Origin: Candidatus Amesbacteria bacterium GW2011_GWC2_45_19
Lineage (GTDB): Bacteria; Patescibacteriota; Microgenomatia; CAZETR01; Amesbacteraceae
Assembly (NCBI GenBank): GCA_001001555.1
Contig: LCKS01000002.1
Coordinates: 7,074 to 71,073, forward strand
Length of the DNA: 64,000 bases
Direction: 5' to 3'
Position numbers and translations under genes: made by a program
Shown here: positions 1-64,000 of the stretch, in pieces
How the letters are laid out: each line of letters begins with the position of its first letter
How positions within the stretch are numbered: position 1 is the stretch's first letter
Notes under the pieces: generated by a model
What the model was told of the DNA's origin: nothing
The model's input: the letters and a program-made list of their open reading frames with translations, nothing else
Databases searched by the model: none

Positions 1-143
1 CTTAAGTCATATAAAACAGTAGAGGAAATCAGATTCTATTACGGAACCGATAACAATTCTAAATCGAAGACGTTCATGAAAAAAATGTCCCCCAGGTTTC
101 CCCAGGGGCGTGATTAATTGCTATTATATACCAGCCTACTTAA

Positions 144-1238
144 TTGTCAATGCTCATCGGAATTGATGCCAACGAGGCCAATTTAACCCCCAACTTAGTG
201 GGCATAAATGAGTATGCTTTTAATTTGCTATGGGCGATTAGCAATTTGCAAACAGAACATAAGTTTGTAATTTATCTGAAAACTCCGCCTCGGAAAACGC
301 TCCCACCTGAAAGGTGGGATTGGAAATACCGGGTCATTCCGGCTCCCTTATTTTGGACCCAAACCAGATTGCCGTTTGATCTATTTTTCCACCAACCCCG
401 CCCCGATGTCTTCTTCAGCATGACCCACTACGCACCACGTTTTTCACCCATCCCCACGGTCGTGGCCATTATGGATTTGGGATTCCTGCGGACTCCGGAA
501 CAATTTACTCCCAAAGACTTTAATCAATTAAAGAGCTGGACCGGATACTCCGTCAAGAACGCCGCCAAAATAATCGCCATTTCCCAATACACAAAGCAGG
601 ATATTATCAAGAATTATCACCGTAATCCAAAAGACATCATAGTTACTCTTCTGGGTTACAACACCAAGCTCTTTAAGCTAGCTCACAAGCCCCCTAAGCC
701 TTATATACTATTTTTAAGCAGTCTCAAACCGAGCAAAAATGTGGAGGGCCTCATTCGCGCTTTCCATCAACTTGGTACTCAGCACTTAGCACTTAGCACT
801 AAACTGGTCATCGCCGGCAAAAAGGCCTGGCTGTACGGCCAAATATTTGCTTTAGTTAAACGGCTGGGTCTGGAGGACAGGGTTAAATTTACCGGCTTCG
901 TGGACGAAGCCGCTAAAGTGACTCTCATGCAGGAAGCTAGCGCCTATGTCCTGCCTAGTTTTCATGAAGGATTTGGCATTCCGGTATTGGAAGCCATGGC
1001 TTGTGGTACACCTGTCGTTATTTCCCAAGTGGCTAGCCTACCGGAAGTTGCCGGCAATGCCGGAATCTATGTCGATCCTTATTCTCCGGCCAGTATCGCG
1101 GATGGAATAAAAACGGCCATCGGACCAAAACGGGAAGAATTTGTGCACGCAGGCCTAAAGAGAGTAAAATTATTCAGCTGGGCCAAATGCGCCCAACTCA
1201 CCCTAACATGTTTAGAGACCGCAACGGCAGACCGTTAA
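144..1238 (+). CDS. glycosyltransferase family 1 (GT4)
   Basis: 364-aa ORF; C-terminal EGFGIPVLEAMACGTPVV motif typical of GT4 retaining glycosyltransferases. Confidence 0.8.
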   Translation: MSMLIGIDANEANLTPNLVGINEYAFNLLWAISNLQTEHKFVIYLKTPPRKTLPPERWDWKYRVIPAPLFWTQTRLPFDLFFHQPRPDVFFSMTHYAPRFSPIPTVVAIMDLGFLRTPEQFTPKDFNQLKSWTGYSVKNAAKIIAISQYTKQDIIKNYHRNPKDIIVTLLGYNTKLFKLAHKPPKPYILFLSSLKPSKNVEGLIRAFHQLGTQHLALSTKLVIAGKKAWLYGQIFALVKRLGLEDRVKFTGFVDEAAKVTLMQEASAYVLPSFHEGFGIPVLEAMACGTPVVISQVASLPEVAGNAGIYVDPYSPASIADGIKTAIGPKREEFVHAGLKRVKLFSWAKCAQLTLTCLETATADR

Positions 1239-1798
1239 CTATCCTACAAGTTTTACACAAGGGGATCGCCAGAATCTTCAATATTTTCCTGGACCTCGAG
1301 CTGTACTTGCTTTATCTGGTAGGCCTGGTTCCCTCGCATCTTTTCCGCAAATTTGCCTACCAACTCTGTGGGATGAAATTAAAAGGCACAATTCACATGT
1401 GGGCCAGGTTTTATAACCCAGCTAATATCGAGATTGGGGAGGGCACCATAGTCGGAGATCACGCTTTTCTTGACGGACGGGCCAAACTGAAAATCGGCAG
1501 TCACGTGGATATCGCTTCCGAAGTCATGATTTACAACTCTGAACATGATTTGACCGCAGAAGACTTTATGGCCACTGTTGCCCCGGTGGAAATCAGTGAC
1601 TATGTCTTTATCGGCCCCCGGGCCATTATTTTGCCGGGAGTTAAAATAGGCCGCGGAGCCGCAGTTGCGGCTGGAGCCGTAGTCACCAAAGATGTACCGG
1701 ATTTTAACGTTGTCGGCGGCGTCCCCGCTAAGATAATAGGGGAGAGAAGTAATAAAAATTTAAAGTATCGACTAGGACGGGCCAGACTATTTCAATGA
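1187..1798 (+). CDS. hexapeptide-repeat (LbH) O-acetyltransferase, WcaF/maltose-acetyltransferase-like
   Basis: Left-handed beta-helix repeats (IGEGTIVGDHAFLDG..., FIGPRAIILPGVKIGRGAAVAAGAVV, VVGGVPAKIIGER). The ATG at 1187 overlaps the upstream gene; the true start may be internal (e.g. ATG near 1373). Confidence 0.75.
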   Translation: MRPTHPNMFRDRNGRPLTILQVLHKGIARIFNIFLDLELYLLYLVGLVPSHLFRKFAYQLCGMKLKGTIHMWARFYNPANIEIGEGTIVGDHAFLDGRAKLKIGSHVDIASEVMIYNSEHDLTAEDFMATVAPVEISDYVFIGPRAIILPGVKIGRGAAVAAGAVVTKDVPDFNVVGGVPAKIIGERSNKNLKYRLGRARLFQ

Positions 1799-2271
1799 AG
1801 ATAATTATAGCTATACTTATAGGCATTTATTTGATGTTGCCTTCTCCCAAATTTCCTGACGTGCCTCCCGGCTCACTTCAATCAAATGAACCGGCAGACA
1901 CCGAAAGCGTTTACCGTCAGGCTTATTACACCAATCTTGCCCGTCCGGAAATAATGGATTATTACGACCGGGCCTTCCGCGGCCCCATCCAATACCGTTT
2001 AAATCTGCCTCCTGAAGACGCTTATTCTGTCATCCGTGACCAGACCAGAAGCAGTTTTTTGGAGCAGATAGTCCATCCCGGGCGGGAGTCGTTGTATATT
2101 AATGCCTTCGTGCCCACCAAGCCTACCGAACAGATCAATATCAACGGTGTTCATTACCTGAACAAAGTCACTATCCGTTATCTGCCCTCTCATCCCATCT
2201 CCCGTCTGACTGTCCTGGCCCTGTCTAGCCTGTTATTCCTGTGGCTGGTTAAAGAATATTCCCATGTCTAA
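1795..2271 (+). CDS. hypothetical small membrane protein
   Basis: 158-aa ORF with hydrophobic N- and C-termini, overlaps neighbours by 4 nt (operon context). Confidence 0.4.
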   Translation: MKIIIAILIGIYLMLPSPKFPDVPPGSLQSNEPADTESVYRQAYYTNLARPEIMDYYDRAFRGPIQYRLNLPPEDAYSVIRDQTRSSFLEQIVHPGRESLYINAFVPTKPTEQININGVHYLNKVTIRYLPSHPISRLTVLALSSLLFLWLVKEYSHV

Positions 2272-3511
2272 ATACTTATTAGCTTTAATATTAATTTTTG
2301 CAGCCCTTTACCCTAAGTTTCCCCTGTTGGGAGTATCCGGCACTTTCGTGGCCGTCCGCCTGGAAGATTTTGTCATCGCCGCGGCCATTGCCTTTTGGGG
2401 ACTGACCGCTATGCGTCAAAAATACCTGCCTGTCCACCGCTCGATTCTCCTATATCTGGCGGTAGGTTTCGTCTCCGTTTTTTCCGCCGTTTTTGTTACC
2501 AAAACGGCTGGTCTTAATCTGGGCTTTCTGCACGCCCTCCGCCGGGTAGAATACATGGCTCTTTTTGCCGTGGGTTTCCACTTCCTGCAAAACCGGGATC
2601 AATTGCATTTTCTCATCCGCACTTTTCTGATAATTTCTCTGCTGGTGTCTATTTTTGGTCTGGGTCAGCAATTTTTGGGCTGGCCGGTCATCTCCACCAC
2701 CAATAGTGAATTTGCCAAAGGCCTGGCCCTGACCTTGGGAGAAGGGGCCCGCATTAATTCTACTTTTGCCGGTCATTACGACCTGGCCGCCTTTTCCATT
2801 TTTCCCTTGTTTCTGGTCATCGCCCTGCTGACCCTGCCCCGGATTCGACACAAATGGGTTTTAGTGGGCATTGGTTCTTTGGCTTATTGGACCATGCTTC
2901 TGTCCGCTTCCCGGGTCACCTTCGCCGCTTTTTACGTCACCGCCGCCCTCTTTTTGCTGCTCATTCATAAGAGGCTTTGGCTCATACCCCTGATGGCCTT
3001 AGCCATTTTCAGCATTTTGATCTCTCCCCAGCTGCTGGGCCGGTACCGCGAGCTTTTAATCAACCACGTCTATGCCGCCGAGACAGCGGCTGACGAAGAA
3101 GTGCCCGATGCTCTCAAACCCCCGGCTGTTCCCGAAGACCGCTCATTCAATATCCGCCTCCAGGCCGAATGGCCCCGGGCCCTGCGGGCTTTTTATCAAA
3201 ACCCGGTTTTGGGCACCGGTTTTTCTTCCGTCGGCCTGGCGGTGGACAACGATTATCTGCGCCTGCTGGCCGAAACCGGCCTGTTGGGATTTTTGGCCTT
3301 CGGTCTGATCATGCTGCGCATCTTTAAGTCCGCCCGGCCTTATTTGCGCGCTCCCAATTCTCCCCCGGAGGCCTTTATCGTCGCCGTAACTCTGGGATTG
3401 GTGGGCCTGCTGCTTAACGCCGCTTTTATCGATGTTTTTGAAGCTTCAAAAATTGCCGTTATTGCCTGGACCTTGCTTGGAGTAGCTGAAAAGGCCAAAA
3501 TATTGGTATGA
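2264..3511 (+). CDS. O-antigen ligase/polymerase-like membrane protein (Wzy_C family)
   Basis: Polytopic membrane protein; periplasmic loop with RxxxW...NPVLGTGFSSVG pattern typical of Wzy_C/O-antigen ligase family. Confidence 0.6.
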   Translation: MSKYLLALILIFAALYPKFPLLGVSGTFVAVRLEDFVIAAAIAFWGLTAMRQKYLPVHRSILLYLAVGFVSVFSAVFVTKTAGLNLGFLHALRRVEYMALFAVGFHFLQNRDQLHFLIRTFLIISLLVSIFGLGQQFLGWPVISTTNSEFAKGLALTLGEGARINSTFAGHYDLAAFSIFPLFLVIALLTLPRIRHKWVLVGIGSLAYWTMLLSASRVTFAAFYVTAALFLLLIHKRLWLIPLMALAIFSILISPQLLGRYRELLINHVYAAETAADEEVPDALKPPAVPEDRSFNIRLQAEWPRALRAFYQNPVLGTGFSSVGLAVDNDYLRLLAETGLLGFLAFGLIMLRIFKSARPYLRAPNSPPEAFIVAVTLGLVGLLLNAAFIDVFEASKIAVIAWTLLGVAEKAKILV

Positions 3512-4851
3512 TCCGCCGTTTTCAATATCTTTTCCTTGGCTTGCTCCTGGTCTTGGGGTTTGTAGTCCGCCTTTACAAAATCACCAACCCCATTGCCGAT
3601 TGGCAGTCCTGGCGCCAGGCAGATACCTCCGCCGTCACCCGCAACTGGGTGAAAAACGGCGTAGACGTTCTCACTCCCCGTTACGATGATTTTTCCGACG
3701 TCTCCGGCCGTGGTCTATTTAACCCCAACGGTTACCGTTTCACCGAATTCCCCCTCTTTAATCTAATCCATTATTTCCTCTATTCTCTATTATCTAATTT
3801 CTATTCTCTAGAACTAGTGGGTCGTTTGACCTCTATTCTGGCCACGCTCGTCTCCGCCGCTCTCCTTTTCTTTTTGGCTCGCCGCCATTCCACCTCGGAG
3901 GTGGCCTGGCTAACTACGGCCATCTTTCTCTTTCTGCCCTACAACATTTATTTTACCCGCGTTATCTTACCAGATCCTCTGATGGTCACCTTGGTTTTGG
4001 CGGCTCTTTTAGCCCAACCTTCTTCGCGCTTGCTGACTTGGATCTTTGGTTCTCTGGCCGTCCTGGTTAAACCCACCGCCATTTTTTTCCTCTTGCCCTT
4101 GCTCAAAGACTTTTGGCTTTTTGCCAGCCTGCTTTTACCCTTTGGCCTGTGGCGCATTTGGGAGCACCGTTCTCCCGAGGGCATTCCCGCCAGCCTGTGG
4201 CTGTTAAACGGCAATGGCATCCGCTTCCGCCCCGCCTGGTTTAGATGGCTGTTTGGCGAGAGGCTGGGGGATATGATTCTGGGTCAGTGGGGGATTTTTC
4301 CCTTCTTACTGGGGCTTTTTCAGGCCAATTCCTATTGGCTCACCTGGGCCGCCGGGGCTCTGCTGTACTTAATCGTTTTTGCCACCGGCAACATCCAGCA
4401 TGATTATTACCAACTCCCTCTTATTCCTATAGTTTCCGTTTTGGTGGCCCTGGGGGCAATTCACTTCAGTACCACCCTGGCCAAAAAAGCCGTCATGGCT
4501 TTCTGCGTCCTGCTGATGCTCGGCTTGGCTTGGTATGACATCAAAGGGGATTATCAGGTTAACAATTGGCCCATCGTCCGCGCCGGCCTGGCCGCGGATA
4601 AACTTTTGCCCAAAAATGCCATCGTCGTCGCCCCTTACAACGGAGACACCGCTTTCCTGTACCAGACCAACCGCCGGGGATTTCCTAATTTGTCCTTACC
4701 CATCAAGGATTTGCGCGACCGCTTCGGCGCCCAGTATTATGTTTCGGTCAATTATGATGATCAAACCAATGCCATTATGAAAAAATATACAGTTCTTGCG
4801 CAGACTCCCGAATATGTCATCATTCAGCTCGTTGAGCCGATCCGCCCATGA
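3508..4851 (+). CDS. ArnT/PMT-like (GT83/GT39) membrane glycosyltransferase
   Basis: N-terminal region (VVRLYKITNPIADWQSWRQADTSAVTRNW) plus many TM segments resembles 4-amino-arabinose/dolichyl-phosphate-mannose transferase family; C-terminal soluble domain. Confidence 0.55.
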   Translation: MIRRFQYLFLGLLLVLGFVVRLYKITNPIADWQSWRQADTSAVTRNWVKNGVDVLTPRYDDFSDVSGRGLFNPNGYRFTEFPLFNLIHYFLYSLLSNFYSLELVGRLTSILATLVSAALLFFLARRHSTSEVAWLTTAIFLFLPYNIYFTRVILPDPLMVTLVLAALLAQPSSRLLTWIFGSLAVLVKPTAIFFLLPLLKDFWLFASLLLPFGLWRIWEHRSPEGIPASLWLLNGNGIRFRPAWFRWLFGERLGDMILGQWGIFPFLLGLFQANSYWLTWAAGALLYLIVFATGNIQHDYYQLPLIPIVSVLVALGAIHFSTTLAKKAVMAFCVLLMLGLAWYDIKGDYQVNNWPIVRAGLAADKLLPKNAIVVAPYNGDTAFLYQTNRRGFPNLSLPIKDLRDRFGAQYYVSVNYDDQTNAIMKKYTVLAQTPEYVIIQLVEPIRP

Positions 4852-6047
4852 AGATCCTGATGCTCCTGCCGTATTTGCCTTACCCTCCGTCAGAGGGCGG
4901 TCAAGTCCGTTCCTACAAACTCATTAAGTTGTTGTCTAGAAAGCACACCATTACTTTAGTTTGTTTTTCCCGCCAGCATAATACTCAAGACCAAATCAGT
5001 CATATGAAACAATTTTGCCGTAAAGTCATAGTTATTGAACGGGGAAAGACTTGGACTCTGGCAAATATCTTGCGCACCGGTTTTTCTCCCTATCCTTTTC
5101 TCGTCTCCATTTATTATTCTCCCCAAATTAAACAGGTCCTCCAGGAAGAGCTGCAAAGCGGCCAATACGATTTAATTCACGCGGAAATGTCATATACCCT
5201 GCCGTACCTCCCTCCTCATAACCTGCCCATTATTTTGGTCGAGCAGACTATCATGTCCCGGATATTTGGCCACCAGGCCAACACCGACAAGCGCTTGTGG
5301 TTCAGGCCGTTTATGTGGATCGACGTAGCCAAAATGCGTTTTTGGGAACAATACTTTTGGAGGAGAGTCAGCCGGGTAGTTACGGTTTCCGCCGAAGACG
5401 CCAAAGTTATCCAAAAGATAATCCCGGGCTTAAGAGTCGACGTAGTGCCTAATGGAGTAGGGGAGGATGTCAGCAATTTGCCCAAAAAACCTCATTATAA
5501 TCACCGCATTTTATATATGGGTAATTATAAATGGATTCAAAATTGGGAAGCGGCAGAACTGCTGGCCAAAAAGGTTTTTCCTCTGATTAAAAAAGCTATC
5601 CCCACCGCCAGGCTGATCATCGCCGGCCAATTCCCTACTTCTGAAGTCAAAGCCCTCAAAACTTCAGGAGTGGAAATTCTGGAACTCAAGGATTCCGACA
5701 CGCAGGGAGTGGTCAACGCCTATCTTGACTCCGGTCTGTTTGTGGCTCCCATGTATGCCCCGGGCGGCACCAGGCTGAAAATACTGGCAGCTATGGCAGC
5801 CATGATCCCGGTTGTCACCACCCCGGTTGGGGCCGAAGGATATGGAGCGGTTGACGGCGGATCAATTATTATCGGCACCACCCCGGAAGACATTGCCAAT
5901 AAATCCATCCAGGTTTTACAGAATAAAAAGATGTATACCCAGATCGCCAATAAAGCCAGACACCTAGTGGATACCAAATTCTCCTGGGAGCCGATTGCCC
6001 AAAAGCTGGAAAGCATATATGAAGACCTTGTCCATCATCATTCTTAG
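4848..6047 (+). CDS. glycosyltransferase family 1 (GT4)
   Basis: 399-aa ORF; GT4-like C-terminal domain (FVAPMYAPGGTRLKILAAMAAMIPVVTT). Confidence 0.7.
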   Translation: MKILMLLPYLPYPPSEGGQVRSYKLIKLLSRKHTITLVCFSRQHNTQDQISHMKQFCRKVIVIERGKTWTLANILRTGFSPYPFLVSIYYSPQIKQVLQEELQSGQYDLIHAEMSYTLPYLPPHNLPIILVEQTIMSRIFGHQANTDKRLWFRPFMWIDVAKMRFWEQYFWRRVSRVVTVSAEDAKVIQKIIPGLRVDVVPNGVGEDVSNLPKKPHYNHRILYMGNYKWIQNWEAAELLAKKVFPLIKKAIPTARLIIAGQFPTSEVKALKTSGVEILELKDSDTQGVVNAYLDSGLFVAPMYAPGGTRLKILAAMAAMIPVVTTPVGAEGYGAVDGGSIIIGTTPEDIANKSIQVLQNKKMYTQIANKARHLVDTKFSWEPIAQKLESIYEDLVHHHS

Positions 6048-6852
6048 CTACAACGTCAAGAAACTGCTTCTTGACTGTTTAGCTTCTATCCCAAAACATC
6101 TGGATTGGGAAGTCATCGTTGTGGACAACGCCTCAAGCGATGACTCTGGCACCGCGGTTAAACACCATTTTCCATTTGTCGCGGTCGCGCAAAACGACAA
6201 AAACTTAGGTTTTGCTGCTGGCAACAACGTTGGCATTAAAAAATCTGTCGGCCAATATATTCTTTTATTAAACCCCGATACTATCGTTTACCCCAACACT
6301 ATAGAAACCGTTCTCAAATATATGCAATCTCATCCTAAAGTTGGCGCGGCTACCTGCCGGGTAGAACTCCCAGACGGTTCTCTCGATTATTCCTGCCATC
6401 GCCATTTTCCCGATCCCATCGGTTCTTTTTTACACCTGATCGGTCTGCGTCACCTTTCTAAATATTCCTCAACCCACGTTCCAAACGCTATTCATGAAAT
6501 CGACGCTCTCGTTGGCGCCTTTGCCATGATCAGAAGAACTGCCGGCGATCAGGTTAGTTGGCTGGACGAGGATTATAAATTTAACGGCGAAGACATCGAT
6601 TTTTGTTACAAATTAAAAGAAAAAGGCTGGAAAGTGATGTATATTCCGGACGTCAAAACTACTCATTTCAAGGGCTCATCTGTCCGGGCTATCCCAGCCG
6701 GCCGCCGCTGTTGGGCTGTCAACTCGACAGACGCCATGCGTCTTTTCTACAGCAAACACCTGGCCGCAAAATACCCCTTCTTTGTAAACTGGGCTGTTTA
6801 CCTGGGTATCAAAGTTCTTGAGATTTTTAGAACGATGGGAGCTTATTTTTAA
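6028..6852 (+). CDS. glycosyltransferase family 2
   Basis: LSIIILSYNVKK...VIVVDNASSDDS...GNNVGIKK...LLNPDT signature of GT2. ORF begins at 5995 but ATG at 6028 (MKTLSII) is the likely start. Confidence 0.8.
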   Translation: MSIIILSYNVKKLLLDCLASIPKHLDWEVIVVDNASSDDSGTAVKHHFPFVAVAQNDKNLGFAAGNNVGIKKSVGQYILLLNPDTIVYPNTIETVLKYMQSHPKVGAATCRVELPDGSLDYSCHRHFPDPIGSFLHLIGLRHLSKYSSTHVPNAIHEIDALVGAFAMIRRTAGDQVSWLDEDYKFNGEDIDFCYKLKEKGWKVMYIPDVKTTHFKGSSVRAIPAGRRCWAVNSTDAMRLFYSKHLAAKYPFFVNWAVYLGIKVLEIFRTMGAYF

Positions 6853-6854
6853 GT

Positions 6855-6915
6855 ACCTCACCCCAGCCCTCTCCTAATTTAGGAGAGGGGGATCCGCCGC
6901 AGTGGAGGGTGAGGT
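6855..6915. repeat. nested palindromic element (ACCTCACCC..CCCTCTCCTAA-TTT-AGGAGAGGG..GGGTGAGGT), intergenic copy of the CCCTCTCC hairpin family
   Basis: Perfect about 10-bp inner stem and 9-bp outer stem read directly from the sequence; related copies at 36106-36170, 42968-42990, 61479-61533. Confidence 0.8.
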
Positions 6916-6926
6916 ATAATTTAAGC

Positions 6927-7994
6927 ATGGGTCGGATTATTTGTATTGACGCCAGGTTGTGGGGAATTAGGCACACCGGAATAGGCCGCTATGTAGAGAA
7001 TCTTATTGATAATTTACCTGGCGAAGTAATACTTATCGTTCCGCCCGATCTGAAAAACGAGCCCAAGTTGGCCAAATTTACCAAATATTACGCCCGTTTT
7101 CACCCCTACTCTTTCTTAGCCCAGCTGGAAATGCTGTGGATTCTGTCTTTTATCAGGCCAGATTTACTGCACGTTCCCCACTTTACGATTCTCGTCCTTT
7201 GGCCCGGCAGAATGGTCGTTACCATTCACGATTTAATTAAACACATTTCCAAAGGCCATGACACCACCACCCGCCATCCCCTTCTTTACTGGCTAAAGTA
7301 TTTTGGATATTTAATTATTGTCTGGCTGGCCGTGCACCGGGCCAGCCATATTATTGTCCCGGCCAAATACTGGCGGGACATCTTAATCAAAAAATACGGT
7401 CTAAATCCAGCCGAAATCTCTGTCATCTACGAAGGAGTAGCTCAAACATTTTTGGGTGACTCTTTAAAGGAGACTCCTTTCAAGAGTATCCCAAGGCCGT
7501 TTGTGGTTTATACGGGAAATTTGTATCCTCACAAAAACATTCTGGTTCTTATCCGAGCCGTAGAACTAGCTAAAGTAAACCTGGCCATCGTCTGCGCCCG
7601 CTCGGTTTTTGCCGACCGCCTTCCCACTTCGCCCCGGGTGTTTTACTTAGGTCAACTAAGTGATGAACAGCTGGTAGGTCTTTATCAGCAGGCTGCAGCT
7701 TTCACTTTCCCCTCATTAATAGAAGGATTCGGTTTGCCGGGCCTGGAAGCTATGGCGGTGGGTTTACCGGTCATTGCCGCCCGGGCCTCCTGTTTGCCGG
7801 AAATTTACGGAGACGCGGCTTTGTTTTTTAGTCCTCACGATCCCGTAGATCTGGCCGATAAAATTCAAAGCCTGCTCATCGACAAAAAACTGCGCGAAAT
7901 GCTAATTGCTAAAGGCCAAATGCAAGTTAAAAAATACTCCTGGGCCACTATGGCCGCCCAAACATGGGAGATTTACCAAGCCGCATCGCGTTAG
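6927..7994 (+). CDS. glycosyltransferase family 1 (GT4)
   Basis: EGFGLPGLEAMAVGLPVIA motif. ORF extends to 6909 (GTG) but that lies inside the palindromic element; ATG at 6927 preferred. Confidence 0.8.
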   Translation: MGRIICIDARLWGIRHTGIGRYVENLIDNLPGEVILIVPPDLKNEPKLAKFTKYYARFHPYSFLAQLEMLWILSFIRPDLLHVPHFTILVLWPGRMVVTIHDLIKHISKGHDTTTRHPLLYWLKYFGYLIIVWLAVHRASHIIVPAKYWRDILIKKYGLNPAEISVIYEGVAQTFLGDSLKETPFKSIPRPFVVYTGNLYPHKNILVLIRAVELAKVNLAIVCARSVFADRLPTSPRVFYLGQLSDEQLVGLYQQAAAFTFPSLIEGFGLPGLEAMAVGLPVIAARASCLPEIYGDAALFFSPHDPVDLADKIQSLLIDKKLREMLIAKGQMQVKKYSWATMAAQTWEIYQAASR

Positions 7995-9121
7995 TTTACG
8001 ACCGGGTGAATAAGTGGGGCGGGGCGGAGAGAGTACTATTGGCTCTTCATGAAATGTTTCCCGGCGCTCCCCTCTACACCGCCGTCTATAACCCCGCAAC
8101 TGCAGGATGGGCTAAAGTTTTTTCTCAAGTTATTCCTACTTTCTTACAAAAATTTCCTTTTGCCAAATCCAATCATGAACTCTACCCCTGGCTTACCCTC
8201 ATCGCCTTTGAAACTCTGAAATTTGACGATTATGACATAGTTATTTCTGTCACTTCTGCCGATGCTAAGGGAATTATTACCAAACCCGGAACCTTTCATC
8301 TATGTTATTGTCTCACTCCCACCCGTTACTTATGGAGTCATAGTGAGTCGTACCGTAATGAGTTGGGAGTAGTGGGGAAAGTATTAACCACTCCATTGTT
8401 TAATTATTTAAAGTCCTGGGATTTAATCGCTTCCCGCCGCCCCGACGCATATGTCGCTATTTCAAAAACAGTCCAATCGCGGATCAAAAAATATTACCGC
8501 CTGGATTCGCAAGTAGTATACCCACCCGTAGACGTCGAACTTTTTAGTCAACCAATTACTATGAACCATGAACTAATAACTAACAACTTCTTCTTGTATG
8601 TGGGCAGATTAGTGGCTTACAAACAAGCCCAGCTCTTAGTTGAAACTTTTAATGATCTGAAATTGCCGTTGGCTATTATCGGGACAGGATCACTTGAATC
8701 AAAACTCAAAGCCATGGCCGCTCCCAACATTCGCTTTCTTGGGCAAGTGGCTGAAACCGAATTGCTTGTCTATTATCAGCATGCGCGGGCGGTTTTGTTT
8801 ATTCACGAGGAGGATTTTGGCCTGGTGCCGGTCGAAGCCCAGGCTGCCGGCACCCCGGTTATCGCCTTAAACCGCGGCGGGGCCAGTGAGACGGTGATTC
8901 ACGGGCAGACAGGTTTGCTGCTTGATAGCGTGTTAGATCTTAAAAATGCTATTCTTAACTTTGACCCTACTCAATTTGACCGGGAGTTTATTAAATCCCA
9001 TGCCCAAAAATTTGCCAAAGACAGATTCAAAAGAGAATTTGAGAGAGCACTTGTACGTGCTTATTCTGGCCGGCGGCGGCGGCACCCGGCTGTGGCCCCT
9101 TTCCCGCGAAAATTCTCCTAA
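7964..9121 (+). CDS. glycosyltransferase family 1 (GT4)
   Basis: N-terminal GGAERV and C-terminal EEDFGLVPVEAQAAGTPVIALNRGGASETV motifs; 3' end overlaps manC in another frame. Confidence 0.8.
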   Translation: MGDLPSRIALVYDRVNKWGGAERVLLALHEMFPGAPLYTAVYNPATAGWAKVFSQVIPTFLQKFPFAKSNHELYPWLTLIAFETLKFDDYDIVISVTSADAKGIITKPGTFHLCYCLTPTRYLWSHSESYRNELGVVGKVLTTPLFNYLKSWDLIASRRPDAYVAISKTVQSRIKKYYRLDSQVVYPPVDVELFSQPITMNHELITNNFFLYVGRLVAYKQAQLLVETFNDLKLPLAIIGTGSLESKLKAMAAPNIRFLGQVAETELLVYYQHARAVLFIHEEDFGLVPVEAQAAGTPVIALNRGGASETVIHGQTGLLLDSVLDLKNAILNFDPTQFDREFIKSHAQKFAKDRFKREFERALVRAYSGRRRRHPAVAPFPRKFS

Positions 9122-10103
9122 ACAATTTATCAAGCTTTTTGACGGCAAATCTTTACTGCAGCTGACGGTCGGGCGGGCCGTCGAGCTAGCTCCTCCAGAC
9201 CGGATATACGTCTCCACTTCCGCGAAATATGTCTCTGAAATAAAAAAACAGTGTCCCAGAATAAAGAACGAGAACATCATTGCCGAACCTCAACGTAAAG
9301 ATACCGCTATTGCCCACGGCCTCGGGGCCGCCTATATTTATCACCAGAACCCTGAAGCCATAATTATTAATTTAGCCTCCGACCATCTAATTTCACCCGT
9401 CTCCGGTTTTGTTAAAGATATTCTAACCGCTGTTGAATTTGCAGACCAAAATAAATTCGTCACCGTCGGTATTAAGCCCAAGTTTCCCCATACCGGCATG
9501 GGTCACATCAAATTTAAAGGTCATGTAGGCCTCAAATTTGTTGAGAAACCCCCCCTCGATCTGGCTAAAAAATTCACAGCCTCCGGAAATTATTTATGGA
9601 ATGCTAACCTGTATGTCTGGAAAGCCAAGTTATATCTGGATCTCCTCAAAAAACACGCTCCCAAAACTTATTCTTTTTTCCCCAGAATCATAAATAGCAT
9701 TGGTACCGACAAAGAAAAAGAGATAATTCAACTGGCTTTTCAAATGGCTCCCAGTATTTCGGTAGATTATGCGGTTTCGGAAAAGGTCACCAATTTTGTT
9801 TGTATCACCGGACATTTTAACTGGTCAGATGTGGGAGATTGGAACGTGGTTTGGCAAAACCTGCCCCAAGACGCCGCCGGCAACGCTGTCGCGGGCAGCC
9901 GGGGGAGAGGCGAGTTAGTCGGCCTCAATTCCCAAAACAATCTATTTATTTTAGACAAACAGCTCATCACATTGGTCGGGCTTTCGGATATGGTAGTTGT
10001 AGATACGCCGGACGCTATCCTCATTTGCCCCAAAGACAACGCCCAGGCCGTCAAACAGCTGCATCAAATACTTAAGGAGCAAAAACTGCTAAAATACTTG
10101 TAA
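9000..10103 (+). CDS. manC: mannose-1-phosphate guanylyltransferase (GDP-mannose pyrophosphorylase)
   Basis: LILAGGGGTRLWPLSRENSPKQF nucleotidyltransferase signature plus C-terminal cupin-less ManC-like domain. Start uncertain (ATG 9000, TTG 9051 or GTG 9057; ORF opens at 8946). Confidence 0.8.
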   Translation: MPKNLPKTDSKENLREHLYVLILAGGGGTRLWPLSRENSPKQFIKLFDGKSLLQLTVGRAVELAPPDRIYVSTSAKYVSEIKKQCPRIKNENIIAEPQRKDTAIAHGLGAAYIYHQNPEAIIINLASDHLISPVSGFVKDILTAVEFADQNKFVTVGIKPKFPHTGMGHIKFKGHVGLKFVEKPPLDLAKKFTASGNYLWNANLYVWKAKLYLDLLKKHAPKTYSFFPRIINSIGTDKEKEIIQLAFQMAPSISVDYAVSEKVTNFVCITGHFNWSDVGDWNVVWQNLPQDAAGNAVAGSRGRGELVGLNSQNNLFILDKQLITLVGLSDMVVVDTPDAILICPKDNAQAVKQLHQILKEQKLLKYL

Positions 10104-10106
10104 TTC

Positions 10107-10739
10107 ATGAAGTACGAACGTCTCAAACGCATCATGGATATTTTTTTGGCCCTCTTTTTGGGAATCGTCTTCTTCCCCGTAAGCCTCCTAGTTGCTCTGG
10201 CCATCAAATTGGAATCTCCGGATGGCCCGATTTTTGCCGATACTCCCAATAGAGTGGGTAAGAACGGCAGACTCTTTCACACCTATAAATTTAGATCCAT
10301 GATTCCTGACGCGGTTAAATATCTCAAATCTAACCCGGGTCTTTTGGAAAAATACAAAAAAAGCAGTTTTAAACTCTACGACGATCCCCGGGTAACAAAA
10401 GTGGGTAAATTCATCCGCAAATATTCCTTAGACGAAGTGCCCCAATTTATTAATATTCTCAAAGGAGAGATGAGCCTGATTGGGCCCCGGCCGTATTATT
10501 CGGACGAGTTGGAAGAACAACAGGCAAAATATCCTCAAACCCAAGACCTGGTGAAAAAGGCCTTATCCGTCCGTCCCGGCGTCACCGGTATCTGGCAGGT
10601 TTCCGGAAGAAGCGACATTAATTTTGACAAACGCATCGAGATGGATTCGCACTACGCCGAGAACATGAACCTATGGTATGATTTAAAGATACTGTTAAAA
10701 ACCCCTTTTGTGATGTTGTCCGGCAAGGGGGCCCTGTAA
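10107..10739 (+). CDS. initiating sugar-phosphate transferase (bacterial sugar transferase family, WbaP/PglC-like)
   Basis: Single N-terminal TM, RLFHTYKFRSM and DEVPQFINILKGEMSLIGPRP motifs of polyprenyl-phosphate hexose-1-P transferases. Confidence 0.85.
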   Translation: MKYERLKRIMDIFLALFLGIVFFPVSLLVALAIKLESPDGPIFADTPNRVGKNGRLFHTYKFRSMIPDAVKYLKSNPGLLEKYKKSSFKLYDDPRVTKVGKFIRKYSLDEVPQFINILKGEMSLIGPRPYYSDELEEQQAKYPQTQDLVKKALSVRPGVTGIWQVSGRSDINFDKRIEMDSHYAENMNLWYDLKILLKTPFVMLSGKGAL

Positions 10740-10748
10740 GATCCTGCT

Positions 10749-12662
10749 ATGCCCGAAGAAACTTTAGTCCATCCCCTCGAAATTCAAATCCGCCGCTTTC
10801 CTCCGGTTCTCAAAATTATTTTGATCGTCCTGGCAGTTCTCTTGGGATTAACAGCCATGCTGGCAGTTTTGCTTGTCCCTCAAGTCAAAAAACTTCTGAC
10901 CTCGGTTGACCGGTTAAAAGCTTCCGGTGCTAGTGTAGTGGCTGCAGCCAAAGCCCAAGACCTCAAAGCCATTGATTCACAATTGGATGTAGTCGAAAAA
11001 GATCTGGCCCAACTCTCCAAAGATTATTCACAACTATCTTGGCTTAGAATCGTTCCCATTGCTAGCTTATACTACGCCGACGGTCAGCACGGCCTGAAAG
11101 CAGGTTCCGAAATTTTAGACGCCGCTAAAATTACCGTCGCAGCCATTGCCCCTTACGCTGATTTAGTTGGCCTCAAAGGACTGGCTACGTCAGGCGATGG
11201 TATGAAAACCGCTCAAGACAGAGTTAATTTCGTAGTTGAGACCTTGGATAAAGTCCGGCCCCGGCTAACGCAAATTGGGGAGAAACTGGCCGTGGCCCGG
11301 TCTGAAGCGGACAAAATTAAACCGTCCCGTTATCCCAAATACAGCTCCCAATTGACGTCTGGAATAGCTCTCATCGATCAAGCCGCCAGCCTGGTCAACG
11401 ACGCCAAACCGCTTTTAGAATCTGCCCCTTATATTTTGGGTAAAGATAATCCCCGTAAATATTTGGTTCTCTTTCAAAATGACGCCGAGCTCCGCCCCAC
11501 CGGCGGCTTCATGACCGCCTATGCGGTGATTGAAGTCAGTAAAGGTAAAATTAACATCGTTCAGTCCAACGATATTTATACTCTGGATGATAAATTCCCC
11601 AAGAAACTGCCCGCCCCCGAGCCCATCAAAAAATATCTGCCCAACGTTCCTTACTGGTATCTGCGCGACCAAAACCTGTCCCCTGATTTCAAAGTTTCCA
11701 TGGATACTTTTTACCCCAATTACCTGCTCACCAAATCTCCCGCCGTTGACGGTATTATTGCCGTGGATACCCAATTGCTGGTAGACCTGCTCAAAGTCAC
11801 CGGCCCCATCGGCGTTTCCGGTTTTGGCAACTACAGCGCCGAAATCGACAAACGCTGCAACTGCCCCCAGGTTTTTTATGAACTGGAAAAATTTGCAGAT
11901 ATAGAGGGCCCGGTAGTCTGGGATTCGGTCTCCGGAAAAATCGTTTTTCAACCCCGGAACTATGGAGACCGCAAGTCTTTTATTGGTCCCATGATGCACT
12001 CGGTTATGACCAACGTTTTTGCCCAGCCCAAGAAAAAAATGTCTGAATTATTCAACACCGCTCTGGACGCCATTAATGGCAAGCATGTCCAGTTTTACTT
12101 TATCAATCCCGACATTCAGCGCGCCGTCGAAAGTTTTAATCTAGCCGGGCGGGTTCGGGAGTACAGTGAGGATTATTTAATGGTGGTGGACACTAATTTC
12201 GCCGGGGCTAAAACCAACGCTTGGGTGACTTACGCTGCCGATCAAAAAATCGATGTGGCCGGTGACGGGACAGTTACCAAAATCCTGACCTTAACATATA
12301 AAAACCCCCAGCAATATTTCGTGGAAAAGGGCACCAATCTCAAGCTCAACGGCGTGTTCCGTGATTGGCTGCGGGTCTATGTGCCCCAAGGCAGCCAGCT
12401 TTTGGAAGCTAAAGGCTTTGAAACCGGCCAAAAAACTTCCGAGGATTTGGGCAAGACCGTCTTTGAGGGATTCTTTACGGTCACTCCGCTCAACGTCCGC
12501 ACCATTACTCTCAAATATAAACTGCCCATAAAGATCAAGTCTCCCTACAAACTACTCGTGCAAAAACAGGGGGGAGCCAAAAACTTCAATTACACTTTCA
12601 AAGTCAACGACAAAGCGTATCCTGAATTTCTGCTGACCGCCGATCATGAATTCGTATTCTGA
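10749..12662 (+). CDS. membrane-anchored DUF4012-like protein
   Basis: N-terminal TM then large extracytoplasmic domain; LRPTGGFMTAYAVIEVSKGKI motif recalled from the DUF4012 family found in cell-wall polysaccharide loci. Confidence 0.45.
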   Translation: MPEETLVHPLEIQIRRFPPVLKIILIVLAVLLGLTAMLAVLLVPQVKKLLTSVDRLKASGASVVAAAKAQDLKAIDSQLDVVEKDLAQLSKDYSQLSWLRIVPIASLYYADGQHGLKAGSEILDAAKITVAAIAPYADLVGLKGLATSGDGMKTAQDRVNFVVETLDKVRPRLTQIGEKLAVARSEADKIKPSRYPKYSSQLTSGIALIDQAASLVNDAKPLLESAPYILGKDNPRKYLVLFQNDAELRPTGGFMTAYAVIEVSKGKINIVQSNDIYTLDDKFPKKLPAPEPIKKYLPNVPYWYLRDQNLSPDFKVSMDTFYPNYLLTKSPAVDGIIAVDTQLLVDLLKVTGPIGVSGFGNYSAEIDKRCNCPQVFYELEKFADIEGPVVWDSVSGKIVFQPRNYGDRKSFIGPMMHSVMTNVFAQPKKKMSELFNTALDAINGKHVQFYFINPDIQRAVESFNLAGRVREYSEDYLMVVDTNFAGAKTNAWVTYAADQKIDVAGDGTVTKILTLTYKNPQQYFVEKGTNLKLNGVFRDWLRVYVPQGSQLLEAKGFETGQKTSEDLGKTVFEGFFTVTPLNVRTITLKYKLPIKIKSPYKLLVQKQGGAKNFNYTFKVNDKAYPEFLLTADHEFVF

Positions 12663-13191
12663 CCTTGGCATTGTCCTCAAAAGGTCAAACCTGGGCGAAG
12701 CGGATAAGCTGATCACCCTCTATACCCAACGTCATGGCAAAGTGACCGCCATTGCCCGGGGATTGCGCAAACCCAACTCCAAGCGGGCCGGATCCCTGGA
12801 GTTATTCAATGTGATTAAGTCCTCTTTCATCAAGGGAAAGGGGGGTTTAGATACCCTGGCCGAGGTGCAAATCCTGGCTTCGTTTCCTGCCTGGCGCCAG
12901 TATCTGGGCCGGGTTAACCTGGCTTATCAGTTGGCGGAAGTAGTGGACAAACTTACTCCAGACCATCAGCCTCACCCGGAAATCTTTGAAATTCTTTCTT
13001 TAGCCTTATCCCAAATCTCCAGTCTCGGTTCAGATTGGGAATTAAAAATTAAAAACTTAAAACTAAAAATTTTGGTGGAACTGGGCTACTGGCCAAGGAC
13101 CAAGGAATTCATTGGAGAGATTGATCAATTTATCGAAGGGCTAATCAACCGCCCCCTCAATTCCTCCAAGCTCCTAGAAAAACTAAGATAA
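12646..13191 (+). CDS. recO: DNA repair protein RecO (short form)
   Basis: N-terminal OB-fold region GIVLKRSNLGEADKLITLYTQRHGKVTAIARGLRKPNSKRAGSLELFN is RecO-like; 181 aa. Confidence 0.7.
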   Translation: MNSYSDLGIVLKRSNLGEADKLITLYTQRHGKVTAIARGLRKPNSKRAGSLELFNVIKSSFIKGKGGLDTLAEVQILASFPAWRQYLGRVNLAYQLAEVVDKLTPDHQPHPEIFEILSLALSQISSLGSDWELKIKNLKLKILVELGYWPRTKEFIGEIDQFIEGLINRPLNSSKLLEKLR

Positions 13192-13258
13192 TAATTATTT
13201 GTTAAATACAACGGTCGTGAAATTTGACAAATAATAATGAAAAGAAAATAATAAATCA

Positions 13259-13804
13259 GTGAATAAAAGAAAAGTAACTGTTGGAGGAATTCTAAAGTTG
13301 ATAAACGACGCTGGAGAAATCTTTTTACCTCTGACCAGGAAAGGAACATATAGACAATTGTACTCACCTCGGATCTTGAGTCTGGAGGATTATTTTCCAT
13401 CTGAAATAAAAAGAGTGGCCAGCAGATTAATCCGTAAGGGACATGTGCAAAAAGAAGAAACTTCCGATGGTTGGATAATAAAAATTACTAATAAAGGAAA
13501 GAACGAGATATTAAAATTCAGACTGGAAGAATTTAAACCCAAAAAAGATAAATGGGACGGATTATGGCGACTGGTATTTTTTGACATAGAAGAGGTCAAT
13601 AGGAAGAAAAGAGACATGCTACGGAAATATTTAAAGAAACTGGGACTCAAACAAATGCAGGAAAGTGTATGGGTTGGCCCATTTGATGTAAGTTCTGAAG
13701 TCAAATACTTACGCGAGGTATTGGACGTTCCTCACGAGGTAAAAATTGGGGTGATGAAAGAGTTGGAAAACGCCGAAGATTTAAAAGGATGGTTTGAACT
13801 ATGA
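13259..13804 (+). CDS. hypothetical regulator-like protein with Cas2/PaaX-C-like ferredoxin-fold C-terminal domain
   Basis: WDGLWRLVFFDIEE...KYLKKLGLKQMQESVWVGPFD matches the VapD/Cas2/PaaX-C type fold pattern. Flanked by 45-bp direct repeats (see findings). Confidence 0.35.
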   Translation: MNKRKVTVGGILKLINDAGEIFLPLTRKGTYRQLYSPRILSLEDYFPSEIKRVASRLIRKGHVQKEETSDGWIIKITNKGKNEILKFRLEEFKPKKDKWDGLWRLVFFDIEEVNRKKRDMLRKYLKKLGLKQMQESVWVGPFDVSSEVKYLREVLDVPHEVKIGVMKELENAEDLKGWFEL

Positions 13805-13879
13805 TATTTGTTAAATTCAACGGTCGTGATGAATGACAAATATTATGTGAGATGGAGTTTTTGTAGTAAACTTAAAGTC

Positions 13880-15151
13880 ATGGATCTGATGGAAAAAATC
13901 GTCAGCCTGTGCAAGAGAAGGGGATTTGTATTTCCCGGAAGTGAAATTTATGGCGGGATGGCTAACTCTTGGGATTTTGGCCCGGTTGGCGCCCAACTCA
14001 AAAAAAATATCAAGGATCTGTGGTGGAAAACTTTTGTGGAAAGCCGGGATGACGTTGTGGGTTTGGATGCCACCATAATCATGAACCCCAAAGTTTGGGA
14101 AGCCTCGGGTCACATAGAAGGGTTTTCCGATCCATTAGTCGAATGTAAGTCTTGCCACAACCGCTTTCGGGCCGACCAAATTGACATTAAAGATGTCTGC
14201 TCCGATTGCGGTAAAAAAGACTGGAGTCCGGTAAAAAATTTCAATCTCATGTTAAAAACTTTCCTCGGCCCAGCAGAAGATTCCGCCCACGCAGCTTATC
14301 TGCGCCCCGAAACCGCCCAGGCCATGTTTGTGGATTTCAAAAATGTTCTTTCCTCTAACCCAAAAAAGTTGCCATTTGGTATAGCTCAAATGGGAAAAGC
14401 TTTCAGGAACGAAATTACTACGGGAAACTTTTTGTTTAGATTGCGCGAGTTTGAAATGATGGAGATTGAGTACTTCGTTCACGAAAAAGATTGGAAAGAA
14501 GCGTTTGAGATGTGGCGGAAAGAAATGTGGAATTGGTTTGAATTAATGGGTATCGATAAAACCAAAATTCACGAACACGAAATTCCTGACGGGGAAAGAG
14601 CGCATTATTCCCAAAGAACTATAGACTTTGAGTTTGAGTATCCCTTTGGACAAAAAGAACTATACGGCTTGGCTTATCGCACCGATTATGACTTGAAGAG
14701 GCAGCAAGAGTTTTCAGGGCAAGATTTATCATACGCAGGTATAATGCCCCATGTCATAGAACCAACTTGGGGAGTAGATAGAACATTTTTAGCCGTTATG
14801 CTTTCTGCCTATCATGAAGACGAAAAGAGAGTTATTCTTAAACTTCATCCCAAACTCGCTCCATATAAAGTTGCCGTTTTTCCGCTGGTGGCCAATAAGG
14901 AGAACATCGTTAAAAAAGCCCGGGAAGTTTACCAGTTACTGAAACCAGTTACAGTTACTACATGGGATGACCGCGGCAACATCGGCAAAAGATATTACGC
15001 CCAGGACGAAATCGGTACTCCCTGGTGTGTAACTATCGATTATCAGACTTTGAAAGATGATACTGTCACCGTGCGCGACCGGGACACCGCCCAACAAGTG
15101 CGCGTGGCAGTTTCTGAACTTGACAGTTATTTCCCAGAAAAGTTAAAGTGA
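13880..15151 (+). CDS. glyQS: glycine--tRNA ligase, dimeric alpha2 type
   Basis: GFVFPGSEIYGGMANSWDFGPVGAQLKKN..., class II aaRS motifs and C-terminal anticodon-binding domain. ORF opens at 13808; ATG 13880 or 13889 likely. Confidence 0.9.
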   Translation: MDLMEKIVSLCKRRGFVFPGSEIYGGMANSWDFGPVGAQLKKNIKDLWWKTFVESRDDVVGLDATIIMNPKVWEASGHIEGFSDPLVECKSCHNRFRADQIDIKDVCSDCGKKDWSPVKNFNLMLKTFLGPAEDSAHAAYLRPETAQAMFVDFKNVLSSNPKKLPFGIAQMGKAFRNEITTGNFLFRLREFEMMEIEYFVHEKDWKEAFEMWRKEMWNWFELMGIDKTKIHEHEIPDGERAHYSQRTIDFEFEYPFGQKELYGLAYRTDYDLKRQQEFSGQDLSYAGIMPHVIEPTWGVDRTFLAVMLSAYHEDEKRVILKLHPKLAPYKVAVFPLVANKENIVKKAREVYQLLKPVTVTTWDDRGNIGKRYYAQDEIGTPWCVTIDYQTLKDDTVTVRDRDTAQQVRVAVSELDSYFPEKLK

Positions 15152-15155
15152 ACTT

Positions 15156-15641
15156 GTGAACAAGTGGCTGCCCATTGTAGGTGCGATAGGAACCTTGGGA
15201 CTTAGTGCCGGGGTGCTTTTGTATTTCAAAGGCCAACCCAATTCTCCCTTACCCACCCCAACTCCCACCCTCGAAGTAGCTGTCCAGCTCACGGCAAACA
15301 AGCAACCTCAAATTGAACTTAAATTCAGCTCCGATGGCCATTACGTCACCGTCTCCTTATCTAATCTCTATGCCGACCAATTGGAATACAATCTCATCTA
15401 TGACGCTTCCGTCAAAGGCAGTAAACTTCAGACCGGTGTCAATTCCACGGCCAGCATTACTGGCAAAACGACATTTTCTCAAAAACAGCTATTAGGTTCC
15501 GAATCCTCCGGCAAATTCACCTATCACGAAAAAATTGCCAATGCGGTGATGGAGCTCACCCTGCGCGACGTCTCCGGCCGGTCCATCTTTACTTCTACGT
15601 ATCCCTTCACCGTCACCCCCGGCTCCTCCGCGAAACTTTAA
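15156..15641 (+). CDS. hypothetical secreted/membrane-anchored protein
   Basis: N-terminal hydrophobic segment, no recognisable domain. Confidence 0.4.
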   Translation: MNKWLPIVGAIGTLGLSAGVLLYFKGQPNSPLPTPTPTLEVAVQLTANKQPQIELKFSSDGHYVTVSLSNLYADQLEYNLIYDASVKGSKLQTGVNSTASITGKTTFSQKQLLGSESSGKFTYHEKIANAVMELTLRDVSGRSIFTSTYPFTVTPGSSAKL

Positions 15642-15668
15642 CGCACAAGGCTTCGGCTTTTATTAGTC

Positions 15669-15724
15669 TTGACACCGTGTGAAAATGGGGTCATAGTGGT
15701 AGGAAGTGGTAAAAAGTGGTAAAA
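15669..15724 (+). promoter_or_regulatory. dcw promoter (TTGACA-17-CATAGT) with three direct AGTGG-taa repeats (MraZ-box-like)
   Basis: TTGACA at 15669, candidate -10 at 15692; three 10-bp-phased boxes cATAGTGGtag gAAGTGGtaa aAAGTGGtaa immediately upstream of mraZ. Confidence 0.55.
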
Positions 15725-15731
15725 CAATGAC

Positions 15732-16157
15732 ATGTTTATCGGACAATATGAACATTCTCTCGAAGCCAAAGGCCGCCTCTCCGTCCCCAGCAAATTCCGT
15801 TCTCAATTGGCCGATGGGGCCGTCCTGTCCCAGGGACTAGACGGCTGTTTATTTTTATATCCCCAGGCCGTCTGGGATTCGCTCATTACCAAGTTATCCC
15901 AATTACCCTTAACCAAACAGACTGCCCGTAGTTTTACGCGCAGCCTGTCCTACGGCGCCACAGAGGTAGAGATTGATTCTCTGGGGCGGATCTTGGTTCC
16001 GGACTATCTGCGCGGGTTTGCCGGCCTCAAAACCGCTTGCATTATCGCCGGAGCCGTAGACAGGGTGGAAATTTGGGATAAATCCAAATTTGTCAGCTAT
16101 ACGCAAACCATTAATTCACACCGGGAAGAGATAGCTGAAAAACTTGAGATTTCATAA
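15732..16157 (+). CDS. mraZ: transcriptional regulator MraZ
   Basis: MFIGQYEHSLEAKGRLSVPSKFR and second MraZ repeat (SLGRILVPDYLRGFAGL). Confidence 0.9.
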   Translation: MFIGQYEHSLEAKGRLSVPSKFRSQLADGAVLSQGLDGCLFLYPQAVWDSLITKLSQLPLTKQTARSFTRSLSYGATEVEIDSLGRILVPDYLRGFAGLKTACIIAGAVDRVEIWDKSKFVSYTQTINSHREEIAEKLEIS

Positions 16158-16950
16158 ATCCGTACTTTTACAACCAGCTTGTCACTTTTTAGCCGTAAAA
16201 TCAGGCGGTCACTATGTAGACTGCACATTAGGCGGCGGGGGACACGCGGCCGAAATCTTACGCCAGGGAGGAAAAGTTTTAGGGTTGGACCAGGATCCAG
16301 ATGCTATTTCTGCCTGCCTTGCCCTTCCGAAGCCGTTAGGCGAAGGAGGGCCTGATCTGATTTTAGTCCAATCTAATTTTATTCACCTGGCGGAGGTCGT
16401 CTCTGCACATCATTGGCAGCCGGTGTTAGGGGTATTGCTTGATTTGGGCGTCTCCGAACACCAAATTAATACTCCCGGCCGCGGCTTTTCTTTCCAAGAG
16501 TCGGGACTGCTAGATATGCGCATGGATCCCAACTTGCCCAATACTGCGGCCACGCTAGTTAACCAGTTATCAGTTAACCAGTTAACCAGTTTACTGCGCG
16601 ACTTCGGTGAAATACCTGTAGCCAAACTACTGGCCGTCAAGATCATCGCTGCCAGGCCGCTGACCACAACTGATCAACTGGCAGCCATTACTGGTAAGTG
16701 GTCCCGCCAGGCCTTTCAAGCGCTGCGTATCGCCGTCAACGACGAACTGGGGGCGCTTAAGGAAATTTTGTCCCAGGCCCAGCAAATTCTGGCTCCCGGC
16801 GGCCGGCTGGTAGTTATCAGTTTTCATTCCCTGGAGGATAGGATTGTCAAACACACGCTGAAAAACATGCCGTCTTTAACTCCCAAGCCGGTCATAGGCG
16901 AAAAAGGTGCCAAGCTGAGAGCATATGTTAAAACTATTAATCATTATTAA
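16144..16950 (+). CDS. rsmH: 16S rRNA (cytosine1402-N4)-methyltransferase RsmH/MraW
   Basis: YVDCTLGGGGHA SAM-binding motif, dcw position after mraZ. Contains an in-frame CAGTTAAC tandem microrepeat at 16558-16595. Confidence 0.9.
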   Translation: MRFHKSVLLQPACHFLAVKSGGHYVDCTLGGGGHAAEILRQGGKVLGLDQDPDAISACLALPKPLGEGGPDLILVQSNFIHLAEVVSAHHWQPVLGVLLDLGVSEHQINTPGRGFSFQESGLLDMRMDPNLPNTAATLVNQLSVNQLTSLLRDFGEIPVAKLLAVKIIAARPLTTTDQLAAITGKWSRQAFQALRIAVNDELGALKEILSQAQQILAPGGRLVVISFHSLEDRIVKHTLKNMPSLTPKPVIGEKGAKLRAYVKTINHY

Positions 16951-17128
16951 TCTTCTCCTGCTTTCCGGGCAGGTAGTTTTGTCGTTTGGCAGGGCTACCC
17001 AAGGGAGCGAATTGGGCCGCTTGCAAAATCAGGCGCAGACTTTGGCCGCACAGAATCAACGTCTCCGCGAGGCTATCTATTCTTCGTCCTCCCTGTCTCA
17101 CATTTGGACTCTGGCCCAAAAACCATGA
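16925..17128 (+). CDS. ftsL: cell division protein FtsL-like (small bitopic coiled-coil protein)
   Basis: 67 aa, one TM then coiled coil, located between rsmH and ftsI as in canonical dcw clusters. Confidence 0.5.
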   Translation: MLKLLIIINLLLLSGQVVLSFGRATQGSELGRLQNQAQTLAAQNQRLREAIYSSSSLSHIWTLAQKP

Positions 17129-18762
17129 ACCGGCGCCTTTCTGTAATTCAGGCAATTTTTATTCTTTTTTCTTTGGGTATTGTCCTGCGTTTGGGCTATT
17201 GGCAAATTGTCAAAGCGGCAGATCTAGCCGCCGAGGCAGCTTGGCAAAGACAAAGTTTTCTGGAAATTCCCAGTCCCCGGGGAGCCATTTTGAGTTCGGA
17301 CGGTTTTCCTCTGGTCACCAATCAGGAAGCCTACTTATTTTATGTTAATCCCCGGCAGTTTATTTTTTCCGAAAAGCTAAGCCAATTGTTACCTGCTTCC
17401 GCCAGTGCCCGGCTGGCCAATATTCCTGCTAATTTGGGTTGGTTTCTCATCGCCCGTCACTTACCGGTTTCTCTCCGCGATCAAATCCAAAGCTTGAAGT
17501 TGGACGCTATCGGTTTTGAACCCGATCCCAGCCGTCTCTATCCCGAAGCCAGCTCCAGCGCCCACCTCCTGGGATTTGTGGGTCAGGATTCCGCCGGCCG
17601 TCCTCAAGGCTACTTTGGTCTGGAAGGATATTATAATCGGCAACTCACCGGCCTTCCCGGTAAATTAGTTCAGGAAAAAGACGCTCTCAACCGGCCAATT
17701 TTAATCGGTACTTCAAACTTACTGCCTCCCCAGCCCGGCAGCGCCTTAACGACCTCGATCAACCGCACTCTGCAGTTTATTGCATATCAAAAACTGGCGG
17801 CTGCCCTGACCAGATACGGCGCTGTCTCTGGTACAGTTTCAATTATGGAACCATCTACCGGCCGGATTTTGGCCATGGTCAGCTTGCCTAACTACGACCC
17901 TTCTGATTTTGGCAGGTTCGATCAACAAATTTACAAAAACCCCATTATTTCCGACGCCTACGAACCGGGATCAATTTTTAAAACTGTGGTCATGGCGGCG
18001 GCCCTGGACGCCCAAGCCGTCCAGCCGGACACAGTATGCGATATCTGTACCGGCCCGGTAGCCGTCTCCGACTACGTTATTAAAACCTGGAACGACAAGT
18101 ACTATCCTAAAAGCACCATGACCGAGGTCATCCAACATTCAGACAACGTAGGCATGGTTTTTGTCAGCCGCCGCCTGGGAAAGCGCAAACTGATTAGCTA
18201 CTTGAAAAAATTCGGAGTTGGGCAACTGACCGGTGTGGATTTGCAGGAAGAAAGTTCACCCCAACTCCGGCCCGAATCGGCCTGGATGGATATTGATCCG
18301 GCTACGGCATCATTCGGTCAGGGCATTGCCGTCACTCCTTTGCAGATGCTGCGGGCTGTCTCCGTTATAGCTAACCGTGGACTTTTGCCCAAACCTCAAG
18401 TTGTGGACAAAATTAATAATAAAGCGATCCTTCCCTCGCCGCCGACCCAGGTCATTTCCTCAATGGCTGCCGCCCAAATGGCCTTGATGATGGTTAACGC
18501 CGTGGATCTTGGAGAAGCCAAATGGGCCAAGCCAAAGGGGTTCAGTATCGCCGGAAAAACCGGTACCGCCCAAATCCCGGTTTCCGGTCACTATGACGCA
18601 GATAAAACCATCGCCTCGTTTGTGGGTTTTGCTCCGGCAGATCAGCCTAAGTTTGCCATGCTGATTACTTTGCGCGAGCCCAAATCTTCCCCTTGGGGAA
18701 GTGAAACCGCCGCCCCTTTGTGGTTTGATATCGCTCGTGAGGTATTCCGTTTGCTAAAATGA
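17104..18762 (+). CDS. ftsI: peptidoglycan D,D-transpeptidase FtsI (class B PBP)
   Basis: SxxK (GSIFKT), SxN (HSDNVG) and KTGT motifs; N-terminal TM and dimerisation domain. Confidence 0.9.
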   Translation: MDSGPKTMNRRLSVIQAIFILFSLGIVLRLGYWQIVKAADLAAEAAWQRQSFLEIPSPRGAILSSDGFPLVTNQEAYLFYVNPRQFIFSEKLSQLLPASASARLANIPANLGWFLIARHLPVSLRDQIQSLKLDAIGFEPDPSRLYPEASSSAHLLGFVGQDSAGRPQGYFGLEGYYNRQLTGLPGKLVQEKDALNRPILIGTSNLLPPQPGSALTTSINRTLQFIAYQKLAAALTRYGAVSGTVSIMEPSTGRILAMVSLPNYDPSDFGRFDQQIYKNPIISDAYEPGSIFKTVVMAAALDAQAVQPDTVCDICTGPVAVSDYVIKTWNDKYYPKSTMTEVIQHSDNVGMVFVSRRLGKRKLISYLKKFGVGQLTGVDLQEESSPQLRPESAWMDIDPATASFGQGIAVTPLQMLRAVSVIANRGLLPKPQVVDKINNKAILPSPPTQVISSMAAAQMALMMVNAVDLGEAKWAKPKGFSIAGKTGTAQIPVSGHYDADKTIASFVGFAPADQPKFAMLITLREPKSSPWGSETAAPLWFDIAREVFRLLK

Positions 18763-18850
18763 AACCAATGTCCCGTTTCCACACTATCTCTTTCCGCCAT
18801 GCTTGGATAAGTACTGTCATTATTGCTGTTATTATCTTCATCCCTAAAAT

Positions 18851-19888
18851 ATGGCGCTTTATTTAGGCATTTTAATTTTTTCGTTTATTGTTACCAGTAT
18901 TGCCATCGTCCCTTTCATTGATTATCTCTATCGTCTGCGTTTCACCAGGAGAGACGAACGGGCGGACATAACAGCCACTGATACCCCGGAATTCCGCAAA
19001 TTACACCAACTACATAGCAAAAAAGTCGGCACTCCCATCGGCGGGGGAGTACTTATTATCACTCTCGTTACTCTTCTTTACGCCTTACTTTTTCCCATTA
19101 TTAGCCGCCTGGGAGTGTATATCACCTCGGCTTTTCCCATTAAAGAGGAACTAAATATTATTTTCTTCACTTTTATATCTTTCGGCCTGCTGGGCCTCTA
19201 CGACGACATTATGAAAATATTCGGCTTTGCCAAAACCGGTTTTTTTGGCTTGCGGGTCAGACACAAACTGATTATTCAAATTCTTCTTTCCGTCACTATC
19301 GCCAGCATGCTCTTTTTTAACCTGCGTGTTCAAATTGTCAACATCCCCAACATTGGCATCTTAAATTTGGGATGGCTGTATATCCCCCTGGCCGCCTTTT
19401 TAATCACTGCTTTTACTAACTCCTTTGACTTCACTGACGGGTTGGACGGCCTGTCCTGCGGCGCCCTCCTGATCTGTCTGCTGGCCTTTTGGGCTCTAGC
19501 CGTGGCCTCTTTGGACACGCCGCTCTCAATTTTTATCGCCCTCTGGATTGGCGGTTTGATTGCCTTTTTGTACTTTAATGTCTACCCGGCCCGTATTTGG
19601 CTGGGTAATGCCGGGGGGCTGGCTTTTGGCGCTACCCTGGCAGTGGTAGGGTTGCTTTTGGGGAAAATAGTCGCCTTACTGGTCATCGGGGGCATATTTA
19701 TAGTTGAAGGTGGTAGCAGTTTTTTGCAAATTATGTCCCGTAAGCTGTTCAACCGCCGTGTCTTTCCCATTGCCCCTATCCATCACCTGTTGCAGGTCCG
19801 GGGTTGGGAAGAACCCAAAATTGTCATGCGGGCCTGGTTGGCCGGTATTATGTTAGCCATTTTTGGCCTGTGGCTCGCTCAGCTTTAA
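18851..19888 (+). CDS. mraY: phospho-N-acetylmuramoyl-pentapeptide transferase MraY
   Basis: NSFDFTDGLDGL motif and 10-TM topology. Confidence 0.9.
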   Translation: MALYLGILIFSFIVTSIAIVPFIDYLYRLRFTRRDERADITATDTPEFRKLHQLHSKKVGTPIGGGVLIITLVTLLYALLFPIISRLGVYITSAFPIKEELNIIFFTFISFGLLGLYDDIMKIFGFAKTGFFGLRVRHKLIIQILLSVTIASMLFFNLRVQIVNIPNIGILNLGWLYIPLAAFLITAFTNSFDFTDGLDGLSCGALLICLLAFWALAVASLDTPLSIFIALWIGGLIAFLYFNVYPARIWLGNAGGLAFGATLAVVGLLLGKIVALLVIGGIFIVEGGSSFLQIMSRKLFNRRVFPIAPIHHLLQVRGWEEPKIVMRAWLAGIMLAIFGLWLAQL

Positions 19889-20928
19889 CCATCACTCTCC
19901 TGGGTTTAGGACTCACCATCTTTGGTCTGCTGATGGTCGGCAGTTCATCGGTGGTAGATGCCGCCCGGGATTTTGGCGACAAGTGGTATTACCTCAAACT
20001 CCAATCCGGCTGGGCGGTCATGGGACTAGCCGGATTTTTTTTAATCTCCCGTTGGCCATATCAGAAACTGGAAAAACTCTCCGTCTCTTTATTGCTTATT
20101 ACTTTATTACTTCTTGTTCTCGTTCTCATCCCCGGTCTGGGATCCAAACTTCTGGGAGCGCGCCGCTGGTTAAGTTTAGGCTTTTTCAGTTTTCAACCCG
20201 CAGAGCTGGCTAAATTAACCCTGGCCATTTATTTTTCCAGTTTATTGAAAAAAGCCACCCGTTTCCGGCCGTTTATTATAGTTTTGGGGTTAACCGGCCT
20301 TTTAATTATGTTGGAACCGGATTTGGGCACAACTTTGATTTTGACCGGCAGCAGCTTACTCACCTATTTTGGCAGCGGAGGCCAACTGCGCTATCTGGGT
20401 CTGATAATTCCAGTTTTTATCATTGCCGCGGCCGCTCTCGTCTTTTTTTCTCCATACCGCCTTGACCGCCTGAAAACCTTTTTTGATTATTCCCGTGATC
20501 CCCTGGGGTCTTCTTATCACATCCGCCAGGTTCTCTTGAGCCTGGGATCGGGCGGCGTGTTTGGAGTGGGCTTAGGCCAATCCAAGCAAAAATATGAATT
20601 CCTGCCGGAAGCCACTACCGACTCCATTTTTGCCGTCATTGGTGAGGAACTGGGGTTGGTAGGGGGGTTGGTCGTCATCGCCGCGTTTCTGGTCTTTATG
20701 CGCCAAGGCTTCTTGATTGCTGCCTCCGCCCCCGATCAATTCGGGGCCAACCTGGTTCTGGCCCTGACCTCCTGGATTTCTCTGCAGGCCCTGGTTAATT
20801 TAGGCGCCATGGTAGCTATCATCCCCTTAACCGGCGTCCCCCTGCCCTTCATCTCCTACGGCGGCTCCTCCCTGGTCCTGGTTTTGCTGGCATCAGGTAT
20901 ACTAGTTAATATTGCCAAACAGAAGTGA
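19804..20928 (+). CDS. ftsW: SEDS-family peptidoglycan glycosyltransferase FtsW
   Basis: LEPDLGTTLIL and PLTGVPLPFISYGGSSL motifs, dcw position. ATG 19804 overlaps mraY by 85 nt (no alternative ATG before the first TM). Confidence 0.85.
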   Translation: MGRTQNCHAGLVGRYYVSHFWPVARSALTITLLGLGLTIFGLLMVGSSSVVDAARDFGDKWYYLKLQSGWAVMGLAGFFLISRWPYQKLEKLSVSLLLITLLLLVLVLIPGLGSKLLGARRWLSLGFFSFQPAELAKLTLAIYFSSLLKKATRFRPFIIVLGLTGLLIMLEPDLGTTLILTGSSLLTYFGSGGQLRYLGLIIPVFIIAAAALVFFSPYRLDRLKTFFDYSRDPLGSSYHIRQVLLSLGSGGVFGVGLGQSKQKYEFLPEATTDSIFAVIGEELGLVGGLVVIAAFLVFMRQGFLIAASAPDQFGANLVLALTSWISLQALVNLGAMVAIIPLTGVPLPFISYGGSSLVLVLLASGILVNIAKQK

Positions 20929-20946
20929 TATAATAAGTGCATTATT

Positions 20947-21186
20947 ATGAAAGTCAAGAAACTCGATTATCTTATTGAGTTAGTCTACGATAAAGCCTAT
21001 AAGGGTTATGTCGCTGAAGTAGTTAATCTCTATGGTTGTATGTCTCAGGGTAAAACTAAAAAGGAAGCATTAACAAACGTCGACAAAGCCATTAAAGCTT
21101 ATATGGAAGCATTAACCAAAGCTGATAAGGATACGGAATTTGTTCAACGAAGAGTCAACACTCCCGTTCCTCTGGCTTATGCCTAA
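20947..21186 (+). CDS. hicB: HicB-family antitoxin
   Basis: GYVAEVVNLYGCMSQGKTKKEALTNVDKAIKAYMEAL matches the HicB/UPF0150 RNase-H-like fold antitoxin family. Confidence 0.75.
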   Translation: MKVKKLDYLIELVYDKAYKGYVAEVVNLYGCMSQGKTKKEALTNVDKAIKAYMEALTKADKDTEFVQRRVNTPVPLAYA

Positions 21187-21400
21187 GCTGACGAATATTT
21201 CAGGCAGGAATGCAGTTAAAGCTTTTATCAAATTTGGTTACTTGCATGTACACACTTCTGGCGACCATGCAATCCTGCAAAAATCCGGATCTCCTAGCTT
21301 ATCTATACCTTTACACAGGGAAGTGGCTCCATTTCTCTTAAAATCTCAGGTCAAAAAAGCAGGTATTTCAATTGATGATTTCATTAAGGAGTTGAAGTAA
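21179..21400 (+). CDS. hicA: HicA-family mRNA interferase toxin
   Basis: AVKAFIKFGYLHVHTSGDHAILQKSG...IPLHREV...QVKKAGISIDDFIKEL is a YcfA/HicA-like dsRBD toxin. ORF opens at 21140; ATG 21179 overlaps hicB stop by 8 nt. Confidence 0.75.
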   Translation: MPKLTNISGRNAVKAFIKFGYLHVHTSGDHAILQKSGSPSLSIPLHREVAPFLLKSQVKKAGISIDDFIKELK

Positions 21401-21408
21401 AAGAATCG

Positions 21409-21472
21409 GTTCCTCCCTGGTCCTGATCCTCCTGGCCTCCGGCATTCTCGTCAACACCGCCCGCTGCTCATA
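21409..21472 (+). repeat. relic duplicate of the ftsW 3' end (in-frame ...SSLVLILLASGILVNTARCS*)
   Basis: 15-nt identical core TCCTCCCTGGTCCTG and amino-acid-level colinearity with ftsW 20863-20928; lies immediately after the hicBA insert. Confidence 0.7.
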
Positions 21473-21476
21473 GAAA

Positions 21477-21513
21477 ATTGACAAATAAAATGCGACCGCA
21501 TTATTTTTGTCAA
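21477..21513. terminator. 17-bp-arm inverted repeat TTGACAAATAAAATGCG-ac-CGCATTATTTTTGTCAA (terminator and/or operator upstream of murG)
   Basis: Near-perfect palindrome seen in the sequence, followed by a TGnTACAAT-like -10 before the murG GTG start. Confidence 0.5.
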
Positions 21514-21550
21514 ATAAAAGCATCATGGTCAATAATGTTACAATGAACTT

Positions 21551-22615
21551 GTGAAAACGTTGGTGTTTACCGGGGGGCATCATACGAGCGCTTTGGAAGT
21601 GGCCAAGGCGCTGAAAGACAAAGGATGGCAGATAGTTTGGTTCGGCCACCGCCACTCCATGTGGGAAGACAAGTTAGATTCTGCCGAATATCATGAAGTA
21701 ACAACCGCAGATATTAAATTTATTGATCTGAAAGCCGGCAAATTCTACCGGACTTTTAACCCTCTCAAACTCATCTCTATCCCATACGGCTTTTTTCAGG
21801 CCCTGTTACAGTTACTGTTACTGCGCCCAAACGGCATCGTCTCCTTCGGCGGCTACCTGGCCGTCCCTACCATTCTGGCCGGCTGGCTGCTGGGAATCCC
21901 GTCCATTACCCATGAGCAAACGGTTGTCTCCGGCTGGGCCAATAAATTTATTTCTCTCTTTGTTAAGAAAATAGCTCTGGCCTGGCCAGACAGCACCCGG
22001 CGCTACCCGCGCAGTAAATCCGTGGTTATCGGCCTGCCTCTCCGCGACGAAATAATCAGAATTAAAAAATATAATAGCTTCGCTGGAAAATTAAAAATTA
22101 AAAATTTGGTCTATATCACAGGAGGAAAACAAGGATCACAAACTATTAATAAGGCAGTTTTTGCCGCGCTTCCTAAATTGCTGGCCAGTTATCAGGTTGT
22201 ACATCAAACCGGAAATTTAGATTATTCCCCGGCCCGGTCCCATATTAAGGATGGATATGAGTGTTTCGCCTTTGACTCGGCTAAAGCCATATCTGCTCTG
22301 GCTCAAGCCGCGGTGGTCGTCAGCCGGGCCGGCGCCCACATTGTTTACGAATTGGGATATCTGGGAATTCCGTGTGTGTTAATTCCCATTCCGTGGGCCT
22401 CCCACAACGAACAACTCCTCAATGCCCAGATACTGGAGGGCAATCACCAAGCCGTTATTTTACCGGAATCTCAATTAACCCCCCAATCACTGATTTCTTC
22501 AATTAAACAAGCCATGCACTTAAAACCCCGCTCCCTGGATCTGCCCACTGACGCTGCCGAAAAACTGGTTCAAATTACAGCTAGCCTCTTTACAACCGCT
22601 GACCGTCAGAAGTAG
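21551..22615 (+). CDS. murG: undecaprenyldiphospho-muramoylpentapeptide beta-N-acetylglucosaminyltransferase MurG
   Basis: N-terminal LVFTGGHHTSALEVAKAL and GT28 C-terminal domain (ITGGKQGSQ); GTG start. Confidence 0.85.
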   Translation: MKTLVFTGGHHTSALEVAKALKDKGWQIVWFGHRHSMWEDKLDSAEYHEVTTADIKFIDLKAGKFYRTFNPLKLISIPYGFFQALLQLLLLRPNGIVSFGGYLAVPTILAGWLLGIPSITHEQTVVSGWANKFISLFVKKIALAWPDSTRRYPRSKSVVIGLPLRDEIIRIKKYNSFAGKLKIKNLVYITGGKQGSQTINKAVFAALPKLLASYQVVHQTGNLDYSPARSHIKDGYECFAFDSAKAISALAQAAVVVSRAGAHIVYELGYLGIPCVLIPIPWASHNEQLLNAQILEGNHQAVILPESQLTPQSLISSIKQAMHLKPRSLDLPTDAAEKLVQITASLFTTADRQK

Positions 22616-22631
22616 AATCCCATTATCAAGC

Positions 22632-23873
22632 ATGGCCAAGAGCAAACAAATAAGCTCTATCGACATTGGTAGCACCAAAATAACTACTTTGGTGGCCCAG
22701 ATCCGCGAAGAAGACTCGTCTAAAATTCACATTGTGGGAGCGGCCACCTCTCCGTCCAGAGGGATCCGTAAAGGTCAAATTGTTAATATCGACGAGGCAG
22801 TCGAAAGCATCGTTGAGTCGGTAGAATCGGCCGAACGCATGGCGGGTTATAATGTGGCCCGGGCCTGGGTCTCGGTAGACGGTACCCATATCGCCTCTCA
22901 AAATAGCCAAGGAGTGGTGGCCATTTCCGATCCTCACGGAGAAATATCCGGCGAGGATGTGCGTAGGGTTCTGGAAGCCGCCCGGGCTATTTCCCTGCCC
23001 ACTTCTTCTGAGATCCTCCACGTCATACCTCGTTCTTTTTCGGTGGATAGTCAGCAGGGGGTAAGGGATCCCATCGGCATGACCGGAGTTCGCCTGGAGG
23101 TGGAAACCCATATCGTTACCAGCTCGACTACTGCCCTTAAAAATTTGAGCAAATGTGTCGGTGAAGTGGGATGTGATGTTTCCGGATTGGCTTTCGGAGG
23201 CTTGGTTTCCAGCCTGGCGGTCCTCACCGACACCGAAAAGGAATTGGGGGTAGTATGTGTGGATATCGGCGGAGGTACCACCGATATCGTCATTTATGTT
23301 GACGGAGCTCTTTCCTATTCATCGGTTCTTCCCGTGGGCGCGCGAAACGTGACCAATGACCTAGCTATTGGACTGCGCATCTCTTTGGAAAGTGCCGAAA
23401 AAATAAAAGTCTTTATTAGCCAGAGCCGTAAAGACAAAGAAGACGAAATAGACCTTTCCCCCCTGGCTCTTCCCGAAGAATTGAAAACTATTTCCTACAA
23501 AACGTTGGTGGAGGGAATTATCCGCCCCCGTCTTAATGAGTTGTTTCAGATGATTTCTTCCGAGATAAAAAAAAGTAATTTGGCCGGGCTGACACCGGCG
23601 GGCCTGGTGATTTGCGGTGGTGGAGCCCTAACAGTGGGATTGGTTGATTCAGCCAAAAGGATTCTTAGCATGCCCGTGAGAATCGGCTGGCCTACCGGTT
23701 TAACCGGTTTAATTGACGAAATTGAGAGCCCGGCTTTTGCCGCATCTGTAGGACTTCTCAAGCATTCTTTGGACAATGCAGAAGAAGCCGGTTTGGGGAA
23801 TTTCCTGGACAAAATCCCGCTCACCGGATTGATGGGCAAAATCAGTAGTGCTCTTAAGTCTTTACTACCTTGA
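22632..23873 (+). CDS. ftsA: cell division protein FtsA
   Basis: Actin-like ATPase, IDIGSTKITTLVAQ and DIGGGTTDIVIY motifs; precedes ftsZ. Confidence 0.9.
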   Translation: MAKSKQISSIDIGSTKITTLVAQIREEDSSKIHIVGAATSPSRGIRKGQIVNIDEAVESIVESVESAERMAGYNVARAWVSVDGTHIASQNSQGVVAISDPHGEISGEDVRRVLEAARAISLPTSSEILHVIPRSFSVDSQQGVRDPIGMTGVRLEVETHIVTSSTTALKNLSKCVGEVGCDVSGLAFGGLVSSLAVLTDTEKELGVVCVDIGGGTTDIVIYVDGALSYSSVLPVGARNVTNDLAIGLRISLESAEKIKVFISQSRKDKEDEIDLSPLALPEELKTISYKTLVEGIIRPRLNELFQMISSEIKKSNLAGLTPAGLVICGGGALTVGLVDSAKRILSMPVRIGWPTGLTGLIDEIESPAFAASVGLLKHSLDNAEEAGLGNFLDKIPLTGLMGKISSALKSLLP

Positions 23874-23913
23874 GTTGCCCTGATACAATCAGACCCACTC
23901 CTGCCCGCTATGT

Positions 23914-25056
23914 ATGGCTTTAGTCAAACCTGACGTTGGCCGCTACGCCAAGATAAAAGTTTGTGGAATTGGTGGAGGAGGGGGGAACGCGCTTAACTCC
24001 ATGATTTCTTCGGGAACGATTAACGGAGTTGATTTTATTGCTGTTAATACTGACGCCCAAGTTCTTCTGACTAATCAAGCCAATCTCAAACTGCAAATTG
24101 GGGAAAATCTCACCCGGGGCTTGGGTGCCGGCGGGGACCCGGAGATTGGCCGCCAGGCTGCCGAAGAGTCCCGCGAAAAGATCAAGGAATATCTTATCGA
24201 TTCGGATATGGTTTTTATTACTGCCGGCATGGGAGGCGGAACCGGCTCCGGAGCCGCTCCGACAATCGCCGAAGTCGCCCGCGAAATTGGCGCTCTGACC
24301 GTGGGGATTGTCACCAAACCCTTCGCTTTTGAAGGTACTCGGCGCATGGTCAACGCTGAAGAGGGTATCGAGCAACTTAAAAACAAGGTTGACACTTTGA
24401 TCATTATCCCCAACCAGCGCCTCTTGGACGTCATTGACCGTAAAATGACTCTTTTAGAAGCTTTCCGGGTAGTGGATTCAGTTCTATCTCAAGGAGTACA
24501 AGGTATTTCGGATATTATTACCGTCCCTGGCCTTATTAACGTCGATTTCGCCGACGTCAAAACCATTATGAAAAATGCCGGATCTGCCCTGATGGGTATT
24601 GGGACCGGAGTGGGGGACAACCGGGCCCAGATGGCTGCCCGGGCTGCCGTTTCCTCCCCACTTCTGGAAATTTCCATCGAAGGCGCCAAGGGTATTCTCT
24701 TCAACATCACCGGGGGTCCGGATATGACCATGGCCGAAGTGGACGAGGCCGCCCGGATAATTTCCGAGGCCGCCGACGCTGACGCCAATATCATCTTCGG
24801 CTCTACTCTGGACGAAAAACTTATCGACCAGATGAAAATTACCGTCATTGCTACCGGCTTTGATGAGGCCCGGGTCCGTCTGGCCAACATGGTGACCCGT
24901 TCCCGCCCTGTGGCCGCCTCCGGCATGATCGGAATCGTTTCCGAAAAGCCCAAAGTCGAACCTGAACCCGAGCCTGAATCTTTCACTCCCCCGGACCTGG
25001 CCGAACCCATGGCCGACGATTGGGACATCCCAGCGTTTTTGAGGCAAGGGAGATGA
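23914..25056 (+). CDS. ftsZ: cell division GTPase FtsZ
   Basis: GGGTGSGAAP tubulin signature and C-terminal DIPAFLR peptide. Confidence 0.95.
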   Translation: MALVKPDVGRYAKIKVCGIGGGGGNALNSMISSGTINGVDFIAVNTDAQVLLTNQANLKLQIGENLTRGLGAGGDPEIGRQAAEESREKIKEYLIDSDMVFITAGMGGGTGSGAAPTIAEVAREIGALTVGIVTKPFAFEGTRRMVNAEEGIEQLKNKVDTLIIIPNQRLLDVIDRKMTLLEAFRVVDSVLSQGVQGISDIITVPGLINVDFADVKTIMKNAGSALMGIGTGVGDNRAQMAARAAVSSPLLEISIEGAKGILFNITGGPDMTMAEVDEAARIISEAADADANIIFGSTLDEKLIDQMKITVIATGFDEARVRLANMVTRSRPVAASGMIGIVSEKPKVEPEPEPESFTPPDLAEPMADDWDIPAFLRQGR

Positions 25057-25063
25057 CAGAATT

Positions 25064-25306
25064 ATGGTGAAAGAACTTATTTCCGGATTTTTTCATAAGC
25101 CAGATGGATCTGACGCGGACATTTTAGCCGCAAGCGCCCGTCGGAGCTTGTACTTATTAGCGTTCTCCATATCGATCCCAGCAATGTTCGTCGCAATGGT
25201 TGCCAAACCAGAGGCAGCGGCATTTTTAGTCAGATCTGAAGGTGTTTTTGCTATTGCTTTAAGCTTTGCATATATGATAGTCAGGCCTGGCAAACCAAGT
25301 TCATGA
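25064..25306 (+). CDS. hypothetical small membrane protein
   Basis: 80-aa ORF with two hydrophobic segments; followed by a 10-bp-stem hairpin (25325-25362). Confidence 0.25.
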   Translation: MVKELISGFFHKPDGSDADILAASARRSLYLLAFSISIPAMFVAMVAKPEAAAFLVRSEGVFAIALSFAYMIVRPGKPSS

Positions 25307-25349
25307 TATTTCTTTTAAAGAAGGGACACTCCTTTAAGGTTAGTCCTTT

Positions 25350-25601
25350 TTGGAGTGTCCCGAAAGTATTTACAAATTAAAGCGGTCGTATAAAAGAGAA
25401 CTTTATGCATGGGGTTTCGCTCTGGTTATAATCGCCACACCATTTATCTTAATAGCTAGGCCTGAAATATCAGGCTACACGCTTCAAAGAGATATTATAG
25501 CCATGATTGTCTTAGGACTTTTGTACCATCATCCGGGTTCTCAATTTGAGGAATGGGAAAGACTTGTCGTGAACAAAATTCAAGGTAAAAAACCTGTGTA
25601 A
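25350..25601 (+). CDS. hypothetical small membrane protein
   Basis: 83-aa ORF, two predicted TM helices. Confidence 0.25.
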   Translation: MECPESIYKLKRSYKRELYAWGFALVIIATPFILIARPEISGYTLQRDIIAMIVLGLLYHHPGSQFEEWERLVVNKIQGKKPV

Positions 25602-25646
25602 AGACGGACAAATACATTCGGGTTAGAATTTTGATAAAATCACTTC

Positions 25647-28472
25647 ATGGCTTTTAAACCGGTTACTCCTCAAGTTGATTTTGTGGTTTTGGAAAAAGAG
25701 CTGCTCAAAGAGTGGTATGAGAAAGGGATAGTCGATAAATATTTGCACAAGAACGATAACGCAAAAAAGAGATTCAGTTTTTTAGATGGGCCCATCACCG
25801 CCAACAATCCCATGGGCGTCCAGCACGGTCAAGGTCGCACTCTCAAAGATCTTTTTCAGCGTTACAAAAACGCCCGCGGTTTTAAGCAGCGTTTCCAGAA
25901 TGGTTTCGACTGCCAGGGACTTTGGCTGGAAGTTCAAGAAGAAAAAGACCTCGGGTTAAATAGCAAAAGAGACATTGAGACATTTGGGATCGAGAAATTC
26001 TGCACCAGGTGTCGTCAGAGAGTAGAAAAGTTTTCCCAGATTCAAACTGAGCAGTCAAAACGTTTAGGCATGTTTATGGACTGGGATAACTCTTACTACA
26101 CCATGTCCGAGACAAATAACCTTTACATTTGGTATTTTCTCAAAAAATGTCATGAGAAAGGATGGTTGTATGAAGGCGTGGATTCTATGCCGTGGTGTCC
26201 CCGTTGCGGTACAGCCATTAGCCAACACGAACTGTCTGATGATGGCTACAAGACAGTCGAACACATGTCAGTTTACGTCAAGTTCAAGCTCAAAAATGAG
26301 CCTCGAACTTCACTTCTGATTTGGACTACTACTCCGTGGACCTTGGCTGTCAATGTTGCAGTAGCCGTCCATCTCCAAAAAGACTATGTCAAAATCAAGC
26401 TTAACAGCACCAATGAATTTCTTATTCTCGCCGCTAGCCGCCTTTCGGTAATTGCCGAAAAATACGCGGTAGTTGAAAAATTTCAGGGTAAAAAACTCTT
26501 AAATGTCGAATATTTGGGCCCTTTTGACGAATTACCCGCTGTCAGTGGAACCACACATACCATCATCGAATGGAAAGAAGTCTCTGATGCTGAAGGCAGC
26601 GGCCTGGTGCACATTGCCCCGGGTGCGGGGGAAGAAGACTTTAGACTCGGCAAACAGTTTGGCTTGCGTGTGTTGGCCCCTTTAGATGAGTTTGGAATAT
26701 ACTCTGATGGTTATGGCTTTCTCACTGGCAAATTTGCCCTAGACGTTCGGAGTGAAATCTTCGCCAAACTCAAAGAAAAAAACCTCTTCTACAAACAAGA
26801 ATCGATCACCCATTCCTATCCCCATTGCTGGAGATGTAAACAGGAACTAGTTTTTCGGGCTACTTCCGAATGGTTTATTAGTGCTCAAGAAATTCGGCCA
26901 TTGATGAAAAAAGCCGCTAAAAAAGCCAATTGGCTGCCACCGTCCGCCCAAAAACGTATGCAGGACTGGTTAAACAACATGGGCGATTGGCCAATATCCC
27001 GTCGGCGATATTGGGGTCTCGCACTACCCTTTTATCAGTGTCAGGACAACCATGTCACAGTCGTTGGTTCTAAAACAGAGCTTCGGAGTTTGGCTATCAA
27101 CCCAAATTTGGTAGATAAACTGCCCGAACTCCACCGACCTTGGATTGACTCTATCAAAATCAGATGCCCCCAATGCAGTCAAGAGGCGGCTAGAACCAAA
27201 GAAGTGGGGGATTGCTGGCTAGACGCCGGAATCGTGCCATTTTCTACTTTGAAATATCTTGAAGATAAAAATTATTGGCGGGAGTGGTTTCCTACTGAAT
27301 TTATTACTGAATACATCGGCCAAATTAAACTCTGGTTTTACTCCACTCTCTTTATGTCAGTTGCTTTGGAAAATACTGTCCCTTGGAAAAATGTTTTGGC
27401 CACAGGATACATCATTGACGAAAAAGGTGAACCTATGCACAAGACCAAGGGCAATTATATTCCATTTGACGATGCCGCAGAAAAGATGGGGGTTGATGTA
27501 ATGCGCTGGATTTATGTTTCCAACAACCCCATCGAAAATATCAAGTTCGGCTACAAAATGGGCGACGAAATCCGCCGCCGCTTTCATCTCATTCTCTGGA
27601 ATGTCTACAACTTCTTCGTCACCTATGCCAATCTGGACCGATTTGATCCAAAATTAAAAATAACTATACCTTCGGATAAAAATTTTAAATTAAAAATTCT
27701 TGACGAGTGGATTCTGGCCCGATTAAATCAAACCATCACCATTGTAACCATAGGTTTAAATTCATACGATCCCTATTCTTCCAGTCACGCCATAGAAGAA
27801 TTATTAAGCGATATTTCTTTGTGGTATGTCCGCCGCAGCCGCGACCGCGTCGGTCCCACGGCCACTGATCAAAGCGATAAACTTGCGTGTCATTCCACTC
27901 TCTACTCTCTACTTTCTACTTTCTCCCAACTATTAGCTCCGTTCAATCCTTATATTTCAGATAGTATTTACAAAAATCTAACCGGGGTTGAATCAGTTCA
28001 CCTGTCAAACTGGCCCAAAGCCAGGAAATTGAGTAAAGCAGATATTCAGTTAACCGAAGATATGAAACTTGTGCGCAAAATAGTGGAAATGGGCCTATCT
28101 GAACGCAAAACAGCCGGGATGAAAGTCCGCCAGCCCCTGCGCGCTTTGCGCGTAAACGCCCAACGCTCAACGTTCAACGCTCAACTACTTCAACTCATCA
28201 AGGACGAACTGAACATTAAAGAAATAACCTGGCGTGAAGGTGAGTTGTCAGTAGATCTAGACTTGAAGCTGGATCCCGAATTATTAGCTGAAGGCCGGCT
28301 CCGCGGCCTCATCCGTCAGGTTCAGGAGAAACGCAAGGAGCTGGGCGCCCGTCTGGATCAAAAAATCCGTGTCACCCTACCCGAGCTTCCTATAGATCTG
28401 GCAGAATTTCAGCGTCAAACATTAGCCAGAGATGTAAAATCAGGACATGAGTTTCAAATCGAACTACTTTGA
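25647..28472 (+). CDS. ileS: isoleucine--tRNA ligase (class I aaRS, type-2-like)
   Basis: Class I HIGH-region (PITANNPMGVQHGQG), zinc knuckle WCPRCGT, DWPISRRRYWGLALP and KMSKS-like HKTKGNY motifs; 941 aa. Ile vs Val assignment is by motif resemblance only. Confidence 0.6.
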   Translation: MAFKPVTPQVDFVVLEKELLKEWYEKGIVDKYLHKNDNAKKRFSFLDGPITANNPMGVQHGQGRTLKDLFQRYKNARGFKQRFQNGFDCQGLWLEVQEEKDLGLNSKRDIETFGIEKFCTRCRQRVEKFSQIQTEQSKRLGMFMDWDNSYYTMSETNNLYIWYFLKKCHEKGWLYEGVDSMPWCPRCGTAISQHELSDDGYKTVEHMSVYVKFKLKNEPRTSLLIWTTTPWTLAVNVAVAVHLQKDYVKIKLNSTNEFLILAASRLSVIAEKYAVVEKFQGKKLLNVEYLGPFDELPAVSGTTHTIIEWKEVSDAEGSGLVHIAPGAGEEDFRLGKQFGLRVLAPLDEFGIYSDGYGFLTGKFALDVRSEIFAKLKEKNLFYKQESITHSYPHCWRCKQELVFRATSEWFISAQEIRPLMKKAAKKANWLPPSAQKRMQDWLNNMGDWPISRRRYWGLALPFYQCQDNHVTVVGSKTELRSLAINPNLVDKLPELHRPWIDSIKIRCPQCSQEAARTKEVGDCWLDAGIVPFSTLKYLEDKNYWREWFPTEFITEYIGQIKLWFYSTLFMSVALENTVPWKNVLATGYIIDEKGEPMHKTKGNYIPFDDAAEKMGVDVMRWIYVSNNPIENIKFGYKMGDEIRRRFHLILWNVYNFFVTYANLDRFDPKLKITIPSDKNFKLKILDEWILARLNQTITIVTIGLNSYDPYSSSHAIEELLSDISLWYVRRSRDRVGPTATDQSDKLACHSTLYSLLSTFSQLLAPFNPYISDSIYKNLTGVESVHLSNWPKARKLSKADIQLTEDMKLVRKIVEMGLSERKTAGMKVRQPLRALRVNAQRSTFNAQLLQLIKDELNIKEITWREGELSVDLDLKLDPELLAEGRLRGLIRQVQEKRKELGARLDQKIRVTLPELPIDLAEFQRQTLARDVKSGHEFQIELL

Positions 28473-29493
28473 TTGGTGGCTGATTTTACCCGCAGTTCTG
28501 CTGGTTATTCTGGGACTGGCTATTATCCGCAGCGTTTTTCCGGTTCTTGTGCCATTTCAGTTAGCCTTCGCCATTGCGGCCGCAGTAGCCTTTATATTGA
28601 CAGCCCTGGTCGACTATAAAATATTTCAAGCTCTGCACCTGCCGATTTACATCAGCTCGTTAGTTTTTTTAATTACCCCTTTCATTTTCGGCTTGCACAG
28701 CCGTGGGGCCCTGCGCTGGCTGCAATTTGGCCAGATTTCTATCCAGCCATCCGAACTGATTAGACCTTTCCTTCTTTTGGCTTTCGTCACGATGTCTACG
28801 AGATGGCGGATTATTGCGTTTATCATTCCCGCTCTTATCATTTTTTTTCAACCCGACCTGGGTACGACTCTAGTTCTCACCGTTGGCTGGTTGACAGTTT
28901 TTCTGTCAAATTTTTCATTTCGCCACACTATGTTAACCGGGCTAGCAGTTTTTTTCTTAGCCGCGCCGTTACTTTGGTTCATAATCAAACCTTACCAGAG
29001 AGACAGGATCCTGACGTTTGTTAACCCTTACTCGGACCCCCTGGACCGGGGATACCAAGTGATTCAGTCGGTTATCACTGTGGGATCCGGCCAATTCTGG
29101 GGCCGAGGCCTAGGTCAGGGAACCCAGTCCCAACTGCGCTTTCTTCCGGAGAGGCATACCGATTTTATTTTTGCCTCCCTGAGTGAAGAATTGGGATTTG
29201 TCGGAGCCGCATTTACTTTGATCCTTTTCCTGATCATTATGTGGCGTATTTACCTGCTTTCCCAATATGCAACCAATCCCGTAGTCACTCTTTATGCATT
29301 GGGGACTTTAACCATGCTTTCTTTCCAAATCTGGGTCAATATAGGTATGAACCTCGGCCTGGCCCCCATAACTGGAATTACTCTTCCTTTCGTCTCATAC
29401 GGCGGATCATCCCTGGTTTCCCTGGGATTAACTTTGGGAATCCTTACCTCCATGAACCGGCAAACATCTCCTTCCTCCTTTCAAATTAAGTGA
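28447..29493 (+). CDS. rodA: SEDS-family peptidoglycan glycosyltransferase RodA/FtsW paralogue
   Basis: FQPDLGTTLVL and PFVSYGGSSLV motifs; second SEDS copy outside the dcw cluster. Confidence 0.75.
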   Translation: MSFKSNYFDWWLILPAVLLVILGLAIIRSVFPVLVPFQLAFAIAAAVAFILTALVDYKIFQALHLPIYISSLVFLITPFIFGLHSRGALRWLQFGQISIQPSELIRPFLLLAFVTMSTRWRIIAFIIPALIIFFQPDLGTTLVLTVGWLTVFLSNFSFRHTMLTGLAVFFLAAPLLWFIIKPYQRDRILTFVNPYSDPLDRGYQVIQSVITVGSGQFWGRGLGQGTQSQLRFLPERHTDFIFASLSEELGFVGAAFTLILFLIIMWRIYLLSQYATNPVVTLYALGTLTMLSFQIWVNIGMNLGLAPITGITLPFVSYGGSSLVSLGLTLGILTSMNRQTSPSSFQIK

Positions 29494-29496
29494 TTT

Positions 29497-29784
29497 TTGG
29501 GTATAATTTCCCCCATGCAGGCCATAATCAAAATTGGTTCCTCGCAATATCTAGTCGAGCCCGGGCAAGAGTTTCTAGCCGATCGCGGCCAGATTGATGC
29601 AGTTCTTTTTCCCGATGGGGCCAAAGTTGCCATTAAGGATTTGGGTCAAGTCAAGGGCCGAAAAATTCGGGTGGCCAAATACAAAGCCAAAAGCCGTTAT
29701 CGCAAAGTCCGGGGATTTAAACCTGTTTATCATAAAATAAAAATCGAGAAAATTACTGTTGACAGCCGTGAAAAAAGAGTATAG
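29497..29784 (+). CDS. rplU: 50S ribosomal protein L21
   Basis: MQAIIKIGSSQYLVEPGQEF... bL21 signature. Confidence 0.9.
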   Translation: MGIISPMQAIIKIGSSQYLVEPGQEFLADRGQIDAVLFPDGAKVAIKDLGQVKGRKIRVAKYKAKSRYRKVRGFKPVYHKIKIEKITVDSREKRV

Positions 29785-29793
29785 GATGACACC

Positions 29794-30039
29794 GTGGCGC
29801 ACACCAAAACTGGGGGTTCTACCAGACAAAAAGGAAACCGCAGAGGGAAACGCTTGGGCGTTAAAATTTTTGGCGGTCAAAAGGTTTCTGCCGGAAACAT
29901 TTTAGTTCGCCAAAACGGCACCCGCTTTCACCCGGGTGACGGGGTTCAAGTAGGCCGTGATTTCACTCTAACTGCGTTAAAAGCTGGAGTATTGCGTTTC
30001 TATAAAAGATTCAGTAAGCAATATATTTCTGTACAATAA
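29794..30039 (+). CDS. rpmA: 50S ribosomal protein L27
   Basis: [28 protein letters not shown] bL27 signature. Confidence 0.9.
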
Positions 30040-30043
30040 AATA

Positions 30044-30868
30044 ATGAATCAGCAAGTCATTGACCTAGACATCGATTCTTTGCAGGCTAATCCTCTGCAG
30101 CCCAGAGGCATTATTACCCCGGAATCTTTAGTCGACTTGGTCGATTCGGTACGGGAGCACGGTATTTTAGAGCCGTTAGTCGCGGCCAAAACTCCGGCCG
30201 GATACCAGATTATTGCCGGGGAGCGGAGATGGAGAGCTGCCAAATTAGCCGGCCTGAAAACCGTTCCGGTGATCATCAAAGAGACTACCCCCCAAGGAAT
30301 GTTGGAAATGGCCATTGTCGAGAACGTCCAGCGCACTGACCTAAACGCCATTGACCGGGCCAAAGCCTTTGAAAGACTAATTAGTGAATTCGGCCTAGGT
30401 AACAGTGAAATAGCCCAACGGATTGGTAAAAGTCCATCCTATGTCAGTAATTCTCTGCGCCTTCTCACTCTCCCCGACGCCCTGAAAGATGGTCTGCTGA
30501 CCGGGCTGATATCCGAAGGCCATGCTAGGGCTTTGGCTGCCATTGACGACAATCGTTTGATAGTCGAAGCCTACAAGATTATTCTGCGCGAATCCGGTTC
30601 AGTCCGCCGGGCAGAAGAGCTGGCCCGTAGAATGCGGATTCAAGCCGGCCACAAGCCCAGCGGGAAAGCGGCTAAGGCTCCACACGAGGTCAGCGAGGAA
30701 ATAGATCGCCTGCGCGATGAAATCCAAGAGGTGCTGGGCGGAAGACCCGCCAACATCGTCCGCCTTTCCCGCTCCCGGGCTGAAACCAGACTGACCATCA
30801 TTCTCAAAGGCACGTTACCAGAAACTGAAGACCGTCTGCAAAAAATTTACAAAGGTATCAAAAGTTAA
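30044..30868 (+). CDS. parB: chromosome partitioning protein ParB (no adjacent parA)
   Basis: ParB-box GERRWRAAKLAGL and HTH (SEIAQRIGKSPSYVSN). Confidence 0.85.
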   Translation: MNQQVIDLDIDSLQANPLQPRGIITPESLVDLVDSVREHGILEPLVAAKTPAGYQIIAGERRWRAAKLAGLKTVPVIIKETTPQGMLEMAIVENVQRTDLNAIDRAKAFERLISEFGLGNSEIAQRIGKSPSYVSNSLRLLTLPDALKDGLLTGLISEGHARALAAIDDNRLIVEAYKIILRESGSVRRAEELARRMRIQAGHKPSGKAAKAPHEVSEEIDRLRDEIQEVLGGRPANIVRLSRSRAETRLTIILKGTLPETEDRLQKIYKGIKS

Positions 30869-31367
30869 GCGGCCAATACTTAATCCAGAACTTCCCCACA
30901 ATTGCCTTTTTGGAAATAGGTCCAAACTCCCGGGAATCCGAACTGTAATTCCGGTTATCTCCGAATATCATGTAATATCCGGCCGGGATCTGATACGGAA
31001 CGCCTTCACGCAGAAAAGATTTTTCTAAAGTTTGGTATGTGGCTGGCAAATATGCTTCCGGCAGCCGCTGCCCGTTAATAAAAACATATCCATTCTTAAC
31101 CACAATCGTCTCTCCGGGTAAACCAATTACTCTTTTAATATAGTCGCTGTTGGCCGGCGGAGGAGCCCGAAACACCACCACGTCACCCCGTTGCGGGTCG
31201 CCTTTTCTGTAACTGACTTTATCCGTCAATATATATTCCTTATCATGAAAGTTGGGATACATCGAATTTCCGTCCACCTTGTGCGGCTGAAGCAGGAACA
31301 GATAGATCATCATGAAGACGGCAAATGCCATCACCACCGGCTGCAAACCGTCCAGGAGCTTCTTCAT
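30858..31367 (-). CDS. lepB: signal peptidase I
   Basis: GNSMYPNF (catalytic Ser box), KRVIGLPGE and GDNRNYSSDSREFG boxes. Confidence 0.9.
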   Translation of the reverse strand: MKKLLDGLQPVVMAFAVFMMIYLFLLQPHKVDGNSMYPNFHDKEYILTDKVSYRKGDPQRGDVVVFRAPPPANSDYIKRVIGLPGETIVVKNGYVFINGQRLPEAYLPATYQTLEKSFLREGVPYQIPAGYYMIFGDNRNYSSDSREFGPISKKAIVGKFWIKYWPLNF

Positions 31368-31397
31368 AGATTCATTATGGAGTCCGTGTTAAAATTT

Positions 31398-31474
31398 GTC
31401 TACGGGGACTCGTGGCGCAGCTGGTCAGCGCGTTTCGTTGACATCGAAAAGGTCAGAGGTTCGAATCCTCTCGA
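31398..31474 (+). tRNA. tRNA-Val (anticodon GAC), CCA encoded
   Basis: Hand-folded cloverleaf: acceptor GGACTCG/CGAGTCC, D-arm GCGC-AGCTGGTCA-GCGC, anticodon loop TTGACAT, T-arm AGAGG-TTCGAAT-CCTCT. Confidence 0.85.
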
Positions 31475-31486
31475 GTCCACCAAAAT

Positions 31487-31822
31487 TCACCAACAAAAGA
31501 TCCAGAAACAGCGCCTTTGCTTTGAGGCGCCTAAGACTTCGGGAACATTAATTTCCCAGTGTTCCGGCTCGGACCAATATTTTCCCTTCCCGTATTTAAG
31601 ATGCACGTATTGCCGGCCGGGAGCCACATTTCGGAAGACATAAAAATTATTATAGGTATCCACCAGTGAGTCGGGTTTACTGAATTCATAATCATTCAGC
31701 GCTAAACTAAATCCCGTGTTGGGAAAGCTATCCCAGAACATATACACTGTATCAGATCCATAGCTAAAAGTTACTTGGGGACGAGCAAGTACCGGAGAAG
31801 CTAAGGCTAAACCAATCAACAA
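31487..31822 (-). CDS. hypothetical secreted protein
   Basis: 111-aa ORF with N-terminal signal-like segment MLIGLALASPVLA. Confidence 0.35.
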   Translation of the reverse strand: MLIGLALASPVLARPQVTFSYGSDTVYMFWDSFPNTGFSLALNDYEFSKPDSLVDTYNNFYVFRNVAPGRQYVHLKYGKGKYWSEPEHWEINVPEVLGASKQRRCFWIFCW

Positions 31823-31879
31823 ACACGCAAAAAGAAAAACTATCTTTTTCGTATACCCCCGTTTATACTCCCTTCAATT

Positions 31880-34165
31880 TTAATTTGCAAATTGGTCTGC
31901 TCTTTGTTGATACACATCTTGTTTAACTAGCCGTAGCCCTTCTTTAATCTGTTGCCGTAAGTCCGCGGCCATGTCCGCCCACGGACCCCGACCCGTCTTG
32001 GCCACCAGCGCGTCAATGGTCCGGTACAGCCGATTCATCCGGGCGTCAAATTTGGCCGCCGTATTCACTTTGGTCTGGCCGATATCTGCCACATAGCTTT
32101 TAATCCGGGCCAAATCCTGCAGCAGAATTCTTCTGGCCGGCAATTTAAGGGCGCTGGCGCCAACCGCCGTCTTTAATGTTTCCAGCCTGGCCTGGGCGTT
32201 GTCCAGCGGGGTATCCCCCAAATTGGCCTGACTTAATTGCACTCCAAATTGATGTTGGTCTGTCTGTCCGCTGGCTACGCTGTCACTCACTTCCTGCCAG
32301 GCTTCGTCGTCGCCTTTGATCCGGCCGAAATACAGAGTGTAATTTCCTCCCCCGCCGGCGGGCGAGACGGTAACTTGATAATCGCCATCGGCCGGATTAC
32401 TAATGACCACAATTCCGTCTTCCGGCAAAAAAGTCCCCCCGGGTCCGCTGACTTGGAAATCAACCGGGGAGGCAGTAGTGACTATAATAGCACTGTCGTA
32501 GTTCGGCTGATTAACATCTTGACCGCTGGCCGGCAAGCCCAACATCTCCAGAATTTTCTTTTGGGAAATCTCTTTGGAAATAATTTCAGTATGATTTTTG
32601 CCAGATAGTTCATCGTTTACAGGTGCTCCGCTAATCTGACTGCTGGATAACAATACCGCCCCGTCTCCATTGTCATATTCTTTCTGGCCGGTAGGTTTGC
32701 CGTCCACCCATCTACCCGTCAATATATCAGCCAGGCTTCTAGGCTCGACCTGAATAAACTTTACTGTATTTCCCCAATTGCTGGATAAAGTCTGCAATTT
32801 AGCCAAAATACTTCCCAGTTGGGAATCTAAACCGGGAAGGAAATTGTTTGTCCAAGTTAGCCCCGCAATTGGCTTTATTGACCCATCCCGATTTTTCAAA
32901 AATTCATAGATTGGTAGGACATTTCTTAAAGCAGGAAATAAAGCTTGTACCTCGGCCACTTCCGTATCATATTGATCTCTGTTTACGCGCAACAGCAGTT
33001 TCATGGCCAGTTTTTGCCACCCCGTAAACCCTTGCGGGTTTGCTCCCTCCCACAAGTAAAAAGCTTCGCCCACTCCCCGGTGCGGACTGCCCACAGTTAA
33101 TAATTTATCAATCTTTTCGGGATTAGATTGGGCATAGGCGCGGGCCACCAGACCTCCCAGGCTATGCCCTACCAAATTAACTTGGCCAGAGGATATACGG
33201 TCGGAAATAAACTGGGCTAAATTATTTGCCGTGTCTGACGCATTTCGTCGCCAATCATATGCGTACACCCATAAATTTGTATTTTGGATATAACCGGCCG
33301 CCTCCAACGCCGAAATTAATCCGTTATAGACTTTCACATAGGGGGCAATTTTCCAATCCGTATCCGGTACATTTACTCCGTGCACTAACGCCTCATAATT
33401 CCAGCCAGCCCCCATCCCAGGAATTAAAATAATAGGAGTTAAAGGAGTAGGAGTGGGGGTGGGAGTGGGCACCGGGTCCAAACTCCTTACCACCACATTA
33501 TCAAACCAAACTTCAGAATCTGGATCAGTCCCCACACTGGCTTGAAAACCGATGGTACCGCCACCAAAGTAAGGAGGTGAGTCTGCTAATTCCCAAACTT
33601 GAATATCGTTAATGAATATCTTGATTACAATATTAGAAAATTCTATTCGAAAATGATATGTTTGGTTATCCTGAAAGGAATACGAGGATTTTTCTAACCT
33701 ATAATAACCGTCAACAACTTTTTGAAACCACATATCAGAACCATAAAATTTCAAATCATACCAATTCGAAGGGTTTAAATACTTAAAAATTATGTTTCTG
33801 TCGGCAATAACAGTATTTGTAAATTCCATATCAAAACTATAGGAGTATCCCATCCCTTCAGTAAAATTAAAATTATTAGGAATAAGCTCAGTCACACATC
33901 CGGGACCATCTATTTTAATACCCACTCTACCATTTTCCGCTTTCCAAGTAGTTGGATTACTTTGATATAAGCAAGGCAAACTTGGGGCTGACCATTGCAT
34001 ATTACGAGCGACCGTCCAGTCAGATATATCGTTATCATTAAAATTGTCTTGGAAGTAAATGATGCTTGCGTTGATACTCTTTGGAAAAACAAAGGCGAAA
34101 GAAATACTCACTAAAACGACAACCCCAACTCTGACCATCCTACTATACAACGACCAAACTTCCAC
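31880..34165 (-). CDS. secreted multidomain lipase/esterase (LamG/DUF1080-like N-domain, TP-linker, alpha/beta-hydrolase with GHSLGG, PPC-like C-domain)
   Basis: Signal/TM N-terminus; ConA-like domain ending FDNVVV; TPTPTPTP linker; nucleophile elbow VNLVGHSLGGLVARAY; C-terminal beta-rich then coiled-coil tail. Confidence 0.6.
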   Translation of the reverse strand: MEVWSLYSRMVRVGVVVLVSISFAFVFPKSINASIIYFQDNFNDNDISDWTVARNMQWSAPSLPCLYQSNPTTWKAENGRVGIKIDGPGCVTELIPNNFNFTEGMGYSYSFDMEFTNTVIADRNIIFKYLNPSNWYDLKFYGSDMWFQKVVDGYYRLEKSSYSFQDNQTYHFRIEFSNIVIKIFINDIQVWELADSPPYFGGGTIGFQASVGTDPDSEVWFDNVVVRSLDPVPTPTPTPTPLTPIILIPGMGAGWNYEALVHGVNVPDTDWKIAPYVKVYNGLISALEAAGYIQNTNLWVYAYDWRRNASDTANNLAQFISDRISSGQVNLVGHSLGGLVARAYAQSNPEKIDKLLTVGSPHRGVGEAFYLWEGANPQGFTGWQKLAMKLLLRVNRDQYDTEVAEVQALFPALRNVLPIYEFLKNRDGSIKPIAGLTWTNNFLPGLDSQLGSILAKLQTLSSNWGNTVKFIQVEPRSLADILTGRWVDGKPTGQKEYDNGDGAVLLSSSQISGAPVNDELSGKNHTEIISKEISQKKILEMLGLPASGQDVNQPNYDSAIIVTTASPVDFQVSGPGGTFLPEDGIVVISNPADGDYQVTVSPAGGGGNYTLYFGRIKGDDEAWQEVSDSVASGQTDQHQFGVQLSQANLGDTPLDNAQARLETLKTAVGASALKLPARRILLQDLARIKSYVADIGQTKVNTAAKFDARMNRLYRTIDALVAKTGRGPWADMAADLRQQIKEGLRLVKQDVYQQRADQFAN

Positions 34166-34203
34166 AACTGCACTATACCTTATAGGGCCTTACTCGTGTC
34201 AAG

Positions 34204-34971
34204 ATGGTAAAATTACGATTGATGGATAAACAATATAATGAGTTTCACAAAAAATCCAAGATTCAGAAAAAACCGATCAAGAGAAATAACTTTACGTACA
34301 GGCTAATCATTAGAGAAGTAGAAAAGATATTGCTTAAGATAAAGAGGAATAATGTCATAATTTTGGATTACGGATGTGGTATAGGAACTTTGGCTTTTTA
34401 CCTTGCTTCAAAAGGATACAATATTACCGGTGTTGACGTATCTCCCCTGTCAATCAGATTGTGTAATAAAAGTGCTAAAGAGATGAATCTAAGTGGTCTG
34501 GCTAAATTTAACTTAAATAAGGATTTTTTGAAGAAGTTAAAAAAAACAAGCGGTAAATTTGACTTAATAATTTGTTCCGAAGTAATTGAACACGTTCAAA
34601 ATGATATCAAGTTACTGAAAAAATTATCAGGAATTCTGAATAAAGGAGGATATTTTCTTTTGACAACTCCTAGCAAAAACGCCCCATTGTTTAAAATGGG
34701 ACTTGCTAAATTGTTTGACATAAGAGTGGGACATTTACGGCGATATACAGAAAAAGACCTGACCAAGAAAGTCGAAAAAGCAAGTTTCAAAATAATCAAA
34801 GTTATAAAGACCGAGGGAATTATTAGGAATTCATTATTTTTGTTCCCCATATTTGGGAATTTAGTCCGATTTATAAAAGGACCAATCTCAGATATAGTAA
34901 CTTTTGTTGATAAAATATCTTTAAAATTGTTTGGAGAATCGGATATTTATGTTGTATGTCAGAAGCCATGA
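34204..34971 (+). CDS. class I SAM-dependent methyltransferase
   Basis: ILDYGCGIGTLAFYLASKGYNITGVDVS motif I; AT-rich gene. Confidence 0.75.
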   Translation: MVKLRLMDKQYNEFHKKSKIQKKPIKRNNFTYRLIIREVEKILLKIKRNNVIILDYGCGIGTLAFYLASKGYNITGVDVSPLSIRLCNKSAKEMNLSGLAKFNLNKDFLKKLKKTSGKFDLIICSEVIEHVQNDIKLLKKLSGILNKGGYFLLTTPSKNAPLFKMGLAKLFDIRVGHLRRYTEKDLTKKVEKASFKIIKVIKTEGIIRNSLFLFPIFGNLVRFIKGPISDIVTFVDKISLKLFGESDIYVVCQKP

Positions 34972-35773
34972 AGGTATTGATGATGACCAGGTTGTATTGG
35001 CCCCATGTAGGTGGAGTAGAGAAGCATGTGGAGAAAATAACTGAAATTTTGAAAAAGAAGCACCAAATAACTATTGTTTGTGAAAAACACGATCCCAAAC
35101 TGCCAGATTATGAAAATGATAGGGGAGTGATAATTTACAGAATTGGGGGATCGGACAAATGGGCCATTTGGAAATGGTGGTTTAGGCATTTGAACCTCAT
35201 AAATGACGCAGATATTATTCACATTCACGACGTTTTCTTCTGGTTTTTACCATTTAGACTCCCCTACTGGTTCAAAAAAGTTTTTATCACTTTCCACGGC
35301 TGGGAAGGCATATACCCCCTGCCCCGGAAAAACATAATTGTTCGTAAATTCAGCGAATGGATGGCCAATGGCAATATCTGCGTAGGTGAATTTATCAAAA
35401 AATATTATGGCACCAAATCCGATTATGTCATCTATGGAGCGGCAGAAAAAATCAAATACCCAAAAGTAAAAAGGCAAGGGGCAATTTTTGTGGGCCATCC
35501 GGACGCGGATCAAGGGCTGGATTATTACTAAAATTGGATATATTCACCGACGATCCCGATGCCGGCAAATATTTTTATAAATACAAATACGCTTTTGTCT
35601 CCGGTTATTTATCTATTCTTGAAGCTATGGCTCAAAATACGCCGGTTTTTACCCATTATGACAATCCGCTAAAATACGACTATCTAAATATGACACCGTT
35701 TAAAGACAAAAATTTTAAAATACCCGGCTGGTTAGAAGTAGCCGATATTTACGAAAAACTATGGCAAAAATGA
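34956..35773 (+). pseudogene. disrupted GT4 glycosyltransferase (N-terminal Glyco_trans_4 fragment 34956-35531 plus frameshifted C-terminal fragment 35534-35773, middle missing)
   Basis: YWPHVGGVEKHV N-domain motif in the first ORF, SGYLSILEAMAQNTPVF C-domain motif in the second ORF in a different frame; combined 270 aa vs about 370 expected. Confidence 0.5.
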
Positions 35774-36738
35774 CCGAACGCACAAGGAGAGACCTTGTGC
35801 GCGTGACGGTGGTGGTTACGGTTTTGAATGAAGAAGCCACAATCAAGTTTCTTTTGGATGCTTTGATTAGACAAACCAGAAAGTCCGATGAAATTATTAT
35901 CGTCGACGGCGGGTCAACAGATCGCACCGTGGAAAAGATTAAGAAATATAAAGAGATTAAGTTACTAAGAAAATCTGGAAATAGGTCGGTAGGCAGAAAT
36001 TACGGCATGAGCCAGTCTAAGGGCAACATCATCGCCTTTACCGACGCTGGTTGCATCCCCGAACTAAATTGGCTCGCAGAACTAATTAAACCTTTTTATA
36101 AAAAACTCCCCTCTCCTGGCCAACGGCCCGAGCGAAGCGAGAATTTAGGAGAGGGGCAGGGGGTGAGGTACGGGAGAGTGGAGGTTGTTTCTGGCTACTA
36201 CAAAGGTCTTTCTCAAAATATTTTTGAGAAATGTTTGGTCCCTTATGTCTTGGTCATGCCGGATAAAATCCCGGCTGAATTTTCCCCTTCCACCCGCTCC
36301 ATGGCCATGCGCAAAGGAGTGGGACTCTTCGATGAAAAGCTAAGCCATAACGAAGACTATGCTTTTGCCGTGGCGTTGAGAAAAAAAGGCCTGGAATTTT
36401 ATTTCGCCCCCAAAGCAATGGTGGGCTGGATGCCGTGTAAAAATTTGCGCCAGGCGGCCTGGATGTGGTTGCGCTTTGCCATAGGCGACGCCCAGGCCGG
36501 AATTTTGCGCCCCAAAGTCAAACTCTTATTCCTGCGCTATTATGTATTTTTCTTCCTCTTTTTCCTTAATCACTTATTTATCTTAATCTCTTTTCCCTAC
36601 TTGCTTTGGGCCGTGGCTAAAAATTACCGCTACGTCAAAGATCTGCGGGCGTTTTTCTGGCTGCCCGTACTGCAGCTGACTACGGATATGTGCGTCATAT
36701 TTGGTACTATTATGGGAGTCTTGTCCCGATCTAAATGA
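35761..36738 (+). CDS. glycosyltransferase family 2 (carrying an in-frame palindromic-element insertion)
   Basis: VTVVVTVLNEEATIKFLLDAL...IIIVDGGSTDRT...FTDAGC GT2 motifs; 36106-36170 element encodes LPSPGQRPERSENLGEGQGVRYG. Confidence 0.75.
   Translation: MAKMTERTRRDLVRVTVVVTVLNEEATIKFLLDALIRQTRKSDEIIIVDGGSTDRTVEKIKKYKEIKLLRKSGNRSVGRNYGMSQSKGNIIAFTDAGCIPELNWLAELIKPFYKKLPSPGQRPERSENLGEGQGVRYGRVEVVSGYYKGLSQNIFEKCLVPYVLVMPDKIPAEFSPSTRSMAMRKGVGLFDEKLSHNEDYAFAVALRKKGLEFYFAPKAMVGWMPCKNLRQAAWMWLRFAIGDAQAGILRPKVKLLFLRYYVFFFLFFLNHLFILISFPYLLWAVAKNYRYVKDLRAFFWLPVLQLTTDMCVIFGTIMGVLSRSK
36106..36170. repeat. CCCTCTCC hairpin-family element inserted in frame in a GT2 gene
   Basis: CTCCCCTCTCCT ... AATTTAGGAGAGGGG ... 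GGGTGAGGTA shares the AATTTAGGAGAGGG and GGGTGAGGTA blocks with the 6855-6915 copy. Confidence 0.7.
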
Positions 36739-37949
36739 ACTACTTAAAAAAAGCTGTTTCAGGCATTTATTGGACCGGCGCTCTTCGCGCTTGTTTACGC
36801 GGCTTCACCATCATTCGAACAGTCATTCTCGCCCGTCTCCTCGTCCCAGCCCAATTCGGCATTTATGGAGTCGCCTCACTTGCCCTGGCAATGCTTGAGA
36901 CCCTAACAGAAACCGGCATCAACGTCTTTTTAATCCAGGAAAAAGACAGCGATAGTTACATCGACACGGCCTGGCTGGTTTCAATCGCTAGAGGGGCCAT
37001 CATTTCTCTCATCCTCATCCTCTCGGGTCATTTTGTTACCTCTTTTTTCAAATCGCCCTCTTCTCTTACCCCCTTACTTTTAATTAGTCTAGTCGCCTTT
37101 ATTCGCGGATTTATCAACCCATCCGTCGTCACTTTCCAAAAAAATCTCACATTCAACAAAGAGTTTCAATTTAGATCGGTGCTTTTTTTAATCGAAGCCT
37201 CTGTAACAGTGGTATCAGCGTTTATAACCAGGTCTGCATCCAGTTTCGTCCATGGGCTTTTAGCTAGTTCAATCTGCGAAGTCGTTTTCTCTTTGATTTA
37301 TATAAAACCCCGCCCTCACTTCAATTTTATTCCGGAAAAACTGCGTCTTATTCTCCATCGCGGCAAATGGCTCACCGCCGCCGGTATTTTTAATTATCTT
37401 TATCACAATCTCGACAATATCGTTGTTGGCCGTCTGCTAGGAGTAGCCCCGCTTGGCCTATACGACACCTCTTATAAAATTTCCAGCCTCCCAATCACTG
37501 AAGTTTCTGAAGTTTTTTCCAAAGTCACCTTTCCTATTTTTTCCCAGATTCAAAACGATACCACTCGGCTATCGCGGGCATACTTCAAATCCACCCTCAC
37601 TTTGTCAGCCTTAGTCATCCCCTTTGGTTTATTGTTGTTTTTCTTTCCTCAAATTATTGTCATTCTCCTCGGTCCCAACTGGCTTCCGGCTGTCCCAGTC
37701 TTGAGACTACTTTCCGTTTACGGCGTAATTAGGTCCATTTCCGGCGCCTCTTCCGCTCTGTTTTTGGCAGTTCACAAGACCAACTATGTTACTTATCTCA
37801 CCTTAGCCAGCATCTTAGGTTTGGGAATATCTATTGTCCCCCTGGTCACGCGTTTTGGCCTTGTTGGGGCCGCCATTTCCGCCATCATCGGCTCATTGGC
37901 CGCCCTTCCCGTCATCTTCTACTGTCTGCGCTTGATCCTTAAATCATGA
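36735..37949 (+). CDS. polysaccharide flippase-like (MOP/Wzx family) membrane protein
   Basis: 404 aa, about 12 TM segments, positioned among GT genes; family assignment from topology and context only. Confidence 0.5.
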   Translation: MNYLKKAVSGIYWTGALRACLRGFTIIRTVILARLLVPAQFGIYGVASLALAMLETLTETGINVFLIQEKDSDSYIDTAWLVSIARGAIISLILILSGHFVTSFFKSPSSLTPLLLISLVAFIRGFINPSVVTFQKNLTFNKEFQFRSVLFLIEASVTVVSAFITRSASSFVHGLLASSICEVVFSLIYIKPRPHFNFIPEKLRLILHRGKWLTAAGIFNYLYHNLDNIVVGRLLGVAPLGLYDTSYKISSLPITEVSEVFSKVTFPIFSQIQNDTTRLSRAYFKSTLTLSALVIPFGLLLFFFPQIIVILLGPNWLPAVPVLRLLSVYGVIRSISGASSALFLAVHKTNYVTYLTLASILGLGISIVPLVTRFGLVGAAISAIIGSLAALPVIFYCLRLILKS

Positions 37950-38683
37950 ACATTTTAGGTAGGTTTTTACCGGACCTGTGGTATAGCCCCGCAGACGTCC
38001 TCCTTCGCGCTTCGGAGGTTTTTATTTGGCAGCGGGTCTTGCTAGTTTCGCCCAGCCTGGATATTGGTTGCGGCGACGGCGATATCAGTAAGCGAACCTT
38101 TTCTTTTCCAGATCAAATTGACGTAGGTATTGACCTCCGGCCGGTGGCAACTAGCAATCTTTATCACCAAATGCTCCAGGCAGACGCCACAAAACATCCG
38201 TTTAAAAATTCCAGTTTTCAAACAGTCATAAGTAACAGTACTTTCGAGCATATTAAAGCCGATACCAAAGCTGTTTCAGAAGTCGCCAGAATCCTAAAAC
38301 CCGGCGGCAAATTTTATCTAACCGTCCCCACTCCCCGCCTGCGCCCGTTTCTAAGCAACCAGATTAACGCCCGGGTGGCGCATCTTCATTACCGGTCCGC
38401 CACAGACTGGCAAAAATTATTAGCCAAAAATAATTTGGTCTTAAAAAAGGTCGAGTATTATTTTCCTCCCGCATCCGTTTCCGCTTGGCTTCTGCTCTTC
38501 AAGCTTGCCACCTTCAAAATTTATCATCGCGAACTTTGGTCTTATCTCAAAGATTCTCCATACAGCAGGCTCTTCCCTTCCAGATTTATATCGCAAGTCT
38601 TGAAAATTTATTTATCCAGATATATAGCCACAGATTTTTCGGAAGATGGAACTTGGCAGTTTATTACCGCGGTTAAAAAATGA
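37946..38683 (+). CDS. class I SAM-dependent methyltransferase (Methyltransf_11-like)
   Basis: LDIGCGDGDIS motif I and LKPGGKFYLTVP post-I motif. Confidence 0.7.
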   Translation: MNILGRFLPDLWYSPADVLLRASEVFIWQRVLLVSPSLDIGCGDGDISKRTFSFPDQIDVGIDLRPVATSNLYHQMLQADATKHPFKNSSFQTVISNSTFEHIKADTKAVSEVARILKPGGKFYLTVPTPRLRPFLSNQINARVAHLHYRSATDWQKLLAKNNLVLKKVEYYFPPASVSAWLLLFKLATFKIYHRELWSYLKDSPYSRLFPSRFISQVLKIYLSRYIATDFSEDGTWQFITAVKK

Positions 38684-39768
38684 AAATCGCTCTATTTCAT
38701 AATCTTCCACCGGGTGGGGCCAAACGCACAGTCTATGAACAAGTTAAGCATTTAAGTCAAAAACACGAGCTGCGTCTTTTTCAATTATCCAATACCAACG
38801 AGGATTTTTTGTCGCTGTACCCCTTCGTAAAATCAAAAAAAACTTATCCTTTCTCCCTTTCGTCGAACCGTTTACGAGCCGACTATCAGAAATTTTTTGT
38901 CCTGCCCCAAATCCATCGTCGCATGGCTCAAGATACCGAAGGTGCCGACGTCGCCCTCATCCACGCCGACCTCTATACCCAGGCTCCGCACATCTTATGT
39001 TTTCTGAAAATCCCCAGTTTGTATTTTTGCCAGGAAATGCTGCGCATTGCCTACGAACCGGAATTGGCCTTTACCGACCGCGTCTCATTTCCCAAAAGAT
39101 ATTACGAAGTTTTAACGCGCCAAATCAGAAAATTCGTAGACAGGTCAAATGCCCAATCCGCCTCCATGATTTTAACCAACTCCGGTTTTACGGGGGCAAA
39201 AGTGCAAAAAGAATTTAATAGACCGGCCCTTACCTGTCATCTGGGTGTCGATCCCCAGGTTTTTTACCCCCAAGACCTGCCCAAAAAAACCCAGGTTCTC
39301 TTCATCGATCAAAAAGACAAAATTTCCGGTTACGATTTTGTTCTCCAGGTCCTAAACTTAATCCCCCCTCAAAATCGGCCAAAATTAAGGATCCTAAGTT
39401 TTTCCAAAGGCGCGCCGGCCGTTTTGCCCCAAAACATGGCCAAATATTACTCCGAGTCGCTGGCCACCCTCTGTACCAGTTACAACGAACCGTTCGGACT
39501 GGCTCCCATCGAGTCCATGGCCTGCGGAACTCCGGTTTTGGCCGTTAACGATGGCGGATACCAGGAGACGGTTTTAGACGGCCTCACCGGTTGGCTGCTT
39601 CCGCGAGATCCAAAAGCTTTTACCAAAAAAATCGCTTTTTTACATCGTCATCCTCAAAAAGCTCATCAAATGGGTCTTGCCGGTCGAAAACATGTGATCA
39701 AAAACTTTACTTGGGCCAAACATAACTCCATCGTCGAATCAGCCCTATGCCATCTCGCGTCTCGATAA
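38680..39768 (+). CDS. glycosyltransferase family 1 (GT4)
   Basis: EPFGLAPIESMACGTPVLAVNDGGYQETV motif. Confidence 0.8.
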   Translation: MKIALFHNLPPGGAKRTVYEQVKHLSQKHELRLFQLSNTNEDFLSLYPFVKSKKTYPFSLSSNRLRADYQKFFVLPQIHRRMAQDTEGADVALIHADLYTQAPHILCFLKIPSLYFCQEMLRIAYEPELAFTDRVSFPKRYYEVLTRQIRKFVDRSNAQSASMILTNSGFTGAKVQKEFNRPALTCHLGVDPQVFYPQDLPKKTQVLFIDQKDKISGYDFVLQVLNLIPPQNRPKLRILSFSKGAPAVLPQNMAKYYSESLATLCTSYNEPFGLAPIESMACGTPVLAVNDGGYQETVLDGLTGWLLPRDPKAFTKKIAFLHRHPQKAHQMGLAGRKHVIKNFTWAKHNSIVESALCHLASR

Positions 39769-41447
39769 TTATCGTCAAATACCGGGCGGCCGCAGAATTA
39801 GCTGCTTGTTTACCCAGTCTGAAAAAATATCATGTCATCATCGTCGACAACGACAAAATAAACCGGGGTTATGCCGCCGGCAACAATCTGGGGGCTAAAA
39901 GTGCCAAAGGGGAATACTTGCTCATTCTCAATCCGGACACGGTCGTTTCCCCCGGCGCCATCGAATTATTAGCCACTTTTCTGGACACTCATCCCCAAGC
40001 CGGAATTGTCGCTCCGTTTCTTCTTGACCCAGCCGGCCGGCCCTATCCTTTGCAAGGCACCCGGGAGCTCACGCCCCTCACTGGTCTGGTCGCTCTCTCG
40101 TTTCTGAACCAGATTCCTAATCCCATTTCCCGCCATTACTGGCTGGCCGATTGGGACAAACGCCAGCCGCGCCAAGTAGACGTCGTCCCCGGCACAGCTT
40201 TTCTTATTCGCAAGCAAATTTATGACCAACTCGGCGGATTCGATGAAAACTTCTTCCTCTATTTTGAAGAAGCCGATCTCTGCCGCCGTGTCCGGCATGC
40301 GGGCTGGGAAATTTACATGTATCCGCCGGCCAAAATTATGCATTACTGGGGCGCCAGTACCCCAAAATCTGCCCGTATCCAGGCCATTTTCTCCGCTTCC
40401 CGTTTTTACTACTTTCGCAAGCATTTCGGCCTGCTTTGGGCCATCGTAGTCCATCTCGTTTGTTCTTTTTCTCTCCTCTGGCTGGCGGTTATTTTAGGAG
40501 CCGCCCTGCGTTTCTACCGGTTTCCTGGCCTTATGCCCTTTATCGGCGACCAGGCCTGGTACTATTTGGCCGCCCGCGACGCTCTTCTGGGCGGGAGATT
40601 GCCCTTGTTGGGCATCACCGCCAGCATCACCTGGCTACATCAAGGCCCACTTTGGACTTATCTCCTGGTTCCCTTGATTGCCCACCCCGTCCTCCCAGCC
40701 ATCCTGACCTCAATCATGGGCGTGGTCTCCGTTTATTTAATTTACTTCCTAGGTGGCTGGCCAGCCTCTCTGCTATTAGCCGTTCTGCCATTAGCCGTTC
40801 TCCAATCCCGCATGCCCTACCACACATCTCTCATTCCTCTATTTTCTATTCTCTTTCTCCTATTTTTACGTCGTCATAAAGATTTCCTCGCCGGCCTCTT
40901 CCTCGGCTTCCTCTATCAATTGCACCTGCTCACATTCATCTTCTGGCCAATTATGTTTTGGCGCCGCCGCCTCATCCCCGGTTTTATTCTGGGGATTCTC
41001 CCTTTTTTACTAGTGGGACCAGTCCAAACATTTGGAATTCTCGCCTGGATCGCCAAGCATTCTCTCGCCGGTTTCGGCGGCTCCACCATCTCCACAGCCT
41101 ACCTCGTCGTCCTCCTCGTCCCCGCCATCCTCGTTGTCTCTTGGTTTCTCAATCGCCTTCCAAAGTTTATCGGGATTTTGATAATTGTGATTTATTTGGG
41201 ATTTAGTTATTCGAATTTAGATATTGGTTCATCTTTATCTAGCAGAATCGTTCTATCTAAAGCAATTTTGAGGGAGAGCGGCACTGACGCTCCGGAAATT
41301 GTCATGTCCGGTCCCGGTTCCAAATTTCGCTCCTACTCCATGCCCTACGAATACCTCGTCTGGTGGCTGTCCCGTTCCACCTCTCCAGAGGGCTCTCACA
41401 CAAAATTCCTTATCCATGAGTCCTCTCAAACTTTCGAACAGCTTTGA
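39747..41447 (+). CDS. GT2 glycosyltransferase fused to a C-terminal polytopic membrane domain
   Basis: N-terminal VSIIIVKY...DNDKINRGYAAGNNLG...LLILNPDTVV GT2 core then about 300 aa hydrophobic domain. Confidence 0.7.
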   Translation: MPSRVSIIIVKYRAAAELAACLPSLKKYHVIIVDNDKINRGYAAGNNLGAKSAKGEYLLILNPDTVVSPGAIELLATFLDTHPQAGIVAPFLLDPAGRPYPLQGTRELTPLTGLVALSFLNQIPNPISRHYWLADWDKRQPRQVDVVPGTAFLIRKQIYDQLGGFDENFFLYFEEADLCRRVRHAGWEIYMYPPAKIMHYWGASTPKSARIQAIFSASRFYYFRKHFGLLWAIVVHLVCSFSLLWLAVILGAALRFYRFPGLMPFIGDQAWYYLAARDALLGGRLPLLGITASITWLHQGPLWTYLLVPLIAHPVLPAILTSIMGVVSVYLIYFLGGWPASLLLAVLPLAVLQSRMPYHTSLIPLFSILFLLFLRRHKDFLAGLFLGFLYQLHLLTFIFWPIMFWRRRLIPGFILGILPFLLVGPVQTFGILAWIAKHSLAGFGGSTISTAYLVVLLVPAILVVSWFLNRLPKFIGILIIVIYLGFSYSNLDIGSSLSSRIVLSKAILRESGTDAPEIVMSGPGSKFRSYSMPYEYLVWWLSRSTSPEGSHTKFLIHESSQTFEQL

Positions 41448-41465
41448 AGGGCCACGCCTTTTTGA
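41446..41465. repeat. REP-like palindrome (left flank of RAYT): GAAGGGCCACGCCTTTTTGA
   Basis: Inverted copy of 42168-42200; core AAGGGC-CAC-GCCTTT hairpin. Confidence 0.75.
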
Positions 41466-41477
41466 TATAGTTAGACC

Positions 41478-42167
41478 ATGCCAGCCAAAAATACCAGAAA
41501 ACAATTCATAGAAAACTCTTATTATCATATTTACAACAGAGGAGTCGAAAAACGGCAAATATTCATGGACGATATGGATTATTCAGTATTCATTTCATAC
41601 TTAAAAAGTTACTTGCTGCCCAAAAGCGAAGAGTTTTTGCACGGCATATTTTCAAATGAAAGTTCGACACCCAAGCAAAAGGCCGACGCCCTCAAACTAT
41701 TAAGGCTTAATAATTTCTCTGAGACAATTTCACTCACTGCCTACTGCCTGATGGGTAACCATTTCCATTTTTTGGTTAAACAAACTATGGCAGACGGTAT
41801 TGATAAATTCATGAATTCGTTGATGACTAGGTACACCATGTATTTCAATCGCAGACACAAGCGGGTCGGCCATTTGTTCCAAGGAAATTACAAAGCAGTA
41901 TTGGTCGAGACTGAAGCGCAGTTACTGCACCTCACCCGCTATATCCATCAAAATCCAGCCTCGAAAGGCCACGCCTTTCAAACTCATCCATACTCATCCT
42001 ATCAACAATATGTTTCGTCAGCACGCCTCGAATGGATAAAACCAGATGAAGTTCTCAACTATTTTTCCAAGCAAGGCTTTAATTCATACGCAGCTTTCGT
42101 TGGAGATACTCATATTTACGATTCTTTGATGATCATCTCCGGATTAACTTTAAGTGAATCAGACTAG
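41478..42167 (+). mobile_element. REP-associated tyrosine transposase (RAYT, IS200/IS605 TnpA-like HUH Y1 enzyme)
   Basis: YHIYNRGVEKRQIF, HUH motif YCLMGNHFHFLV and catalytic-Tyr region RYIHQNP; flanked by inverted REP hairpins; contains one REP copy internally (41963-41983). Confidence 0.8.
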
Positions 42168-42200
42168 ATCAAAAAGGCGTGGCCTTTCAAACCTTTCAAA
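42168..42200. repeat. REP-like palindrome (right flank of RAYT, inverted orientation): ATCAAAAAGGCGTGGCCTTTCAAACCTTTCAAA
   Basis: Reverse complement matches 41446-41465 with one mismatch; AAAGGC-GTG-GCCTTT hairpin. Confidence 0.75.
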
Positions 42201-42225
42201 CTTTCAGAAGTGTTAAAATGATTGT

Positions 42226-42978
42226 ATGTTAACTGGGATTGTGCTCACTCATAACGAAGAGAAGAATATTGCCCGGTGTTTGGAATCCTTAAAATTTTGC
42301 GACGCGGTTTTAGTGGTTGACAGCGGTTCAACAGATAAAACCATGTCTTTGGCCAAAAAAGCCGGAGCCACAGTTGTTAACCATCCTCTGGATGGCAACT
42401 ATGCTGCCCAGCGCAATTGGGCTCTCTCCCAAGCCAAAACTCCCTGGGTGTTATTTGTGGACGCCGACGAAATGGTTTCCGTCAAATTGGGCGAAGAGAT
42501 CACATCCGCCGTCAAAAAAATCGAATACAAAGGGTTTTTAATCCCCCGGATAGATTACATGTGGGGCAAGAAGCTGTCCCACGGAGACGTGGGCGGAGCT
42601 AGATTCTTGCGTCTAGCCCGCCGCGGAGCCGGCGAGTGGCACGGCGCGGTTCATGAAACCTGGGCCATCGAGGGCAACATAGGGACACTCAAGCACCCCA
42701 TCTTTCACTATCCTCACCCTACTCTAGTTGAGTTCTTGCAAGAGATTAACCGCTACTCTTCCATCCGGGCCCAAGAACTCCACCGCGCTGGCCAGCGGGC
42801 CAATTTATTCCAAATCATTCTTTACCCATCGGCCAAATTTTTGTGGCTTTGGATTTGGAAATTGGGATTTGCGGATGGTACCACCGGTTTTGTCCACGCC
42901 ATGACCATGGCCTTCTACAGTTTCCTGGTTAGGGGTAAACTATGGTTATTTCAAAAAGGAGTAACGTCCCCCTCTTAA
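42226..42978 (+). CDS. glycosyltransferase family 2
   Basis: IVLTHNEEKNIARCLESL...VVDSGSTDKT...FVDADE GT2 motifs. Confidence 0.8.
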   Translation: MLTGIVLTHNEEKNIARCLESLKFCDAVLVVDSGSTDKTMSLAKKAGATVVNHPLDGNYAAQRNWALSQAKTPWVLFVDADEMVSVKLGEEITSAVKKIEYKGFLIPRIDYMWGKKLSHGDVGGARFLRLARRGAGEWHGAVHETWAIEGNIGTLKHPIFHYPHPTLVEFLQEINRYSSIRAQELHRAGQRANLFQIILYPSAKFLWLWIWKLGFADGTTGFVHAMTMAFYSFLVRGKLWLFQKGVTSPS

Positions 42979-42990
42979 GGTAAGAGGGGG
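42968..42990. repeat. perfect hairpin CCCCCTCTTA-agg-TAAGAGGGGG overlapping the GT2 stop codon (CCCTCTCC family variant / terminator-like)
   Basis: 10-bp perfect stem, 3-nt loop read from sequence, followed by GGGGGTG as in other family members. Confidence 0.7.
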
Positions 42991-43005
42991 ATCAGAGGGG
43001 GTGTT

Positions 43006-44148
43006 ATGAGCGGTTGGATTGCAATTTTGCTGGCTTTGGGTTTTGCTTTCGGCAACCTGTATAAATTTTCATTCTTTTCAGCCGAGGTGCGTATTTCAGC
43101 CCTGGATATCGTGGTTTTTACTCTCACTCTTCTGGCATTACCTGTAAATCTCAAAAAATACCGGTATTTGGTCATCCCCATCACCGTTTTTTTCACAGTC
43201 GGTTTAGTAAGTCTGATTTTTGCCCTTCCCGCCTACGGTTGGCAGGCAATTTTCGTCGGATCCATGTATTTAACCCGTTGGACTGTCTACAGCCTATTTT
43301 TTGCTTCAATAATTCAATTAATTAAATCGTCCAAGATCGTTCACTTATTGTACTCGTTAGGCATAATCACGGCTATTTTGGGATTGGCCCAATATTTGGT
43401 TTTCCCGGATGTCCGGGCTCTAGCTGTAGCCGAATGGGACCCCCATTATTTCCGGGTGGTCGGTACCTTCCTCGATCCCGGTTTCACAGGTTTAATTTTG
43501 GTTTTCACTCTCATTTTTTTAACACTGAATCCGCTCAAAAATCGCTTAATTAACTTAATTTCTTGGTCTGCTTCATATCTTGCGTTTGCCCTGACCTACT
43601 CCCGCAGCAGCTACGCCGCTTTCCTGGTTTCCATGACCTATATCGCTTGGCGCCGCAAGTCGCTTAAATTTTTTTTATTTATAATTATTCTGTTCCTCAC
43701 CACTGTCTACGCACTACCCCGTTCACCGGGTGGGGAGGGCGTAGATTTAGAGCGCACCAGCTCCATCCAGGCTAGAATTGACAGCTGGACCACCGCCTGG
43801 AGGATTTTTACCCGGCATCCCGTTTTGGGAGTGGGTTTCAACACCTACCGCTATGCCCAGGGAGCCAGCCTCACATCCCACGCCGGAGCCGGCGCCGACT
43901 CCTCGCTACTCTTTGTAGCCGCCACCACCGGCCTGGCGGGCCTGCTGGCCTATCTCTGGTATATTAAACGGCTTTTTTCCTTAATTCCTAACTCCTATCT
44001 CCTGGCTCTTCTGGTCCACTCTATATTTTTAAACTCCCTCTTTTATCCCGCCGTTATGGTCTGGATAGCTCTACTTCTTTCCGTGTCTGATTCCCCGCCC
44101 GGTCAACCGTCACCAGCACCAGCACTTTCTCGTCGGGATTCAAATTGA
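43006..44148 (+). CDS. O-antigen ligase/polymerase-like membrane protein (Wzy_C family)
   Basis: Polytopic; loop motif RIDSWTTAWRIFTRHPVLGVGFNTYRY typical of Wzy_C. Confidence 0.6.
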   Translation: MSGWIAILLALGFAFGNLYKFSFFSAEVRISALDIVVFTLTLLALPVNLKKYRYLVIPITVFFTVGLVSLIFALPAYGWQAIFVGSMYLTRWTVYSLFFASIIQLIKSSKIVHLLYSLGIITAILGLAQYLVFPDVRALAVAEWDPHYFRVVGTFLDPGFTGLILVFTLIFLTLNPLKNRLINLISWSASYLAFALTYSRSSYAAFLVSMTYIAWRRKSLKFFLFIIILFLTTVYALPRSPGGEGVDLERTSSIQARIDSWTTAWRIFTRHPVLGVGFNTYRYAQGASLTSHAGAGADSSLLFVAATTGLAGLLAYLWYIKRLFSLIPNSYLLALLVHSIFLNSLFYPAVMVWIALLLSVSDSPPGQPSPAPALSRRDSN

Positions 44149-44737
44149 TAGTCGTGGCAAATTTTCCCCCTTGCCCGATAATAATCAGCCGATCGTTGGC
44201 CGTCAATCTCACCCCGCTGGTCGTCCCCTTTATCTCCACTTTATTATCAGCCACCATCGACGTCTCCACCGTCAATTCCGGAGGTTTGTTGGAGTAATAC
44301 ACGTCTACCTCGGTCGAAGCATTGCCCTTGTTTCCCACCTGGTCTATAGCCACTGCGATGAGCGTGTTGTCCCCGTCTTTCAGGTTGATATTTCCCAGAG
44401 TAAATATTCCGTCGTCCTTAGCCACCACATTTCCCACACTTTCCCCATTTAAAGTCAGGTACACCGTTGACCCCGCCTCGGAACTACCGGAAATTGTCTG
44501 TCTGGCGCTGTTAGTAGCATCATAAGGTAAAGAAAAACTGGGCGGGGGCGGGGGAATCAGATCGGTTTTATCTACCGGCATTTTAGAGGACTTCAAATCT
44601 CCCAAAAACACCGCCATTTTTACCAGGACCGGAATTCCCCCAAAAACCGCCAACGCCAATAAAACTATCGTTCCCAAAACCAGCAGCACCGCCTTTCTCG
44701 AGTTCCGCCTGTCCTCCAATCGGCTCAACCTGCTCAT
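44054..44737 (-). CDS. hypothetical membrane-anchored secreted protein (beta-rich, Ig-like?)
   Basis: N-terminal TM (AVLLVLGTIVLLALAVFGG) followed by T/V/N-rich beta-strand region; no known motif. Confidence 0.4.
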   Translation of the reverse strand: MSRLSRLEDRRNSRKAVLLVLGTIVLLALAVFGGIPVLVKMAVFLGDLKSSKMPVDKTDLIPPPPPSFSLPYDATNSARQTISGSSEAGSTVYLTLNGESVGNVVAKDDGIFTLGNINLKDGDNTLIAVAIDQVGNKGNASTEVDVYYSNKPPELTVETSMVADNKVEIKGTTSGVRLTANDRLIIIGQGGKFATTINLNPDEKVLVLVTVDRAGNQTRKEVELSRP

Positions 44738-44756
44738 GCTAAAATTATACCACCGT

Positions 44757-44827
44757 GCCTCCTTAGCTTAGTGGTAAAGCGGCGGTATCGTAAACCGCGG
44801 ACGCTAGTCCGATTCTAGCAGGAGGCT
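44757..44827 (+). tRNA. tRNA-Thr (anticodon CGU), no encoded CCA
   Basis: Hand-folded: acceptor GCCTCCT/AGGAGGC, D-arm GCTT-AGTGGTA-AAGC, anticodon stem GCGGT/ACCGC loop ATCGTAA, T-arm GCTAG-TCCGATT-CTAGC (unusual C at position 55). Confidence 0.65.
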
Positions 44828-45095
44828 CTGCGCCTCGTCCTCGCAGAGCGAGAGACGGGCGGCACAAACTTATGTATACCGTCTACGTTTTAAAAAGTCT
44901 GAAAGATGGAAGGAAAATATTAGAAGAACCAAACAATTCTATATCAGTCGATGATTATATAGCCGCCAGATGGGGAGAAAAAAAGCATGTAGGTCAGTCT
45001 ACCCCCACTGGGTTGAAGTAGACACACCAAACAAAATTATCATTGTCACCCGCATCAAGCACTGTAAAGACGTGTACAGATAGCACAGATAGCAG

Positions 45096-45120
45096 CTTTG
45101 AAAGGCCACGCCTTTCAAAG
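45096..45120. repeat. REP-like palindrome CTTTGAAAGGC-CAC-GCCTTTCAAAG
   Basis: Perfect 11-bp arms; same family as RAYT flanks; overlaps the stop region of the 45115-46248 gene. Confidence 0.8.
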
Positions 45121-46248
45121 CCCCTCCACCTCCGGAAGCTCCAGGGGTTTGATCTCTTGAAGTTCTCTCCCTGTTACGGCCTGCAATTCACCATACATCC
45201 CGTGAGTGTTGTCGATAATCTTGCGCAATTCCTTTTCCTGCCTCGCCCATTTCAGATTAAACCAGCGTTTTTCTTTCTCTATATCTCCCTGCAAATTATT
45301 AAAAGCCTCGACAATGGCTTCAATCCTGTGAGTAAACTCCACACTCCTTAGATATTGGTACAGCACCTCCATTTTTTCATTTTTTCCCACATTAGCCAAT
45401 TTTTCAAAATGGATATGGATTAAATCAAACCGCAGAGCCATCGCCAACCCCCTGGCGGATTTTAAGGTTGTTACCCAAACATTTTCTCTGTAAACAAACG
45501 TCTCGATGTCTTCGGGAGGATTAGCTACCACCAAAACTGCCAGTTGCGCCCCGGCTGCTCTTTGATCTTCCCTTAATTTCTTCAGCCACCCGTCGCTCCA
45601 TTGCGCGTTTTTAGACTCCCATAAGATCATTCCGCATTCACGGCCCAGCTTATCAACCACCGTTTGGGAAATATCTGCGCCCCGTTCTCCTTTCTTAATT
45701 TCGGCTATCCTGTCTTCGGGAAACTCTCTCCTCAAGGTTTGTTCCAGCCCCAATTCCATCACTTCTCCTTGGCCTTGTTGGGATCCCTGCTCTAATTTGC
45801 GCTTCAGCTCATCGTTCATTTTTAATGCATCTTGCAGTTTCTTGTCTTTTTCAGCGTCTTTTAATTGATGCTCTTCATCGGCTTTTTTCCTGGCCTCTTG
45901 CCGTATTTTATCTTCCTCTTCGGCTAGTTTTTTCTGCATTTCCAGCTTCGCGTCATCTTTTTCCTGCCTGGCTTTGCGCAGTTCTTTCGTTAAATCTCCC
46001 AATTGCTCCTGCAGCTTTTTATTTCTTTCCTTCTCATCCACCTCCGCCTCCTGCAACCGTTTGATAGCCGACTCAAAATCAGCCTTGACCTTTGCGGCGG
46101 TCGTTTCTTCGGCTTGCCGGCGGGCGGCTTCTAAATCCTTTTGGTGTTTAACTCTTTCAGTTTGCAGAACCTGTTCGGAAATTTGATGTTCCAAAGCCTC
46201 GGAAATTTCAATCTCCTGCCCGCAATTTTTACATTTAATAGTGCTCAT
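45115..46248 (-). CDS. Zn-ribbon / coiled-coil / C-terminal PD-(D/E)xK-like nuclease-fold protein (DUF2130-like)
   Basis: N-terminal CxxC...(KCKNCGQ), long E/K-rich coiled coil, C-terminal GADISQ...ILWESKNAQ resembling D...ExK restriction-endonuclease-like motif. Confidence 0.4.
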   Translation of the reverse strand: MSTIKCKNCGQEIEISEALEHQISEQVLQTERVKHQKDLEAARRQAEETTAAKVKADFESAIKRLQEAEVDEKERNKKLQEQLGDLTKELRKARQEKDDAKLEMQKKLAEEEDKIRQEARKKADEEHQLKDAEKDKKLQDALKMNDELKRKLEQGSQQGQGEVMELGLEQTLRREFPEDRIAEIKKGERGADISQTVVDKLGRECGMILWESKNAQWSDGWLKKLREDQRAAGAQLAVLVVANPPEDIETFVYRENVWVTTLKSARGLAMALRFDLIHIHFEKLANVGKNEKMEVLYQYLRSVEFTHRIEAIVEAFNNLQGDIEKEKRWFNLKWARQEKELRKIIDNTHGMYGELQAVTGRELQEIKPLELPEVEGL

Positions 46249-46249
46249 A

Positions 46250-46903
46250 TCAAGGCACTTCCACTACTCCCTCCAGCCCCACGGGCAGATCTTTTAGCTC
46301 ATCAGCCGTTAAATCCACTACCCAGTCTCCACCGGCCAGCATTTTCGGCAAGCTCGCCTGGCCAAAGATCTTTTTGCCCAATTTTGGTAAATCAACCGGC
46401 AACTTCACCGGGTTGGCAAATCTCCGGCATTCATGAGGCTCAATTTTGATCCGGAAAATCACAGACACCGTGTCCAAAATTATCACCGAGTTAGCCGCCG
46501 GAGCAACATTCAGTCCCACCGCGCACCCGCCCATATCCAAAATCACTCCCGCCACCGGCGAAGTCAAATCGGCCTGATCCAGGCGGTATTTGGCCTGCTC
46601 CACTTCTTTAACCGAGGCGTCTAAGCTCGCCTGTTGGCTGGATTTATTGTACCGGGTAATGTCATCCCCGGGATTTTTAAAGCGGATGTTAAATATCTCA
46701 AAATCCGCCCGCACCTGCTGGTTTTGGGCCAATTGCCGGTCCAAATCCGCCTGCAGTATCTGCCGGTCCAGCGAGGCGATAATCTCGCCCTTGCTCACGC
46801 TGTCGCCCGCGTTTTTGCGCAAACTCACCAGTTTTCCGGAGAAGGCAAATCTGGTTTCCACGTTCCGCCCCCACACCTGTCCGGAAAATTTATTACTGGC
46901 CAT
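46250..46903 (-). CDS. truncated HlyD/RND membrane-fusion-protein-like periplasmic adaptor (no N-terminal TM)
   Basis: Biotinyl-lipoyl-like halves (GKLVSLRKNAGDSVSKGEIIASLD; LTSPVAGVILD) and beta-barrel segment; only 217 aa. Confidence 0.5.
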   Translation of the reverse strand: MASNKFSGQVWGRNVETRFAFSGKLVSLRKNAGDSVSKGEIIASLDRQILQADLDRQLAQNQQVRADFEIFNIRFKNPGDDITRYNKSSQQASLDASVKEVEQAKYRLDQADLTSPVAGVILDMGGCAVGLNVAPAANSVIILDTVSVIFRIKIEPHECRRFANPVKLPVDLPKLGKKIFGQASLPKMLAGGDWVVDLTADELKDLPVGLEGVVEVP

Positions 46904-46915
46904 AAAATTACTATA

Positions 46916-47554
46916 TCATGGTTTACAATCTGATCCTTTGACAAATCCGGCTGCCCGCGCTTCTTTTTCGTTGCAAAACCACCCATCGCCTAAATATAAC
47001 TGCACGACGGTATTACCGTATTGTCCGCAACCAGGGTAGCGGTAAAACTTGGTCTCTTTTCCCTGCTGACCAATATTACCTTTGATATTGCACTTGGGTT
47101 GAATAGGATTTACATCTTGGGTACAGCCGGCGCCAAATATTCCTAAGGTACCGGCTCGGGCTTTCTCTCCTGCCTTCAGTAATTCATCTGCGTTAGAATC
47201 CGTGCCTCTGGCAAAATACGCCCAACCCTGCTCCAACATCTTTTTATTGACATAAATATTTCCCGCATATACTTGGCTGACCAGGCGTTTAAATTTATCA
47301 TTAAACACCACTTTTATTTGCAGCCGCTTCCCCAAAATCAACTTCTCCAGAGCTTGTTTGGCTTCGGTGCCGCCGCAATATTTCAACTCCGGGGCATCTA
47401 CACCGGCCAGGCGGACAACCTGTTTTTCCTTGGTTTCAAAAGTGTCCCCGTCTATCACTCGGGCAACCTGATATGTGGTTTTCAAATACACCGCTGCGGC
47501 TAAAACCACCGTCCCTACCACCCCCGCCATTATCTTCCCTTTCATTTTTCCCAC
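46916..47554 (-). CDS. membrane-anchored thermonuclease (SNase family) with Cys-rich C-terminal domain
   Basis: N-terminal TM; VIDGDTF...VRLAGVDAPEL SNase motif; C-terminal CNIKGNI...YRYPGCGQY...WFCNEKEARAAGF domain. Confidence 0.75.
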   Translation of the reverse strand: MGKMKGKIMAGVVGTVVLAAAVYLKTTYQVARVIDGDTFETKEKQVVRLAGVDAPELKYCGGTEAKQALEKLILGKRLQIKVVFNDKFKRLVSQVYAGNIYVNKKMLEQGWAYFARGTDSNADELLKAGEKARAGTLGIFGAGCTQDVNPIQPKCNIKGNIGQQGKETKFYRYPGCGQYGNTVVQLYLGDGWFCNEKEARAAGFVKGSDCKP

Positions 47555-47577
47555 CCTTCTAGTCTAGCACACAACCG

Positions 47578-48276
47578 ATGTATACTATCAAACAGGGAAA
47601 TGCAAACTTTATGAATAAAGAAGTTACCAAGATAACTAAAATCGCGATCTTCCAAAACAGGAAAATCCGTAAAACCATTTATCAGAATGAATGGTGGTTT
47701 GTGATCGAGGATGTAGTTTTAGCACTAATTGATTCAAATGACTCAAAGCAATATATTCAGCGCATGAGACTTCGTGACCCTGAGCTTTCCAAAGGGTGGG
47801 TACAAATCGTACATACCCTTTTAATGGAAACCAGTGGTGGTAAGCAGAAAATGAATTGTGCTGATACTGAGGGTGTTTTTAGGATTATCCAATCAATCCC
47901 TTCTCCTAAAGCAGAACCTTTTAAAAGATGGTTGGCCAGAGTTGGATATGAAAGGGTACAGGAGATAGAAGATCCGGAGCTTGCCCAAAAAAGGGTCACA
48001 TCTGAATATAAGAAAATAAAAGGACTCAAGCGTCAAAACCTGCGTGACCATATGAATGATTTGGAGCTGCTATTTTCTCAGCTTGGTGAAGCAGCAACCA
48101 CAGAGATTACCAAAACAGATCATCCTCAAGGGTTTAAGAAAAATAAGCAAGTCTCAAAACGTGGAGGTAAAATTGCCGGAGACGCCAGATCCAATCTTGA
48201 ACGCGAAACTGGAAGAAAAGTAATTACCTCGCAAAATTATTTACTTAAGAGACAGAATAAGAAACTTTTAAAATGA
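47578..48276 (+). CDS. Bro-N domain protein (DinD/antirepressor-like)
   Basis: IAIFQNRKIRKTIYQNEWWFVIEDVVLAL resembles Bro-N; AT-rich gene. Confidence 0.45.
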   Translation: MYTIKQGNANFMNKEVTKITKIAIFQNRKIRKTIYQNEWWFVIEDVVLALIDSNDSKQYIQRMRLRDPELSKGWVQIVHTLLMETSGGKQKMNCADTEGVFRIIQSIPSPKAEPFKRWLARVGYERVQEIEDPELAQKRVTSEYKKIKGLKRQNLRDHMNDLELLFSQLGEAATTEITKTDHPQGFKKNKQVSKRGGKIAGDARSNLERETGRKVITSQNYLLKRQNKKLLK

Positions 48277-48977
48277 ACAAATTTTATTTAGAAATTTTAG
48301 AAGCAATTAAACAAAAGGCTAAAAAAACAAAGCAAACCTCGGAGACATCCGGATATTTGGGACATAGGCATTTCCATTATGGATTAAGTGTTCCCCAGAG
48401 AAGGGTAATAGCTAACGCATGGATTAAAAATAATAATGCTATTTCTCTAACAAAATTTATAACTCTGTTAGACCTTCTTTATCGAGGAGACTCTTACGAA
48501 GAAAAATCTATGGCCGGATTGCTTCTGGGATATTTACCAAAACTTAGAAGACAATTGAATCCTAAATTATTGGATAACTGGCTTAGTTACTTGGAAGGTT
48601 GGGCTGAAATAGATTCTACTTGTCAGTCCAATTTCACGGCAGATGAAATCCTACTTAAGTGGAATGATTGGGAAAAATTAATTAAGAGTTTTGCTGACAA
48701 TAAAAGCGTTAGTAAGAGAAGAGCGAGCTTAGTATTATTAACAGGAGTTGTTAATAACTCGAATGATAAAAGACTTATCGGTTTGGCTTTTGAAGTTATA
48801 GATAAACTAAAATCTGAGAGAGATATTTTAATTACAAAAGCCGTCTCTTGGCTTCTAAGAAATTTAATCAGACACAATAAAATCAGAGTTGAAAAGTATC
48901 TCGACGAAAATTTAGACTACTTACCCATTATAGCAATAAGAGAAACTAAAAATAAACTTAGAACTGGCAAAAAATAG
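48273..48977 (+). CDS. DNA alkylation repair protein (AlkD/AlkC-like HEAT-repeat glycosylase family)
   Basis: C-terminal KAVSWLLRNLIRHNKIRVEKYLDEN resembles the DNA_alkylation family signature; overlaps upstream gene by 4 nt. Confidence 0.5.
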   Translation: MNKFYLEILEAIKQKAKKTKQTSETSGYLGHRHFHYGLSVPQRRVIANAWIKNNNAISLTKFITLLDLLYRGDSYEEKSMAGLLLGYLPKLRRQLNPKLLDNWLSYLEGWAEIDSTCQSNFTADEILLKWNDWEKLIKSFADNKSVSKRRASLVLLTGVVNNSNDKRLIGLAFEVIDKLKSERDILITKAVSWLLRNLIRHNKIRVEKYLDENLDYLPIIAIRETKNKLRTGKK

Positions 48978-49244
48978 ATAAAAGATTCAATAATTCTATT
49001 ATTCTACTGGCGGGGTACTTTTAACGCTAAAATAATAAGATGATACAGTTTTATAGCACAGTTAAAAGTTAGTTCGACCCCCGTCAGGGTATAAGGTTAT
49101 GGGATTAAATTTTGGCAAACTTTAGAAACTTTCCGAAGCTAAAATCCACGAGTTCGATAAAATTTCTATGGAGCTAGTTTTTGAAAAAGTTCGCACTGAT
49201 TTTCGAGATTCTCCGTGATGCTGCTGGCTCCCGCCTTCGCTGCC

Positions 49245-49295
49245 AGCTTCGGCCGTGCAGGCCGGCTCGGCTGCGGCCTCGCCTCCGCTTATTTT
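49245..49295. repeat. GC-rich structured element A (GCTTCGGCCGTGCAGGCCGGCTCGG...) in AT-rich island
   Basis: CGGCC-loop-GGCCG hairpin; related copy at 53121-53185; sharp GC spike in a ~35% GC background. Confidence 0.55.
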
Positions 49296-49493
49296 TTGCG
49301 CCCGAGATTATGCTCGCTAACGCGAGCATATTTTACTAAAATTTCCATTGGAATGGAAACTTTTGGCTTTGCCCCACCCACCCGTGCGTGCCAACGTAAA
49401 ATACATTGATAAGACTCCCTCTCCAGCCTTACTATTGACAGGAATTATTTTTTATGTTAAATATAGTTAAATCTGACTTAACTAAAATATACA

Positions 49494-51239
49494 ATGAAAA
49501 AAGTTAACAATACTAAAATTTTATCGACTGCAGAGGCTAGTCGTTTATTGGGGCTAACCCGGCAAACGTTATATAAACTCGCGGAAAAAGGTGAACTACC
49601 GGGGAAAAAGATCGGCAGAAATTATAAGTTCTTCGAGCAAGATATTTTAAGCTATATTCGCCTCCATAAAAAGCTTCCGAAATATAAAGAGTGGGAATTA
49701 AGAGCAGATTTTGCTACTGAAGGGATTAAGAAAATGGCAAAACGTACTTTTCAAGGTCTTTCATCAAATATTGAAGAGCTAATTGCAAATTCATATGATG
49801 CTGATGCAACTTCCGTAAGGATTGTCATTAATAACGACAAAGGAACGTTGAGCATAATTGACAATGGTTCAGGGATGGATGAATCTGCGCTTGCTTCTTT
49901 TGTGAAGTATGGGAAGAGTGATAAGGACTCAGATTACCGTTCTCCAAAATTTGGACGGTCTCCGATTGGCGAATACGGAATGGGCGGAAAGCTGGCAATA
50001 ACTAATATTTCTAGACGTTGCAAGATAATTACAAGAAGAAACGGTTATGAGCACATATTTAACATGAATCGTGCAGACCTCGATAAGGCTAAGTATATAA
50101 GTGATGTCAAAAGTAGGGTGCTGACCAAAAAATGCAGTAAGAAATACCACGGTACTGAAATATACATGGAAGATTTGTTTACGAAAACTATCGACAGTGA
50201 AAGGTTGCAGGAGAGATTTTCTACAAAAATGCCATTAAGTCAGAATTTTCAAATCGTTATGGTCGTCATTCGAAATAATGAAAAAAAGGAACAGACAGTA
50301 AGCGAACCTATTTTTGAATATGAACGAAAATTCGACTTTAGTGACGATCTTCCAAAAATAGGGAATGTTAAGATGTCTATTTATTTCACTAAAGAGCCTA
50401 TAGCGGCTACAAAACAAGGTGTATGGACAAAGGTAAATGGGAGAATAGTTAACGAAAAAGCTGAGTGGTTTGATTTGTTTCGAGCAACCTCCGGTACGAG
50501 ATATAGATATAGGTTATTCGGGTATGGTGAGGCTGATGGTCTGAAAGACTATGTGACTTTTTCTAAAAACGATTTTATCGACTGTCCCGAATACAATGAG
50601 TATTGGGAATTTGGTCACAAAAATATCTTAAAGGTACAAAATACCCTTCTTCGTGATGACGAGAACATTAAAAAGGAGCAAGATAGAAACCTAGTGAAAG
50701 ATGTTGAGAAAGAAGTGAACGATATTGTCTCGAAATTAGATGACCCCGCCACATTAGGTGTTCTTGAGGCGAAAATAAAGAAGGAGTTTACGAAGGAAAA
50801 GGAAAGTGCTCCTGAAGCTCCTTATCCAAATATAGATGTTATTGAAAAAGAGGCAGAAAAAGTTGTTTCCGTAGTCAAAAGAGGAAAAGATAAAAGAGAA
50901 AGGCGAAACCAGTCCATAGCCCCTAGTGAAAGAGTGTCATACTCAGGTAGAAATTATGTAATAACACCAGTCGATCTTTCTGAAACAGGGGACATTGTCA
51001 AATTTACTAAAGAAATGAACTTAATAGAAATTAACGAGAAGCATCCCTTGTACGTTAAAGCATCTAGAAACAGCTCATTAGATGATTTAGTTAGAAGTCT
51101 CGCATTTACAGAAATTGCTTACGACTACAGCGAAGGGGACTTTGTTAGTTTTGACGCTGTATTTAATGAATTAGCTAGAATTGCGTCAAGGCGGGTTAAA
51201 TTAATTGGTATGGAAGATCTAACAGCTAGTAGCGGGTAA
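49494..51239 (+). CDS. HTH (excisionase/MerR-like) fused to GHKL/MORC-like ATPase (HATPase_c_3) protein
   Basis: N-terminal HTH (STAEASRLLGLTRQTLYKLAEKGELPG); Bergerat-fold boxes ELIANSYDADA (N-box), IIDNGSGMD (G1), GEYGMGGK (G2); 581 aa. Confidence 0.6.
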   Translation: MKKVNNTKILSTAEASRLLGLTRQTLYKLAEKGELPGKKIGRNYKFFEQDILSYIRLHKKLPKYKEWELRADFATEGIKKMAKRTFQGLSSNIEELIANSYDADATSVRIVINNDKGTLSIIDNGSGMDESALASFVKYGKSDKDSDYRSPKFGRSPIGEYGMGGKLAITNISRRCKIITRRNGYEHIFNMNRADLDKAKYISDVKSRVLTKKCSKKYHGTEIYMEDLFTKTIDSERLQERFSTKMPLSQNFQIVMVVIRNNEKKEQTVSEPIFEYERKFDFSDDLPKIGNVKMSIYFTKEPIAATKQGVWTKVNGRIVNEKAEWFDLFRATSGTRYRYRLFGYGEADGLKDYVTFSKNDFIDCPEYNEYWEFGHKNILKVQNTLLRDDENIKKEQDRNLVKDVEKEVNDIVSKLDDPATLGVLEAKIKKEFTKEKESAPEAPYPNIDVIEKEAEKVVSVVKRGKDKRERRNQSIAPSERVSYSGRNYVITPVDLSETGDIVKFTKEMNLIEINEKHPLYVKASRNSSLDDLVRSLAFTEIAYDYSEGDFVSFDAVFNELARIASRRVKLIGMEDLTASSG

Positions 51240-51297
51240 ATACCAGACAGTTATTAGTTATATTTTCGTAACAAAATAGAAACTAGTTAAAAAGATA

Positions 51298-52413
51298 ATG
51301 ATCAAAGGCATTTTTCCAAACGAAAAAATTTTGACAAGGGGCCGTCTTCATGATGACGATTCGATAGATGTACTTAACTTTCCAACTCGCGTACTAAACA
51401 CCTTAGTAATGCACGACTATGAGACCGTTGGACATTTTTATCGCGTGTCGATGGCTGATTTGGGAAGGATAAGAAATATTGGAACTAAGACATTAAAGTA
51501 CTTTGGAGAAGTCAAAGCAGCAATAAAAGAACATCGAAAAGAGCCTGATCTGCCGCCACTAGAAACCGCGAAGTCAAAGGAAGCAAAGCCTTCAAGTTTT
51601 GTGCCTTATTTGACAGAAACTGAAAAAGAAAGAATGAAGTTGGTTAAGAGACTCTATGACGAGTATGGCACTCTAGAAAAAGTGGGAAGCCTGCTGAGAC
51701 TGTCAAGAGAAAGAGTTAGACAAATATTAAATAAAGGTCAAAAATATGGCCTTTTCACTTACCAGTTAACCCGAGATAGAAAATTTGATGAAGTGCTAAA
51801 CAAGATAGATGGGGAACGGCTAAGGGTATTACTTAGTACTACCAAAAATCAATTTGATGTTTGTTCGAATTTGGGGATAGATATAAGTACTCTTCAAAGG
51901 TTGATTAAATATTATAACATTGATCTCGTGTCCTATAAACAGGATGCTAGATATAAGAGATACTTAGTAGAATACTCCGAGATGGTTCGCGTACTTGGAT
52001 ATCATCCATCTACCACCATTATGCAGCGCCGCAAGGAATGGAGGAAAATATGGGCGGGTATTGTTAGGCTGTGGGGAAGTTTTGATCGATTTAGAGCAGA
52101 GTTTGGTATCGAAAAACCTAAACACTCTATGCACCCTAACACCTTAAAAGCTTGGCAACGAGCAAAGGAAAGAAGAATGGCGCATAAAAAGGAAAAAGTC
52201 GAAAACGTATACAAAATCATCGCTGAGCATGGTCCTTTAACTTGCAAAAAAATTTCCTACCTGGCAGGGTATAGTGATCAAATTGTCTATCAATATGTAA
52301 AAGATATGGTTAAAAAAAATAAGATTAAAAAATTAGGCAAAGGAAATAGAATTAAGTACGGATTAAATATTCAAAAAAATTATATTAAGCAATCAAAAAA
52401 CTATGCACACTAA
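51298..52413 (+). CDS. DNA-binding protein with RNAP alpha-CTD-like HhH and sigma70-region-4-like HTH
   Basis: LNFPTRVLNTLVMHDYETVGHFYRVSMADLGRIRNIGTKTLKYF (alpha-CTD-like); LSRERVRQILNKG (sigma70 r4-like); 371 aa. Confidence 0.4.
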   Translation: MIKGIFPNEKILTRGRLHDDDSIDVLNFPTRVLNTLVMHDYETVGHFYRVSMADLGRIRNIGTKTLKYFGEVKAAIKEHRKEPDLPPLETAKSKEAKPSSFVPYLTETEKERMKLVKRLYDEYGTLEKVGSLLRLSRERVRQILNKGQKYGLFTYQLTRDRKFDEVLNKIDGERLRVLLSTTKNQFDVCSNLGIDISTLQRLIKYYNIDLVSYKQDARYKRYLVEYSEMVRVLGYHPSTTIMQRRKEWRKIWAGIVRLWGSFDRFRAEFGIEKPKHSMHPNTLKAWQRAKERRMAHKKEKVENVYKIIAEHGPLTCKKISYLAGYSDQIVYQYVKDMVKKNKIKKLGKGNRIKYGLNIQKNYIKQSKNYAH

Positions 52414-53059
52414 TGACGAAATTAAAGAAACTATTTTAAAATGTCTATATGAGCATGTTCAAAAATCTAAAGGACCTTCCGGTATTCCGATGGGGATACG
52501 AGATTTAACCTCGGCAGTCAAATCCAAAATTGACGTTAAGCAACAGGTAGTTAGTTCTAACCTACATTCATTAATAAAAAACGGGTTTGTGGATGAGAAG
52601 GAGGTTCAAAATCCTTACGCTGCCGCTAAGTTTAACAGCAAGCCCGCTGTTAAATATGAACTCTCGAGAGCCGGAATTAGTTATTTTGATCAAGGTTCAA
52701 AGTTTGATCTGGCAGATAGAAACACAGGTATAAACATTCAAATGTTAAACAGCGCTGTGGTTATCGGAAATCAAAACATAGTCAAGAATATTGTGAGGGA
52801 GGAATATAAAGAGGGTTACTTGAAACTTGAGGAACTTGGGAAAAGAGTCAACTTATCTTCTGATATAAAAAATGAAGACAAAGTGAATTTGCAAGCTGAC
52901 ATTGAAACCATTAAAAACCAACTTGCGAAAGTTTCTCCAAACCACAATATTGTAAAAGCAGCTTTAGCAAGCCTATCAGGATTAGCTGATATATCTCAGT
53001 TATCTTCTCATTATGAAAGCGTCAAGAATTGGATTCTTTCCATCTTGGGCTTTAGTTAA
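52403..53059 (+). CDS. hypothetical protein (possible wHTH N-terminus)
   Basis: 218-aa ORF overlapping upstream gene by 11 nt; no recognised motif. Confidence 0.35.
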   Translation: MHTNDEIKETILKCLYEHVQKSKGPSGIPMGIRDLTSAVKSKIDVKQQVVSSNLHSLIKNGFVDEKEVQNPYAAAKFNSKPAVKYELSRAGISYFDQGSKFDLADRNTGINIQMLNSAVVIGNQNIVKNIVREEYKEGYLKLEELGKRVNLSSDIKNEDKVNLQADIETIKNQLAKVSPNHNIVKAALASLSGLADISQLSSHYESVKNWILSILGFS

Positions 53060-53120
53060 AAATTTTTGCATTTTCTCGTTTGAACACAAGGGAAAACACA
53101 GTTTGAGCCGATGTTTGCGG

Positions 53121-53185
53121 AGGCTTCGGCCGTTAGGCCGAGCCGGAGCCTGGGTGCGAGGCCGCGAGGCAGCCGAGCTTGATCA
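53121..53185. repeat. GC-rich structured element B (GCTTCGGCCGTTAGGCCGAGCCGG...)
   Basis: Shares GCTTCGGCCGT-N-AGGCCG-N-CGG core with element A. Confidence 0.55.
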
Positions 53186-53279
53186 CAGGGAATTTTCCCG
53201 AAAATCAGTTCGAACTTTTTCAAAAATCAGCTCAAAAGTCCTAAATTTTGAGTTGGTAACGATTAAAAGGTAAGTAGTT

Positions 53280-54167
53280 TCAAGATATGTTTCTTGTAAT
53301 TGTTTTCATTTTAAACATTTTTGTATCTATCAAAAACTCATACCCCGTTAATTTTAGCCATAGGTTAATGTTTTCTGTCAGTTGATACATTGGTACACCC
53401 AGATGACTAACCAGACTCCGATTAATCTTATAGGTTTTAAGTGCTTCAGCCTCATGATATTTAGGAATGTCTGGAAAATCTAAAACTTGATATTTATCGT
53501 CTTTCACTCTCCTTAAGAGTAAAAACCTGTCAGGATAATTTTTGTTCTCCTTGTTAACCTCACTACCCCTAACTAACCTGTATTTATTTTTAACATCTTT
53601 ATCTTCAGAAGGGAGAAAGATATTTTCAATTTTCTGCACGTCACTCACATCTCTAAGTCTTTTCAATAATTCAATAACTGCAATGATTTGATCATTTTCA
53701 AATTTTTCTGTGATAAGGGGGTTTTTCAAAATATTTTCGAGGTTCGATTCGTACGCCTCCCAAGTTCTGAATATTTGAAATCCAAAAAAGGTATTTGTTT
53801 CCAATAATTTGTTTATATCTTTTAAGCTTATAGATAAAAATTTGGACACACTACTTTGGCTATAATCTAACTCTTCCAGTGGATAAAAGAATTTCATGAG
53901 TTGATATACTATTCCCAAAACCTCTCTATCAATCTGCATTTTTCCGTACTCAAATATTTCTTGATTTAGTTTTCTGTTGGAAACACTCTTTATCAGTTCA
54001 TAAGAAATTAGGATTGCCGTAATAGCAATTAACGAAGCAGAAATATTAATTAAAAGATCTCTAATGTTTCCATTAACATATTTGCTTAGGCAATATATGA
54101 AAATGCCTGTTAGAAAAGATACAAAATAGGGCAACATAGTATAGAAAAAGCTTTTTGGAAATTTCAT
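53280..54167 (-). CDS. hypothetical membrane protein (2 N-terminal TM + cytoplasmic domain)
   Basis: 295-aa ORF, AT-rich, no known motif. Confidence 0.4.
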   Translation of the reverse strand: MKFPKSFFYTMLPYFVSFLTGIFIYCLSKYVNGNIRDLLINISASLIAITAILISYELIKSVSNRKLNQEIFEYGKMQIDREVLGIVYQLMKFFYPLEELDYSQSSVSKFLSISLKDINKLLETNTFFGFQIFRTWEAYESNLENILKNPLITEKFENDQIIAVIELLKRLRDVSDVQKIENIFLPSEDKDVKNKYRLVRGSEVNKENKNYPDRFLLLRRVKDDKYQVLDFPDIPKYHEAEALKTYKINRSLVSHLGVPMYQLTENINLWLKLTGYEFLIDTKMFKMKTITRNIS

Positions 54168-54313
54168 ACCCTAATTATAAATCAAGTTGTGTTGGTGTTA
54201 TACTCGGATTACCGAATGACCTCTGTGGTGAAGGTATCTTACTTTTAGAGAACTGATGGCACGAAAGTGATCCATCTTAGCCACAGAGATCGCATACAAA
54301 TAGGTATCAAAAT

Positions 54314-55129
54314 ATGAACGGGAATGATAAAGCATTGGTAACGCAGAGGATTGGTCAGTTAAAAAAATCGGCTGGAGAGTTAGCTGAGAATGTCACAGTA
54401 AATAATAAAAAAGAGTTTGTAAGTGTGGTGGGTTTATTACTTCACAACCTTGCCTCAGTCGTCGTTCCTGGATATGCCGTTGGTGCGGGGACTATAAAAG
54501 ATTATTATGATCAAAAGGTTAATAAGAAAAGACAACAAGAGATTGATTCTCTCCTGGGCAATTTAAATAGACGTTTGTCTTCAGTTGAGATAAAGCAAGA
54601 AGCGGTCGATTATTTTGAAAACACAATTGTGTTTCAGCTCGAAGAAATAACTCGGAAATTATTAACAAATCCCGGCAGAGGCTTTGGTGAAGTAATAGCT
54701 GAATTTGTCGCTAGCGCATTAGAAAACATGGATCTTCACCCCAAAACTAAAGATCTTGTACTATCTACGCTCCTAAGCTTGGACAGCGTAGATCTTTTGG
54801 TGCTTAAAACTATGGACAAGCATTTTCTTTCAAATTTACCTCAAAATGGAGGAAATGGGGCTAGGGGCGTAACCAGAGATTCTATTTGTACCTTACTTAA
54901 GGACCGCAATATGGACGAAGCTGTTATTGATCGATCTCTCCAGCGACTACAGTCAGAATCACTTATTCAACCCATGAAAGTTAGTGCTCCCGCTATTACT
55001 GAAGCTCCGACTGCGGATGAGTTGTATAAAGGAAAACGACCTGACCAATTCGATGCTCCCGGAGGATTTATTAACACAGGTTTCGGTAGAATATTTATTA
55101 ATTTTCTTAAACTGAATGACGACAAATGA
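54314..55129 (+). CDS. hypothetical protein
   Basis: 271-aa ORF, 4-nt ATGA overlap with next gene (translational coupling). Confidence 0.4.
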   Translation: MNGNDKALVTQRIGQLKKSAGELAENVTVNNKKEFVSVVGLLLHNLASVVVPGYAVGAGTIKDYYDQKVNKKRQQEIDSLLGNLNRRLSSVEIKQEAVDYFENTIVFQLEEITRKLLTNPGRGFGEVIAEFVASALENMDLHPKTKDLVLSTLLSLDSVDLLVLKTMDKHFLSNLPQNGGNGARGVTRDSICTLLKDRNMDEAVIDRSLQRLQSESLIQPMKVSAPAITEAPTADELYKGKRPDQFDAPGGFINTGFGRIFINFLKLNDDK

Positions 55130-55950
55130 ATATCAAAAATGATATTGATGTAATAATTCAGAACCTTAAATCATCGTTAGATTCAACTTCTGAGTCAAAA
55201 AAGCAATTGAGCGGATACACAATTCAGCTAGGGAAACAAGAAGAGCAAATTGAATCGGCAATTAACTTATGGGAAGAAATGAAAGGACAGAATGTCACGC
55301 CTCCTCAACCAATCACCGCCTCTGGAGTTGCACTAACTTATACTCTCCAACAATCATCACAAGATTTAAAGACATACGTCTCGAATCAAAGTTGGACAAA
55401 TCAGCTACAAGCTTTGGGGACAACTGCTCTAACAATAAATTCTGTTGCTGCTTCTGGAGCCTCGCTCTCATACCCACCAGGATATCGTTCGCAAGCCCTT
55501 GTTCAAGTAAATCTAATTGAAGAGAGGTATAGTCAAAGATCTGCGATCTCGCAGAAACTTTATGCAATTGATCAGTCATTAGGCCAAGAGTATGATAACG
55601 CTTGGCAAACATTACATCAGGCCACTCAAGATCCTACCCGTTCACCAATGTTTCTAATGAGGGAGGTGGAACGCAGATTGCTTGATTATTTTGCTCCAGA
55701 GATCGAACTTAGAAAGTATCATTCATTAGTTCCTAGCGACAAAATAACAGGCAGGCATAAAGTAGATTACTTGAAATCAATAATCAAACCATCTGCACAA
55801 ACCGCTTTTCTTGCCCAAGAACAGGCGTTAAATAACATTTATGCTTTATTGAGTAAGGCACATTCACCAGGCCAATTAGACATCGAGAAAACTAAAGCAT
55901 TTTTATACCAAGCTGATGCTCTGATTCAATTACTATTAGATTCTTTTTAG
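55126..55950 (+). CDS. hypothetical protein
   Basis: 274-aa ORF coupled to upstream ORF. Confidence 0.4.
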   Translation: MNIKNDIDVIIQNLKSSLDSTSESKKQLSGYTIQLGKQEEQIESAINLWEEMKGQNVTPPQPITASGVALTYTLQQSSQDLKTYVSNQSWTNQLQALGTTALTINSVAASGASLSYPPGYRSQALVQVNLIEERYSQRSAISQKLYAIDQSLGQEYDNAWQTLHQATQDPTRSPMFLMREVERRLLDYFAPEIELRKYHSLVPSDKITGRHKVDYLKSIIKPSAQTAFLAQEQALNNIYALLSKAHSPGQLDIEKTKAFLYQADALIQLLLDSF

Positions 55951-56065
55951 GTCCGACTCCGGTATCGGGTATTCAAAACTTCCAGGCTAACTCAAAAAAG
56001 CAAAAAAACCTGGCTCGAACCAGGTTTCTAGGCTAAATTTGCTAAAATTTCAATTCATTACGGTA

Positions 56066-56139
56066 TGGAGCGGGATACGGGAATCGAACCCGCTTCTTCT
56101 GCTTGGGAAGCAGATATACTACCGGTGTACTAATCCCGC
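56066..56139 (-). tRNA. tRNA-Gly (anticodon CCC), CCA encoded
   Basis: Reverse-complement fold: acceptor GCGGGAT/ATCCCGC, D-arm GTAC-ACCGGTA-GTAT, anticodon stem TCTGC/GCAGA loop TTCCCAA, T-arm GCGGG-TTCGATT-CCCGT. Confidence 0.8.
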
Positions 56140-56379
56140 ATTTAGTAGTTTTTTCAAAGCCTCGCCACCTTTGTAGGATTTTATCATCTTTTCTCTGGCT
56201 AAAGCTTCACTATATGTCTCATACTGCTCAGAATAAATTAATTTCCAATTTCCTTTAGCATAACGAGTTGAAGTAGTTTTTCCCCGATTGTGTTCAGCCA
56301 GTCGTTTTTCCAAGTCAGAAGTACAACCGATATATCTCCGGTTTGAAAGTATATTTTGGATAATATAGGTCCAAAACAT
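56119..56379 (-). CDS. small GIY-YIG nuclease (stand-alone catalytic domain)
   Basis: MFWTYIIQNILSNRRYIGCTSDLEKRLAEHNRG...KGNWKLIY...E motif set of GIY-YIG domain. ORF extends to 56412 through a hairpin; 3' end overlaps tRNA-Gly by 21 nt. Confidence 0.7.
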   Translation of the reverse strand: MFWTYIIQNILSNRRYIGCTSDLEKRLAEHNRGKTTSTRYAKGNWKLIYSEQYETYSEALAREKMIKSYKGGEALKKLLNAGLVHR

Positions 56380-56409
56380 CTGAACCCCCTTCTCCCCGCC
56401 TTGGCGGGG

Positions 56410-56434
56410 CATACTACCGGTGTACTAATCCCGC
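56410..56434. repeat. 25-bp perfect direct repeat of the tRNA-Gly 5' portion (other copy 56116-56140)
   Basis: ATACTACCGGTGTACTAATCCCGCA occurs twice, bracketing the GIY-YIG ORF. Confidence 0.9.
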
Positions 56435-56469
56435 ACTTCGACTCCGCTCAGTGTAAACTATTTTACAAC

Positions 56470-56976
56470 TTAGTTACAGATAATTTTGAGCGTTTGGCCC
56501 ACGTACAGCAGATTAGGGTTGGCCAATTTGTTTTCATTGGCTGTTTTCACCCAGGCGTACCCGTTTTGGCAAATTTTCACCGAGATGTTCCACAGATTGT
56601 CGCCTGCCTCCACGGTGTAGCTAACCGGCTGTTTGACTTCCACTTCGGGCAAAGTCAGTTTGGTGCCGACGTACAGCAAGTCCGGATGATTAGCCAAAAC
56701 TTCTTTATTGGCCTGATATACGTCCGTCCAGTTGTAGCCGGATCCGTAAGCTGCCTCGGAAATAGTCCATAGGCTATCGCCCGCCACTACGGTGTATTCA
56801 TTTCCCGCCACCGGTTCTTCGACCTTAACGGTGGATGTGGATGTAGTCTCGCCCTTTTTGTTTACCGATTTAAAGTAGTTGTACAGCAGCCCCACGACCA
56901 GAAGTACCACTACTAATCCCAATCCCATGCTGATATTTTGCTCGTTCAGTTTCAGTTTTTTCAATAAATCTTTCAT
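56470..56976 (-). CDS. LysM-domain peptidoglycan-binding protein (two LysM repeats, N-terminal TM)
   Basis: YTVVAGDSLWTISEAAYGSGYNW...LLYVGTKLTLP and YTVEAGDNLWNISVKICQNGYAW...LLYVGQTLKI. Confidence 0.8.
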   Translation of the reverse strand: MKDLLKKLKLNEQNISMGLGLVVVLLVVGLLYNYFKSVNKKGETTSTSTVKVEEPVAGNEYTVVAGDSLWTISEAAYGSGYNWTDVYQANKEVLANHPDLLYVGTKLTLPEVEVKQPVSYTVEAGDNLWNISVKICQNGYAWVKTANENKLANPNLLYVGQTLKIICN

Positions 56977-57039
56977 CGTTCCTCCTTCCCGGGCAGAGAT
57001 ATGGTTAGGCCAAGAATATACCCTGAACGCATTATCAAA

Positions 57040-58542
57040 TCAATGGGTATTCATTTGAAAACGGCCCGAACCGGTCAGGAGGCGCAGTGGGGAAGGATTG
57101 ATGGCTTGCAGTTGGGATACACTCTTGGCTCCTCTAAATACCATGGCCAGAATCGCGTCTTCGGTCAGCATATGCAAATTGTATGTCAGGGTCGGTAAAA
57201 CGTTTTTTACATAGCTCATTTCAGCCTTGGTTGTTTCTCCTTCCACAAACGAAGGAATAGTGAATGGCAGCAATTTGCCGTCTAAAAATTTGGTTCTGGC
57301 CGACGCCTCTCCCCCGTAAGGCTTAAACAATCTGCCTTTCTCGTCAGAACAAAACAGCATTCCCCCCGGGGATTCGATGGTTCCTCCCGCCACCACCCGG
57401 GAAACGCTGATCCCGGAAGCTCCCAGCAGTAAACTGGTGGCTACATGGTCTGATGCGCCTCCCTCGACAATAATGGGAATTAGCAGCTCGCCCCGCAGTC
57501 CCCATACCAGTTCCGGCCAATCAATGACCGATCCGCTTCTTACTCCCGTGACGCATCTGCCTCCGCCGCCGACGCCCACAAATAATCCGTCGGCCCCCGC
57601 TTCCTGCACCCGCTTGGCCTGGTCGACGTCTACCACTTGGCCTGAAAACATTTCCACCTTTTGTCCAAATTCCTTTCTCAGAGCCATAGTTGTCCGTTCC
57701 AAATTCAGCCCCGGTTCCGGAGAATACACCCTAAATGATCTTACTCCGGCTTTATACAGCGAATTGGCTCTTTCCAAAGCTGTGATAGGATTAGTTTCCA
57801 GAGTTCCCACCACATTGTTTTTCCACCACCCGGAAACCCCTCTTCTGTCAGCCCGTTTGGCCAGTATCAGCTCTTCCAGCTCGTCCAATCTCTCGAATAC
57901 TTCTCTGGCCAAATCGGCTTGCCGGACAATTTTCGACAGCACGCCATTTCTGGGAATTCCAGCCAAACTGTGGCTGGCAGCCATGGTGGCTACCGCCAGC
58001 GAACTGTTCCATACATCAGGAGAGGCAGATCCTACAAATAGGTTTCTACCCTGGCGGCCCAGTTTGACAAAAGGGCCTTGGGCATATCTTTCTGTCCGGC
58101 TGATTCTGTCCCGGTCCGAACCCGTAACGCTGGCTCCCAAGTCTCCAATCGACAGGCTCATTCCCGTTTTGGCCACGTAGTCAAAAGCCCCGCATTCAAT
58201 TTTTGCCGGGGGTAGAAACTTGCTCCCTGTTACGGATTTTAAGTAGCCCATTCTGTGAGGATGATTGAACAGTTCCAAGAAAAACAGCCGCATCCTCAAA
58301 GTTTCGATCATTTTTTCCTGGGGCAGCATCTGCAGCGAAGCCACCGGCAAAGCGTCAAAAGGAGTCAACAACAACCCTTGGCTAGGATACACATCATCAT
58401 GGTTTTTACTCACTTTCAACCATGGCTCTAAATATCGGCTAATGTTTTTTTCATAAGGGAGCAGTTTGTCTAAGACTTTCTTTTCTCCAAAATCTTTTTC
58501 CCGGAATTTATTAAAATCGTTTCTTAACTGAGCGTTTGACAC
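57040..58542 (-). CDS. IMP dehydrogenase/GMP reductase-family TIM-barrel protein with novel N-terminal extension
   Basis: GVGGGGRCVTGVRSG and IIVEGGASDHVATSLLLGASGISV resemble IMPDH catalytic loop and phosphate-binding regions; about 170 aa N-terminal region without match. Confidence 0.45.
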   Translation of the reverse strand: MSNAQLRNDFNKFREKDFGEKKVLDKLLPYEKNISRYLEPWLKVSKNHDDVYPSQGLLLTPFDALPVASLQMLPQEKMIETLRMRLFFLELFNHPHRMGYLKSVTGSKFLPPAKIECGAFDYVAKTGMSLSIGDLGASVTGSDRDRISRTERYAQGPFVKLGRQGRNLFVGSASPDVWNSSLAVATMAASHSLAGIPRNGVLSKIVRQADLAREVFERLDELEELILAKRADRRGVSGWWKNNVVGTLETNPITALERANSLYKAGVRSFRVYSPEPGLNLERTTMALRKEFGQKVEMFSGQVVDVDQAKRVQEAGADGLFVGVGGGGRCVTGVRSGSVIDWPELVWGLRGELLIPIIVEGGASDHVATSLLLGASGISVSRVVAGGTIESPGGMLFCSDEKGRLFKPYGGEASARTKFLDGKLLPFTIPSFVEGETTKAEMSYVKNVLPTLTYNLHMLTEDAILAMVFRGAKSVSQLQAINPSPLRLLTGSGRFQMNTH

Positions 58543-58570
58543 AGTTGCAAGTATACCGCAAAATCCATTT

Positions 58571-59134
58571 ATGCAAATTAAAACTATTTATTTTGCCACC
58601 GCCAACGAAGGAAAACTCAAAGAAGCTTCGGCGATTTTAGGTATAGAAGTCTTAGGATGCGGGTTGGATATTGCCGAAATTCAATCCTTAGACCCCATCA
58701 AAGTCGCAGTTCAAAAAGCCAAAGATTACTATCTCAAATTACAAAAACCCATTTTGGTAGAAGATGTGTCTTTAGCGTTTGCAGCCTTAAATGGTTTACC
58801 TGGACCATATATTAATGATTTTTCCAAAGCTCTGGGAAACACCGGCTTATTAGAATTATTAGTGTCCAAATCAGTTAGGTCAGCTACTGCCCAGACCACC
58901 CTAGTCTTCATAGATGCCTCACAACAGGAACACGTTTTTATGGGTAAGATAAAAGGGACGATTGCTCCAGCCCCCACCGGAGACAATGGTTTTGGCTGGG
59001 ACCCTATTTTCATTCCTCAAGGGCATACCAAAACTTTTGCTCAAATGACTGACGCCGAGAAAAATACCTGTTCCATGCGGGCTCTGGCTTTCCAAGAATT
59101 CAAAACCTGGATCAATCTTAGCAACTTCTGGTAA
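58571..59134 (+). CDS. rdgB: non-canonical purine NTP pyrophosphatase (RdgB/HAM1 family)
   Basis: IYFATANEGKLKEA, ILVEDVSL, GLPGPYINDF motifs. Confidence 0.85.
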   Translation: MQIKTIYFATANEGKLKEASAILGIEVLGCGLDIAEIQSLDPIKVAVQKAKDYYLKLQKPILVEDVSLAFAALNGLPGPYINDFSKALGNTGLLELLVSKSVRSATAQTTLVFIDASQQEHVFMGKIKGTIAPAPTGDNGFGWDPIFIPQGHTKTFAQMTDAEKNTCSMRALAFQEFKTWINLSNFW

Positions 59135-59147
59135 AATGACCTCGTCT

Positions 59148-59225
59148 GGGCTCGTGGTGTAGCTTGGTTAACACGTGTCCCTGTCAAGGACAAGATCGCC
59201 GGTTCGAATCCGGTCGGGCCCGCCA
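59148..59225 (+). tRNA. tRNA-Asp (anticodon GUC), CCA encoded
   Basis: Acceptor GGGCTCG/CGGGCCC (one G-U), anticodon stem TGTCC/GGACA loop CTGTCAA, T-arm GCCGG-TTCGAAT-CCGGT. Confidence 0.8.
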
Positions 59226-59291
59226 GACATAATTAGAGCGGTCCGATGTGACATCGGACAGGTCGGGGGTTCGAGTCCCCTCGGTCCCGCA
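59226..59291 (+). other. degenerate tRNA 3'-half-like remnant (T-arm GGGGG-TTCGAGT-CCCCT + CGGTCCCG) preceded by an 8-bp hairpin
   Basis: Resembles 3' half of adjacent tRNA-Asp (GGTTCGA.TCC...CGG.CCCGC) but no matching 5' acceptor strand or D-arm could be folded. Confidence 0.4.
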
Positions 59292-59415
59292 AATGTGGTA
59301 TAATGCATTCACAGGTTTGAACCGACAAATCTGTTTAAATCTGATTTGTATTTAAAGCAGGCAAGATAGTTTTTTCTTCTGATTTTGATACACGCTCTTA
59401 TTTAGGCAGTTTTGT

Positions 59416-60546
59416 ATGTTCAAAACACGACATAGGATCAAATCTTTTGACCCTTCGCTTCTGGTGAGAAACTCTCCGGCTCAACTTGCCCAAACTCCGG
59501 AAGCATATTTACCCAAACACACTTTTTCAGACTTCGGTTTTCCTCCCCAGCTAGTAAACAACATTGCCGGGCGCAACTACTCCACCCTCACTCCTATTCA
59601 GGATCAGGTAATCCCCCTGCTGTTGGAAGGCAAAGACGTAGTTGGTCTAGCCAACACCGGAACCGGCAAAACTGCTTCTTTCTTGCTTCCTTTTATCAAG
59701 AAAGTAGACGCCGACAGATCCCAAAAAGTGCTGATTATGGCCCCCACCCGGGAACTGGCTGTGCAAATAGAGGAGGAACTTAAAAATTTCTCCCGCCAAA
59801 TGAAAATATTTAGCGCTTTATGTATTGGTGGAGTGAGTATGCAAGGGCAAATCCGCAGCCTCTACCCTAATCCCAATTTTGTAATTGGTACCCCCGGCCG
59901 TTTAAAAGACTTGAGCTTGCGTCACAAAATTGTCTTTTCCTCTTTCAACACTGTGGTCTTAGACGAAGTAGACCGCATGCTGGATATGGGATTTATTCAC
60001 AATATGACCGATATCCTTTCGGCTTTGCCCAAACTGCGCCAATCAGCATTTTTCTCCGCCACCATGACCCCGCAAGTGCAAAAAGTCATGAACACTTTCC
60101 TAAAAAACCCCATCACTATATCTATAAAAACCCACACGGTAATCAGCAACATAGCCCAAGATGTAATCAAAACCAACGGTAAACCCAAAATTGACGTCTT
60201 GCACAATCTGCTGATTCAAGACGGTTTTGACAAGGTTCTGGTTTTTGGCAGAACCAAGTGGGGGCTGGAAAGATTAGCCACCGATTTAGCCAGAAGGGGA
60301 TTTGCCGTAGTCGCTATCCATGGAAACAAAAGCCAGGGCCAGCGTCAGCGCTCTTTGGCTGAATTTAAAAATAATAGGGTCAAGGTCCTTCTGGCTACCG
60401 ACGTGGCTTCCCGGGGATTAGATATCGACGACGTTACCCACGTCATCAACTTTGATCTGCCCGAATCTTACGAAGACTATATCCACCGCATCGGCAGAAC
60501 CGGCCGGGCCAGCAAAACCGGCATCGCCCTCACCCTCGTTCCCTAA
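59416..60546 (+). CDS. DEAD-box ATP-dependent RNA helicase
   Basis: Q-motif region, Walker A TGTGKTASF, DEVD (DEAD variant), SAT-like, HRIGRTGRA motif VI. Confidence 0.9.
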   Translation: MFKTRHRIKSFDPSLLVRNSPAQLAQTPEAYLPKHTFSDFGFPPQLVNNIAGRNYSTLTPIQDQVIPLLLEGKDVVGLANTGTGKTASFLLPFIKKVDADRSQKVLIMAPTRELAVQIEEELKNFSRQMKIFSALCIGGVSMQGQIRSLYPNPNFVIGTPGRLKDLSLRHKIVFSSFNTVVLDEVDRMLDMGFIHNMTDILSALPKLRQSAFFSATMTPQVQKVMNTFLKNPITISIKTHTVISNIAQDVIKTNGKPKIDVLHNLLIQDGFDKVLVFGRTKWGLERLATDLARRGFAVVAIHGNKSQGQRQRSLAEFKNNRVKVLLATDVASRGLDIDDVTHVINFDLPESYEDYIHRIGRTGRASKTGIALTLVP

Positions 60547-60561
60547 TATGTCAAACTAGGT

Positions 60562-60584
60562 CAAAAAGGCCACGCCTTTCAAAA
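60562..60584. repeat. REP-like palindrome CAAAAAGGCCACGCCTTTCAAAA
   Basis: Same GGCCACGCCTTTCAAA core as RAYT flanks; intergenic between helicase and polX. Confidence 0.75.
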
Positions 60585-60609
60585 TGTTGAAACTTGGTAT
60601 ACTGGACAT

Positions 60610-62388
60610 GTGATGGACACCAGCCGCCACATGACCAATTTGCAGGTTGCCAAGCTGCTGCGAGCCGTTGCTGCCGCAATAGAATTGTCGAGCGGAGACA
60701 ACAGATTCAGAATCGTGGCGTATCAGCGGGCAGCAGATGCCATCGAACATTCCAGCAGCGAAGTTAAAGACCTGTGGGACGACGGCAATCTTAAGGAGTT
60801 GGCGGGCGTGGGTGAAGCCATCGCCGGACATCTGGATGAATTGTTCAAGACGGGCAAAGTTAAACATTTCGAAGCTATTCTCAAACCATTTCCTCCAGCT
60901 TTGTTTGAGCTAATGGAGGTACCAGGAATAGGTCCCAAGACCGCCCTTAAGTTCAGTAAAGAACTCGGTATCACCCGCGCCCACTCCGCCATACCAGAAC
61001 TCCTCAAAGCCGCTAAAAAAGGCCGTATCGATGAACGGTTTATAAAGGCCATCGAGGAATATCAGGGCCGCTCCAGACGCTTGCTTCTGGATGTAGCCCA
61101 AACTATTGCCGATTCAATTGTAGGCTGGATGCGCAAAAATCCTCACGTGCGGGAGGCAAACACCCTGGGCAGTCTGCGCCGCCAGGCATCTACCGTAGGA
61201 GATATCGATATCGCCGTCGCTTCTGATCATGCCAAAGAAGTTATCGAACATTTCACTAAATATCCCCATAAATCCCGCGTTCTTGAAGCAGGTGTTCATA
61301 CTGCCTCCCTCATCCTCCCGAACGAATACCAAGTCGACCTCATGGTCCAGCCTCCGGCCGCCTATGGGGCTCTCCTGCAGCACTTCACCGGTTCCAAACA
61401 CCACAACATCAAACTTCGTGAATACGCCCTCAAAAAAGGCTACTCGCTCTCTGAATACGGTATCACCCCCCGTCCCAGTACCTCACTCTCTAATCCCTCT
61501 CCTATAATAGGAGAGGGACGAAAGGGAGAGGTATTATCATTTCCTACGGAAGAAAAATTCTACAACTTTCTCGGTTTAGACTGGATTCCCCCCGAACTGC
61601 GCGAAGGAGAAAATGAAATCGAATTAGCCAAATTACACCAACTACCCAAATTGGTTGAGCTTTCTGACATCAGGGGTGATTTACAAATGCACAGCGACTT
61701 TAACATTGAGCCGTCTCATGATTTAGGGTTAAGTAGTGTGGATGAGTTGTGTGATAAGGCTAGGGAGTTGGGATATGAGTATATAGGAATCACCGACCAC
61801 AACCCGGCTGTTTCCGGTCATACCCAGGCTCAAATTCTGGATTTAATCAAAAAGAGGACAGAAGTTATTCAATTTCAAAAACGAGCAATTCATGTATTCA
61901 ATAGCCTGGAAATTGATATTCAACCCATCGGCAAGCGGGCCCTACCTGACGCAGCGCTAGAACTACTTGATTATGCTTGCATAGCTATCCATAGCAGCTT
62001 TCGTCTGTCTCGAAAAGCTATGACCGACCGGGTTTTATCCGCCCTGGACCACCCCAAAGTAAAATTTTTCGCCCATCCTACAGCCAGGCTTCTGGGTCAG
62101 CGCGAAGGGGTGGAATTAGATTGGGACCGGATTTTCGACTTCTGCGTCCGGAATCATAAATGGCTGGAGATTGACGGTTGGCCAAATAGATTGGACCTGC
62201 CGGATGTAGTGGCCAAAGACGCCATTAAATACGGAGTTAAATTAGTGGTCGATACCGACTCTCACGCCGCCGGGCAATTAGTTTATATGCGCTACGGCGT
62301 TTCCGTTGCCCGCCGCGCCGGAGCCGCTAAATATGATATTATTAACACAGGTTCTCTGAAGGAGGTGATTTCATGTCTTACCAAATAA
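60610..62388 (+). CDS. polX: family X DNA polymerase (PolX: pol-beta-like core + C-terminal PHP domain) carrying an in-frame palindromic-element insertion
   Basis: HhH GIGPKTALKF, catalytic GDIDIAV, PHP histidines (GDLQMHSDFN, ITDHNP...); 61479-61533 element encodes ...SLSNPSPIIGEGRKGEV... in the interdomain linker. Confidence 0.8.
   Translation: MMDTSRHMTNLQVAKLLRAVAAAIELSSGDNRFRIVAYQRAADAIEHSSSEVKDLWDDGNLKELAGVGEAIAGHLDELFKTGKVKHFEAILKPFPPALFELMEVPGIGPKTALKFSKELGITRAHSAIPELLKAAKKGRIDERFIKAIEEYQGRSRRLLLDVAQTIADSIVGWMRKNPHVREANTLGSLRRQASTVGDIDIAVASDHAKEVIEHFTKYPHKSRVLEAGVHTASLILPNEYQVDLMVQPPAAYGALLQHFTGSKHHNIKLREYALKKGYSLSEYGITPRPSTSLSNPSPIIGEGRKGEVLSFPTEEKFYNFLGLDWIPPELREGENEIELAKLHQLPKLVELSDIRGDLQMHSDFNIEPSHDLGLSSVDELCDKARELGYEYIGITDHNPAVSGHTQAQILDLIKKRTEVIQFQKRAIHVFNSLEIDIQPIGKRALPDAALELLDYACIAIHSSFRLSRKAMTDRVLSALDHPKVKFFAHPTARLLGQREGVELDWDRIFDFCVRNHKWLEIDGWPNRLDLPDVVAKDAIKYGVKLVVDTDSHAAGQLVYMRYGVSVARRAGAAKYDIINTGSLKEVISCLTK
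61479..61533. repeat. CCCTCTCC hairpin-family element (ACCTCAC..CCCTCTCCTAT-a-ATAGGAGAGGG..GGGAGAGGTA) inside polX
   Basis: Block-by-block match to the intergenic 6855-6915 copy. Confidence 0.75.
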
Positions 62389-62906
62389 TTTTTTTTGCTA
62401 TTGCCGCAGGTTTAGTTTTATACGTTGTGGGAGTTTATAACGGTCTGGTTTCTCTGCGGACCCGCATCAAAGCTGCAGTTCAGGAAATCGGCAACCAGCT
62501 CAAGCGCCAGTTTGAGTTGATTCCCAATCTGGAAGCCTCGGTCAAAGGATATCTGGCTCACGAAAAAAGTATCTTAGAAATGCTGGCCGACGCCAGAAAA
62601 ATGGTAGCCAAAGGCCAGGACGCCTCAGCCAAAGTCGCCGAACTGCTGCCCAAATTACAGATAGTCGTGGAAAGCAATCCCCAGCTCAAGGGGTCTGACG
62701 TGGTAGGTAAATTAATGGAGGAACTGCGCGATACATCGGACAAAATTATGTATTCCCGCCGCACCATGATCGACTTGTCTGCCGACTATAATATCCGGCT
62801 GGTCACTTTCCCCAGTTCCGTTATCGCCAACGCTTTTGGCTTTAAACCTGAAAAAGGCTTGGAAGTGCCCGAAAGTGAACTGCAAACACCACAGGTGTCC
62901 ATATGA
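62373..62906 (+). CDS. lemA: LemA family protein
   Basis: N-terminal TM then LemA-like helical domain (VGVYNGLVSLR...); paired with htpX as commonly observed. Confidence 0.8.
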   Translation: MSYQIIFFAIAAGLVLYVVGVYNGLVSLRTRIKAAVQEIGNQLKRQFELIPNLEASVKGYLAHEKSILEMLADARKMVAKGQDASAKVAELLPKLQIVVESNPQLKGSDVVGKLMEELRDTSDKIMYSRRTMIDLSADYNIRLVTFPSSVIANAFGFKPEKGLEVPESELQTPQVSI

Positions 62907-63829
62907 TTAACGTTTACGAAGCAGTTGATGCCAACAAGCGTAAAAGTTGGCTGGTGATCGCCGGTTTTGTGGCTTTTGTCTTTGTGGCCGCCGTCTTCAT
63001 TTCCAAAGGCTTGGCTGCTTATTACGGTTACCAATCTACCGGTTTGGAATTGACCGGTATCGCATTGGTCATTTCCGGAGTCATGAGTCTGGCCGGCTAT
63101 TATTGGAGTGACTCGATTATTTTAGGCCTGTCTGGCGCTCGATTGGCAGACAAGCGCCGTGATTTTATGTTTTACACCGTGGCCGAAAATTTATGTTTGG
63201 CTGCCGGTTTGCCTCTACCCAAGCTGTACGTCATCGACGATACGGCCATGAACGCCTTTGCCACCGGCCGCGATCCCGCTCACGCCGCCATCTGTGCCAC
63301 CACCGGCCTGCTGGCCAAACTTAACCGCACCGAGCTGGAAGGGGTTATCGGCCATGAACTTTCTCACATTGGCAATTACGATACCCGCCTCATGGCCATC
63401 GTCACTATTTTGGTGGGGCTAATCACCCTGTTGGGAGATTGGCTGCTGCGGGCTAGCTGGTTTGGAGGCCGCAGCCGTAACAGCGAAGACAGGGGATCGG
63501 GAGCTATTTTTCTGATTTTAGGTCTTGTTTTGGCCCTGCTTTCGCCCGTCATCGCCCAAGTAATTCAATTGGCCATCTCCCGCCGGCGGGAATTTCTAGC
63601 CGACGCGTCGTCAGTCAAATTAACCCGTCAGCCATCGGGACTAATTTCGGCTCTCAAGAAATTAGGAGCAGACAAAGAGCCTTTAGAAGCGGCCAACAAA
63701 GCCACCGCCCATTTGTATATTACAAATCCGTTAAAAAATAGGCATGACGCCCGCGGCTGGTTTGCAAATATGTTTAATACTCATCCTCCTCTCTCCGACC
63801 GCATCAAAGTCCTTGAACAAATGTCTTAA
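62903..63829 (+). CDS. htpX: zinc metalloprotease HtpX (M48 family)
   Basis: HELSHIGNYD zinc-binding motif, 4 TM, EFLAD motif. Confidence 0.85.
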   Translation: MINVYEAVDANKRKSWLVIAGFVAFVFVAAVFISKGLAAYYGYQSTGLELTGIALVISGVMSLAGYYWSDSIILGLSGARLADKRRDFMFYTVAENLCLAAGLPLPKLYVIDDTAMNAFATGRDPAHAAICATTGLLAKLNRTELEGVIGHELSHIGNYDTRLMAIVTILVGLITLLGDWLLRASWFGGRSRNSEDRGSGAIFLILGLVLALLSPVIAQVIQLAISRRREFLADASSVKLTRQPSGLISALKKLGADKEPLEAANKATAHLYITNPLKNRHDARGWFANMFNTHPPLSDRIKVLEQMS

Positions 63830-63835
63830 CTCTTG

Positions 63836-63890
63836 ACACGCCACCCACGATATATTATTCTGTACAAATATGTACAGGATAACAGAACTT
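63836..63890 (+). promoter_or_regulatory. promoter-like TTGACA-N17-TATATT followed by perfect palindrome CTGTACA-aata-TGTACAG
   Basis: Sequence read directly; CTGT...ACAG arms resemble LexA-type SOS boxes but the spacing is N10 rather than N8. Confidence 0.35.
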
Positions 63891-64000
63891 ACCAGGAGTG
63901 GAAGAGAACTGTTCCATACCGGAGATCTGGCTGTAATTTGGGGCGTTGAGAATAAAAATACCCTGTATACGGCCATTAAGAGGCTGGTGAGCAAAGGGGA

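Follow-up and report, generated by a model that had tools for sequence, protein, structure and literature searches.

Within the 64,000 nucleotides of DNA analysed here (the window), the genome of the CPR bacterium Candidatus Amesbacteria bacterium GW2011_GWC2_45_19 carries a very small gene for a GIY-YIG nuclease, whose 3' end runs into a tRNA-Gly(CCC) gene and whose 5' side is bordered by a second copy of the beginning of that same tRNA. How did a nuclease gene come to lie in such a place, and what kind of unit does it form together with the duplicated tRNA sequence? An earlier note, made from the sequence alone, had proposed a mobile or homing-type insertion that regenerated the 5' part of the tRNA gene. 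To answer the question we examined more than 80 related loci alongside that in the window.

A nuclease gene between two tRNA 5' ends

As had been noted, the tRNA-Gly(CCC) is complete, ARAGORN and the Rfam tRNA model agreeing on its extent (Table 1). Between this intact tRNA and its promoter and leader lies a cassette of 295 bp. The 25-mer TGCGGGATTAGTACACCGGTAGTAT occurs exactly twice, 295 bp apart, and found no match in any of 100 shuffles even when up to three mismatches were permitted, which places the repeat far beyond chance. Both copies are exact, as the earlier note had claimed, but the upstream one occupies 56411-56435 and not 56410-56434. The ATG of the nuclease gene (56379-56377) is placed in the T-loop of a pseudo-tRNA, and its TAG stop codon (56121-56119) falls inside the D-loop of the functional tRNA, giving the 21-nt overlap that had been reported for an ORF of about 86 codons.

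Table 1. Features of the tRNA-Gly(CCC) locus, in window coordinates
Feature	Position	Strand	Basis
tRNA-Gly(CCC), intact, with encoded CCA end	56066-56139	-	ARAGORN and Rfam tRNA model, 63.2 bits
86-aa GIY-YIG nuclease gene, Slx1/UPF0213 type	56119-56379	-	Pfam PF01541; PDB and Foldseek matches
Pseudo-tRNA, 55 nt, copy of tRNA-Gly positions 1-57	56380-56434	-	Sequence reading, local alignment
25-nt direct repeat, upstream copy (tRNA position -1 to 24)	56411-56435	-	Exact match
25-nt direct repeat, downstream copy (5' end of functional tRNA)	56116-56140	-	Exact match
Hairpin CCCCGCC-AA-GGCGGGG	56394-56409	-	Present in both MFE and centroid folds
Native tRNA leader, between LysM stop codon and pseudo-tRNA	56436-56469	-	Same leader in empty sites
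Candidate -10 box TAAAAT within leader	56465-56460	-	Conservation in empty sites only
Intrinsic terminator 3' of tRNA	56004-56029	-	Terminator scan

A terminator scan found no terminator on the minus strand between the leader and the tRNA, implying that the unit is co-transcribed with the tRNA. The consensus promoter scan of the locus returned no full sigma-70 match, and the promoter and -10 box assigned to the leader are putative calls, based on conservation in the empty sites. The tRNA-Gly(CCC) is followed on its 3' side by a low-GC stretch. The same architecture, including the pseudo-tRNA segment, is repeated in independent assemblies (L001, whose protein is 99% identical, L002/L099, L003 and L118), which rules out an assembly artefact.

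The GIY-YIG domain spans essentially all 86 residues of the encoded protein (Pfam PF01541: 61.9 bits against a cutoff of 22.6, E = 7.4e-17, profile positions 1-70 of 78), and neither profile searches nor the AF2 model revealed a DNA-binding or other accessory domain past the catalytic core. In a 13-sequence alignment Y17, G19, H31, R63 and E64 are invariant and R27 and N32 nearly so; by comparison with I-TevI and UvrC, we take these columns to be the GIY-YIG catalytic residues. The AF2 model (pLDDT 83.4) has three strands and three helices, and was matched by Foldseek to 1zg2, to Slx1 (TMq 0.62-0.69) and to the catalytic domain of I-TevI, while a PDB profile search returned 1zg2 (1.7e-12), 1ywl (4.8e-10), Slx1 (~5e-4) and I-TevI (8e-4). 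With stand-alone UPF0213 proteins and Slx1 as its nearest relatives, the protein belongs to the minimal Slx1/UPF0213 (YhbQ-like) branch. A comparison of the window and L099 ORFs gave a dN/dS of 0.10 at a dS of 0.57, indicative of purifying selection; together with the invariant motif residues and the GIY-YIG fold, this makes the nuclease look active, as far as alignment and model can predict. PADLOC yielded no defence-system match save a weak 'HEase' match, and NCBIfam only weak, below-cutoff matches to homing endonucleases or group I intron endonucleases. Since a DNA-binding module is absent, we do not file the protein as a classical homing endonuclease, but only as one that would work like one.

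A hairpin had been described ahead of the ORF start, and it is indeed there (Table 1). What had gone unremarked is that similarity to the tRNA resumes past the hairpin (AGAA-GGGGG-TTCAG in the copy, AGAA-GCGGG-TTCGA in the tRNA), so that about 55 nt are duplicated. In a local alignment tRNA positions 1-24 and 43-54 flank a 16-nt hairpin module; in other words, the 17-nt anticodon arm of the pseudo-tRNA has been swapped for a 16-nt GC hairpin. The T-stem of the window pseudo-tRNA (GGGGG) is of the L099 type, while the native GCGGG type is common to the relatives L138/L147, which fits the hairpin, the segment 44-57 and the ORF moving as one.

The segment from the hairpin to the ATG is the most conserved part of the unit, with 94-97% identity between the window and L099 or L003, as against 75% at third codon positions of the ORF (window and L099) and 55-60% in the leader (window and L099 or L003). 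The conserved start of the ORF is the ATG at 56379-56377. A 97-aa frame opening at 56412 was considered as a coding explanation for the conserved hairpin, as an N-terminal extension of the protein, and was rejected, its upstream ATG being out of frame in L099 and L003. The hairpin itself forms, and a local structure that takes in the hairpin and the start region is predicted around the SD and AUG; the fold of the 5' region as a whole is not significantly more stable than that of shuffles (z = -1.14). In a fold of the whole transcript (z = -3.15) the pseudo-acceptor strand pairs with the real 3' acceptor strand, which we record as a curiosity and not as evidence.

Empty sites and related units

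Among 71 evaluable related LysM-tRNA-Gly(CCC) loci, 66 are precisely empty and five are filled. The empty loci include the nearest relatives (L138/L147, with a LysM protein 83% identical), in which the leader, including TAAAAT and TTTACACTGAGC, abuts the intact tRNA directly. The empty site that had been suggested as a check thus exists, and the gene shows the pattern expected of a homing gene, being present or absent at one conserved site with a precise empty site among close relatives. Gain in the carriers and precise loss fit the empty sites alike; the filled alleles are old, given the dS of 0.57 between window and L099. The proposed insertion is therefore borne out in so far as the unit is present or absent among relatives and the tRNA is intact. 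The upstream copy, however, is not a simple target-site duplication, because it is a conserved, hairpin-modified pseudo-tRNA that is found beside many different tRNAs.

At least three GIY-YIG lineages occur at tRNA-Gly(CCC), represented by the window type, L104 (63% identity), L118 (54%) and L153/L157 (~35%). Their pseudo-tRNA layouts differ, with the hairpins of L153/L157 lying in the D-loop, and the order LysM - pseudo-tRNA - GIY-YIG - tRNA is held in relatives down to 54-63% protein identity.

The same design is found well beyond this site. A co-oriented tRNA adjoins 52 of the 60 homologous mini-genes with enough flanking sequence, and an opposite-strand tRNA adjoins none. The partners are tRNAs for Gly, Glu, Ser, Tyr, His, Pro and Cys, in hosts that include Patescibacteria, Omnitrophota, Bacteroidota, Ignavibacteria and others, and a protein and its nearest neighbour are linked to tRNAs for the same amino acid in 53 of 73 cases, where a fraction of 0.29 is expected by chance. 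At most loci partial tRNA copies that begin at position 1 flank the ORF (local-alignment scores of 28-74, controls 10-17), and in most the tRNA copy has one arm replaced or interrupted by a GC hairpin. At 66 of 86 homologous loci the hairpin module is found in the 170 nt that precede the ORF, with stem covariation over 74 distinct hairpins. Such modules occupy or replace D, anticodon or T arms, and some are nested in loops that belong to earlier modules. Where the pseudo-tRNA is of the Gly, His or Pro type, the replacement is near-equal in length (15-17 nt for 16-17 nt), preserving the cloverleaf geometry.

Bacteroidales carry tandem arrays, in which near-identical units of ORF and pseudo-tRNA are repeated behind a real tRNA-Pro; here it is a real tRNA, and not a hairpin, that precedes the first ORF. 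ARAGORN calls the hairpin-bearing tRNA-Pro copies as genes. Decayed copies of the unit also exist, and a probable truncated second copy lies 3' of a tRNA-Thr in the same window. By profile search the family numbers 6,456 clusters at 50% identity at E <= 1e-10, and 25,522 at E <= 1e-3. The IMG/VR viral contigs scanned held no relatives and the INPHARED phages only proteins of 33-43% identity; in the one phage context examined (Rhizobium phage RHph_Y65) the gene has no adjoining tRNA.

The earlier note had also likened the locus to two others in the window, at hicBA/ftsW and at regulator/glyQS. As a description the likeness is apt: at both, direct repeats of a neighbouring gene boundary flank the insert (55 nt at 75% identity and 41 nt at 85%), and all three cases are compatible with single-crossover insertion.

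Selfish cassette, host module or fossil

We consider it probable, with a moderate degree of confidence, that the unit is a selfish, homing-type cassette living in tRNA genes, one that presumably cleaves its target and is presumably mobile. Such a cassette would have two parts, a pseudo-tRNA-Gly 5' segment with its GC hairpin and the minimal 86-aa nuclease gene, presumably co-transcribed with the tRNA from the native promoter to the tRNA terminator. It would enter a tRNA gene by recombination, with conserved tRNA sequence as the homology anchor, either through a single crossover of the circularised unit or through double-strand-break repair from a filled allele. The anchor would thereby be duplicated as the 25-bp repeat, a complete tRNA would always be kept, and recombination between the repeats would yield a precisely empty site again. 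The nuclease would break or nick the tRNA gene, stimulating recombination, while the hairpin might either mark and disable the extra tRNA copy or provide a site in cis for the nuclease.

This account is supported by the precise empty sites (66/71), by the repeated invasion of one tRNA by different GIY-YIG lineages, by family-wide tRNA linkage and partial tRNA copies from position 1, by tandem arrays that parallel SegB-driven amplification in phage T6 and by a nuclease predicted to be active from dN/dS, motifs and fold. The L099-type T-stem in the window and the probable truncated second copy by tRNA-Thr point in the same direction. Several observations weigh against it. The protein is a catalytic domain alone, whereas I-TevI and SegB have a DNA-binding domain. 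An intact and presumably cleavable tRNA adjoins the nuclease gene, so that self-cleavage would have to be avoided if the tRNA is the target. Old filled alleles under purifying selection would also fit a gene of benefit to the host, and relatives are absent from IMG/VR, those in phages being distant and, in the one context examined, without a tRNA link. Finally, the conservation and covariation of the hairpin point to a function in cis beyond what a simple homing model needs. An unlikely extension is that the arm-substituted pseudo-tRNA is not debris but a working partner of the minimal nuclease. One version makes it a tRNA-shaped DNA or RNA site, which might be used for recombination, as a guide or decoy, or for immunity. 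The hairpins in or replacing D, anticodon and T arms, the nesting of modules and the spread over many phyla argue for it. If true, a pseudo-tRNA with a Slx1-like structure-specific nuclease would represent an unrecognised class of mobile units of about 300 bp, which target tRNA genes through stem-loop architecture.

The unit might instead serve its host, as an accessory module spread by ordinary horizontal transfer, although we find this doubtful. The substrate of the nuclease would then be RNA or DNA at tRNA loci, and its role might lie in the processing of tRNAs or RNAs, in protection from tRNA-targeting toxins or phages or in tRNA gene amplification, with the pseudo-tRNA as a regulatory leader, decoy or RNA partner (compare a type III antitoxin or a tRNA mimic). 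Strong purifying selection on the ORF would be expected of such a module, which would also account for a hairpin-to-ATG segment whose conservation coding does not explain, for stem covariation, for the retained cloverleaf geometry and for the co-transcription implied by the lack of an internal terminator. There are precedents too, in a TrmH-type tRNA methyltransferase fused to one prokaryotic Slx1-like GIY-YIG domain, mentioned in a superfamily survey of 2006 (PMC1564403), and in tRNA amplification by SegB, which is adaptive in phage (PMC13096335). A useful host gene is nevertheless hard to reconcile with occupancy of only 5 of 71 loci, with several unrelated lineages at one site, with decayed copies and with tandem arrays made of non-functional pseudo-tRNAs; nor did PADLOC recognise a defence system, bar the weak 'HEase' match, and GIY-YIG enzymes are known as DNases. 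The age of the filled alleles invites yet another history, in which the 5' part of the tRNA was duplicated locally long ago and a GIY-YIG gene was captured afterwards; the unit, by now immobile, would have been inherited vertically and repeatedly lost by recombination between the repeats, the hairpin merely stabilising the mRNA 5' end or tuning translation. The long-held synteny, the dS of 0.57, the ease of precise deletion with a 25-bp repeat and the fold predicted around SD and AUG are all in keeping with such a fossil. We judge it improbable, since it leaves unexplained the homologous units at many tRNAs in many phyla, with copies that match the local tRNA, the at least three independent lineages in one tRNA and the near-identical tandem units; moreover, the first ORF of the Bacteroidales arrays has no hairpin upstream, so the hairpin must be more than a 5' UTR device.

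tRNA genes are well-known targets of integration, a low-GC stretch follows this one and Patescibacteria carry group I introns in tRNA genes (PMC13011429), all of which could suggest an integrase-type island footprint or an intron. Both were rejected. The unit consists of the 86-aa ORF and has no integrase or other recombinase, and it is the 5' end of the tRNA that is duplicated, the 3' end having no second copy in the window. Rfam, run on the window region (E <= 10) and on 12 related loci (E <= 0.5), gave genuine tRNAs only, with neither a group I intron or other ribozyme nor a known leader among the matches. Chance and artefact fail against a repeat far beyond random expectation and its reproduction in independent assemblies, and all of these readings are effectively refuted.

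Returning to the selfish cassette, the tRNA-linked GIY-YIG mini-gene with its hairpin-modified tRNA copy is new relative to the literature searched, and is kin to free-standing GIY-YIG homing elements; the open-access papers covered, in which absence is not proof, contain no description of bacterial tRNA-linked GIY-YIG mini-genes. The family of stand-alone Slx1-like/UPF0213 GIY-YIG proteins is very large, and the locus supplies a testable hypothesis for their role: at least one large branch is tied to tRNA genes tightly and in a fixed orientation, has a conserved tRNA copy modified by the hairpin and behaves as mobile elements do. The unit may be among the smallest autonomous mobile units in bacteria. 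It also explains a recurrent source of broken contigs, of ORFs that are called too far into the hairpin and of tRNA calls that seem 'extra' or odd in genomes of CPR and Bacteroidota, and extends the association of SegB with tRNAs from phages to cellular chromosomes.

Comparison with known systems

SegB of phages T4 and T6 is a free-standing GIY-YIG homing endonuclease encoded in a tRNA gene cluster (PMC2330249, PMC13096335), and SegB-driven amplification of a tRNA-Tyr + segB unit has been shown experimentally in T6 (PMC13096335). There, too, the GIY-YIG gene adjoins tRNA genes outside any intron and is inherited with flanking tRNA DNA, and tandem amplification of tRNA and nuclease gene proceeds via a short stretch of homology that the 5' end of the tRNA shares with the 3' end of the nuclease gene. 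SegB is phage-borne, whereas the window protein is a bare 86-aa Slx1/UPF0213 domain encoded on chromosomes of CPR and other bacteria; in the window unit the ORF overlaps the tRNA, and the unit carries a hairpin-substituted pseudo-tRNA, for which SegB has no described counterpart. SegB also has a DNA-binding part besides its catalytic domain.

In sequence and fold, the best matches to the window protein are BH0048 (1zg2), EF2693 (1ywl) and the nuclease domain of eukaryotic Slx1. Prokaryotic stand-alone Slx1-like/UPF0213 proteins are described as minimal domains without accessory domains in the superfamily survey, which reports no linkage to tRNA genes (PMC1564403). Slx1 itself requires Slx4 and cuts branched DNA, according to two studies (PMC8287910, PMC4407285), whereas the window unit encodes no partner protein.

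The group I introns of Patescibacteria (PMC13011429) are likewise selfish insertions in tRNA genes, within the same phylum, but the window unit has no intron RNA (no Rfam match), leaves the tRNA uninterrupted and does not need splicing. With integrase islands and prophages it shares a Campbell-type topology, in which a carried tRNA segment (in attP), identical to the target, is duplicated on integration and the tRNA regenerated. Those elements run to kilobases, depend on a tyrosine or serine recombinase and duplicate the 3' end of the tRNA, while the window unit has no recombinase, duplicates the 5' end and measures 295 bp.

In fungal mitochondria, free-standing GIY-YIG ORFs duplicate the end of a host gene or replace it, as in Allomyces atp6. 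Such an ORF adjoins, or is fused to, the 3' end of a protein-coding gene; the replacement end arrives with the ORF, the gene keeps its function and the native end, now displaced, is left as a fragment. The window unit differs in lying at the 5' part of a tRNA, and in that its retained copy is not decaying but conserved, together with its hairpin module.

Anatomy and conservation of the tRNA-Gly(CCC) cassette

FtsA of the window shares 100% identity with its counterpart in Candidatus Amesbacteria bacterium GW2011_GWB1_47_26, a groundwater CPR/Microgenomates genome. The earlier note had described a GIY-YIG ORF of about 86 aa that overlaps tRNA-Gly (56066-56139) by 21 nt, and ARAGORN, Rfam and Pfam agree with this, the TAG stop codon of the ORF lying inside the tRNA D-loop. 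The 25-nt direct repeat that it had also reported is exact, with two copies of TGCGGGATTAGTACACCGGTAGTAT at 56116-56140 and 56411-56435 (the upstream one shifted by one from the 56410-56434 first given) and zero matches in shuffled sequence. As an account of the duplication, however, the repeat is incomplete, because tRNA likeness resumes past the hairpin and spans about 55 nt. Along the minus strand from 5' to 3', the stop codon of the upstream LysM gene is followed by a 34-nt leader and then by an element that starts with GCGGGATTAGTACACCGGTAGTAT (tRNA positions 1-24), continues with a G and a 16-nt hairpin in place of the 17-nt anticodon arm, and carries AGAA (variable loop) and GGGGG-TTCAG (T-stem 5' strand and T-loop) before the ATG. 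This order of segments identifies the upstream element as a 55-nt pseudo-tRNA (positions 1-57) with one arm exchanged for a hairpin, and the GIY-YIG ORF starts in its T-loop. Since a terminator follows the real tRNA and a terminator scan found none inside the unit on the minus strand, transcription of tRNA-Gly(CCC) presumably passes through the cassette. By cutting at the tRNA 5' end, RNase P would separate the ORF from its stop codon, so that nuclease translation and tRNA maturation may compete on one transcript.

Features of the tRNA-Gly(CCC) cassette and of two other inserts in the window
Feature	Position	Strand	Basis or remark
tRNA-Gly(CCC)	56066-56139	-	ARAGORN and Rfam
GIY-YIG ORF, 86 aa	from conserved ATG at 56379, end at 56119	-	Pfam E 7e-17
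Hairpin CCCCGCC-AA-GGCGGGG	56394-56409	-	direct reading
Terminator 3' of real tRNA	56029-56004	-	
181-aa ORF	13259-13804		directly upstream of glyQS
glyQS	13808-15151		
hicB-like gene	20947-21186		
hicA-like gene	21140-21400		
55-nt copy of ftsW 3' end	21407-21461		75% identical to 20862-20916

Between the window and L099, a related locus that carries the unit, identity is 0.60 in the leader, 1.00 in pseudo-tRNA positions 1-24, 0.97 from hairpin to ATG, 0.87 in the ORF (0.75 at third codon positions), 0.93 in the real tRNA and 0.57 in the 3' flank; ORF dN/dS is 0.10 at dS 0.57. Against L003, another related locus, the hairpin segment is 0.94 identical and the ORF 0.67. Coding was ruled out as the cause of this conservation, since in both L099 and L003 the upstream ATG that would give a 97-aa product is not in frame with the ORF. 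Such high noncoding conservation points to the pseudo-tRNA and hairpin being a functional cis element rather than a decaying scar.

Empty and filled sites

Metagenome contigs were scanned with a pattern that runs from D-arm to 3' acceptor strand and is designed to match the real tRNA alone, which gave 81 matching stretches; 80 loci were analysed, and LysM followed by tRNA-Gly(CCC) proved to be conserved synteny. The empty site, which the earlier note had proposed seeking in relatives, was found: the unit is absent at 66 of the 71 loci with enough upstream sequence and present at five. In the closest relatives, L138 and L147 (LysM 83% identical), the leader ..GGTAAAATAATCCCAGTTTACACTGAGC..CGAAGT directly abuts the intact tRNA, whereas the homologous leader in the window and L099 abuts the pseudo-tRNA, placing the cassette between native leader and tRNA. 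Presence of the unit therefore differs inside one tight clade. The T-stem after the hairpin reads GGGGG in the window, as in L099, and GCGGG in the window's real tRNA and the empty relatives, suggesting that hairpin, 44-57 segment and ORF move together as a single piece. Other filled loci encode divergent GIY-YIG proteins (L104, 63% identity; L118, 54%; L153/L157, ~35%) and have hairpins at other pseudo-tRNA positions, which shows repeated colonisation of one tRNA gene.

GIY-YIG mini-genes also occur where the 5' side of tRNA-Gly(CCC) is empty, either adjoining the neighbouring tRNA-Asp(GTC) (L126 4951-5199, L165 1833-2063) or 32 nt downstream of tRNA-Gly(CCC) (L166 202-450); which tRNA of the neighbourhood is hit therefore differs between lineages. 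On the 3' side of tRNA-Gly in the window, a low-GC stretch (~53200-56000; 0.28-0.40 against ~0.5 nearby) carries ORFs of 271 aa and 274 aa, the latter with a sub-threshold match (E 5.5e-5) to a predicted pPIWI-associated nuclease domain. As the 3' sequence varies among the related loci inspected, tRNA-Gly seems to have another variable region here; no repeat of the tRNA-Gly 3' end resembling an att site was found in the window. Elsewhere, a 500-aa ORF (57040-58542, minus strand) matches the IMPDH/GMP reductase barrel only in part (profile positions 104-326 of 345), its long N-terminal region having no match.

A tRNA-linked family and its hairpin module

A profile built from the first homologues recovered 80 loci from species-representative genomes, with hosts that include Patescibacteria, Omnitrophota, Bacteroidota, Ignavibacteria, Neomarinimicrobiota and MAGs labelled Gammaproteobacteria; at E <= 1e-10 the family comprises 6,456 clusters. 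In 52 of the 60 loci that have flanks of 200 nt or more on each side, the ORF abuts a co-oriented tRNA; in the remaining eight such a tRNA lies ~90-550 nt away. None has an abutting opposite-strand tRNA. The partners are Gly-CCC, Gly-TCC, Glu-TTC, Ser-GGA/CGA/TGA/GCT, Tyr-GTA, His, Pro and Cys. Further mini-genes beside partly duplicated tRNAs, for which the earlier note had suggested searching, were found at most of these loci: a partial tRNA copy from position 1 lies 5' of the ORF (scores 28-74 vs 10-17 in controls), often equal to the local tRNA across 14-36 nt. Protein relatedness follows tRNA identity, with several switches (nearest neighbours agree in 53/73 cases vs 0.29 by chance). Many contigs end at units (L003, L005-L008, L020, L042).

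Of 86 loci, 66 carry one or two CCGC-N3-8-GCGG hairpins, a motif with a background rate of about one per 4-5 kb, in the 170 nt before the ATG. Their consensus is CCCCGCC-N3-4-GGCGGGG when single and CCACCGCC-N4-GGCGGGG-T-(C/T)CCGCC-N4-GGCGG(G/A) when double. The loop-adjacent pair is complementary in 72 of 74 distinct hairpins (CG 54, TA 9, TG 4, AT 4, GC 1; 2,000 shuffles, mean 55.6, maximum 63), and an outer pair covaries C:G / T:A (67/74 paired; shuffle maximum 59). In Gly-CCC, Gly-TCC, His and Glu units the module stands in place of the anticodon arm; Ser and Tyr units carry it as an insertion behind anticodon-loop nucleotide 35, the pseudo-tRNA continuing past it with the local 3' anticodon stem; in others it lies in the D-loop or T-loop. 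It is nested in an earlier module in L009, L023 and L065, and a few loci have hairpin-bearing 3' pseudo-tRNA relics after the real tRNA. In Bacteroidales, tandem repeats follow a real tRNA-Pro, made up of the ORF and a full-length pseudo-tRNA-Pro with a hairpin in place of the 17-nt D-arm and, in the last copy, likewise of the T-arm. No Rfam family matches these modules in the window region or 12 related loci. ARAGORN calls pseudo-tRNA-Pro copies whose D-arm is replaced by CCCCGCC-N3-4-GGCGGGG ordinary tRNA-Pro genes (L033 1284-2800, L029 2021-2813, L074 52-473), so tRNA counts in such genomes are too high.

In the window, a short ORF (44872-44916, plus strand), 43 nt after tRNA-Thr(CGT) (44757-44828), begins with MYTVYVLKSLKDGRK, matching the N-terminal GIY motif of the family, and then diverges. 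Its signal is weak (11.5 bits; 36 family members match by tblastn, best E 0.002) and no tRNA-Thr fragment was found nearby; it is probably what remains, in truncated form, of a second unit linked to a tRNA. A repeated palindrome with no relation to the GIY-YIG hairpin, TTTGAAAGGCCACGCCTTTCAAA, at 41439, 41956, 45093 and 60557, plus 42173 in reverse (four or five places), may be a terminator or REP-like element.

Candidate insertion routes and known systems

The unit most likely inserts by recombination on tRNA homology. Its anatomy is what a single crossover within the 1-24 homology would give, between the chromosomal tRNA and a circular unit of tRNA 1-24, hairpin, tRNA 44-57 and ORF. The same product would result if a broken empty tRNA gene were repaired by copying a filled allele, the pseudo-tRNA serving as a portable left homology arm. 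Either route would duplicate the anchor and keep the whole tRNA, recombination between the repeats would restore a precise empty site, and units retaining the 3' part of the pseudo-tRNA (Pro) would land 3' of the real tRNA, where they are indeed seen. The initiating break would come from the nuclease. Against this model stand, as open problems, a nuclease without a DNA-binding domain and a real tRNA left unprotected beside its gene, and the model does not account for the hairpin requirement. As a more radical and less likely possibility, the hairpin-marked copy with its tRNA shape may itself take an active part in targeting guided by structure.

The earlier note had likened this site to two others in the window; direct repeats of an adjacent gene boundary do flank each insert, and the common mechanism that it suggested stays a candidate. 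The order at ftsW (19804-22615) is ftsW, hicB, hicA, the ftsW 3'-end copy and murG, the hicBA toxin-antitoxin pair having apparently arrived with a replacement ftsW end that left the old one as a fragment. At glyQS (13196-13845), a recO-like gene, a 41-nt element that contains a palindrome (TATTTGTTAAAT..GACAAATA), the 181-aa ORF, a second 41-nt copy (85% identical) and glyQS repeat the repeat-insert-repeat-gene topology of tRNA-Gly. All three inserts are compatible with single-crossover insertion.

Among solved structures the mini-nuclease is closest to UPF0213 BH0048 (1zg2) and EF2693 (1ywl), with the nuclease domain of Slx1 next and the I-TevI catalytic domain a weaker match. Its AF2 model (pLDDT 83) adopts the GIY-YIG fold, with TM 0.6-0.7 to 1zg2 and Slx1, and no extra domain was found beyond the core in the 86-aa protein. 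A 2006 superfamily survey covers prokaryotic Slx1-like minimal proteins without mention of tRNA-gene linkage (PMC1564403), and the open-access literature searched yielded no description of tRNA-linked GIY-YIG mini-gene units. The unit, which contains no integrase or intron RNA, probably works like a free-standing GIY-YIG homing element, although classical homing endonucleases have a target-recognition domain that the mini-nuclease lacks. Its nearest experimental precedent is SegB, which, among phage tRNA genes, drives tandem amplification of a tRNA-Tyr and segB unit (PMC13096335; PMC2330249) through a short homology that the tRNA 5' end shares with the segB 3' end (PMC13096335).
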